DNA of 63,969 nt, filler included, from Hyphochytrium catenoides (GCA_900088475.1; 7 parts of 7 records of this genome joined end to end with filler, not necessarily neighbours in it), one strand, 5' to 3'. Numbered from the whole stretch's first letter, positions 1 to 63,969 are shown. Notes: generated by a model not told the origin, from the letters alone. Numbers and translations are program-made.

Positions 1-909
1 CTCTCTCTCTCTCTCTCTCTCTCTCTTGCTGGCTCTCTGCCATCATGAGCTGTAACGCCCACAGCCATAGAAAGGAAGAGGTAAAAGACGAGATAAAGCG
101 CATAGGTGCTTTAAGTATAGGACGCGAGAGACAGAGCGCTATGATGAGAGACAGAGTCCTTCGATGAGAAAAGAAACTACCTTTCGAGGCAGAAGGCGTT
201 AACGACTATGAAGATAATCCGTCTTCTCCTGGGGGAGCGGTCTGCTTCTGTGCAGGCTGCCGATTCCGGATAACACCTCTTTTTATTCTCAAGGAAAAGC
301 CTGTGTCCTGTGTCCCCTTTCTTGCTGACAAGGTTTTTCAAAAAACAGATATCCTTTCGGCTTCGGTTTTGGCGCTAACCCAAAGATAGACCTGGTGCTG
401 TATCTCTGAACAAAAATATTGAGCTAGGCTTTCTTAACCAACCAGTAGATTAACCTTCTACTCTATTCATCTCAGTGTTCTTCCTTCCCGTTAAGCGCCC
501 CGATCGTATGCCGCTACTTGCCTTGCAACCATTTCGGATTCGACATTTCGATTCGACTTCCCAGTATTATTTAAGAATAGTTCATTTTCCAGGGTGAGTG
601 TGATTACCAGTACTCGAAGATACTCCGGCCATGAGCTTCTACAGTTTAGGTATGGGATGCCTGTCAACAATACGTGCCCAACGTCCTCTCTCTCTCGTCG
701 CTTTCTTTCTTGATTGTTGCATCCTCTGTCTCTACATGGAGGCTCTTTAAGCGTGTCTGCTAACCACAATGCTAAATATCTCTTTTCACTCTTTCTCCAT
801 TTCTATATACTCTTTCTATTCCTCAGTGAGCTGTGTACAAACCAAACCCTTTGGAAGGCTCTTTTCACCCTTTTTACTACAGTCGTACTTCTCCCCTTTC
901 CTATTCCTT

Positions 910-1110
910 TGTCTCTCTCTCTCGGTCTCTTCTCTCTTTCTCTCTCTTCTCTCTTTCTCTCTTTCTCTCTCTCTCTCACTTCTCTCTTTCTCTCCTTTCT
1001 TTCTCTCTCTTCTCTCTTTCTCTCTTTCTCTCTCTCTCTCTCACTGTCACTTTCTCTCTCTCTCTCTCTCTCCCTCTCTCTCGCCCTCTCTCTCTCTCCC
1101 TCTCTCCTCT
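910..1110. repeat. (CT)n-rich microsatellite/pyrimidine tract; similar tracts at 1-27, 25520-25620, 30065-30120, 32300-32530, 33120-33190, 35200-35540 and 39520-39700
   Basis: Directly visible imperfect (CT)n/(GA)n runs. They generate the many Ser/Leu or Glu/Arg ORFs in the track. Confidence 0.95.
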
Positions 1111-1731
1111 GCCTTGTCTTTATGTTCCCTTTGCCATCATGCGAGCACGTTCTCCCACTCGGTCTTCCTCCTCATCGCTGCTGCCACTTGGCCTTTCGCT
1201 TTGGCATCGCGTTCTCACGAAGACGAGGTCCTTGCCTACTCTTTTGAGACGAGGAGATCCTCTCTCTCTCTTTCTCTCTCCTCTTCGCTGTGGCTCTTCG
1301 TCAACAGCTCCCGCTCTTGAATGTCCTGAGCCCAAGCTCAAAGCTGGAACCTAGGATTTCTCCCACCGCCAGCGAGTTCCTACCCCACGACATTGTTGCC
1401 GTTCTTCTCTCTCTCTCTCCGCATTCTCCCGCTCTGCTCTCTCCCTCTTCACTTTTAGCCTCTGTTCTCGGTGTGCCCGCGTGCGCATTGCGATCTTCAG
1501 GAAGTCTTTCCTGCTCGAGAAGTCATTCTTGTTCTTAGAAGGTCACATTGACGGAGAACGTAGGCTAAGAGTCAATCTTCACAGCTAACTTCTGAGAACC
1601 GCGTCGCCCTTTGTCTTTTTAAGCTGTCTTCCTCTCTTTCTCCTCTCTCTCCCGTTGACTTCTCTTTCTCCTCTCTGCAAACGGAGAATGTGAAAGGAGA
1701 TCCTCTGGGCTGAAGCTTTGCGGTTGGCAGA

Positions 1732-4176
1732 ATGGCAGCCAATGAGGTGCTTCAGAGCCCTTCTCTCTCCTTTGGAGAGGAAGATCTTACGAGGCTCAGA
1801 GATCCAGACGACGAAGGTAGGGAGAAAGATCTCTTAGCGGTCTCTTTATAAGTCATCTCGCCTTCCTTTCTTGCCGTCTTTCATCACCTTGAGACAGGGT
1901 GCTGGCCCTCTCTCTGCTGCGATCTTACCTCTCTCCTTTGACTTCTGTCGTCGTTTCCTTCATGTCAAACCGTTGAAAGTCTTCATCTTCTCGTTATCTC
2001 TCTTTCTCTCTTACTTTCCCTCTGTCTCCTTCCTTCTCTCCCTTGTTCTCGCTCTCTTTCTTATGGGAGATACACTGCGTATTCGCTCACCGTCTGTCAT
2101 TGTCCGTCTCCCTGCAATCTTCTAGGTTTTGATGATCCGCAGCACAAGAGGAAGCACAATCTCTCTTCCTTGCACAGCAGCGGCTCCTTAGCATCAGACA
2201 GCGATGAGGTGATGTACCTGACATCTTCTTCTTCCTGCTCGCCCCGCAGCAAGGAGCAGCTTGCCGCTGACGGAGGAGGTGGCAAAGGGAAGCAGGAAGA
2301 CACTCCTCATAAACGGCGGAGAGAGCACAGCCCTTTCTTTCCTCTCTCTTCTGCAAGTAAGGACTTCAAGCCGTCTCCATCGCTCTCTCGCCTCGAGGGG
2401 ACGCCAGACTCCTTGTCGTCTCTTGAAAACGATCAATCAGTGAGAGGAATCAAAGGGAGCGACGAAGGGAGGAATTCCCTCCTGAAGTCTCCCCGTACGC
2501 CGCTGTCCACTGCAGCTAGTGACGCTTCCTTCTACAGCGCTCTAGCAACCCCGGTGCCTTCCAGTCTTTCGTCTTCTTCTTCTTCTTCTCCCTACCTGTC
2601 CTCGCCGTCCACAGCTCTCCCAAATGCTCCTTTGTCCATACGAAAGCCTGAAGGAGGGAATGTACAGGGATTCAGCTCCCAGTGGAGACAGCTTTCTTCT
2701 TTAGGATCGTCTTCCCTTCCTCTCTCGACCCGGAATAGAGCAGCATCGGCCTCGGATGTCTCTCACTCTCTCGACATGGTCACAGAGGACTTTGCGGCCC
2801 TCTCCTCGCCTCGATGCTCTCTCGAGCCATCCAAGGACTTTGGCGGGCGCGCCTCTTATTCCTCTTTCTCTTCCTCTGTCTCCACGCCACGGAGAGAAAG
2901 GTCCTCATCCTCCGGCAGTAACTCCAGCTTTGCTCTTCCGACTCCTTCATCTCTCCCTCCTTCCGGTGCTAGCTCCTCAACTTCACTTCCATCTTTCTTC
3001 TCCTCTTCTCCCGCAAAAGACAGGCCAACATCGCGTATGACAATGGGAGCGAGGAAACAGCGGCAAATGTCACTCACTATTGATGTGCGTGACACTTCGA
3101 TGGCTACAGAGGGAGACCCAGGAGGAATGATCGGAGAAGGGGACGGATGCTACGCTCGTCCTGAGCTTGAAAGTAGCCGCCGCAACCAAGAAAAATATAA
3201 GAAGATATGCTCTCCCATATTGGATCACATCTTCGTCGGGGGCAGTGCTGCAGCTCAGAACAAGGCAGAACTCTTGGGCTTAGGCATCACTCACGTGATC
3301 AACTGTGCGGGCAAGGTGGCGCCAGACTTTTTTCCTGAGAGCTTTAACTATTGCACCTTCCGGATGAACGATCATGACTCTCAGGACATCACTGGACTCT
3401 TCTACAATGCGATTGAGTTTATTGAAGAGGCCAGGAAAAACGGTGGAAAGGTCTTTATACACTGTTTGAAGGGGATCTCTCGGTCACCAGCGATCGCCAT
3501 CGCCTACCTGGTGTGGGAGAGAAAATGGAGCTATGAAGAAGCATACAAGTTTGTCAAACAAGCGAGGCCGGTCGTCAATCCCAATCCGGGTTTCGTCTTC
3601 CAGCTGTGCGAATGGGAGCAAAGCAAGCCTCATGTCTCGAGACTCCCCGCAGTGTTCCGCGTCGATAGGCATCCGCCACCACCTGCTCAGCCCGCTGGTA
3701 CAGCTAAAGGGGGAGGAGAAGGCAAGGATGACGCTCGAACAGGGAAAGAACGATCCGCTTCTCTTGACAACTCTTCCTCGCCACTCCGTACAGCCTGGTA
3801 TCCTACGCTGTCATGTCCGCTGCACGTGACAGAAGAGGAGCTGCTAAGACCGTCCCAGGCGCTCTCAACGCACTGTTTGATCATTGCCGACAAAGAAAGG
3901 ATGTTTGCTTGGTATGGAAAGGGCTGTCCAAAGGAGTTCAGGGAGGTTGCCGCCGTTGCCTGTCGGCAATTGGGGACATATGAAGGCTTTCCGTCTACTG
4001 TTGTACATACGAGTCAAGGGGAGGAACCAGAGGAGCTGTGGGACGTGCTGAGACGTCTGCCCCCTAAGGTGCCAGCATTGTCTTGTGCCCTTCCATTAAC
4101 CTCTGGGCGTAGTGAGCTACCTCTTGCCACTCCCAGAGGCGGAGGAAGAGGGAAACCCAACCTTTTTGCTGAGTAG
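1732..4176 (+). CDS. Dual-specificity (MAP kinase) phosphatase with Ser-rich N-terminus and C-terminal gelsolin-like domain (plant MKP1-type architecture)
   Basis: Exon 1 1732-1816 (MAANEVLQ...DPDDE), GT-AG intron 1817-2125, then exon 2 in frame with ORF 2170-4176. DSP motifs: ILDHIFVGG, GITHVINCA, catalytic VFIHCLKGISRS, RPVVNPNPGFVFQL. Gelsolin-like segment CLIIADKERMFAWYGKGC...QGEEPEELW. Confidence 0.88.
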
Positions 4177-4622
4177 TCAGCAATATTCTGCCTCTAGTCT
4201 AGCCCTCTCCGGGTTCACTCCATGGCCCACAAGCACTAAGTGCCCCGACTAGAGAGTAGCACAGGGAACTTAAAACTGGCAATCGCCAATACGTGGGGTC
4301 CCTTCGTACTGCCACTGTCTATTGCTTCATAACCCTGATCCTCGAGCAGTCAGCGCTTGGAGCAAGTATTTATTTCATTCTATAAGCGGCTGTGGGCAAC
4401 CTAGGGCTCTTAATCAACTCTTTCCCAGCTCTACCTTCTCCATCTACTCTGAGGCCAGCCTTTTCTTCTTATGGAGGTAGGGCGGAGGCTGCCTGCTCGT
4501 TGTAGAGGGGCAGTGAGGGGCTAGCCTTAACAACAGAGGGTTGAAGGGCTAGCATTAACAATGGTCCCGAAAGTACATGGAGAGAGGAACATTAAGGTGC
4601 TCTACCCCGCTATTGCTAAGTA

Positions 4623-7600
4623 CTATGTATTTTTACTCTTCAGCGTTTCTCTGAGCTGACTGTGAAGCTCCGTAACTAGCCTTTGAACCTCAGCATCCAC
4701 AGACGTCGAGAGGGAAGAGAGTGCGTCGCACATTGCTTCATGTTGCTTAACCCAGTCTGCCACAATATTCGACAGTTAGTGGACACGTAGCATCTCTTGT
4801 GCTCAGCTACGCTGTACCTGGTGCATTAAATAAAGCCTTTGCCACTGCAAGCTGGACGTTCTTGACAGAGTCTGACGCTAGGCGAACACATTCCGGAAAC
4901 ATATCGGCTAAAAAGAGATTGCGACAGTCCTTGTGCTCCGCCTAGCGAGATGACACAAGAGTGGGCAGAATGCACCGATGGGAGCGAAACGTTAGGCGGC
5001 GGACAGAGTCAAACAACAGAGAGAGAGACCACTAGGGTCGCCACAGGAGATATTGGCGGGAGAAGAGGGAGTAAGGCATGTCGGTTAAGCGAAGGGCCAT
5101 CAGAGCAGATTGGGAAGGAAGAAGGAGCGATGGTCTAGTTCACGCTCAGGGGATATTGCTAACGCGTTATCTCTGTACAGCTACCTTCGAGCAGTACTCC
5201 ATCAAGGCCTGGCATATACGGATAAATATCTGCAATCGAGGCACCCAGGACATGATCAATCACTTCGTTTAGAACTCGCTCCTTATCCATAACCAAGTGA
5301 GTGAAGGGCGCCGCGCGTACCTGTCTCTGCTTGTACGTACTCGCCCGAGCCAGAGCTTGGAACTGACCTATGACCTCCCTAACCTTCTCGGCGGACAGAG
5401 AGCTATTGTACAATAAAATAGGGACAGCCTAATGGGGCAGAAAGGGAGGACAAGGCAGAACAAGTTGTTCCACCGATATTAGAGTTTAGGCGTAGCAACG
5501 ACGCAGAGAAGATAAACAGGCATCAGAAGTGAAGCAGGATAGAGCGGAGAGACGTTGTTTGAGCGAGAGTCGAGAAGTAGTGAACTTAAAAGAGAGACAG
5601 AAGATCAGGCAATAAGAGAGGGGCGCATCGCACCTGCACCGCAGTGTCCCTGACCAACGATACATCGTCGCTTAAGAGTGAGAAGAGGAGCGACAAGAGC
5701 TGCATCACCACCGAGGGAATGGAAGTAGACAAAACAAGGAGAGAAGGTAATTGTCCTGCAATAGCTTGCCGCGAACGCCATTGCGGTGGAGCTTTATCCT
5801 CAGCACCCACGAGCTGGGAGCAACAACAAAGAGAAAAGAAAATATGGAGACAATGGTTAGTCCCCAACTTTCTTTTAAAGTCAGTCACCGTCCGAACTCT
5901 TCCCGAGAACTCTTTCCGTCATCACTCTCTTAGAGCGGTCTTGCTTTGTATGTACTTGGCTACGCATAACCCTCCCTGTTGCCCCTAAAGCGCCTGCTTT
6001 CTCTCGCAGACTTACCGACTGAAGCGAGCCTACGTATTTTTCGTACTGTTGTGGACCTAACTCTTGGAGGAACTCCGCCACGTGCTTCAATGCACCGACC
6101 TGGACCTACACGCATGCACCAGGTACAGTTGAGCCGAGGAGCATATTGCTAAGCAAAGCCTATAAGCTGAGCTCCTTCAACAATGTTAGGTAAAGAGAAA
6201 GGGCTCAAGGGCCCAGAGGGATGAATCCATAGACGTGGCACAACGACTGTACGGACAGTGTAAAGGCAGGCCCTACCTCTATCTCATCGTTCAGAAACTG
6301 ATCCAAGACAGGCATTAAGTCCTTCTGTGAGAGTTCCTGACCAAGAATTCTAGCAACCTGGACGATCAGAGAGAAGAAATGGTTAGTGTATACAAGCCTG
6401 CGCGGCTGCGGGCCGGTGCGGCCGAGGGTTCTATGACGACCGGTGTAAGATGAGAGTGCGCGCGCAGAGAAAAGAAAGCCTGCCAAGGCTCTGATAGCAG
6501 TACCTCGTGCAAGGAGCAAGCAAGCGTTTTCCTGACCCTTGGCTTCTCAGCAGAGACAAGCTTGATGTACGGCGTCCTAAGCTGGTCCCAGCTACAATAT
6601 GATGGGGAGACAGGAGGACAAGAGAAAGAGAACGTCAGATATTAGTCGACACAATTCTCAACTGCTCATTCAGCATAGACAACTTCCTTCAAGCTCTATG
6701 TCTTGTCCGGCATCATTGCTCATCTATTACCTTTCGCGCCCCATGACAGAGAGAACTGCAGGCAGGCTAAAAGCACAAAAATATTGCACATCTACGTCCC
6801 ATTCCTGTTGCGTCTCTGGGTCTATTCCTTCTGCCATCCCAGTATAGTAGTCAAGAAGTTCTGAGTTAACGTGCTCTCGAGGAAGAGTGGCGATGAAGTG
6901 GCCCAGCTTATGGAACACGGCAGTGCGCACCCATCGCGATGGGTCAGTTATGAGACGGAGAACAGCCTACCCACATAAAGGCGTCAGAAAGAGAGAGAGA
7001 GAGAGAGAACTTCAGGAACTATCTTGGGGTACGCCGATGTGAGGTCCAAACGCAAGAATATGAATGATCTGAGGTAGCAGATCCTCGATGGCGATTCTTT
7101 GTTGTCCACAACAATGTGACGAGGATAAGCGCCTACCGGTAAAATCTCCTCGATCCTGATCTCCAGGGACACTGCCGAGGAGATCCTGACGATACTCTCA
7201 GCACAAGCCTTTCGGACACCCCAGATCTCGTCCTAGTTTTACCGGATGTGTACAAATAGAGAGATATGAGATTCAGAGAAGTCCAAAAGTATTTTGACGT
7301 TGGAGAGTAAAGAAGGGATCACTGGCATAAAGCATACGCGTTCATGTCGACAACTACCTCGCATAGCTGCAGAAAACTGGGCAGAAGTCTATCAACTGTC
7401 TCCTGTGTAACGAAGATAGGGATGATTGTGGGTCAAACTCTGATAAACCTTCAGACCGCACGGGCCGAAGATCGTCGGGACGTAGGGAGTTACGCCACAG
7501 CCTTTCTTACCATCTACCTCTCACTGGTTATCCGTCCACTCACAAAGCTACATCCCTCACGATGAGGAAAACATGTGGTGCTACCATTTCACGAATGCAT

Positions 7601-9822
7601 ACCTCGCTATCTGACTAAACCTAACGCCCATTCCTTCTTTTAAATGCTTTCCCTACGTCTGTTACCTCTGGTCCCACAATGGCACATATGCGGTCCATAT
7701 GCATCGCTGTCCACTTCCTGACTCTAAAAACTGGGTCTTCGGAGAGAGCTATGACCTCAGGAGTTATAAACTGCAAGCGCGAAGAGAAAAAGAAGGTAAA
7801 TCAAACTCGAAACGTATATTCGAGACGCGTCTTCGTTCAAACCATTCCATCCAACGCCGCGGAAACGAAGCGGAGGGACATAAGGTAGGAAAGTAATATA
7901 TTATCAGAAACAGAACTCTGACAGAGAGCAGGACTCTAAGCCAACCGAGGAGGGCACTTCAGCAAACTCGAATGGCAGCTACAAGTTGAACGTGCGGACA
8001 GACAGTCCTTACCTGATGGCACAGCTCTGCTCCTAGCATCTCAGCTAATTGAGCCATCAAGCCGACCTGCGTGCAATGACCCACCATGAGCAGTTAAATC
8101 CGTGTTGGAAGACCCAAGAGAACAAGAGAAGGGAACAGGCAGAGGGAACACCCAAAACCATGGCTGTGCAAATAGAGCGCAAAGCAAGGCAAGAGGTCTA
8201 ACCGCTGTCATCCGCAGCTCATCCTCTTCTACGTCATGAGCTAGCTCTAGGACCATCGTAAGGATGTGTTGGCCCAAATCATCTCGATGAATGAAGCGCG
8301 AGACCTCCACCAGCGCATCGCCAGATGAGTGGCGAACCTACGCAAAACGTAATAACGACCTCAGCAAGCATGCCACGACTGTCAATAGAGGACGAAGACT
8401 GATAAATAAGGTCAAAGTTTGAGTCCACAGGTTAAAAAGAGAGAAGAAAAAGTAAGTAAGACTGGTCAGAGAGTCATAGACGGAGTACTGAGCTCCATAA
8501 TTTGGTGCTGCAACGCGCTGCTCCCCGTACCTCCGCCTTTGGATCATGCAGAAGCTGGGATAGCACTGGAAGAATTCCCTCCACTAGCTCAGAATATCCC
8601 TGAACCCCACCATTTTGGATCAAAACCTAAGAAATGTGCGAGAAAAGGGAAGAGCAGGTAATAGTTAGCAGCAAACCATTCCTCCAAGAGACCCAAAGAC
8701 GGCAGAGATGATCAGATGAAAGGGAGAGAGAGAATGTCAGGCAGAGGTGATCAGATGAAGGAAAGCACTGAGAATAAACATAAAGCAGCCAAAGCTCAAA
8801 CGCATAGCCTGCTCTACGGTTCCTGGATGATTTACCTCTGATACTCCAGGAATTTGCTCTGCAAGGTGCTGTCTGACTACAGCCTCGTCATCTGTCACCA
8901 TCCTCTCCAGAAGTGGGACGAGGACAGAGAGAGTGGTTTCATAGCTACGCGAGACTTGTATTAGAAGAATGAAGCGGGACGTACGGGCGAGTCGGTCGAC
9001 TATAGAAGAGAAACAGTAGCGCTGTAACGTAGAATCACAGGGATAGTGCTGAGGATGTCTTGGCGAAATCAAGGCACAACCAGTCAGAGAGAAAGAGAAG
9101 CAATGGAGCAACGAGTGTTGATGTGCCATAGGTAAGACGCAGGGGAGGATACGGGGACGATGTGAAAGGGTAGTCCGTAGGAAATCTCACCCTTCCCGAC
9201 GGGCAGTTTCCGCTATCATCTTTATGTGGACCAACCTAGCAGAGGAAAGGCACAGAGGCAATGCAAGAAGTAAGCGTTGCTGCTCTCCAATGAATAATCC
9301 ACAATTTCCAGGAAAAGAAAGGGTGGAGTACGCTCAACACGAGATGGGGAGCTGGTGCCGTGACAGGTAAACAATGAGTGCGTCAGTAGCCACCACTCAG
9401 GAACAGAGCGAAGGGATAGAATGAAAGCAGCTTCTACTTCCTCTGCCCAGGTTAGCCCACATCTTCTTCATCTCTTCAGTCCTATAGCTTACCTTTGCAG
9501 TGCGATGTTGCTGAAGGCATACTTCTGTATCCGGTCTAGGTCCGACAAGCTATCATCGATGGTGAGGTCCTCGAACGTCGGGTGCTCGCTCCCATCCTCC
9601 AGAATCAGGACGTCCGACTCATCTATTCCGGCCCCCTAGGAATGGAATCGAGGCAGGATGTTATAAGAGCGAGGTTATCTTGGTTAGAGACAACCACTAA
9701 CAGAGTAAAAAAATGGTATTGCGCCGGCAGGTGACGAGAGAGTTCCTCCGATAACGGTTGAGGTCATAGCGCTTTGGACGTGTATGGAGAGCCGGTGGAG
9801 TGGAAAGGAGCCTTACATCCAT
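4623..9822 (-). CDS. PPP4R1: Serine/threonine protein phosphatase 4 regulatory subunit 1 (HEAT repeats), multi-exon
   Basis: Spliced model MD|GAGIDESD...TIDDSLSDLDRIQKYAFSNIALQR|LVHIKMI...DDEAVVRQHLAEQI...EDPVFRVRK...DEIWGVRKACAE...DPSRWVR...YFCAFSLPAVLSVMGRE...VRKTLACSLHEVARILG...KNT*. The introns traced are canonical GT-AG; some 3' exons were not fully resolved. Confidence 0.85.
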
Positions 9823-11374
9823 CTTTAGCGATCCAGAATGTGAGCTTTCGTGACGCCTTTAGTCCCACGAGATGTGCTGGTTGTCGGCTGTTCCTCGAGG
9901 CCTCTGCCTCATTAGAGGAGCCCCCTCGTGGCCGTGGGAAACATTGTCGACCGTCAGGCAAGGGACCTTTGACTGCCTCCGATCATCCAGCACTCTTGAT
10001 AGCACCCAGATGGACAAGTAAGCGGCAGCGTATATCGAGGTGCACTCTCTCAGGTTCGACTACTTGCTTTGCAGAACGTTACAGCCCCCAGCTGGAGTCA
10101 GGGGTAGAGCGCTACGAGGCGTCCAGACAGTTCTTCAGCTCTAGCTCTATGTAATGCCTCTAGAAAGACGTCTCCTCTTCTTGACATCCAGATGCAGTTA
10201 AGAGGTAGATAGATAGAGAGAGAGAGAAGGAGAGAGACAGTCAGAGAGAGAGTGGGACAGACACGTGACCACGACGAGCCAACACGATATCGCTTCGGCG
10301 TCTGCGTGTGAAGCTCTGACTTCGTCTCTGTCTGTAGGTCGCCAACTTTTTTCCGCTTCTTTCTTTGCTGCCAAACCTGATCTGAGACCCATATAATGGG
10401 TATCATGGGCTACTGGTTTTACTATCCATGGGCAACTTGGGCGTCCTATATATATCATGGGCGGTAGTTCTTCAGTTAGACCTGGGTTAGCTGAGGGCCA
10501 TGGAAAGGAGCCGTTGGGCTTGCCGTTAGACCCAAGTTCATCATTCATCATCATCTCCAGTCTCTGTCTGCATCATTTCTTCAATCTTCATCATGGTCCC
10601 GTCAGGGAAGAAGAAGGGAACTACGGCCATCTCCTTCATCCTCAACCTCTCACTACCCTTCTCTTTATAGCGGTCATAAATGTAGAAGCTGGAAGCTACT
10701 ATGAAGTCCTAGTGCTTCCACGAGGGAGCCGTCACTAGCACTAGCGATGTAAAGAGTTAAGAGGGTACGTGCGGCGATGGACCGTTATTGTATGCTGTTC
10801 ACAGCATGAGGGGCGCCTTGGAAGGATGCTGAAAATCCGCGGAGCTCTCTGCGTGAGACTCAGAAAGTAGTCCTGCCTGAGGCAAGGAATCTGTTTATTC
10901 TACTTCACGGCGCTGACAAGTTAAATCTCTAAGTTTCTTACGGTGTCCATTGTGCTTGAGAAATGATGCGTTATATGCTGTCATAACATAGTGAACATAC
11001 ATAGGTCTGCCACTCGCCTTCCTAGTCCCATGATGTCCTACACCTTCCGAGAGAATGTGATGGGCAACCTCCTAGACACACGGGAAACCCAAAGTAATAA
11101 AGTAATATACTATAGCCGACGCATGGAAGACCCCAATGGCACAATCGAGATCACAGCCCGAAACACCTTCCGACAGAGTCAGAGAGCATGACATTGGCGC
11201 CATAGCCTCGAAGTCGTACCGCCGTGGTTGTAAGACCATCCACTGCTCAACGCTTCGATAAGGACCTATCCTGTCTGGAGGTCGGAGGGCAATCTGAAGA
11301 CCAACAGCGTCGAGCGGGAGGAGCCCGGAGAACCGAATCGAGTGTCGGCACTAGGAGAAAGGGTGGTTCCCACA

Positions 11375-11948
11375 TTAACTGGCTGCATGTGCAGGTGGAA
11401 GAACCTCCTTCGACATGCCCGCTGCCCAATCTGCCTCGTCCTGATTGTACTGCTTTTGTGCAACGTCCTTCAGTCTAAATGAAGAGTGATAAACATTAGT
11501 CAAACTAGATCCGTTGGAAAGTTAGGGTACGGTACGGATGACCTTACCGCCGCTTGTGCACCTTGCCTCGCTTGTGCTCATCCAGCGCAGCTTCGTTTGA
11601 GAAATGCCTCCCACAAGGTGTGCAATAGAACATGCCCAGGCTGATTCAAGATGGAGAAGTGGAAGTTATCAGATGACACCCAGTGCAACAGAGCAACAGA
11701 ATTCTCAGCTAACAGCCAGAAACAGATGCCAAAGCAGACCAAGCGCCTTATGATCGCCTCTTTATCGCATACCCTGGAAGGTCTTCGTCAAGCTCAAAGC
11801 TGGTGGGTTTGCCATCTGCCTCCTCCCGCTTTAGGTCGTCCTGAATTTGATCAATGTCTCTCCTGCGTCGCTTCGTGCTGTGCGCTCGCTTGTAGGATTT
11901 GTTCTTAGCATGCGCCCTCTTCTTGGGCTTCGTCCCTCTGTGGCCCAT
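11375..11948 (-). CDS. ZNF593: Zinc finger protein 593 / Bud20 (pre-60S export factor), 3 exons
   Basis: KRRRRDIDQIQDDL...LDEDLPG|LGMFYCTPCGRHFSNEAALDEHKRGKVHKRR|LKDVAQKQYNQDEADWAAGM...*. C2H2 finger and RDIDQI motif typical of Bud20. Confidence 0.93.
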
Positions 11949-12583
11949 AGCTCTTGCTTAGAACGTGTAAGGAATGCCTCCTTTCTGCTGGCCGCTAGGA
12001 TATCTACAAGAAAGTGGAACACTTTATGATCTGTCTAAAACAGATGCTGCGAAGAGGCTGCAAAGCCAGTGCTTGGTCTCGACGTGCCCACGCTGGCAAT
12101 GCGTAATGTTCCTGGAACAGCCGTTCATCAGAAGAAGCAGCTCTTGAAGACTGCTCGCAGATGTGATGAAGGGCAATGGCGATGTGAACTGGTGAAACTA
12201 ACAGAATGATAGCAAGTTGACTGGTTCTGAACGCAGAAAAACCTCTGGGAAAAATCATCCTGAACAATAACTAGACCTTCTAGCTTCCCTAGGATTGTCG
12301 CACAGTGATCTTCTTACAAAACAGGCATCCTTTACTACTATGGAACAACCAGAAACATGCCACCAATTGTCGCTTTTACCTAACAACTGAACAATGTGAA
12401 CAGACAGCCAAACAACGACGAACAGGGCAATAAAATCCATTATCCAACACGATGTCAGCACTGGGCCAAACTGCACAGCCGGACTCCATTAGTGTCGCCT
12501 CCTTACATACATCAAAGGGTATATTATAACGTATTTTACATAAATCTGTTGGAGCCGCTTTGTTTTCTCTCTAGGAGCTCACC

Positions 12584-14490
12584 CTAGCACGATCCCACTC
12601 TCTTTTTCATGATCGTATCAAGATTAAGGCCACATTGATCCGCTAGCCTTGAGAGATAGAGTAGACAGTCACTGAGCTCCTCTCCAAGGTGAACTTTGTC
12701 CTTAATCGTCCAGTCTGGAGGATGACGTGTAAGAATTAGTGGCATTAGTAGGGCAACAACAGGTAGCTGAGTCGGTCAAGAGGGATGGGTGAAGAAGGAT
12801 CAATATGGGGATAGGCACCCCAGCGAGCAGAAAGACAAAACGTGTATGTAGGTATTAAGCAAGAAAGGACAAGGAGAACCGAGCTGGGAGGGAGGAGAAA
12901 TGAGCTCGCACCTCGCAAGCCGACGTCAACCTCGCCTTTCCACTGGAAGCACTCACATAGCTCTCCAAGCTCTCCGGTCTAGGTGAAGATGGTGATAATG
13001 AGGAAACACGAAGGCAGAAAAGACATGCGCTTACTCTTACTTACCAATGCGAGCGCAAGATTTCTGGGAAGATGATACTGCAGGAGAGGTGGAGAGATTG
13101 GTGGAGACGGGAGAACGAGAGAAGAAGATGTTAACAGGCTTGTTTTCCTATAGGAACGAGAGTGAACCTCAAACAGATTAAGAGAGTAGTGGAAGGACTC
13201 AATTTTCCCGTCCCAAACGCTTCGCAGCGTCTTGTCCTTTCGTCGCTCCTGCCTTCCTCACCTGGTTCCAGTCTCTCTCCTCAGCAAACGCTCTCATCGC
13301 TTCTGTAATGCTGCTTAGCTCTACACTCTGCCAGCCCTTCGCATGCCTATAGTAGTCCTCTTCCCTAAAGGGCACATGGAAGGCCTGTGATCTGCCTGAT
13401 GTCGAATATTCCGTGTATTTGGAGGACGAACCCTTCACCTATAGGACCGCCCAATGTCCGGGAGGAGACGGAAATAGTAACAAAGATTGTAACGTCAGCC
13501 TTCTTACATGAGGAGTTTGTGGCAGTACGACACTGACTAAAAACTTAACGAAGCTCTTAAGACGAGACGGCTTAGAGGGTAATGCAAAGACGTTAGAGTT
13601 AATGATGGACGTCAACACCAACTTACCAGCTCTGCTGGATACTTGATTCTATTCTTCTCGATCTTTCTGAGTGCCGCCTGGCCAATATCGATCCCACAAG
13701 AGTCTAGGCCGGAATAAAGTCTCAGCAAGGACATGGACTTAGAATAGACGTTAAGCGAGGAAACAGCTAGTGCGAGAACCTAACGAGCAGCTAGTGCGAG
13801 AACGAAGCGCAACGTGTCATCAAATAGGAAGACAAGCTGATGGCAGATATCGGAGATGCTTATTGAAAGCAGCCGAAAGGGAGCGTTAAGGTAACATAGT
13901 CCCCTGTGATATCAAGCGAGAAGCAACGAAAGTGAACCATAGCCCTAAAGAGTTTACCTGAAATAGCAATAAGTCCTATCAGTACTTCCGCAAGGGCGTC
14001 CTCAGCTCTCAAAAATTCCTCATTTGAGACTCCTGCAAGGTAGAGTGCGCGGCAGTCTGAGTTCCGTTATAATGAGGGGAACGCTTGGCAAAAATCAGCT
14101 GAAGCCGCACAAACCTAAGGTTGGAACTAGAAAAGTTTCAGTTTCCATTGCCTCCGCAACTCCAGCCACTTTAGTGATCTGCACATTGTGAGGTAATGAG
14201 TATGTGACATCAGGGCATCAGGCCAATCTTACCAATGAGAAGAGGAGCGACCTTGGCTACAGATTTGAAAAAGATGCGTTAGTCTCCCGGATTCGTGCTA
14301 AATTGAACCATTGCAGGCGAACCTTCGTGTGGGTGTTTTCCTTTCTTAGTGTTGCAACTTGCCGGCGAAGTGTCTCCATATTTACACTGGATACACTGCT
14401 TGTTCCAGTCTCCGACAGCGTCTGTCCTTCTTGTCTGGCCGCCTGAGGCTGTTGACTGTTGACTCCTTCCACAATTAGTCCGTCCGTCAT
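12584..14490 (-). CDS. DCTPP1: dCTP pyrophosphatase 1 (MazG-like all-alpha NTP-PPase) with two tandem DCTPP1 repeats, 9 exons
   Basis: Repeat 2: MRAFAEERDWNQ|YHLPRNLALAL|TGELGELCECFQWKGEVDVGLR|DWTIKDKVHLGEELSDCLLYLSRLADQCGLNL. Repeat 1: METLRRQVATLRKENTHTK|PRSLLFSL|ITKVAGVAEAM...|VSNEEFLRAEDALAEVLIGLIAIS|DSCGIDIGQAALRKIEKNRIKYPAEL|VKGSSSKYTEY. All junctions are GT-AG and in phase. Confidence 0.88.
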
Positions 14491-15120
14491 TGCTCTTTGC
14501 CAGCAGCCAACGATCTCACAAAGCGCCGGACGAAATCACCCTTTCACTCTCTTAGTCGTAGCGGTGAATGATTTGCACTTGAAGCTACCTCCTATGATCC
14601 TAACTCGGGCATCACACGCCCCTGCCAAGAGCAACGCCGCTATAGTTCTAGTTCTTCCGCGTAGCATTTCTGGCGGCCCATGTCCCGCACCGCTTCATCT
14701 GTCATCTGTGTCGCTCGCTCGCGCTGCTCATGAAAGTTCTTTCATCATCTTTCTCACTACTTCCCAGCAGATCCATTCAAACACTCCCGCCAAAACGGGT
14801 TGATAACTAAGTATAACCCAAAGCCTTGATTATCATATAGAATCAAAGCAGTAACTAAAGAAAAGGAATCAGAAAAGGCTGGGTGATCCAAGCACTGACT
14901 TTTCCTCCCATCCACCTTCTCAACCTATTGGCTGGACCTCTGGTGCAGAACCATTGGTGGCGGGCCGACGCGGGCGGCAGAGATCTGGCCGAAGATGAAG
15001 ACGCAGATCTCTGCTCCAGGATCTGCCATTATTCAACCCGCAGCACCATTTCCGAAAGGTTCCATCCTCTGTAAACACTGTGCCTTCGTAGCCCTGTGAT
15101 TCAAGCCTCTTTCCTGAACC

Positions 15121-15684
15121 ATGGGACCGCCACCACCACCAGGTATAAACTGTAGTCTAAGCAGTATGTGGGTTCTATGTGGTTGACATAAATGTATTCT
15201 TTGTTCAGGAGAAGAGAAGATTGTCATCATGAGGGCCATTGGAGGAGAGGTGGGAGCCGCTGCCACTCTTGCCCCTAAAGTGGGTCCTCTTGGTCTTTCT
15301 CCTAAGAAAGTTGGAGAGGACATCCAGAAGGCCACCATGGACTGGAAGGGTCTTCCTGTCACTGTGAAGCTGACCATTGTCAACCGTCAGGCCACAGTCT
15401 CAGTCATCCCTTCTGCTTCTTCTCTGATCATGAAGGCTCTCAACGAGCCTCCTCGTGACAGAAAGAAGGTCAAGAACATCAAGCACGACGGTAACCTTAC
15501 TTTGGACCAGGTCATCGACGTTGCTCGCGTGATGAGGTCTCGCTCTATGGCCAAGAAGCTTGAGGGCACTGTTAAGGAGATCCTGGGTACCTGCAACTCT
15601 ATCGGATGCACTGTCAATGGATCTGCTCCTACTGAGATCCAGCGCCAAATCGCTGATGGCGAGATTAGTGTCCCTGAAGAGTAA
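15121..15684 (+). CDS. RPL12: 60S ribosomal protein L12 (uL11)
   Basis: Exon 1 15121-15142, intron 15143-15208, then ...[36 protein letters not shown]...[14 protein letters not shown]...[15 protein letters not shown]. Confidence 0.98.
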
Positions 15685-17930
15685 ACAGAGGCTAATATAA
15701 TGTTCTGGGCCAACCAAGGTCCATGGTGGAATGGTTGTGTTTGCCTTTCCCGTGCTGGATGTTAAGTTCTTGCGAATTGTATGCTAGTTCTGGTGCGCCA
15801 TGTCACGCGGCTCCAGTTACCATGTCGCCAGGGGCCCTCTTATGTGATTTTTCTCTTTGTATCGGTTCTTTGTGTCAATAGGACGGTTCACAGGCAGAGA
15901 AACATGTTTAGACCGGGATTTAGCCCTAGCAAGGCCCCTCTATGAGGGTTGACATTCTATTCGCCTTCTTATCTAGAGACCGTGGTCTCACTTAGCTAGA
16001 CTGCCAATCGTTCTCACGTTCACAGACATCCTAATCCCCTTATAATCGGCAGATCATCGTCTCACTTATCTAGACCTGCGCGATGGCTACCATCTTGTCC
16101 GACTGCCGTATTAGCTGTGGAAGGCTCATTGCATCCATATAAAGATCCATATAAAGAGAGGGAGCAACGTGGTGCGGAAAGGACATCGATGCCAGGATAG
16201 GGTACACCACGCTGCGTCAGTTGAGTGGGTCACATCAAGGTTTCAGAATTGGTGGCCAATCCTCTCCTTCCGCATAGCGAACAGCAGAATTTCGCTTGGC
16301 GTGCTCTAAAGTTGTAGGCAAGTCTATTATGCAACGACAGTTGGCTCAGGCTCGCCTTATTAGTCTCAGTGAATAAGGGTCACAAGGGTAAGGACACCAG
16401 AATCGAAGTCAGAGCATACAGTAGTGCGTTGAAGCGAGAGGAGCGACAAGACAGACAGATGGGGAATATACGAAAGACGGAGTCGCCTCTCCTCGATAGG
16501 ATTTGTCGGTAAAACAACATGGTGCCATCTTGTGATCTATATGCCAATACTACTAGGAATGGAGATAGTCTGGAGTAAAGTCTACCTTGCAGTCAGTCTG
16601 GGCTACGTATTTTATCTTAGATGAGCCGCAAGCCTATTCTCTTCCGCCAAAGTAAGAAGGCCTTGAAGGCTACGGAGTATATTTATTGGCTGAGCTCTCC
16701 TTAGCTATGGCCATCAATTTACTGCATAGTGCAATTGTTCTCTCCAACGTGGCCTTATTCAGGCCCGGCGGTTAGACCATCATTTGATAGGCTACGCACA
16801 CTGTTCATCTCTCAGTTAAAACCTTCCTTCTCATGCGGCCCTTCATGAGATCATTCATACATCTAACTTAAGTCAAGCCTATGAAGAATAGTCCGGGATG
16901 CCAACAAGTAGGTGCGGGAACACCAGGTTAGTTAGTATCTGCCAATAAAGATGTAGCCTTCCCCCAAGGACCAGCTACGACGACTACCACCTATTACTCC
17001 TGAAGTGACTTGCATGGCGCTCGCGCTAGATATGACACTGCAGGTGAAAATGGGAAATGGGCCGATGGTGGGAGGATGATAATGAACGCGGCGGCAGCGG
17101 AGGATGGCAGGACCGACCACCGATGATGATGGTGTTGTGGCCAAGAATAACCAGCATACAGGATGACCTTTCGCCAGGGGTCCGCGACCATCTGAGGATG
17201 GTGTTATATGTATTCGTACTCGTTTACTACCCATACAGTAGTACCAGGCCTATTTAGGGTTACAGACACAGGGCAGCAGTATACATACATCATCTACAGC
17301 TACAAAGGCGTCTAACTGTGGTCGCTTCACCTATGATCCGTTTCCAGGAAAGGAAGAGTGCTAATTCGAAATACAAGCATATGTGATTTAGCATTATGGA
17401 GAACTCCCCCTGGACTGCAGAGGAAGGGATTTGAACGCTGTGGCGTTTCACTTTTTTTGGCGGCAGTGCACGGACAGGCGAGGCGAGCGAGAGAAGCAGC
17501 AGCACCGAAGCCGCTGCTGGCGTACAGTTCCACTGATGGAGAGCCAAGGGTTGAAGACTCGGATCAAGAAAGGAAGAAAGAGGAGAGGCAGTGTACGGAG
17601 AACCAGCATAAGAGGAAATTGTCTTCTTTGATCCTCTGGTCACCGACCTCTGAACTTCTCCTCCTTGCCGTGTGCCAATCAACCGCAAGAAGGGGTGGCG
17701 CTGTCGGCGAATGATAGTGAGATTTACCTGAAAATTTTCGTGCGCGCGGCTTAAGATTGAAGTGTTGACTTACATCTCACCCTGCGAGAGGTACAGACAA
17801 GGGAAGAAAAGGAAAGAGAAGGGAGACAGGCAGCTGCTGGTATTTCGTTTTAATCAGCTGAAAGCAAGGCCGGACCAGCTCCCATTTGTCTAAAAGTTCC
17901 TCCTGTCAGGGGTCGCATCTATTTAGAGAG

Positions 17931-20707
17931 ATGCCTGTCAACAACTATAGAGTGACGTCTCAGACCTATGAGAAAAGTCTCTCTATACGTCGGGCTCAGG
18001 AACAAAACAATGCTGAGCTCGTGAACTACGCTAAGCAGAGTACAGTTCAGTCCGAATATAATCGTGAGGAGACGCGAGTGGTACAAAGGCGAAGGAGCAA
18101 TGAGAAGGCACAGATCGCCGCAGAGCAGCTCTTTGAAAATAACCTCAAGACCACAGAGCGCAATCGAGTCAGGCTCCAGAGAGAAACGGAGCAAAACAAT
18201 GCGATCGCTAACGAGCTTGAGAGGCAGAAGTTAGAGAGGGTGAGTGGCCTTACAGCTGTGCTTAGTCAAGAACAATCGTGGCAAGAATCACCACTTGCAA
18301 AGCCCATATAATCTGGACAATGAGAGAAGAGTCTAAGGGCAAACAGTATGGCGGAAGCGTTTAGAACGTGAGGGCAAGAAGTGGGAGAATGGATTATCAT
18401 GGAGAACTGCTATGAGACGCCATTGGCAGGCTCAAGACAGATAAGGCAGCGGGAGAGCAGCTGGCAGAAGAGACATGTTGAATACGATAGGAAGGGTCTA
18501 GATCTGTTGGTTCATGAGTGCTTACGTCCGCTCGTCTATCCTAGGAGCGGCAAGAAAGAGAGTTGCAGAGAGTAATTGAAGAAAGCCCTGAGTTGCGGGA
18601 ACTGGAGTCCATGCTTCGGGTTGCTTACATGAACAAGGAGAGAAGTGTGCAGCAAGAGGAGAAAGCGAAGATCTCTGTCACTGAGAAGTATGCGGACTGC
18701 GATCATCCTCTGTCTTCTGTCCCTAGCTTCTGCCCAATCGCTCGGGATGGTGGTCTTCTGTTCATCAGCCTTCCTGCTTACCCGCAGTATTGATCTCCTT
18801 ATTCTCTTTATCATTCTCTTTCTTTTTAGTTACAACCGCCTTCGCCCGGTTAAAGTGTTACTGCTCTTTCTTTCCTCCGCGCGTCTACTCCTGTCCTTGC
18901 TCGCATTCTCCACGTTGCCCTCTGTCATATCGTCGTCTGGACTTCAAGAAGTTCACCATTATACTGCCCCTTTAGGCTTCGTGAGAAGGCGATGGAGGAC
19001 CAAATGGAATATGATCGGCAACTAGCCCTTTACCAGATGGCTCAGCAAGAGCAGCTTCGCAGAGTCCAGCAGGTAGAAGGAAAGGTTCAGCTTCAACAGC
19101 AGATCCTAGATAGAAAGAAGGAAGAAGAGGAGGCGAGAAAGGCAGCGGAGAAGGACAAGAAGCAGATCGAAGACATTTTAAAGAAGATTCAGGAGGAAGA
19201 CTTGAGAGAGATGGAAATGAAGCAGCACAAAGCACAGGAAACAAGACAGATCATCAGAGGCTACCAGGTGCAAAGAGAACAGGAGCTGGAAGAAAGAAAG
19301 CGGAGGGAGAAGGAGGTAAGGCTATATATCATCCTTCATTTTCCCTACCTTACAGAAGCGAGCGTTTGAGTGGCTCTGACAACCCTCTTACTTGTCTTTG
19401 AGGTTTCCTGAACGTGGCGTCGGGGCTGTGGGACTCTCGTCTGAACTCTTTCCGTCGCCTCTCCTAGCAAACCTCGACGCTTATGCACTATGCACCTGTA
19501 TCTACTTTGAACTATTCTCACCACCCACGATACTGCCTTTACAGGAGGAGGACAGGATTCTTGAGTATGCCCGTCAAAAGGCTGCGAGAGAAGCGGCCGC
19601 TGCACAACAGAAGGCAGAGAAGAAGGCTGCGGACGATGAACGGTACAGGCAGGTGGAGGAGGAGATCAAGAAGAAGATGAACGAGGATGAAGAGTTCAAC
19701 AGGCTACGGGATCTGCTTTGGGAGGAGGAACAGGTAAGACATAGCGATGGAGAATAGACCTCGTTATTCTCACACAGAACTCCAGTTGCGAAGCTGAGCC
19801 ATTTCTGCCACTGTGATCACTCTCCTTCCTCCCTTCCTCTCCAGGAGCACCGCTTACGCCTACAAGAGAAGGAGAAGTCTGTCAAACGGGCCCAGATGAA
19901 GGAGGAGATGAAGGAGGCAAATGAGTACCAAAAGATGCTTAAGGCACAATTTATGGAGAGACAGAAAGAGGAGGAGAGGAAGTACAGAGAGCAGCTCTAT
20001 AAGAAGTACGCTGAGGACGAGAGGCTTGAACTGGAGAAGGAAAGAGAGCGACAGCAACAGCTCGAGGGCTACAAGATTGGCATCAAGCAGCAGCAGGTCC
20101 GTGAAATTTCTGAGCTTTGGGCTGCCACCATGTCGTTTATTTGAACATGTTTCTTGCTGGAAGTCCTCCTCGTTTGAAACTGTACGGCTGCTCCCGTACC
20201 TCTCAATAGTGTCTCCGCATGCAGCTCTATAAGTTCTCATATGCTAGGCGTTTTCAAAAGTTCATCATTCTTTTAGCTCAACACTCTCTTCTCTTTCAGG
20301 ACGAGAAGGCACGCTTATATCAGGATGCTGTGGAGGCCGAGATGGAAGCTCGTCGAATGCAGCAGAGAGACGAGGAGCTGAAGAGAAGAATTATAGAAGA
20401 AGCCAAGCAAAGACTTATTGCGCAGCACGCGGAAGCGCTCAGAGGTCTCTCTCTCTCTCTCTCTCTCTTGATTTGTCCTACTCCTTCTATTCGTACTCGC
20501 TTTCCGCTTATCCTTATATAGGTTGGCGTTATACTCCTCATATTTCCCAGATGGCCTCATGTCACTCTGTACCCTTGAAAATTCTGACTCCTCTCTTTTG
20601 CTATTCTTGAAGGTTACTTTCCTCGAGGCATCACTGGGCTTACAGATGCACCAGTTGTCAATCCAAGAGGAAGCAGCAGGCAAGGCAGACGACCACCTCC
20701 CTTCTAA
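17931..20707 (+). CDS. MNS1: Meiosis-specific nuclear structural protein 1 (TPH coiled-coil ciliary microtubule inner protein), multi-exon
   Basis: Signature EESPELRELESMLRVAYMNKER, long E/K/R coiled coil, LRDLLWEEEQ, YAEDERLE, and C-terminal IIEEAKQRLIAQHAEALR|GYFPRG. Canonical introns. Confidence 0.85.
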
Positions 20708-21125
20708 GCTACCCTCTCCGCTCGTATTCCTTCGAAAGTCTGGCAGAGCCAGCAATGAAAAGAGAGTGTTTCTCGGTCACTTAGCACAGCTAACTAAACT
20801 TCTATCTATGACGCCTATAATGAAAAAAAAACACTACTTTTCGAAGTAATGCCCTGGTAAGCCTCAAAGTGAATGCGGCAAGGAAGGATCCTCGAACTAA
20901 CTTTGAGAGGATAACAATCCTTCATCCCTGACCGGACACCTTACAAAGCCCACCAAAGCAAACGGCACAGCAGGAGCCCTTCGTCCCAGATACCTCAGCT
21001 CTAAAGCCCACGCTCACCTTGCGCTGGAACCTCCCGCGCCGATGGCCCATTAGCAGACTGAGTGGGCCCGTCAGGCTCTGAAAAAGAATTCAAGGTTGGC
21101 TTGTCTGCAGACTGCAGCTGCCTTT

Positions 21126-21273
21126 GGGCAGATTATGGGTGGGTAGCCCAGTTATAGAGCGACGAGTATTGGGTCAGCCCAAACCTCCAGCTATGTAAAA
21201 CCATATTATCCATTACCGTAGCTGATGCTCTGTTGATGCCCAAAAACATACCCAGAATACCCATAATGTGCTC
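21126..21273. mobile_element. Possible ~150-bp MITE-like element
   Basis: GGGCAGATTATGGGT (21126-21140) versus the reverse complement of 21259-21273, GAGCACATTATGGGT (13/15 match). No target-site duplication (TSD) seen. Confidence 0.3.
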
Positions 21274-21759
21274 GTCTCCCAACAGCGGGCGGGAGCAGCG
21301 GCAGAATCAGTCTCCAAAGGGCGGAACTGGGAGATCGATTAGCCGCAATAGAGCTTGCACCGATGCTCAGGCCTAGAGACTAGAGACAGTGCATTGGACA
21401 GTCCGAGTAGCTCCCAGCCGTTCTGAAGACAGGCTCCTCGTCTTTGCTAATTGAGAGTGCGTATTGACTTCGTAACCCCACGAAGATCTCTGGGTGCCTG
21501 CGGACAGCGTATGGCTCTTGCTTCTTCTCCTCTCTCTCCCTCTCCCTCTCTCTTTTCTCTCCTTCTACAAGTGTATCATTGATGAGATGACCTTGGTGCC
21601 AGTCGACTGTCAGCCCTCGTTGAAGTGAAGGAAGGGACCGGGAGCCTGAAAGAGGCAAACCCTTTTGCAGAGTCGCCAATAGCTCGACTATCTTTTTTAG
21701 TTGAAGCTTTTGCTGCCGGCAGGGATGTCCACAAGCCGCTTCTGATCTTTTGAAGCAGA

Positions 21760-24573
21760 ATGAAATCAAACTCCGGCTCCGTAGGTGTAGCCAGCATCTT
21801 GCTTGGCCTTCTCCTTCTTGTGTCTATATTAGCCGATGCCAGCGCTGAGCCAAGGGCCGCGAAGTATGCCTATGTGACAATCCACTATGAAGGTGAGACA
21901 CAATGCCAATACCTTTGGCCTTCGCCTGGAGGCCTACAATTCAAGTGCTTCCTTTGCACGCTACCGTACGCTCTATGTTCTCTTTCTATATCGTCCATGT
22001 GCAGAGAAGGTACACTGGTTGACTGAATGCTTGCCCTTGCTAACAACCTCGCTGCTTTTCTTGCCCCTGTCTATCTCTGTCAGTAACATATCTCAGTGAC
22101 CGCTTATCCTTTTCCTTCATCTCAACGTATACTGATTGCTTGCTCCAGTAAGTCTATGCTTTTTGCCCATCGGTGTCCCTTAAAAGCTCTAATCTCATGA
22201 GCCCTTGGCAGCTCTCAAGTTTTTGGCTGCTTCAAAGTCCCTCCCGTAACTTGTCAAATGAAGGACCAATGCGCCATTCTTTGTTTCTTCCCTGATCTGT
22301 GGCTCTGTAGGTACAAACCGAGATGCGGAGTATGTTTTGGGCATCCGGGTGCTGGCCAAGTCTCTGAAGGCCTCTGGTTCCTCCGGAGACTTCGTGGTAC
22401 TGGCTTCGGAGACAGTGGGCGAGAAGACAAGGAGGATATTCAAGGAGGATGGCATCGTCGTGCGCGATGTCAAGAACCTTGACAATCCCTTCTTTAAGGG
22501 GAAGGGGGCCTGGAATCCCAACTTTCAGTTCACTCTGAATAAGCTTCATGCGTGGTAAGGTGGAAGCGTAGCTTAGTCCACGAGCGTGTCAATCGGCGGT
22601 ACCTCAATTTTCCTTTATAGCTGCTGGGTCCGTGGTTGCCATACGCGTCTCCCTTCTCAAACTTCTCTCCCCCGTGACTCTACCTCCGTATCCCTTTTCT
22701 CTTTTGCATAGGCAAATGACGGAGTACGAGCGCGTCATCTTCCTCGATGCGGATAATATTATTCTGGAGAAAATGGACGAGCTGTTCCGCTGCGGAGAGT
22801 TCTGTGTGGTCTTCCAGAACCCATGCCACTTTCACACTGGGCTGATTGTCATCACTCCTAGCGAGAGACAATTCAAGGACCTTAACGAGTCTCTATATAA
22901 ACTTACCTCCTTCGATGGAGCAGGTATAGCTCAAACTTCTTCAATTTGCGTCATTGCTGGGACTATGACCACGGCCTACAGCCTCGTCCGCTCATCCCCT
23001 GTTCTATCTATTTTGTCTGGCTCACAGCCTTCTCTCTTCCCACATTCTTTCCTCCGCCCCTCCGCTTGTTGGGTTCGCTGCGGCTAAGATAGAATCGTCC
23101 TTTCTATTCTCTCCTCCCACATATTTATTTCTTCCTTTAGCGATATGGTGCGTCGTATTCCCGTCCCTCGTTTGCCCGTGGCTTTCGTCGCAATGTTCTG
23201 CTATGCTGTTTCTGCCGCTGAAGGACGAACCAACCTCCTTTTTCTTGCTCAACATCTCTCTCCCGAATTACAGATCAGGGCTTCTTGTCGGCGTATTATA
23301 AGGGAGTTGTCGCTCGAAGCCCGCTCTTTGTGGGACAGGAGACAGAAGGGCCAGCGCATAAGGCGATGAGGCTGCCTGCAGGTCGGTTCACCAGCTAACT
23401 TGCTCTCCAACCCAGGTGCCTGCTAGTTTGCTGTTCGAATATAAAGAGTTATATAACAAGCCCGACTCTCTCCAGGAGCAAGGTGTACCATGGCTCACAG
23501 TGAATCTCCGTAGGTTATAACCTGAATCACAAGTTCTTCTATGAGATGTACGATTGGAGCTTATTCCGCGTCCATCATTTCAAGCACTTTCGCATTCCTG
23601 CACTCTCTCTCGGCTTCCCCATGACTCCACTTCTGAAGGTAAGCTGTTGCCTCAATGCCCCGTTATCTGCAGAAGCTTTGCACAAGCGTCCTGGGTGTTA
23701 GTCCTTTTCACGAGGGCCATGGTAGCTCTTGCATTGTGTGTCTGTCCAGATCGTGCAGCCAGAGTATTGTTCCTTGGCCCTGTTTTGCCCAAGACATCCT
23801 CATTTATTCAACCAGCGCCTGCAACCTCCCCTCACATTCTCTCCAACCGACTCTCTCGTCTTCCATCCGTGGACCTTCCCTCCAGCGCACTTACCCGCCA
23901 TCCTTCTTTCTTGCTGCAGCCATGGTACTGGTGGGCTTGCTTCGTGCTGGACTTGCACTGGGAGTGGCATCACTTCCGCTACCAGCTACACGGAGATGAG
24001 AGCTACGTGCTGCGTGCCTCATACTCCACTCTATTATGCCTTCTCTTAGTCCTGTTCTTCTACATTCTTCTGGTGCGAGGAAAGACTATTCTGGAGTCTT
24101 CTTCGTCCTTTGGTCGCCGGATTCTCTCTCTTCTAAGAAGCGGATGGACCAATCATCGACGCTTCGCACGGCTACTGCTGTGCGCGTTGTCATTGTACAT
24201 CTACCGTCTTTGTGGTGGGCTTCTTGACCCTCTCACGCCTCCCATTCTCGCCTTTTCTCTCCTTCTCTTCTATCACAATCTGTTCCTGGCTGCGGGTCTC
24301 TGGTCCCGCTTACGGGAGGCCACAAGGACGAACGGAGAAAAGTTGTCGGTTCTTGGACGGGCCTTGGCTTACTGTTGTCTGTCAGAGGCCTTCACCATCC
24401 TGATGAGCTGGCAGAGAATATTTCCCAACATCCTCATCAAGGGAGTCTTCCTGGTTGTGGCTATCACAGCTATTCTTGCAGTCCAACTCTGGGCTATTGA
24501 GTCAGTCGACGGACTGACGGACAAGAGAGACAGAGAAAGAAAGAAGAAGAGAGAAGGACAAGATGTCGTGTGA
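21760..24573 (+). CDS. Glycosyltransferase family 8, plant PGSIP7/PGSIP8-like, with signal peptide and C-terminal transmembrane helices
   Basis: Signal peptide, then AYVTIHYEG|TNRDAEYVLGIRVLAKSL...FTLNKLHAW|QMTEYERVIFLDADN (DxD)...ELFRCGEFCVVFQNPCHFHTGL...DGA|DQGFL...RLPA|GYNLNH...LLK|PWYWW, then several hydrophobic helices. Confidence 0.85.
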
Positions 24574-25564
24574 AACAGGAGGCGAATAAGTGTCATCTTC
24601 TCGTTGAGCTAAGGACGGGCTCAGTGGCAGAAGGATATGAGGAGCATGATTTCAATACATCCTTCATCTAATGAATGTAAAAGAATCAGAGTTTACTGTC
24701 TCCTCTGGTCTGCCATCTATTGAGAGCGCAATGGGGCATCGAACTGCTTCATGACCGGCTATGCGCCCTACTCTTTGACGGGAAGACAGTAGCAGCAGAG
24801 GTTTAAAAGCTTGCTAACTTAGACAGAATCCTACCAGGTAGTCAGGGTTAGGCGATAACGGTCTCTGGTCCAGCATGCAGCCATCNNNNNNNNNNNNNNN
24901 NNNNNNNNNNNNNNNNNNNNNNNNNNNNNNNNNNNNNNNNNAATGGTGGCAGCCCTGTTATCACTTCATTCTTGTGGAGGCAACGCAAGCTCTGCTAAGG
25001 GCATGTGCCTTCGAGGTTACCCATAGCCGTCTCCTTCTCCTTCTTGCTAGATATCACCGTCAGTAAATCCCATCCAAAGAAGCAGCAGATGCCGATGAGG
25101 TGAAGAGAGCAGACCGGGGCCAATTGTCCCTGATGCTTCCTCGTTCTATGATCAGCGGAGGAGCTTGTCATCGGCAAGTGAAGGAGCTTCGGATCAGAAG
25201 CAGAGCTGCGGGACAAGCTTTCTTGCCGTTCAGATGAACGATGCCGAATATATCTTGTAACCACCGAAATAGCCCCCTTATGGTCCGATATTGATGGTCA
25301 ACGTCGAATACAAATACGTCATAACTCGTCCCTAAAGTAAACGCCCTCTTTGTAGATGGAGAACTTTTCAGTTTACATTCGACTCCTATATTAGGAGTGC
25401 TTTAGTTTCGGACGCTGTTTCTTTGCCTTGTTCACGATGGTTCGAGAACACCTCTATCAGAACCCCAGCCCAGGAAGATCGCTAAAGATCTTCAGCAGCA
25501 CCAGGGAGGAGGAGCAACGAGAGAGAGAAAGGGTAGAGAGGAAGAGAGACAGAGAGAGAGAGAC

Positions 25565-25620
<56 letters not shown>

Positions 25621-39630: not shown

Positions 39631-39662
<32 letters not shown>

Positions 39663-40387
39663 TCTCTCCCCTCTTCCCTCTCTCTCGCGCCATCCTCCTT
39701 TCCCTCTCTTTGCTACTTCTCTATCCTCTCTTGATCGGTTAAATTTCCTTTAGTTCTCTACTGTGACATTCTTTGCTGTGCCTTTCTTACCTGGTAGAGC
39801 AGACCACACAGTGTTGAGAGGAATAGAACCCAGAGCAGACTGTAGCCTGCATAGGCGCCTGCCTGCAGGTCACTCTCTAAGTTGCCGGGGTCAATGTAGG
39901 CGATGCTCATCAAAAAGCCTGGCCCTGTGTACTTCCAGAGAAGAGAGAGAGACAGACACGGCTCCGATGGAGATGATGATCGTGATGGCGACGAAGATGA
40001 ACGCTTTTCCTGTGCTCTTCCTGTCTCTTTTGGAAGCATCACGTCTGACGGCTCTTTCTCTGGGTCTCCATCTTCCTCAATCCCTGCTGATTCCATAGTC
40101 CGGCTGCTACTACTCTCAAGGTCAGAGAGGTCTATTTGGCAGTACTCTCCGTTGGTCCTAACGAGGCGCAGAGAAGCAGGTGACGGCGCCTCTCCGTGCT
40201 GTCTGTCCTGTGAGCAAGCTTTGTCGTTGGACACCTGGACTCCCACGTCTTCATCTTCTCTAAGGCCCGGGTCTTCCTTGAGAGGAGTGGCCGTATTCGG
40301 AGGCGTGATGATATGTTCTGGCTCCTTTGCCTCCTCATCGTGGCTATCTCGCCGACTATCATCCTCACTGGGAAGAGCCTGCAACAT
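36554..40387 (-). CDS. NRAMP/SLC11 divalent metal (Mn/Fe) transporter, multi-exon
   Basis: [31 protein letters not shown]|[59 protein letters not shown]. Confidence 0.95.
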
Positions 40388-41699
40388 CGCGCTTCCTTTT
40401 AAGACAAGCCTCCTAAGGGCTTAAGCTCCTCTCATTGTGGGCACAAGGGTTGCTTTCAACAGACGGAGGCGACGATATCGGCCTGTAATCTGAAAGAGCC
40501 GAGATCTGGTCTAAAAGCTGCTCGTACAATGATCTAGGACGCCTATGAAAGATGTTCCTGCTGCACTAGCCAGTGCCCGCTCGGCCTTCAGCTTCCTTCC
40601 TCGCTGCTGTCTGCCTGCCTGTGGGCCTGTGGGGCACCAGGGATGATTGAGAAGGATGAAGGCAGCCCGAATAAACAGCTCCTGTGCACCGTCGTCGTTA
40701 CCCGCTAACTCTTCCAGGATGGTCCCATGTTGCGAAGGGTCAAGGAATCAAGCTTTGGAACTTTGGAACCCGACGATGTCTGCCGCCCTTCCTTTCGACT
40801 AAGGCGAGGCGTCGGTACCTCCTTATGCTGTCGGGAAGATGTGGTATGCAGATCCTCCACCGTCTGTTCTGCGCTCTCCAGGTGTACCCACTTTTCCAGC
40901 GGCACTGAACTGCATTACTTCATCGTGGAAACAGAGACGCCCATACATTCGCAATGCAAAACGATAACGAACACTTGCCAATGTGTTTAGCCATATTAGC
41001 GAAAGGCAGAGCTGCGCGTCTGGGCCATAGAGTTAGGCGGCGGCCACCTCAGAGCCTTGTTAATGACATTTGAGATGGTCGCTCATGAAGCTGGGACCGC
41101 TGGAATATGGGTGGCGTAGAAGTCAGGAGCAAGCTGAAGTCAAGGCTCCTATGGTCAGTCATTCAGAAGCAGCACCTGTCTTCCTTTCTGGCCAGTGCCG
41201 CATAACGGTGGTGAGCGTGATGGGCTTGGAATATAACCAACTTACTTAGCTGCCGGCCCTGAACTTGCTGTTGATCCAATCCCTTCCTTCTCTTTCCCTT
41301 CCCTCAGATCTTCTTCTAACTGTCGTCATCACCCCTTACGTCGGTCATCACCCGCATAGTTTTTCTGAGGGCTGCGGTGTTCGTTTGGGGCCAAGATGAG
41401 GAGGACGAGGCCTTTCTTTCGTGTGTTCACCTTGCAGAGTGGCTGAAAGAAGAAGAAGACGTAGAAGTAGTGGTCAAGGCAGTAGTAGGAGGAGCAGTTG
41501 CTGGTTCTTCTTCTCTGGCTATTGTTGTCGGACGGGTGGACGAGAGGGTGCTGGAATGATTGTGAGCTTCTGGTCCGAGGCACGATGATAATGATGACAT
41601 CGTACAGGTCGTGATATAATGCCCGGCCTGGCCATCATTGCTGCAGTACCTGGCAGATGTACGTCTCCTCTTCGTTTTATCTGTCTGGCGTTCTCCTTG

Positions 41700-42200
41700 C
41701 TCATCAGCGGCTATTGGAAGCTTCGTTATCCGTGCTTTGTCCTTGTCTAGTCCGCTTCCTCTTGTAACTCCGTGCTCGTCCTACCTTTGTTCTGCGGGCG
41801 CCCTACGTAGCTGATGAGAGAGGGAGTGTTCCTTGACCATTAGGCGTTACTCCTTCTTCTCTTTCTCTTGTTCTATCTTCTTCCACTCCTTGCACCAGAG
41901 TGGAAGAAAAGAGGACAATGGTGTTCTCTCGACCAGGACCTCACTGCCCTAGAACCTTTTGGGGCCATCACTCTCATTCCAGGTCCGCCTTGAGGGTCGA
42001 GGCCGGTTCTTCACAGTTGAATATCTGAGAAGGTGTAAGAGTAGGATATTCTTCAAGGAAGGCAACGCATTCCTTTCTTTCCGTGGTAGTACACATGTTC
42101 ATCTTCTCTCGTTGGTTCTTCAAATAATACTAGTTTACTAGCCACTCCTGAGTCATTGCTCGATGATAGTTTCCTTCAAACTGAATATCTTATGATTCTG
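41700..42200 (-). mobile_element. Decayed, internally deleted pogo/Fot1-type (Tc1/mariner superfamily, DDE_1) transposase relic
   Basis: With two 1-nt frame corrections the minus strand reads FLEEYPTLTPSQIFNCEETGLDPQGGPGMRVMAPKGSRAV/GPGRENTIVLF, matching the pogo 'IFNxDETG...VxAxKGSxxV...GRENxTV' pattern. It then jumps to a K/E-rich tail. Confidence 0.68.
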
Positions 42201-43080
42201 TCATCGTCCTTAACGGAAGGTCACATTGCTCACTTCGACCCCACTCCACAAAGGGCCGCGGCGATGGCGTGGTAGAAGTAGCATAGAAGGAGCAGTGATT
42301 GTTGAGGATGATCATCGCATGCTGCTGCTGGTGGATCTTTTGCTGCCTTGGTGGATAGAGTTTGAACGGCGAAGAGGAGCTGAATCAGAGATACTGCTGG
42401 TTTTAAGAAGAGGCTACAACGCAAAGGTTACTACTGAACTTGATCTGGCGATGTTAAAGCTTCTGCCTGTCTTCTGTCGGTCAGTCATCATCATCATGGG
42501 CTCAACAACAAGGCTGTATGTCGGTTCCAAGGAGAGATAATGACTGCTACGTTGACTGCTACTGAACATTCTGCCATCATGACTGCTAGCTGCTTGTTGA
42601 CCCTTATTTCTCACTCAACCTCCGTCTCTGTTCGGTTTGGGACCGCGCGACTGTGTCGTTCCACTTCTTGGTGCAGTCCTTTGTGCTCTTTTGTTGTCCG
42701 TCATACACCTAAATAGTTAAAGGACCTTTTTATACGAAGTGGCAAGTGGACGATGGTGAGACCGTACGGTTGTTGACTCTTTCATATTCCCTCCTCCTAT
42801 CGGTCTGTTCTTGACTCCTCTCTCGTCTCATTCCTTCTTCTCTCGTTAAGCGATATCTATTCGCGAGATGCTGTCTTGGCTTCTTCTACTTCTTGGTGTC
42901 TTTGCTTTCTTCTTCTTCTTCTAAGGTGCACGCTAGAGCCTCGAAGTAGTTTGACCCAGCAGACAACACCACCTGCACTAACTTTAGTTCAGCAGGAGAA
43001 GTGCTTTTCTCTATTCATCACTTTCTATATGTTTATGTTAAGCCTACTAGGGCCTTGAGGCCACGTAGTCCATACTTCTC

Positions 43081-45990
43081 CTAGTAAATGTAGTTGGCCT
43101 TGAAAGCGTGGCCATACGTTTTGTCAAAGGTGGGATCCAAGGGGCTCTTGCCTTTGTAGCTAATAATGTGTTCAGTCAATTCAAACCAACCATTCTTGGA
43201 AGAGTCATCATTTGGCGGAGAGGTCTCCTTGTCTACGGTCAGGCAGGCTACGTAGTGAACACCGTTAAGCTGGATAGACTCTGCTTTGCCGTCGCTACTT
43301 TCAGCAGTGTGCGATATTGTAAGTTCTTTCTCAAGGTCTACCGTCTTCAAGTCGAATCTCTCGCTAAGAACAGCACCTAGAGAGCCCAGCTCTGAGATGT
43401 TCATGACAGGTACCTGGGAGATTCCCCAGGACACGTGACTTGTCACCACGACAATGATCACCGGAGCCAAAGCCATTATGTACAATGTCTCATACCCAGC
43501 GTAAAGCATGAACAGGATCTGCAAGGCCACGCCAGCTTGATGGCAGCAAAGCCCTATCATGGTGACGTACATGAAGCGTGTAGTGCGCATGTCCCACAGA
43601 ATGTTTCCCAAGCGCTGGATGCCTCTTCGCATCCAGATCTGGCCCATACCCAGGAGATTGAGAAAGATGAGGATAACCTCATAGTTGACCTGAGTCAGCG
43701 GTGCGTAGAAGCGATGCAAGACCACGTTAGAACCCTCCAAGTTTGACGACCCCATGGTGATGACAGCCAGGTTGAGGGAGGTGCCGACGACCAGTAGCGC
43801 TTTCATGCTGAAAGAAGTATGTCGAATAACGTAAGCAGAGCACTCGATGTAACGTAACGCAATGGCATCGAGGAATCTCTTCTGCGGGTAAGCCTTCAGT
43901 TGTTGAAGAATGACTCTCACACGCCGCGTCGCTTCCTTGACATAGGATACAGTGAAGCTCATGCCAACAAGAGCGGTGAACGCCACGATAGCCGTGAAGA
44001 CCAAACGGATGGAGCCTTCATCCAAATGCACTCTCATATTGTACTGCCTCAGATCTGCCAATCTCTCCTTGTTGAAGTTGTCAATGGTAAGACCATTTGT
44101 CCCTAAAATGCCGGTTGTGATGATGCAACTTAGACGAGGGCCTCTCATCAAGAACCAACCAGTAACTCCTCCGCTCTGAGTTGCCATTGCGTATCCCATC
44201 TCTCCAGAGACCCTAGCAGCCGTGTTGCTCACAAGGTAAGTGTCGTTGGGCATGTAACTGACCTCCAGGGCAAGGTCAGCACACCTTTCCTCATACGAGA
44301 ATCGTACAGGTTGCAGAATGCCAGTGTTCATGCATCCTTGGCTGCTAATAAAGAGATTGCTATCGTATCGTAGGGAACCAAACCCAATCGTGGAGGTGCA
44401 GCTTAGGTCAAATAGGACTCCAATACCAGTCATAGCGTTTCCAGACGGCAAATATTTGGAAAGGGCCATGCGCAGGAGCTCTGAGGAAGCTTGAGCTGTG
44501 TCAGAGGTCCCTCTGCCATCAGTCTTTCGCAACTGCTTCTTCATATAGTCACAGTTGGAGAAGATTCTGTTTGACTTTTTGCCCTCTTGTCCAGCGATAT
44601 ATACCACGGGCTTCTCATCGTCCTTTGTTAGCAGGCCGCCTTGAATTGCATAGGTGATAACGAGAGAACAGTTGGGTCTCTTAAGCTGAGACTTCACCGC
44701 TTCACAGAGGTCCTCGTTCGCTTGGCGAAGGGCCTTGACGCCAGGATTGTACTCCGGCCAGGGCTTGAAGGTATCCGAAGGTAGCGTCTCATGTGAGACG
44801 AGTGTCAGGTCTGAGGTCTTGAGCTCAGCAAAGTCATAGAACTTGAGGATTTCTTTACCACTACGGAACTCAGGGTACACGCTTAGGGCAGGAAGGCACT
44901 TCATATAGTAGTCTCTGTATATCTCCCGTTGAAAGGCAGGGAGTGATCTCGCGTTGGCTCCCCAGCCACCATTACTGGGTAGACCCATGAAAGACTCCAA
45001 GATCATTCTGCAAAGCGCCCCACCGGCAGAGACAGCCTGAACAATAGTAGGAACAGTTCCAGCAGCTTTGCAACGGCCAAGACCTAGCCCCGCGCTATTA
45101 GAGTCTGCACTGAGAGCCAGCTCATAGTAGGAAAGAACGTTGAACCCGACGCCGGAGGAGAACACCTTGAGCCTGGCGGAATCTAGCTTGTTCTCGATAA
45201 CCGTTTGGTACATGTTCATTGGGTACGCCTTAGCCACACATTTTGCTCGTTCATGAAGCGTTGTCTTTGTATAACAATCCAGCCCAGAGGTCATGAAAGG
45301 ATAGTAAAAGTTGAAGATCTGATCAGCCGGAAGGTAGTCTTCGTAACCCGGAAGCTGATCTGCGACCATATCGTGCAGCGTGATGTTGAAGAGGTGAACC
45401 CATCCTTCCAACGTCTCAAGGGCGTCAACAGGCTCGGCAGTAGGATCCCTGAAGACCCAGGTCCCTTTCATGGCTCCCCAAGTGCTTGGGTTATAGAAGG
45501 TGTTCAAGATATTGAAGCCATTGGCAACTCTGCGACGCTCCAGATCTTCATTCAGCAAAACGTTTGAGAATGGAATATTGAGCTGGAGGGTATCCTGCCA
45601 GGTCACGTGCTCCCTTCCTAGAGCGTTCACGACATCCTGCACGAACTGGGTGGCGATACATTCCGTCCATTCGTTGGAGACGTCGCTCGAAGTGAAACGA
45701 GTCCCGTATGAGAGAACTGTGCCGCAGATATCGTCAATGTCAGAGATTTTCACGATAGAGTCCTTGGTTTTGAACAAAGAGGGTTGGCTGATGTAGAGCC
45801 CCTCGTTCTCGAAGGTCTTGATGAAGGAGACTTCGGAGGAGTGCATGAACGTTGAGAAAATGTTAAGGATAAGCGGCTTCACGGGAAGGAGGATGACAAC
45901 CAGTGCGCTAAACATAGTTGCTGAGATCTCCAGCGTAAGGTGCAGCTTCCGAAGAAAGCCATTCTTCTGAGCTGACTTTCTCGGTCCCAT
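43081..45990 (-). CDS. 969-aa intronless multi-pass membrane protein of unknown family
   Basis: Uninterrupted ATG-TAG ORF free of low-complexity sequence. One N-terminal hydrophobic helix (~aa 16-45), a ~600-aa Cys-containing loop with NxS/T sequons (NIT, NCS, NDT), about 5 C-terminal hydrophobic helices and a short polar tail. Confidence 0.85.
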   Translation of the reverse strand: MGPRKSAQKNGFLRKLHLTLEISATMFSALVVILLPVKPLILNIFSTFMHSSEVSFIKTFENEGLYISQPSLFKTKDSIVKISDIDDICGTVLSYGTRFTSSDVSNEWTECIATQFVQDVVNALGREHVTWQDTLQLNIPFSNVLLNEDLERRRVANGFNILNTFYNPSTWGAMKGTWVFRDPTAEPVDALETLEGWVHLFNITLHDMVADQLPGYEDYLPADQIFNFYYPFMTSGLDCYTKTTLHERAKCVAKAYPMNMYQTVIENKLDSARLKVFSSGVGFNVLSYYELALSADSNSAGLGLGRCKAAGTVPTIVQAVSAGGALCRMILESFMGLPSNGGWGANARSLPAFQREIYRDYYMKCLPALSVYPEFRSGKEILKFYDFAELKTSDLTLVSHETLPSDTFKPWPEYNPGVKALRQANEDLCEAVKSQLKRPNCSLVITYAIQGGLLTKDDEKPVVYIAGQEGKKSNRIFSNCDYMKKQLRKTDGRGTSDTAQASSELLRMALSKYLPSGNAMTGIGVLFDLSCTSTIGFGSLRYDSNLFISSQGCMNTGILQPVRFSYEERCADLALEVSYMPNDTYLVSNTAARVSGEMGYAMATQSGGVTGWFLMRGPRLSCIITTGILGTNGLTIDNFNKERLADLRQYNMRVHLDEGSIRLVFTAIVAFTALVGMSFTVSYVKEATRRVRVILQQLKAYPQKRFLDAIALRYIECSAYVIRHTSFSMKALLVVGTSLNLAVITMGSSNLEGSNVVLHRFYAPLTQVNYEVILIFLNLLGMGQIWMRRGIQRLGNILWDMRTTRFMYVTMIGLCCHQAGVALQILFMLYAGYETLYIMALAPVIIVVVTSHVSWGISQVPVMNISELGSLGAVLSERFDLKTVDLEKELTISHTAESSDGKAESIQLNGVHYVACLTVDKETSPPNDDSSKNGWFELTEHIISYKGKSPLDPTFDKTYGHAFKANYIY

Positions 45991-48900
45991 TGGGACTGTC
46001 TCTTCTTGTCTGAAAGCCGTCAGTGCAGTTGTCCTTTGCGCTAATGCTTCAACTACTAACCTCGCCGCTTGCCGATATTCGAAGAAAAGAGAAAGTGGTT
46101 GGTCTTCCCTGATTTTCTGAGCTTCATGTTAAGAAGGAAGGTAGTAGGAAGTGAAGAAGTGGGGCTTTTCTTAAGCAGACACTGGTTTGCTTTTCTATGG
46201 TCCATTTATCTCAATCATGGTGCTTGGCAACGAGATAGAGTCACAGCGATGTGTCAGCTAGGAGATAACCCAATGGCAAGTGGGCTGTTAGGACAGCAAA
46301 CTGGCTGAGCCCCAGTGTACCACTCATCATAAATGGTAGCCGGGTGCCTAGCGGGATCATCAGGGGTGATGCATGAATGGAGTCACCTCTTACCAAAAGT
46401 TCGTTATAGCGTTGAACAAGACTCAGTTCGCTGAGACGAACCACCACTTCCATCCGATTGTGATCCTTCACTGCTCACGGCGATCTAGTCTCGCACTTGA
46501 TAGAAAGGCAGCCCCAGCACTAGTTTTCACCTGGTGAACTCTGTGTTAGTTAGCGGTTACTCTCATATGTGTAATCGACCTCAAAGCTCTTGCCAGTCAG
46601 CTGTTACGTTACAATCGCAGCAGCACTCTCAAAATAGATCCTTCGGTTTTTCCTATCATTGTGGAAGAGGAGACGAATGAAGGAAAGGACGAGGAGTTCA
46701 AGCCACATTGCCTTGTATTTGGAAAGGCGTTGTTGCGACTACAGCTCCCAGAGCTCAAAAGGAGTCTCCTCTGCTGCATGATGGGGGAGCTGCTGAAGGT
46801 AGTCTGAGTCGTCTGGTCCTTCTCTTCTACGTTCATTGATAAATGACTCTCGCGATGAACTAGTCGGCTCATGCTCATTCATTGTACCTCTCTACTGAGT
46901 TAATAATACTACGAGGAGTACCTTTTTCTCTTCCTCTGACTTCTATGTAGAACTACGATGGCGGTTATGTCCGTAAGTCCTTAGCAGGTGCCTATCTGAC
47001 CGCACCTTCATCCGGCAAGCATCCAATCTCCACCGGGCTGCGGTTTCGACCCGACCAAGTGACCGTAGAAAGCACACGAAGAAAGAGCTGTACCGTATGT
47101 GGCTGTGGAGACTGGAGACAGGGCCAAGTTCCTAAGCGGCTTGGGCAGGATCGTCAGATGGATGAACAGTATAACGGTAAAACGGTAGTGGCCTTTGCCC
47201 TCGTAGTAACTCACTCGTACTATTATTAGTTAGCGGCTATTGCTTCTTAGCTTGCAGTCTTATCTTTTGCTGTCCCTGCCACGCTCTCGACACGGTTATT
47301 TTGGGATTGCGCATATTACTGTTACCTTAGGGTACCCTTCCCCTTCTTCAGGCATCCTGACTGCTGAAGTCCTCCTTGTCCTTATCCTAATCCTAACCCT
47401 CTGATGACTAGCTTATTATGCCATGGAACCTACACCTACTCTCGAGAACATCCTCCAGCTATTCTATTGCTATTGGCGAAAAGGTCAAGAGGAAAGGTCC
47501 CGACCGGGCACTATTATTGATAGCGAAGTTTGATAACAATCCCTCTCTAATATGCTATAAACTCCCAACTACTACCTACTACTAGAAGAAGAAGAAGAAG
47601 AAAGCCACAAGAAGAGCTACAAAAAGTCGTGGCCACTTCACCAACAACTCTCTCTCCCCTTCATTACATTATCAGAGAAGGAAATATTATCATATTAGCT
47701 GAACTCCCTACTCAGCAGTAACAATAAGAGAGAAGGGAGGGTGAAGGGGAGACCGAGCACCAAAGATTATCATCACTCTCGGCGGCAGCAAGCAAGGAAG
47801 AGAAGAAAGGGTCCAAGAGGAATAAATACGTATCAGAGTCTGATGAACTATTATCGTGCTTTCTTAGTTTTATTAGTGAAATGGATGATGTGGAAGGAGA
47901 CTCTGGTATGAAGGTGTAAGCCACGTTAGAGGAGACCATTGCCCATTTGCTGAGAATCATCAAGTGAAGAAGAACAATCACAAATTGAAGGTTCGTCGCC
48001 AGCTAGCCACTGAACAGAAAGAGTCAATAGGAGGAGGCAAGAAAAGAATGATAGTAAAAGGTACGTAGAACGGCGTTGTCGGCAGTTAAAATTGTGCGAA
48101 AATGCGGATTTCTGGCGTTCCTTGCACCCTAAATTCGGGAGCTACCGCCGCTCACGCGGCGGCGGAGGATCAATCTCACCTCCAGAACAGAGGGGATGTC
48201 CCACCAAAAATGGGACAATTGGAAGAAATTATGCTATTTTCGTTGATTCTTACACGGACGGCCTCCTAGTTCTATCGGTTTTGATTGTTTGTCTACGTCG
48301 TTGCGGCTCCAGCAACAACGACCGACCCTCGGATTGGACGACCAGCAAGGAGGAAGACGACTCGAACGCCCAGTCTTGGAAGCCATACTGTCAGCACCAC
48401 GATGAGACATGCGACAAAGCAAGCTTTCTAAAACGTTCTTGTTCTTCCTATTGACGACATAAAGGTAATAGAGTACGGAGTCCTAAGTGCTCGCGGCTCT
48501 CTAAAGCGTAAATAGATTATAATCAAGGAAGACAATTGGGAAATGTGCAAGGTCTAAGACGACGTGACCTCTTAGAACTTGTCAGCCCCCGATCATGTAG
48601 CTCAACTTGCAGATGAACTACCCGGACGCGGGATGCTGTATACTCAGTAAGTTCTAGGCATGTAAGCGGGCGATCTAGAAAGATGGTGCCCTCTCTCGAG
48701 TGACAGTGACATCGAGGTTTTATAACGGTAGAAGAATGTGTAATGTCATCATCCTATCTTCCGCCAGGGTGGTTACCTCGCTATTTATTATTATTAGTAA
48801 TGTGAACTGAAGAAATAGGGCTGTGGATGTTCCGACTCCGGTTCCTTCAACGCTGAGCAAGTGGTGCTGCTAGAGCCATGTTCCGTTATATCAAGCACGG

Positions 48901-50451
48901 CAGCTACGCTCCTCTTCGATGATAGAAGGACTTCGACCGTCCCCGCTCTTCGAAGGCATAGTGAGGAATGTTGACACGAAAGGACCGCACGACGGCAGCA
49001 GGAGAGGCATGATACTATGCTTGACTACCGAGATATTCTTATCCCTAGTCGAATGCCTTCTGCTTCCGAACAAAATAACAGATGTCAGCCCGAAAGAAGG
49101 TGCTTTAATGACTGGCTCAGAGACAAGATCTCTGCAAGTAACGAAACGAACAAACGTTAGTGGAGAAAGTACTCTATGAACGGCCCATGGGCGTTTCTCC
49201 TTGGTCGTTCTCCGCTTTTCGTGGTTTACAATAGAAAGGCAGGCTTGAGGGCAGGTGAGGCCCTACGACACAAGGTAGCAGAAGCGCCTCTCAACAGTCC
49301 TCGTGCGACTAAGAAAGAAACAATCTCACGTAGTGTTAGAATGGTCACTCTCATAAAAAGTCACTCTCGCTGGTTGGAGAGTTGCCTTTAATCCTCATCA
49401 ACAGCTACCATACTCCTTGTCACAAAACCTGCCTATCATACTCCAGTCTTGACGGAGGATGCACAGATCCTGAGCAGTCTTATCAGCCCTAGAGGAAGGA
49501 GCTAAGGTCAAGTGCGGGATCTCAGTTCTCAAGAAAGTAGATCAGCAAATTAATGGATCAATGTTGGCTTTAGAGCCTGCTGTCACCCTTCATCAGCAAG
49601 ACCCACTGTCATGATCAAAAATGGAGACCTCTCAGGCCATTATCTTGTCCCACAAGGATCAGCAGATAACGTAATAAAGTTGAAAGGGCTCCATAATCCT
49701 GGTACTTTCTTCTCGCAGACCCCTTCGTCTTCCTGGACTGTCTCTGGATAGTTTCTTCCCGTGACGAAGATTTTATTTATAGACCATTCTGCTCAAAAGA
49801 AACGAACGGATTGAGAGGGAACGAGTAGCGGTTGCCACTCTCTGCTCTATACAAAGAAGCATCCAGGTCAGTGCGATTTCTAGACTACTGCGGCTGTTGC
49901 TGCTGCTGTTAGGTTTAGTCTCAAGGCAATGTAATCGTGGAGAAATGCCGAAACCCCTGAGTGTGATCGCTGCGTCTATTTGTTCCTCCGAGCTAGGGCA
50001 GCTGTAGATTGGCTTTCTCAGTGCAAGGCACCACCAACAAGCGGTTGGCTCTTCGTCGCTTTTCTCTCCCCGCCATCCTTATCGAGCTAGCAGCTATTTT
50101 CTGTCACGACTCCAATCATCATCATCACCACTGCCTTACCTGGGTGGATCAAGCGGAACAAGCCTGACCTAGCCTGACCTTGGGTTGACAGAGATACTAG
50201 AATCGTTTCAAATGACTTCACTCTCCATTTTCCTCGTAGACGTCCTCTTTCTTCGCGTGTCTGGAGGCGGTCTCCCCTTGGAAAAGTTCCCTTAGCTTGA
50301 CTGCAAGCGAACCGGACCGCTCAGCGACTCACCAGGAGGGTTGCGTGTCATTCCAAGAATCTCGAGCACTACCATCTAGAGGCAGCTTCTCTTGTTCCCT
50401 AGGACATACGGGCGCATCCGCCTCAATTCCTCTTGTAACCAGTGTGGAGCT

Positions 50452-52241
50452 ATGGCGGACTTCATTGGTGCAGACTCTGGGGACACGTCATCGTCACCCT
50501 ACGGCGCGGCTGTCTATGTGAACGGAAGTGGAACCTGGCAAGGCCAAGTATCCAAAGCCTTTGTGTATATCCTCTTTATCATCCTTCCACTCATCAGTCT
50601 GGGGCTGTGGAGGCAGAGGCACATCTTTCCCCTGAACTCCACTCCCAGCTTTCTGCTGATCGCGACACAGATCGGCGCAACTTTCTACATCTTGTCACTC
50701 TTCCAATCAATGATAGCTCCATCGATGCCTTGCGGACTGCATATTATCATCTCTTGGGCAGAAATATTCCCTTATCTTCCAGGGTCGCTCCTACAGCTGT
50801 GGTATCAGTGGTTCGTCTTCCAAGTCCAGCAGAGTAAATGCAGAGGGAAGCGAGACTTCTTCGTCCGACACGCAAACTTGACATCCCAGAGCTTCTTGAT
50901 CAAAGTATTCGCTGGCTTTGGAGTCGTTACCTGCATTTTGCCTGTGATCCAGTTAGCGTCTCGAAGTGCGGATGTGCTTGCCTCGCCCATGACCAGTGCC
51001 GAGTGCCTCGCATACACATCCGAAGGAGAGGTCAGTAGTGTCTCGCTCTTATCGAGGAGTAATTAGTCCCATCCAGTCCTTCGTTGGACTCGACAACCCC
51101 TTGACGTACTCCATTTGTTATTGTTTCTTGCCAACATTGATCACCTGTCAGCGTCAGTCCTCACTCGTGTTTGCTGCTTGTCAAGAGATAAGGTTAACGC
51201 TACTTCCTCTGTTCTCACTCTGCTCCTTTGATTATAATCGTCTACAATTCTCAAGCTTAGTTCAAGACGTCTAACCTTATCCCTGTCTTGCAGAAAATTG
51301 TCAGCAGTATGCTTTGGTACCCACTCCTTATTGCCAACGTTTGCTTTGCTTTCTTGATGCGAAGCGTGAAAGACGCCTTCAACCTTGGAGAGAACTGGAT
51401 GAAGATTATCTTTTTCCTATCGATTGGGACGCCACCAAAGGCCGTAGCGTCCGTCGCTAATGGACTGCAAGATGAGGTGAAAGTGAACTGCTACTTTATG
51501 GGGCAACTTGCGTTCGCTGTCTCAACGGTCTCATACATTTGGTTCGCATCTATCGTTCCGTTGGGAATGACGCTCAACAACCAGAAGAAGAAGGCTTCTG
51601 CTGCTGTGTCTCATAACATGTCCTCACGATCATCCAAGCGGCATTCCATTAACGACTTCCGACAAGTTACAACGACTGCTGAACTGCGCCGGCTTTTACA
51701 ATCTAAGGAACTGATGGCAGCGTTGAAAGCGTACTTGGTGAAGGAATTCTGTGTCGAGAATATCCTTTACCTTGAGTCTTTGGATCGACTGAGGGCTGCC
51801 GGCAGAGTGGATTCAATTGCTAGGCTGTCCCCGTCACAACCTCCTCAAGCCAGCAAAGCACAACTGTTGCAAGAGCTGGTGGCTGACTTCATCAAAGTGG
51901 GAGCTCCGTACGAGGTAAACATACAGGCGGATCTCAGAAAGAGAGTCCTGGAGGCAGCAGAACACCTAGCTAAGGCTTCAACAGAGCAAGGTGTAGATGC
52001 GACTATGAAAGAGCAGCTTTACGAAGAGGCCTTCGCATGCTTGGTGAAGGCTGAGGACGAGGTACTGAAGATGATACTGAACCCGTACAACAGGTTTGCG
52101 ATGGCTGGGGGTGCTATGGGTTATGGCACTTTGAATAGATTGACGATGGGTGCGACGAAGGACGGTGATGATGATAAAGCTGCATCGCAACCGGGCATTC
52201 TGGACTCATTGAAGTCAGCCGTGCATCCGTCAGTCCAGTGA
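50452..52241 (+). CDS. 7TM-RGS protein (seven-transmembrane domain fused to a regulator of G-protein signalling domain)
   Basis: Exon 50452-51030, intron 51031-51293, exon 51294-52241. TM region has RHIFPL, MPC, and VKDAFNLGE. RGS box: LKAYLVKEFCVENILYL...DFIKVGAPYEVNI...AEDEVLKMILNPYNRF. Confidence 0.9.
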
Positions 52242-53900
52242 ACTTAATGATAATGCAACGCTTGAACCATCTTTTACATTGACTGACCAAAGAGAGAGCA
52301 AAGACATCGTTTTTTTATCTTTCTGTCTGCAGATTGCTACTTTCTCGTCCTATGCGGCACATCATCATGAGTCCCGGCTAAGCCCTACTATATGACAGCC
52401 GTCTGTTAATATAGCGTGACAGCCAATATGCCTTCAGCGGGACTGATCGAGCTCTGCCACGTGTGAACTATTTCTTCGGCTTCCCCCACCAAGCATACCA
52501 CCATGATCAAGGTAGAGAAAAGTAACTCTAGCAACGATGTTGGAGGAGCGGAGACCTCATATCAATAATCTTTCTCATCATTTACTGTCCTTCAGTTCTG
52601 GTGGTTTGCCATTGATGAGGTGTGGATGACAGAATGCATGCTGTGCCCAAGGAAAGGAATGGCTTCGATCGATGTTGCTGTTGTCCCTACTTCCCCCGTT
52701 CAATGATGACATTAATAGTGGCGACCCCACGGCCCGTCATGGTTAATGTCTTTTCAAAGAAGAGAGTCTTCATATGGAGGAACAAAGTGTTAATCCCCCG
52801 TAAGGTGTCACTGCAAGGTAGTATCAGGCTGAATGCAGCATTATTGTCGGTTCCTGGTTGTTGGTTGATGGACTCGAAATCCTCGATAGAAGAAGAGAAG
52901 AGAGTCTCTTCAGTTTGTTGAGGTTGGTCTTCTTCTATCGCCTGACTGTTCGGTCATAGCCTTGAGTTGGATGCTCCAGCAGGTTCTTCCTCAAGCTGAA
53001 GATTCACGACTTCCCCCGTAACATCGTATGCGAGCAGGTAGGAGGGCAATCAGAGGGACAAGGCGGAGAGGAAAGAAAGAAACGAGAGGCATCCAGTCAA
53101 TCCTCCTCTCTGTACAGAGCGGAGACCAAGTTGTTGACCAAGAGGACCTCCTACAGTCGTCGGGAATCTAGGAATCACTAAGGAGGCCCTCTTCTTACTA
53201 TCCACGAGCTATTCAAGAAGAAGATTGTGGCACCCGCGCGCCTTGCCCAGCACTCCGCAATATCTGGCTTGGAGCGTCCGGATCAGGGGACGTCATTGTC
53301 CTAACTCCTGATGAGTACCATGGTGGCACTTGAGAAATTTAGGGCTGAGCTGGTAGGAATTACTGGGTAGGAAAAGCTCGGAATTAATTGGTCAATGGAC
53401 TCCGTTCAGTAGCGATGTAAAGCAGAGGTCAAAGCCCCGTTTGTTAATACGTCATAACACTCATTGCTGCTAAAGAAGATGAGAGAGCGACAAGGTGATG
53501 ATCAGGAAAAAGAAGAGCTTTGGATGGTGGGAAAGAAGGCGTCAGCGTGCTTGCTAGTGGTGGACTGTACTTCTGTAGAAATACAGATCCGTGAGGTTGT
53601 GCTCAACAGAGTCCAACAACCAGCACCCCGATCTCTGAAGTCAACAAGAGCAAGTGCTGGTCTCCCAGAACATGCAGCCGGAGGAGCGACAGGCACCATT
53701 GGTCTTCCCGCTTCTTCTCTATCATCAAAGAGAAGAACCCTTATTTATTTTAAAAAAAAAAAGAAGTCTCTGCTGACGAAGAAGCAAACTACTGCTGAGT
53801 GGTAACTTGATGATGCTTCTTCTCTAATCATTCGCCTTTTCCTAGCTGACGCCACATTTACGAGTACTTAGTAGTAGGGAGGAACACCAGCAGCAGGACC

Positions 53901-54761
53901 ATGTTTCGCAGAAGTGATGGTATGCGCCTTCTACTCGCGTTGTCTTGGTGGCTTATCCATATGGGTGAACACATCGGCGATGCCACCGGAGACCCGTCCC
54001 TCTATTATTTTTGCCATAATCTTAAGGAGGTTTGGGGCTCGGGAGGAGACCGCCTTCACCTGGCCGTACGTCGAGAACCCACCGCGCTCTTCCTCAAAGA
54101 CCCAGCAAAGTATAGCGATCGTACGCCCGCCTGCTGTGCAGAAGAACTGCTACGCTTGAATGGAGCGGCGGAATTTACCTGCTGTGTGACGAAGGAGAAG
54201 CAATATTTTGTCTCTTCAGCTAACGCTGCAGCCTGTCCGACGTATAGCGAAGTGCCGATCTTCTTTAAATATGGCACTCCGGAGAAGTCCTGGTACATTC
54301 CTCCCTCATGGCAAGGATTCTACAAGCCTCCACCTGGGAGCCATATCCTATCATCTCCTCCTAATAATAGCCCAGTGGGTACATCGCCAGCGCCGCCGTT
54401 GACCGCCATAACGCCAACCACAGCCATAGGCCCAGCTTCCTCCCAGCCATCCCTTGCAGTGACGAGCCGGACGCCGTTGATGACAGCGCCAGAGGTCGAA
54501 AGAACAAGTGCAAGTCCGACCACCTCAAAGTCCCCACCAAAAGAAGAGTCAACAACAGGACCACCTACAACGGTGACTACAACGTCTCCTCTTTTGCCAA
54601 CGACGGAGGGTGTGGCCAATGAACCGACCACGGCCGAACTATTGACAGCAGCAGCGCCATCATCACTGGCGGATGCCGCCTCCTCCTCATCGGCAAAAGC
54701 CTATGTTGCTCCTATGATAGTCGTCATGGTGTTGACTTGTCTTTTTGCCCTCTTCTCATGA
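53901..54761 (+). CDS. Secreted/GPI-type surface protein: Cys-rich head plus S/T/P mucin stalk
   Basis: Single exon. Hydrophobic N-terminus, ~100-aa domain with C, CC, CC, C, a Thr/Ser/Pro-rich stalk, a small-residue stretch (AASSSSA) and a terminal hydrophobic tail. Confidence 0.75.
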   Translation: MFRRSDGMRLLLALSWWLIHMGEHIGDATGDPSLYYFCHNLKEVWGSGGDRLHLAVRREPTALFLKDPAKYSDRTPACCAEELLRLNGAAEFTCCVTKEKQYFVSSANAAACPTYSEVPIFFKYGTPEKSWYIPPSWQGFYKPPPGSHILSSPPNNSPVGTSPAPPLTAITPTTAIGPASSQPSLAVTSRTPLMTAPEVERTSASPTTSKSPPKEESTTGPPTTVTTTSPLLPTTEGVANEPTTAELLTAAAPSSLADAASSSSAKAYVAPMIVVMVLTCLFALFS

Positions 54762-55878
54762 TGCGGTTTGACAGTTATGGACTGCCCTAAAGATGGTGGT
54801 GACGAGTGGCAAGTTGCTTGGAAGCTCTTCCTTCTTGTTTGTGGGTTTGCAAGTAGCAGGATGGGATGAATGAAGATTCTGAACGAGGTGTACCTAGTAG
54901 GTCAGCAATCGCCGCTAGTAAAAGTAATAAGCCACCAACAAGGTCCTTGCTGAACAGGAAGGACAAAGAGTTGGGAAGGTGCCTAGTAAACGAGCCTGGC
55001 AGTTAGACGCACCCTCCATCAGTCTTGAAAATCAGAAGTGGTAGGCAAGAAGTTGTTTAGAGTCTGAAGGATAACCTCCGCGCTCATGGCTCTTGCCTGC
55101 ACCGGCCACCAGCAGAGCACCACGTATCCCTTAATTAGTCTCCTCCTCCGTATTGATAAGTGTGAAGAGTTATGACGATATGTGGTGGTTGGTACCATGA
55201 GCACTTTATCCTTAGCTGGAAACGTGCTGGCACCTGAAAATCTTGTCGCATCTTCCGATGCTGCTGGCAAGAGTATAAGCACTAACTTCTGGGAGGTTTG
55301 CCGAAGAGCTCGCCCCAGTCTATACAGACACTGGTCGGCTGATTTATTCAAGAGTGCCTTATCTATTGTTGGATAATACTCGAAGGCGGGCAGATGGATG
55401 TCTTCCTTGACTTTAAAATGTAGTGCGACTGCTTCGCTGCCCGCTCTTTGCGTACCTGAATGAAGATGCAGGAAGAGATGCAGAGCGCAGCGCCCACATG
55501 ATGGTTTCCTGTCACTTTCGTCCTTCTTGGCTTTCAAGCCTCGCGACACTTACCCACATGTTTGACTACTCTGCAGACCGTGCGTCCTGTTGTTCATGCT
55601 GAGTTACCTCTATTTATTCTTATGTCCTCCTCCTTTCCTAATGTTGCGGCTCCATCTCATGCACAAACCTAGGCACTCCCATAGGAATGTACAAGCTCCA
55701 TAAGCCAACCATACATCTCGATCCGATCAACATCATGCTAGCCGACTCCGATCAACATGCTAGCCANNNNNNNNNNNNNNNNNNNNNNNNNNNNNNNNNN
55801 NNNNNNNNNNTTAATTAATTAANNNNNNNNNNNNNNNNNNNNNNNNNNNNNNNNNNNNNNNNNNNNTGCTCTTACCGA

Positions 55879-55985
55879 TTGGACATGGTACATGGGCTTA
55901 TCCACGAAGACGACTATAACCCAGAAAAGAGATCGAAGTGGGGGCTTTCAGTGACTGATTTCTGTCTCAGCCGAGGTCTTACTTT
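55879..55985 (+). pseudogene. Possible protein kinase (subdomain VI-VII) relic
   Basis: DMVHGLIHED...KWGLSVTDFCLSRG resembles 'HxxxIHRD...WxxKVxDFGLSR', with both catalytic motifs degraded. It lies next to a gap. Confidence 0.3.
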
Positions 55986-57177
55986 GCCAACGTTGACGCT
56001 GCGAACGTCGTATTTAGCGTTCAAGCATCCGAATGACTGCGTCTTCATTCGGTCCAGAGTCCGAGTCCTAGAAATAGCCAGTACAGAGTTGGCTACAAGT
56101 GGTGCTGGAAGTGTGCAGTAAACTAGCTGCTGAGAGAAGATGTGGACTGTAGACGACGCTGCAAGGTAAAAAGGTTCACAAATAGCCATTCCATAGGCAA
56201 CGTAAGGCAAGAGTGTACATTTACTGACAAGCACAGGCAGCGAAAGCAACAAAATTGGCAGCACATAGGCAGTACATAGGCAGCAGTGCCATAGGCAGAT
56301 ATACGCGGGTTCACCGCCAGCTCCTCCTTCAGAAGAAGAGTGAAAACCTCTGCGCTGCTGTTCACGCACCAACAATTCTATTTGCATCTTTCTTAGATGA
56401 ATAGGGCGGTGGAGACCTATAGCAAAGTGAAGGAGGAAGTAGCTACCTACAGCTATCACTCGTGAGCACTATTCGCATTGATGCGGTGCTGGCGATTGTC
56501 GATATCTTCAATAAAGGTTCCCGTAAGAACTGTCAGGCTGCGAGCATGATCTTGTAGAGCGCTGGGAAGCTAGCCCTCCTAGATCTCAATGTAGAGTACA
56601 GCGGTGGTGCCGTCGTGCTTCTTCTTCTGCTGAAGACCTGTGATTACATTTCCTGTGAAGACAACAAGGTAGGTCCTACTCGCTCATCATCAGTACTAGT
56701 AGTCGGTGTGGCAGCGATGTGGGAGTCCTTATAATCTGAGCCCGTTCGTCCTCGGAATTATGAAAATAGATAGCAGTCGTAACAGCGAGAAATATCGTCA
56801 GCTATCATCTACAGCAGCAACAACCCAATCGACCCAAGTAGAGCTCTTGCCTCTATCTGTAGCCAACTGTGACGGAGGACCGATCGGCGACTAGTCATTT
56901 TTAGCAGCTGATGAGCAATGAATTGTATGAACACTCTAGAAGTCACTGTGAACACAAGGAATTCGTCATCCTTCAGGAGGACGACCTTATTTAAGACTGC
57001 CCTTCTTCTTCTTCTCCATCACTCTCTGAAGATTAACGCCTACTCCTCACGATATCTGAAGTGATTGGATGGGTAAGTCTTGAGGAGGACGGAAAAAAGA
57101 GCACCACTTTGTTCCCCCTCCCAATCCTCCTCCTTCGATCGATCACCAACTTTCTTCCTTCTCTGTTCGTCAGGGGT

Positions 57178-57385
57178 CATCATCATGATCATTTGTTGGG
57201 GATCAAGATAAAGACTGACCGATCCTTCGAGGTGCGCCCTGTAGAATCATGTACCGTCAGGTCAGGCTAGCGCTAAGATAATACACGGGGACCGAGGGCC
57301 CAAAGGGGCCATCGCCACATGTTGGGCCTGTTGGGCAGCTTATCATTGTCGTCGTCAGGTATATTATCCTTGGCTATTCGGTAGT
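57178..57385. repeat. Copy 1 of a ~200-bp diverged direct repeat
   Basis: Shares an identical core, AGGCTAGCGCTAAGATAATACACGGGGACCGAGGGCCCAAAG, and flanking similarity with 58653-58857. Confidence 0.9.
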
Positions 57386-58652
57386 CATAGAACCATGCTC
57401 GGTGCTGATATGGACCGTCAATCTTTCCCTTTTGGGGGTAAATTTTATAGCGTCGCATTCTAGCGTTTCCTCATCAACAGAAGATCCGGCGAGGGACTTT
57501 AACAGTACTTCTTAGTTATGCCCCAGGCCCCAGCAGGGCAGATCCTCCTCCTGTAAGAGCACCGCTCGTGAGGCCTCACTGGGCACTAACTAGGAGAGCC
57601 TACTGCTACTACTACGACAAGTACTAGTAGTGCTGCGGCTGCTGCTGCTGCGATGGCCAAGAGCCTGTATTATTCTTCACACCACACAGCAGCAGTAGTC
57701 ACTATAATCTTAGTAGTAGCGGCACCAATTTAATCATCATCTTCTTGCGGCTTTCTTCTTAGCGAAGTCGCAATAACATCGCCACCAAGAGCAGGTGGCA
57801 ACAAGAAGTGCCGCTGGTCGCCGTCTGCTACCTTTCCCTTAACAAGGACCGTAATAACAACCACTTGCTGTTGTCAGTCATCACCAACAACAAAAGCTGT
57901 ACAGTAGCTCTACTGGATGATGATCTCCTGCTGGTGGAAGCAGTAGTAGTAAGTGTCCACCTTCTTTCTTCTATTCATGCTGCTGCTCTTCTGCCTTCTT
58001 CTCGGAGGAGTCGGTAGGAAGATCAGTGCATGGATTAGAAATGAAGAGGACGATGCAGATGGATTTCTTCATCGGTGACAGAGCGGGAGGTAAGGACGTC
58101 ACCTTTTCCTCCTCCTCCAGCAGCATCACCAATCGTCTTCCTTGTCAGCCATCGTTTAGAGTGACTCTCCTGCTCCTCCGCCATATTAGCAAAGAATGCC
58201 CTCCTCTTCTTTTCTCCGTTGTTGCTCTCGTCGTCCTTCGTCTCTTCGAGGTTTATTGGCACCGACCAGTAGTGCGGACGATAATGAACAGCAATGAGAC
58301 TAATGAGTATAGAATTACTGCTGCTGACCAACACAACGAAGCGTTGATAGCAAGGTGTCATAGAACAAGCAGCAGCAGAACGAAGAAGATGATGAAGATA
58401 AGAAGAATAAGAAGAATAAGAGCAAGAATTTGAAATAACCGGAGGAGGAGCGACTATTATAAAGAGATGGAATTGGTGGGTCTCAAGGTCCGAGACAGCA
58501 GGGCCGGACGGGCACGGGACCATGGAGAACCCGGATGCATGATAATGATGATCATGATGGATGATGCAGCAAGAAGAGACAATAGTGCAATAAGAAGAGG
58601 CTCACCACAAACAGTAGAACCTAGCTAGTCTACTTTCAAGCGTCCTCCTCCT

Positions 58653-58857
58653 CATCATCATCATTTGGTCGGGAACAAGATGAAGACCGACCGACCCTTC
58701 GAGGTGCGCCCTGTAGAATTAATGTACCAGCAGGCGAGGCTAGCGCTAAGATAATACACGGGGACCGAGGGCCCAAAGAGACCATCGCCACATTTTGGGC
58801 TGGTTGGGCAGATTAATTTTTTCATCTTCTACTACATTATCTAGGCTGTTCAGTGGT
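58653..58857. repeat. Copy 2 of the ~200-bp diverged direct repeat
   Basis: Same orientation as 57178-57385, about 1.47 kb downstream. Confidence 0.9.
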
Positions 58858-59099
58858 ACCCGGCAAACCCTCAAAGCCCTTTCTAACAGGGGTGGGCAAT
58901 TATTTAATTTTAACTCCAATTTAATTTTAATTTCCATAATTTAAGGTTAATGTGGCCTTTATTACTAGAAAAAATTAAGGAGTGACNNNNNNNNNNNNNN
59001 NNNNNNNNNNNNNNNNNNNNNNNNNNNNNNTTAATTAATTAANNNNNNNNNNNNNNNNNNNNNNNNNNNNNNNNNNNNNNNNNNNNAAGGCTGGATTAC

Positions 59100-60133
59100 C
59101 CATATCTAAAAGGGCGAGCCCTCAGGCTTGCCTGCTGTATTGATAACAGCTATATAAATACAACTACAACAGGGAGGAGTTGGAGTGGATTTGGCTCCTC
59201 AGTATAGTAAGGGGAATAGGGAAAAGCGGAACAACGACTACAGAGGAGTACAGCGTCAAAAAGAACTGAGAGTACGATTAACTACACAGTACCGAAACCT
59301 TGTTGGATTATATGGGATGATTGGACAATGTCATTAGATGAGAGTGCTCGACCTATAAGCCCAACTGGGGTCCCATAAACTAGAGCTATTCTGACTATGC
59401 CAACTATTCCTAATAAACCCGAAGATATTCAGTCATAGAGAAATCCTTGTCTAGAACAGTCAGTCCTGAAGGTATTCCGGGGTACTGACCATAAGCCATA
59501 GATATAAACAGGGACATTTCGTTTGCTTCATATCTCGGCTTCTACTGGGAGTTTAGAGCTGAAATTTGGGTAGTTAAGGTTGCCAGCTTGTAGGCCACAT
59601 AGCTGTGCCCTCAGACTCCAACATCTCCCCGCAGCTCGAACTCCCTAAGGTGAAGGGTCGAAGCTGAACATTCAACAAACCTGCCCCCTTTCGTGAAACA
59701 TATACACCCTTTGGCTTGTTTTGAGAGTGAGCTAATGAACCCACAGGACGAACAATATACTTTCGATGAATTGATTATTTGGTGATTACAAAAACTGACC
59801 AATCACAGGATTAACGACATTTGCATTTGTTTTCAAAGTCCTTTTGGCTTCTTTTCACCCCCTTTCATGTTCCTATTAACTTAAGCACTTACAGTTATTC
59901 GAACCGAGAAAGCTTATCTAAATCGTGATTGGAAACAAATCATGAATTAACGTCACCCTCACAATTGTGCTGGTCCGGGGGTACGATTTACTACCTGTGA
60001 ACAGACAGACAGACAGATACACAGACAGACAGACAGACAGACAGACAGACGCGGACGAACAAATCCGAAATAAATTCTGCACCGCCTGACGCAAAAACCT
60101 AAACAAAAAAGCTTCGCCCTTCGGGCTCGCCAA
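59100..60133 (-). mobile_element. Putative non-autonomous Helentron-associated element (HINE/DINE-1-like)
   Basis: Short inverted pair GGCGAGCCC (59113-59121) / GGGCTCGCC (60123-60131), a small GCCC-TTC-GGGC hairpin at the 5' end and (GTCT)n at 60000-60050. It interrupts Copia RT codons at a TT (GTT|). Confidence 0.5.
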
Positions 60134-60502
60134 CCAGATGTTCCTGTCCTGGTTGAGCGAATCCCAGGGTTTGGCGCATGTATATGGTCTCGTCAAGATC
60201 TCCATGGAGAAAGGCAGTTCGAATATCTATCTAGAAGATGAATCTCAAAGTCATACATCGCAGCTAAAGATAGGATACATCGGACGGACTCATAGCTAAC
60301 CACTGGAGCGAAGACCTCGTTGTAATCGATCCCCTGTTTCTGATTGTAGCCTTGAGGAACGAGTCGTGCCTTATAGCGATCGATGGTGCCATCACTTCCA
60401 TATTTTACGCGGAACACCCATTTACACCCAATGACGTTTGCTCCTGGAGGACGTTCAACGAGTTCCCAAACGTCGTGTCGTTCCATAGATGCCATTTCAC
60501 TG
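60134..60502 (-). mobile_element. Ty1/Copia reverse transcriptase fragment (host element)
   Basis: EMASMERHDVWELVERPPGANVIGCKWVFRVK...RYKARLVPQGYNQKQGIDYNEVFAPV...(frameshift) TAFLHGDLDETIYMRQ. Confidence 0.92.
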
Positions 60503-60819
60503 TGTTATAATGTATGGGATTTGAAGACACTCTTATTTAGGTTATGTGGTCTACTGATATGATCAGAGTAAGTATGAAGAGCTTATGGGACCCTGTTTCC
60601 TAGTTATCACATTGTCTAGTTGCTCTGGAGAGTAACTGTGTCTCGTATAAACTACTAGACCCAGTTACTACTTCTTGATGTCACATGATGATTTACCTGA
60701 TGATAATAACCTAGTTATCATAACTCTGAAACACTTTGTTTTGTTGCCTTCTTCCTCTTGTCAGATAGAGTCTGGAACTGTGAGCCTTTTAGAGCTCTTG
60801 TCAGCTTCTGCTTTCAACA
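60503..60819 (-). mobile_element. Copia 3' LTR (317 bp)
   Basis: Minus strand begins TGTTG and ends TAACA (TG...CA). It is immediately preceded by a polypurine tract (GCGGGGAGG, plus-strand 60820-60828) after the RNase H region. Confidence 0.82.
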
Positions 60820-60829
60820 CCTCCCCGCA

Positions 60830-62190
60830 GGTCCAGACTTCCTGAGTGTCCGTCGGCCTCCGCCTTGCTCTCCCGGAAAGTAGACTTTGTCTTACGACGG
60901 ATGTGGACGGGACAATCCCGAGTTGCGGAAGAAGTTCTGGGAAGTGAGGTGCTGGTAACGCCTTCGTGAGAATGTCGGCAGTCATCTTCTTGGTTGTTGG
61001 ACAGTGTTGCAATTCCAAGACTTTGCGATTCACCTGATCTTTAACTACACAGTGTTTGACATCAATATATTTCGATTTTGGTCTCGGCATCTCGCACACG
61101 GTTCTTGTGCTCTTGTTGTCTTGATGTGCGAGGATGGGTCTACTCAGTGGATACCGAAGCTCCTGTAAGAAATAAGAGATGTGTTCTGCATGTTTGGCTC
61201 CGGTCCACAGTGAGATGTACTCAGCTTCAGTGGTTGACGAAGCCACTATGTCTTGCTTCTTAGCCTTCCAACTGAAAGCACCAGTCCCCAGTGTAAGGAA
61301 GTAGCCTGAAATGGATTTCCTGTCCATAGGATCATTCGCCCAGTCTGCATCTGCAAAGAGTTGTAGTCTTGGACTCTGATTGATGATGTCTGGGGTTGCT
61401 TCTCCTCCTAGACATAAGAAGTAGTGGTCTGCAGTCCCTTTCAGATATCTCAGTATCCGCTTCACAGCGGTCCAGTGAGTCTGTCTATAGTTAGTCATAT
61501 GCTGGCTAACCGATACCGCGAAGGCTATATCCGGCCTGGAGGCTACCATCAGATGCATAAGACTGCCAACAGCATTCCTGTACGGTATCTTGAGTAAATA
61601 TCCTCCTCTTCGGAAGTCAGCGTAGAGAGAGAGTCTGCCTTGGCGTGCTGATTGGGTTACAATCTTCCATCCCATAACGCTTCAGAAGGTCTTGAATAAA
61701 TCTTCGTTGGCGAAAATAAATCTTGCGATTCTTTCGATCCCTAATAACTTCTACTCCTAGGAAGTATTGGAGTTCACCTAAGTCCTTCACATCAAATCTG
61801 TCTTTCAGAAGTCCTTTAACTTGATCCGCACGATTGTTGCTTGGCGCGAAGATCAGCAGGTCGTCTACGGAAGTTGACACGATAGTCGGCTTGCCATCCT
61901 CCCCGTACCTGTTGATGTAGACGCAAGGTTCACACAAGCTGGGTTCGAATCCGTTGTCGTGAAGATAACTGTCTAATACTTGGTTCCATTGGCGACGAGG
62001 ACGACTTTGTTTGAGCCCATAGATGCTGCGCTTTAGCTTACAAAACTGATTTTCCTGTCCTGGTTGAGCGAATCCCGGGGGTTGGCGCATGTATATGGTC
62101 TCGTCAAGATCTCCATGGAGAAAGGCAGTACGAATATGCAGATGATGAATCTCAAAGTCATACATTGCTGCTAAAGAGAGGATGTTGAAC
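60830..62190 (-). mobile_element. Ty1/Copia pol (RT-RNase H), 5'-truncated and frameshifted
   Basis: TAFLHGDLDETIYMRQPPGF, CKLKRSIYGLKQS, SVDDLLI (YVDD degraded), DLGELQYFLGVEV, YRNAVGSLMHL, RPDIAFAV, ADADWAND, SWKAKKQ, SSTTEAEY, MTADILTKAL. Confidence 0.95.
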
Positions 62191-62617
62191 TGTGATCGAC
62201 GTTGAAACCAAAAAGTGTACAGCGGACGACGCAGAGGGGAAGAATGATGAACTTTACAGAGCTGGGTGGCAATGCCTGAAGCTTCTGTATGAGCACAATC
62301 TAGATGCAATGATAACAAAGGGACTTGGTATAGATGTGTGTGGAGATTTCTCTGAATGATCACTCAGTCCTGAGAGCCTGGTTGGATCTTTTGCTCGGCC
62401 CAGCTTCCCTCATCATCTCTCTCTCCTGTGCTGCTCCTGTGTTCTTCTGGAACTTCTTCTCACATCCCTCTTTCCCATAACACAGGTGTCCTCGTAACGT
62501 CTATGTCCCTGAGAGCTAGGTGTGTATAGGGAGTGACTACTGTACCACTGACAACGAACATAGTAGCACTCAACAAAGAACCCCTGGTATATAAGCAAAA
62601 ACGGAGATTAGTCAAGT

Positions 62618-62698
62618 GTACGTTTGGTGTATGGTGCATACTGGTTAGGGTGTCGACGTCAAAGACAGAGGTCCTGGGTTCAAATCCCGGAGCGTACA
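62618..62698 (+). pseudogene. tRNA-like sequence (tRNA pseudogene or SINE head)
   Basis: 7-bp acceptor stem GTACGTT/AGCGTAC, T-arm CTGGG-TTCAAAT-CCCGG (B box) and an A-box-like TGGT...TGGTTAG. The D arm is enlarged and the anticodon arm is non-canonical. Confidence 0.6.
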
Positions 62699-63442
62699 AA
62701 ACTTTTCTCCGGTATATCCATGTNNNNNNNNNNNNNNNNNNNNNNNNNNNNNNNNNNNNNNNNNNNNTTAATTAATTAANNNNNNNNNNNNNNNNNNNNN
62801 NNNNNNNNNNNNNNNNNNNNNNNTGGTTGCTTATCAGGAGGTGGTGGTCATGTTTCGTTCTTTCCAAGCTTTGTCCCGTCCCGGTCATTCCTTGTACACA
62901 AGGTGGGTCACGTCAAGACAAAGGTGGTAGCCAAAACTAAGAAGAAGAAACAGGACAGCAGATTGGCTGAGGAGTAGAGGCAGGAACAGCACCTGCTGCC
63001 CCTGATCGCAATAATAACCTCAGCCGTATGTCCACTCCCTTCGCCTTTATTCCTCACGCCATTGTCGACAGCCTTTCTTTTTGGCAGCTACGAGTAACTC
63101 CTAGATCAGAACGCACCACCCACGGCAGCCCTTCATGAAGAGACACTTTCATCGTGCTAGTGACCTTTCCGTTCTCCGTTCCTTATCTTCATCTGTGAGG
63201 CATCTTTCGGTCTACTACCCATAGGAACTAATACTAATGTGCATGACATGCGCCTTCCCGTCTCTGAGAGCCTCCTCCTACCTGATTTTCTTTGCCTTTC
63301 CCTGCCACTTCCTCTTCTCTTTCCATCATTCTCAAACTTTCACTCCACCTGGCATTTCAGCTCCAGACTTTGGGACGACACTCTTGTCAGCAGCGGTATC
63401 CGCAATTCTTCTTGCCGCTAACAAATAGCCCTTCTTATTACG

Positions 63443-63969
63443 ATGGTGACCTTCTCCTCTTTGATCGTCACTTCCTTCCTCCTCATTTCTGGTCCCACCT
63501 TCGCCTTTCCTTCAACTTCACCCCTCGACCTTCCGGTGGGCGAGTTCTTCCGTCCTACTGAAGGCGTGTCCGGAGTGCCGGGCACAAATGCCCCCTACAA
63601 GCGCAGTCCTTGTCCGGCACTGAATGCCCTGGCTAACCATGGCTTCCTGCCAAGGTCTGGAGAAGGGCTAACTGGTCCGATGGTTATTGAAGCAGTACAC
63701 AAGCACTATCAGCTTACCAAGACCTTCGCAGCGCTTCTGACTGAGGTATGATGGCTCATGGTCTGCTTCTGTTGTTATAGGTACTAATGGTTTTCCCGTC
63801 TCGCTTAGTTATGTCTCTCAATAATGGCTCTTCACTTTGCGATTAGACTAAAGATGCCCATTTCTCCTTTCACTCACTCTTGGCAGGTGACCAAGGCTAC
63901 CATTCTCTCTCCTCCTTTCGACAAGTTTTCCTTGGCAGATATTAGCAAGCACAACAGGATCGAACACGA
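63443..63969 (+). CDS. Secreted heme-thiolate peroxidase / unspecific peroxygenase (chloroperoxidase family), truncated by the window end
   Basis: Signal peptide, RSPCPALNALANHGFLPR (heme-ligand PCP), intron 63746-63886, then FSLADISKHNRIEH(D) (EHD motif; the last codon is cut by the window). Confidence 0.93.

What the first reader, a model, noticed from the sequence alone, without database searches (positions are those of the whole stretch)
12584..14490. Single-chain tandem DCTPP1 with complementary half-degenerate repeats (candidate covalent pseudo-heterodimer)
Seen: the spliced gene encodes two DCTPP1/MazG repeats with matching intron positions (phase 0 after PRSLLFSL and PRNLALAL; phase 1 after PTL-G and GLR-D), which points to internal duplication. 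Repeat 2 keeps the acidic metal ligands (GELGELCE, EELSD) and the ERDWNQ/QW substrate residues, but ends before the conserved C-terminal 'KxxKNxxKYP...KY' arm. Repeat 1 has degraded ligands (TKVAGVAE, DALAE) yet keeps that arm (RKIEKNRIKYPAELVKGSSSKY). Known: all-alpha NTP-PPases are homo-oligomers whose active sites are completed by the partner subunit. Inference: the fusion has subfunctionalised into one composite active site, possibly with altered specificity for modified dNTPs.
Basis: partly seen in the sequence, partly recalled or inferred. Interest (0 to 1): 0.75.

Follow-up and report, generated by a model that had tools for sequence, protein, structure and literature searches.

The report
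Two-in-one dCTPase with complementary halves
This eukaryotic gene fuses two copies of the nucleotide-cleaning enzyme DCTPP1: one copy keeps only a C-terminal arm and the other keeps only the catalytic centre. The same split turns up in several other lineages, which argues that the two halves build one shared active site.

Summary
On the minus strand, 14490..12584, nine GT-AG exons give one open frame with two DCTPP1/MazG-like repeats. A family HMM built here scores repeat 1 at 78 bits and repeat 2 at 143 bits.

- **Repeat 1** has lost W47, F50, H51, E63, E66, W73, E95 and Y102 (mouse numbering). It keeps K121, K124, N125, K128, Y129, P130 and the GSSxKY tail. Identity to the family consensus is 23% in the core and 73% in the arm.
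- **Repeat 2** keeps every catalytic and base-pocket residue and stops right where the arm should start. No second arm exists anywhere in the piece.
- **One correction:** exon 5 most likely starts at 13703, giving a 271-aa protein.

The gene is not unique. Database tandems P0005 and P0053 show the same split. Hydra, Clytia and an algal-like group show it in reverse domain order. Tandems with both catalytic centres intact keep the NxxKYP part of both arms.

AlphaFold models of P0005 and the Hydra protein pack the two domains confidently. They superpose over both domains on single-chain dimeric dUTPases.

The best reading is a covalent pseudo-heterodimer with one composite site per chain. No RNA data were available, and altered specificity is unsupported. 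I rate it a new variant of a known kind.

The parts
14323..14490 (-). Exon 1: start codon, N-terminal tail and degenerate helix 1 of repeat 1 (ERDW..FH replaced by RKENTHT)
14233..14256 (-). Exon 2: 24-nt micro-exon PRSLLFSL. The intron after it is at HMM column 55|56, phase 0.
14115..14178 (-). Exon 3: helix 2 of repeat 1 with the metal ligands lost (K67 for E63, G70 for E66, T77 for W73). The intron after it is in phase 1 at column 79/80.
13958..14032 (-). Exon 4: helix 3 of repeat 1 (A98 for E95, E101 for D98, G105 for Y102)
13627..13703 (-). Exon 5 (preferred acceptor at 13703; an alternative in-frame acceptor at 13766 adds 21 aa): helix 4 and the conserved arm of repeat 1, holding KNRIKYP with N128 (13651-13653) and Y132 (13639-13641)
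13262..13438 (-). Exon 6: a single exon holding the end of the repeat-1 arm (KGSSSKYTEY, 13406-13438), a 26-aa linker (13328-13405) and helix 1 of repeat 2 (ERDWNQ, W193 at 13268-13270). There is no stop codon in the exon, and the only ATG lies inside helix 1 of repeat 2.
13045..13077 (-). Exon 7: YHLPRNLALAL of repeat 2. The intron after it is at column 55|56, phase 0, the same place as after exon 2.
12912..12978 (-). Exon 8: helix 2 of repeat 2 with intact ligands (E209, E212) and W219. The intron after it is in phase 1 at column 79/80, the same place as after exon 3.
12584..12714 (-). Exon 9: helix 3 (E241, D244, Y248) and the start of helix 4 of repeat 2. It ends ...TIMKKRVGSC, with stop TAG at 12584-12586, where the arm would begin.
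13406..14391 (-). Repeat 1 as a whole (residues 34-147 of the 271-aa model): catalytically dead DCTPP1 unit that keeps the arm
12587..13327 (-). Repeat 2 as a whole (residues 174-271): catalytic DCTPP1 unit without the arm

Best explanation
The gene encodes one polypeptide made of two DCTPP1-type (MazG-like, all-alpha) NTP pyrophosphatase units that pack against each other like the tight dimer of the ordinary enzyme.

Repeat 2 is the catalytic unit. It supplies the Mg2+ ligands (E209, E212, E241, D244) and the base pocket (W193, H197, W219, Y248).

Repeat 1 is a dead scaffold. Its one conserved part is the C-terminal arm (KNRIKYP...GSSSKY). This arm carries the asparagine that reads the deoxyribose 3'-OH and a tyrosine that lines the pocket. 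It reaches across to complete the site of repeat 2.

The reciprocal site (repeat-1 ligands plus repeat-2 arm) has been dismantled on both sides. So each chain has one composite site.

In DCTPP1 the two stacking tryptophans come from different chains, and repeat 1 has neither. The chain therefore probably pairs with a second chain into a pseudo-tetramer with two active sites instead of four.

The expected activity is ordinary house-cleaning hydrolysis of dCTP-type nucleotides.

Shown here: the sequence anatomy, the homology, the recurrence of the pattern and the predicted packing in homologues. Inferred: the arm acting across domains in this protein, the oligomeric state and the activity.
For: - One ORF. 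The end of the repeat-1 arm and helix 1 of repeat 2 lie in the same exon and frame with no stop between them. The exon 5-6 junction rebuilds KYPAEL|VKGSSSKYTEY, collinear with the family consensus.
- Mosaic conservation. Repeat 1 is 23% identical to the consensus in the core and 73% in the arm. Repeat 2 is 65% in the core and has no arm.
- Full-length collinear homologues with the same split. P0005 is 41% identical (E 6e-52) and P0053 is 37% identical (E 2e-47). P0053 is a single uninterrupted ORF on a 538-kb contig. P0005 is a complete ORF on two contigs of about 1 kb.
- Reverse-order versions occur in Hydra vulgaris, Clytia and P0130/P0162. Tandems with both catalytic centres intact (P0008, Globisporangium splendens P0014, Aplysia P0126, P0124, P0125, Discosporangium P0127) keep the NxxKYP part of both arms. 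An arm acting on its own domain would leave every split protein without any complete site.
- Literature. Each DCTPP1 site is built from three chains, with W47/F50 from one, W73 from a second, and Y102/Y129 from a third (PMC13616921). N125 equals N179 of C. jejuni dUTPase, whose ligands are E46, E49, E74 and D77 (PMC2954211).
- AlphaFold2 models. P0005 has pLDDT 80.8 and pTM 0.77, with both domains above 90. Hydra P0025 has pLDDT 84.2 and pTM 0.84.
- Whole-model alignments to single-chain dimeric dUTPases. P0005: 5myi Z 10.6 with 156 residues aligned, 4dk4 Z 9.8. Hydra: 5myd Z 12.2 with 156 of 163 residues aligned, 2cic Z 10.0. The degenerate domain of P0005 superposes on DCTPP1 residues 25-129/133 at Z about 10.
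Against: - No RNA evidence. No RNA run was listed, so the splice pattern, the 3' end and a possible repeat-2-only transcript are untested.
- The window's own spliced protein was not folded or searched as a whole. The structural support comes from homologues that are 37-41% identical.
- The tools give no coordinates, so I could not verify that the arm of the dead domain actually reaches the ligands of the live one.
- The published description puts Y102 and Y129 on the same chain. Here Y102 is conserved only in the catalytic domain and is G in repeat 1. So the site cannot be an exact copy of the canonical one.
- Z scores of 9-12 are middling for helical bundles, according to the tool's own note.
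- A single origin of the degenerate-first proteins is not rejected, so the number of independent replicates is uncertain.
Confidence: 0.62

Rival explanations
1. Repeat 2 is a self-sufficient enzyme and repeat 1 is only a scaffold or regulatory pseudo-domain. On this reading the arm of repeat 1 is conserved for packing or oligomerisation, not for catalysis.
For: Repeat 2 holds all metal ligands and both tryptophans. Crystallised core constructs of DCTPP1 are short (2oie core segment, chain lengths 101-109). Y102 of the arm-bearing domain is not conserved across the split proteins.
Against: N125, Y129, K124 and K128 are kept in the dead domain of every split protein except K124 in Hydra (L there), while the rest of that domain decays. 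N125 is the residue that reads the 3'-OH (PMC2954211). The catalytic domain lost its own arm in every split lineage but in no tandem with both centres intact. That is not expected if the arm were dispensable or purely structural.
Confidence: 0.15
2. Gene-model artefact. The locus would make separate products (a repeat-1 protein and a repeat-2 protein from an internal start), or repeat 2 would gain an arm from an exon I did not recognise. In either case there is no covalent pseudo-heterodimer lacking an arm.
For: There are no RNA data. A homologue (L004 versus L005) has an intron exactly in front of its arm. An in-frame GT...AG element of 28 nt after ...MKKR would join to RENKAAPTDLCKIRYNIP, which faintly recalls an arm.
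Against: Exon 6 carries the arm end and helix 1 of repeat 2 in one frame. It has no stop, and its only ATG lies inside helix 1. No other N..[KR][YF]P motif and no arm-like HMM hit exists in the 30.6-kb piece. A 28-nt intron would be about half the size of the shortest intron in this gene, which is 54 nt. The next gene downstream starts about 600 nt away. Homologues P0053 and P0005 have the same fused, arm-less layout in uninterrupted ORFs.
Confidence: 0.1
3. Non-catalytic relic. With neither domain complete, the protein would be a pseudoenzyme (for example a nucleotide binder) or a gene on its way to loss.
For: Repeat 1 sits on an extremely long branch (end branch 9.0). Repeat 2 lacks N125 and Y129.
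Against: The frame is intact over nine exons with canonical splice sites. Repeat 2 is 65% identical to the consensus with every ligand kept, and the arm is 73% identical. The same layout persists in distant lineages, including annotated Hydra and Clytia genes.
Confidence: 0.08

Closest known systems
DCTPP1 / RS21-C6 (XTP3-TPA), the single-domain all-alpha dCTP pyrophosphatase (PDB 2oie, 2oig, 6sqw, 7mu5)
   Same: Both repeats are homologous to it. Exon 9 alone hits RS21-C6 and DCTPP1 at E 0.005-0.01, and exon 5 hits its arm weakly at E 0.6. Repeat 2 is 52-63% identical to protist single-domain members. It has the same ligand motifs, the same tryptophans and the same KNxxKYP...GSSxKY arm.
   Different: The known enzyme is a homotetramer of identical 110-170-aa chains with four equivalent sites. 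Here two units are fused, and each has lost the half that the other keeps.
Single-chain 'dimeric' dUTPases (C. jejuni 1w2y/2cic, trypanosomatid 1ogk/4dk4/2yay, staphylococcal phage 5myd/5myi)
   Same: They are thought to have arisen from a MazG-like ancestor by duplication, with the four-helix bundle inside one protomer and one site per protomer (PMC2954211). The ligands lie early in the chain and the sugar-reading Asn about 100 residues later. Models of tandem DCTPP1 homologues align to them across both domains.
   Different: There is no detectable sequence kinship beyond the superfamily (8-20% identity in the structural alignments). The window protein has the opposite order, with the arm donor first and the catalytic unit second. 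It is a recent derivative of DCTPP1 that still shows two recognisable repeats.
Tandem DCTPP1 proteins in databases: P0005 and P0053 (unnamed), Hydra vulgaris LOC100201866, Clytia hemisphaerica, P0130/P0162; with both centres intact, Globisporangium, Aplysia, Discosporangium, P0008, P0124, P0125
   Same: P0005 and P0053 share the domain order and the same complementary losses. Hydra, Clytia and P0130/P0162 share the principle.
   Different: Identity to the window protein is only 37-41%. The hydrozoan and algal-like ones have the reverse order. All are uncharacterised entries, and I found no paper that describes them.
E. coli MazG (PDB 3cra/3crc), two MazG domains in one chain
   Same: It has a tandem of two MazG-type domains in one polypeptide. 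That the two domains are unequal in activity is from my memory of Lee et al. 2008 and was not checked here.
   Different: It belongs to a different family (PF03819 type, ribonucleotide-preferring). It is only a weak structural match, covering one domain (Z 6.1). No arm exchange of the DCTPP1 kind has been described.

Membership tests
DCTPP1 / MazG-like (Pfam PF12643, PF03819) | Significant sequence match to the family profile | tested here: met
   Exon by exon, only exon 9 reaches Pfam MazG-like, and it falls below the cut-off (19.3 bits against 27). A family HMM built here from 30 single-domain homologues that carry PF12643 and/or PF03819 gives repeat 2 143.5 bits and repeat 1 78.4 bits. blastp gives up to 63% identity for repeat 2 and 30-40% (E to 1e-23) for repeat 1. 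The spliced protein itself was not sent to Pfam.
DCTPP1 / MazG-like | Acidic Mg2+ ligands ExxE on helix 2 and ExxD on helix 3 | tested here: met
   Met in repeat 2 (E209, E212, E241, D244). Not met in repeat 1 (K67, G70, A98; D98 becomes E101).
DCTPP1 / MazG-like | Pyrimidine pocket residues W47, F50/H51, W73 and Y102 | tested here: met
   Repeat 2 has W193, Y196, H197, W219 and Y248. Repeat 1 has E, H, T, T and G. The residue roles are from PMC13291643 and PMC13616921.
DCTPP1 / MazG-like | C-terminal arm KxxKNxxKYP with the deoxyribose-reading Asn125 and with Tyr129 | tested here: met
   Met only in repeat 1 (N128, Y132, plus GSSSKY). Absent from repeat 2 and from the rest of the piece.
DCTPP1 / MazG-like | Homotetramer (dimer of dimers) with four equivalent sites | not testable with these tools
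   The sequence predicts at most one site per chain. The oligomeric state is inferred only.
DCTPP1 / MazG-like | Mg2+-dependent hydrolysis of dCTP and 5-modified dCTP to dCMP and PPi | not testable with these tools
   This needs an enzyme assay.
Dimeric dUTPase family | Sequence membership in the dUTPase_2-type family, with the five dUTPase motifs | tested here: not met
   Only structural similarity of homologue models was found, at 8-20% identity. No Pfam hit other than MazG types was found on any exon. It works like this family but is not a member.

The most novel reading that the evidence does not exclude
Tandem DCTPP1 genes would be repeated natural re-runs of the path that once produced dimeric dUTPases: fusion of a MazG-like dimer, followed by decay of one of its two cross-built sites. 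These re-runs happen in both domain orders, and the window gene represents the order opposite to dUTPases. In addition, the arm-donor domain has lost Y102, W47 and W73, which in the homotetramer help wall the base pocket. This would reshape the pocket so that these fused enzymes accept different (bulkier or differently modified) nucleotides than canonical DCTPP1.
Probability: 0.2. Interest if true: 0.7.

Novelty: new variant of a known kind. Interest (0 to 1): 0.5.

Why it matters
DCTPP1 is studied as a drug target, and its active site is known to be shared between chains. The split tandem proteins are a natural complementation experiment. They indicate which parts of the site act together and which act across subunits: the arm with N125 and Y129 works on the partner's metal centre.

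They also give a single-chain, one-site version of the enzyme that would be convenient for mechanistic work.

In evolutionary terms, they show an early stage of the route proposed for dimeric dUTPases. The stage recurs in several eukaryotic lineages and in both orientations.

For annotation, such genes should not be read as two genes or as a broken duplicate.

Tried and rejected
- RNA evidence: the look-up of sequencing runs listed no run.
- Exon 6 (arm, linker and helix 1) as a junction-specific probe:
  - phmmer against 1.8 billion representatives gave only two spurious repeat proteins, P0001 and P0002;
  - the metagenome scan gave nothing.
- The exon 9 stretch in the word-index protein search gave nothing, because family members are longer than the length window allows.
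- Aligning single exons as separate rows with P0005 and P0053 misplaced exons 1, 3, 4 and 6, so alignment A1 was dropped.
- A possible relic of the repeat-2 arm after the stop (RENKAAPTDLCKIRYNIP, reached by a 28-nt GT..AG element) was rejected as unsupported. The HMM scan does not pick it up and the 'intron' would be too short.
- A second arm elsewhere in the window: none.
- Independent origin of the three degenerate-first proteins: the tree puts the two domains of P0005 together (support 99) and those of P0053 together (90). AU tests do not reject a single origin (p 0.056, 0.55, 0.084), and repeat 1 of the window is too long a branch to place. I therefore claim only that the two orientations are separate events.
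- Synteny between the window and the P0053 locus: none within the flanks.
- Organism: not identified. The neighbouring uL11 exon matches wheat best among solved ribosomes. There are no tRNA or Rfam hits.
- The paper by Scaletti et al. on active mouse dCTPase is not in the library.

Full report
**What is in the sequence.**
The finding lies on the minus strand. Reading it and joining the pieces by coordinates in a local script gives nine exons with GT..AG borders. They form one open frame from the ATG at 14490 to the TAG at 12584-12586. An in-frame stop lies shortly upstream of the ATG.

Taken exon by exon, the public profiles see little:
- Only exon 9 touches Pfam MazG-like, and it falls below the cut-off.
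- Exon 9 hits RS21-C6/DCTPP1 among solved structures (E 0.005-0.01).
- Exon 5 hits the DCTPP1 C-terminal arm weakly (E 0.6).

**Getting relatives.**
- A junction-specific probe (exon 6) found nothing real in 1.8 billion representatives or in metagenomes.
- The exon 9 stretch found five metagenome loci with single-domain homologues. All carry the full arm KNAAKYPA.L.RGSSKKYTEY.
- One of these loci (L003) is intron-less and gave a referenceable query. With it, 1590 family members were found.
- A second search with a two-sequence profile added more tandem proteins.
- From 30 single-domain members I built a family HMM locally.

**The two repeats.**
All homologues show a 21-residue gap exactly at AVSSLNVYSKSMSLLRLYSGL. 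The tblastx match to an intron-less homologue starts at 13704. So the acceptor at 13703 is preferred, and the protein is 271 aa.

With that model the HMM gives two domains:
- repeat 1: 78.4 bits, HMM columns 9-147;
- repeat 2: 143.5 bits, HMM columns 19-118.

Column by column, in mouse numbering:
- Repeat 2 keeps W47, H51, E63, E66, E69, W73, E94, E95, D98 and Y102. F50 is Y, as in several domains with intact ligands. The repeat ends at column 118, just before the arm.
- Repeat 1 has E, H, T, K, G, T, A, E and G at W47, F50, H51, E63, E66, W73, E95, D98 and Y102. It keeps K121, K124, N125, K128, Y129, P130 and the KY of GSSxKY.
- Identity to the family consensus is 23% (core) and 73% (arm) for repeat 1. 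It is 65% (core) for repeat 2, which has no arm.

The intron claims also hold. Two intron positions coincide exactly in column and phase, and a third pair lies three codons apart.

A scan of every stop-free segment of the 30.6-kb piece finds matches with i-E below 0.1 only in the segments holding exons 5-9. There is only one N..KYP motif. Repeat 2 therefore has no arm in this window. The next gene downstream begins about 600 nt further on.

**One gene or two?**
The exon 5-6 junction rebuilds KYPAEL|VKGSSSKYTEY in register with the family. The same exon then runs without a stop through a 26-aa linker into helix 1 of repeat 2. Its only ATG lies inside that helix.

Two full-length collinear homologues exist:
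- P0005 (41% identical) is a complete ORF on two contigs of about 1 kb.
- P0053 (37% identical) is one uninterrupted 286-codon ORF on a 538-kb contig. No arm-like sequence lies within 700 nt downstream.

The fusion is therefore real as a gene type. For this window it still lacks RNA proof, because no RNA run was listed.

**The pattern recurs.**
Among the proteins fetched, tandem DCTPP1 falls into three kinds.

| Kind | Proteins | Layout |
|---|---|---|
| Both catalytic centres intact | P0008, Globisporangium splendens (P0014), Aplysia, P0124, P0125, Discosporangium; Colocasia may be a merged model; P0018 is truncated in domain 1 | Both domains keep their ligands and the NxxKYP part of the arm |
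| Degenerate-first | The window, P0005, P0053 | Dead domain with arm, then live domain with no functional arm |
| Degenerate-last | Hydra vulgaris, Clytia, P0130/P0162 | Live domain without arm, then dead domain with arm |

In every split protein, the domain that lost its ligands kept the arm, and the domain that kept its ligands lost the arm.

If the arm served its own domain, all these proteins would have no complete site. If it serves the partner, each has exactly one. That is also the expected outcome once one of two cross-built sites is hit by a mutation and its remaining parts are freed from selection.

The two orientations cannot be the same event. Whether the three degenerate-first proteins share one origin is unresolved. 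The tree pairs the two domains within P0005 and within P0053, but AU tests do not reject a single origin.

**Fit with known structures.**
- Papers on human DCTPP1 state that each site is built from three chains: W47/F50 from one, W73 from another, and Y102/Y129 from a third (PMC13616921; PMC13291643).
- N125 is equated with N179 of C. jejuni dUTPase, the residue that reads the 3'-OH. The dUTPase ligands are E46, E49, E74 and D77, much earlier in the same chain.
- Dimeric dUTPases are regarded as duplicated MazG-like units with the four-helix bundle inside one protomer (PMC2954211).
- AlphaFold2 models of P0005 (pLDDT 80.8, pTM 0.77) and Hydra P0025 (84.2, 0.84) place both domains confidently.
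- Each domain matches DCTPP1 (TM 0.82-0.88 by target; Z about 10-11).
- The whole models align over both domains to single-chain dimeric dUTPases: 5myi Z 10.6 and 4dk4 Z 9.8 for P0005; 5myd Z 12.2 and 2cic Z 10.0 for Hydra.
- These Z values are middling for helical bundles, and the tools give no coordinates. Arm-to-site contact is therefore inferred, not seen.

**Mechanism proposed.**
Repeat 2 binds the metals and the base. The arm of repeat 1 supplies N128, Y132 and the lysines. The reciprocal site is dismantled.

Repeat 1 has neither tryptophan, and the W47/W73 sandwich is made by two chains in DCTPP1. A complete pocket therefore probably needs two repeat-2 domains. That implies a dimer of fused chains with two sites. 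This step is inference.

One mismatch remains. The paper puts Y102 on the same chain as Y129, but Y102 is conserved only in the catalytic domains here. So the site is not an exact copy. This is the only hint towards a changed pocket. Otherwise nothing supports altered specificity.

**Novelty.**
Three literature searches found nothing on tandem or split DCTPP1. The Hydra and Clytia entries are 'uncharacterized protein'.

The principle itself is known from dimeric dUTPases: a duplicated MazG-like unit in one chain with one site. I therefore rate this a new variant of a known kind. The window gene is one of at least three members of the reverse-of-dUTPase order.

**Limits.**
- The spliced protein has no reference, so I did not send it to any database search or fold tool.
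- It was assembled only inside the sandbox from window coordinates. There it was compared with sequences already fetched.
- The organism was not identified.
- The list of tandem proteins is a lower bound, because only the best 120 hits of each search were shown.

Noticed in passing
window 700-1350, + strand: A CT-rich simple-repeat stretch gives three overlapping long 'ORFs' made of SLSLSL-type low complexity. It is almost certainly not coding.
   Followed up: no
window 2170-4176, + strand: A 668-codon open frame with a dual-specificity phosphatase domain (Pfam DSPc, E 4e-34) sits behind a long serine-rich low-complexity N-terminus.
   Followed up: partly
window 15229-15684, + strand: This exon of ribosomal protein uL11 (eukaryotic L12) lies head-to-head with the tandem gene, about 740 nt from its start codon. 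Among solved ribosomes it matches wheat best (228 bits, against 209-212 for animals).
   Followed up: partly
window about 11500-11960, - strand: The next gene downstream reads MGHRGTKPKKRAH...FYCTPCGRHFSNEAALDEHKRGKVHKRR. By eye this is a small C2H2 zinc-finger protein of the ZNF593/Bud20 type, with at least one intron.
   Followed up: no
window 12530-12606, - strand: A 28-nt GT..AG element right after ...TIMKKR would join in frame to RENKAAPTDLCKIRYNIP, which faintly recalls an arm. The HMM does not detect it. It may be a decayed remnant of the repeat-2 arm, or chance.
   Followed up: partly
L004 438-873 and L005 262-630: Two metagenome contigs carry the same single-domain DCTPP1 gene, one with and one without an intron placed exactly before the arm (LRK|MHRNAIKYP). 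They look like unspliced and spliced forms.
   Followed up: partly
P0126 (Aplysia californica) and P0124: In these tandems with both centres intact, one domain already shows first losses. Aplysia domain 1 has N125 changed to I and Y102 changed to C, and P0124 domain 2 has Y102 changed to C. This may be an early stage of the same asymmetry.
   Followed up: no
P0186 and P0216 (Marchantia polymorpha), P0077, P0096: These are other fusions of the DCTPP1 domain: with Myb/SANT-like domains (PF13837, PF10545) in Marchantia, with an RRM (PF00076) in P0077, and with PF02875 in P0096.
   Followed up: no
P0123 (Colocasia esculenta, 435 aa, 'partial'): Two complete, near-identical DCTPP1 units are separated by about 90 residues. 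This could be a true tandem, or two neighbouring genes merged by annotation.
   Followed up: no
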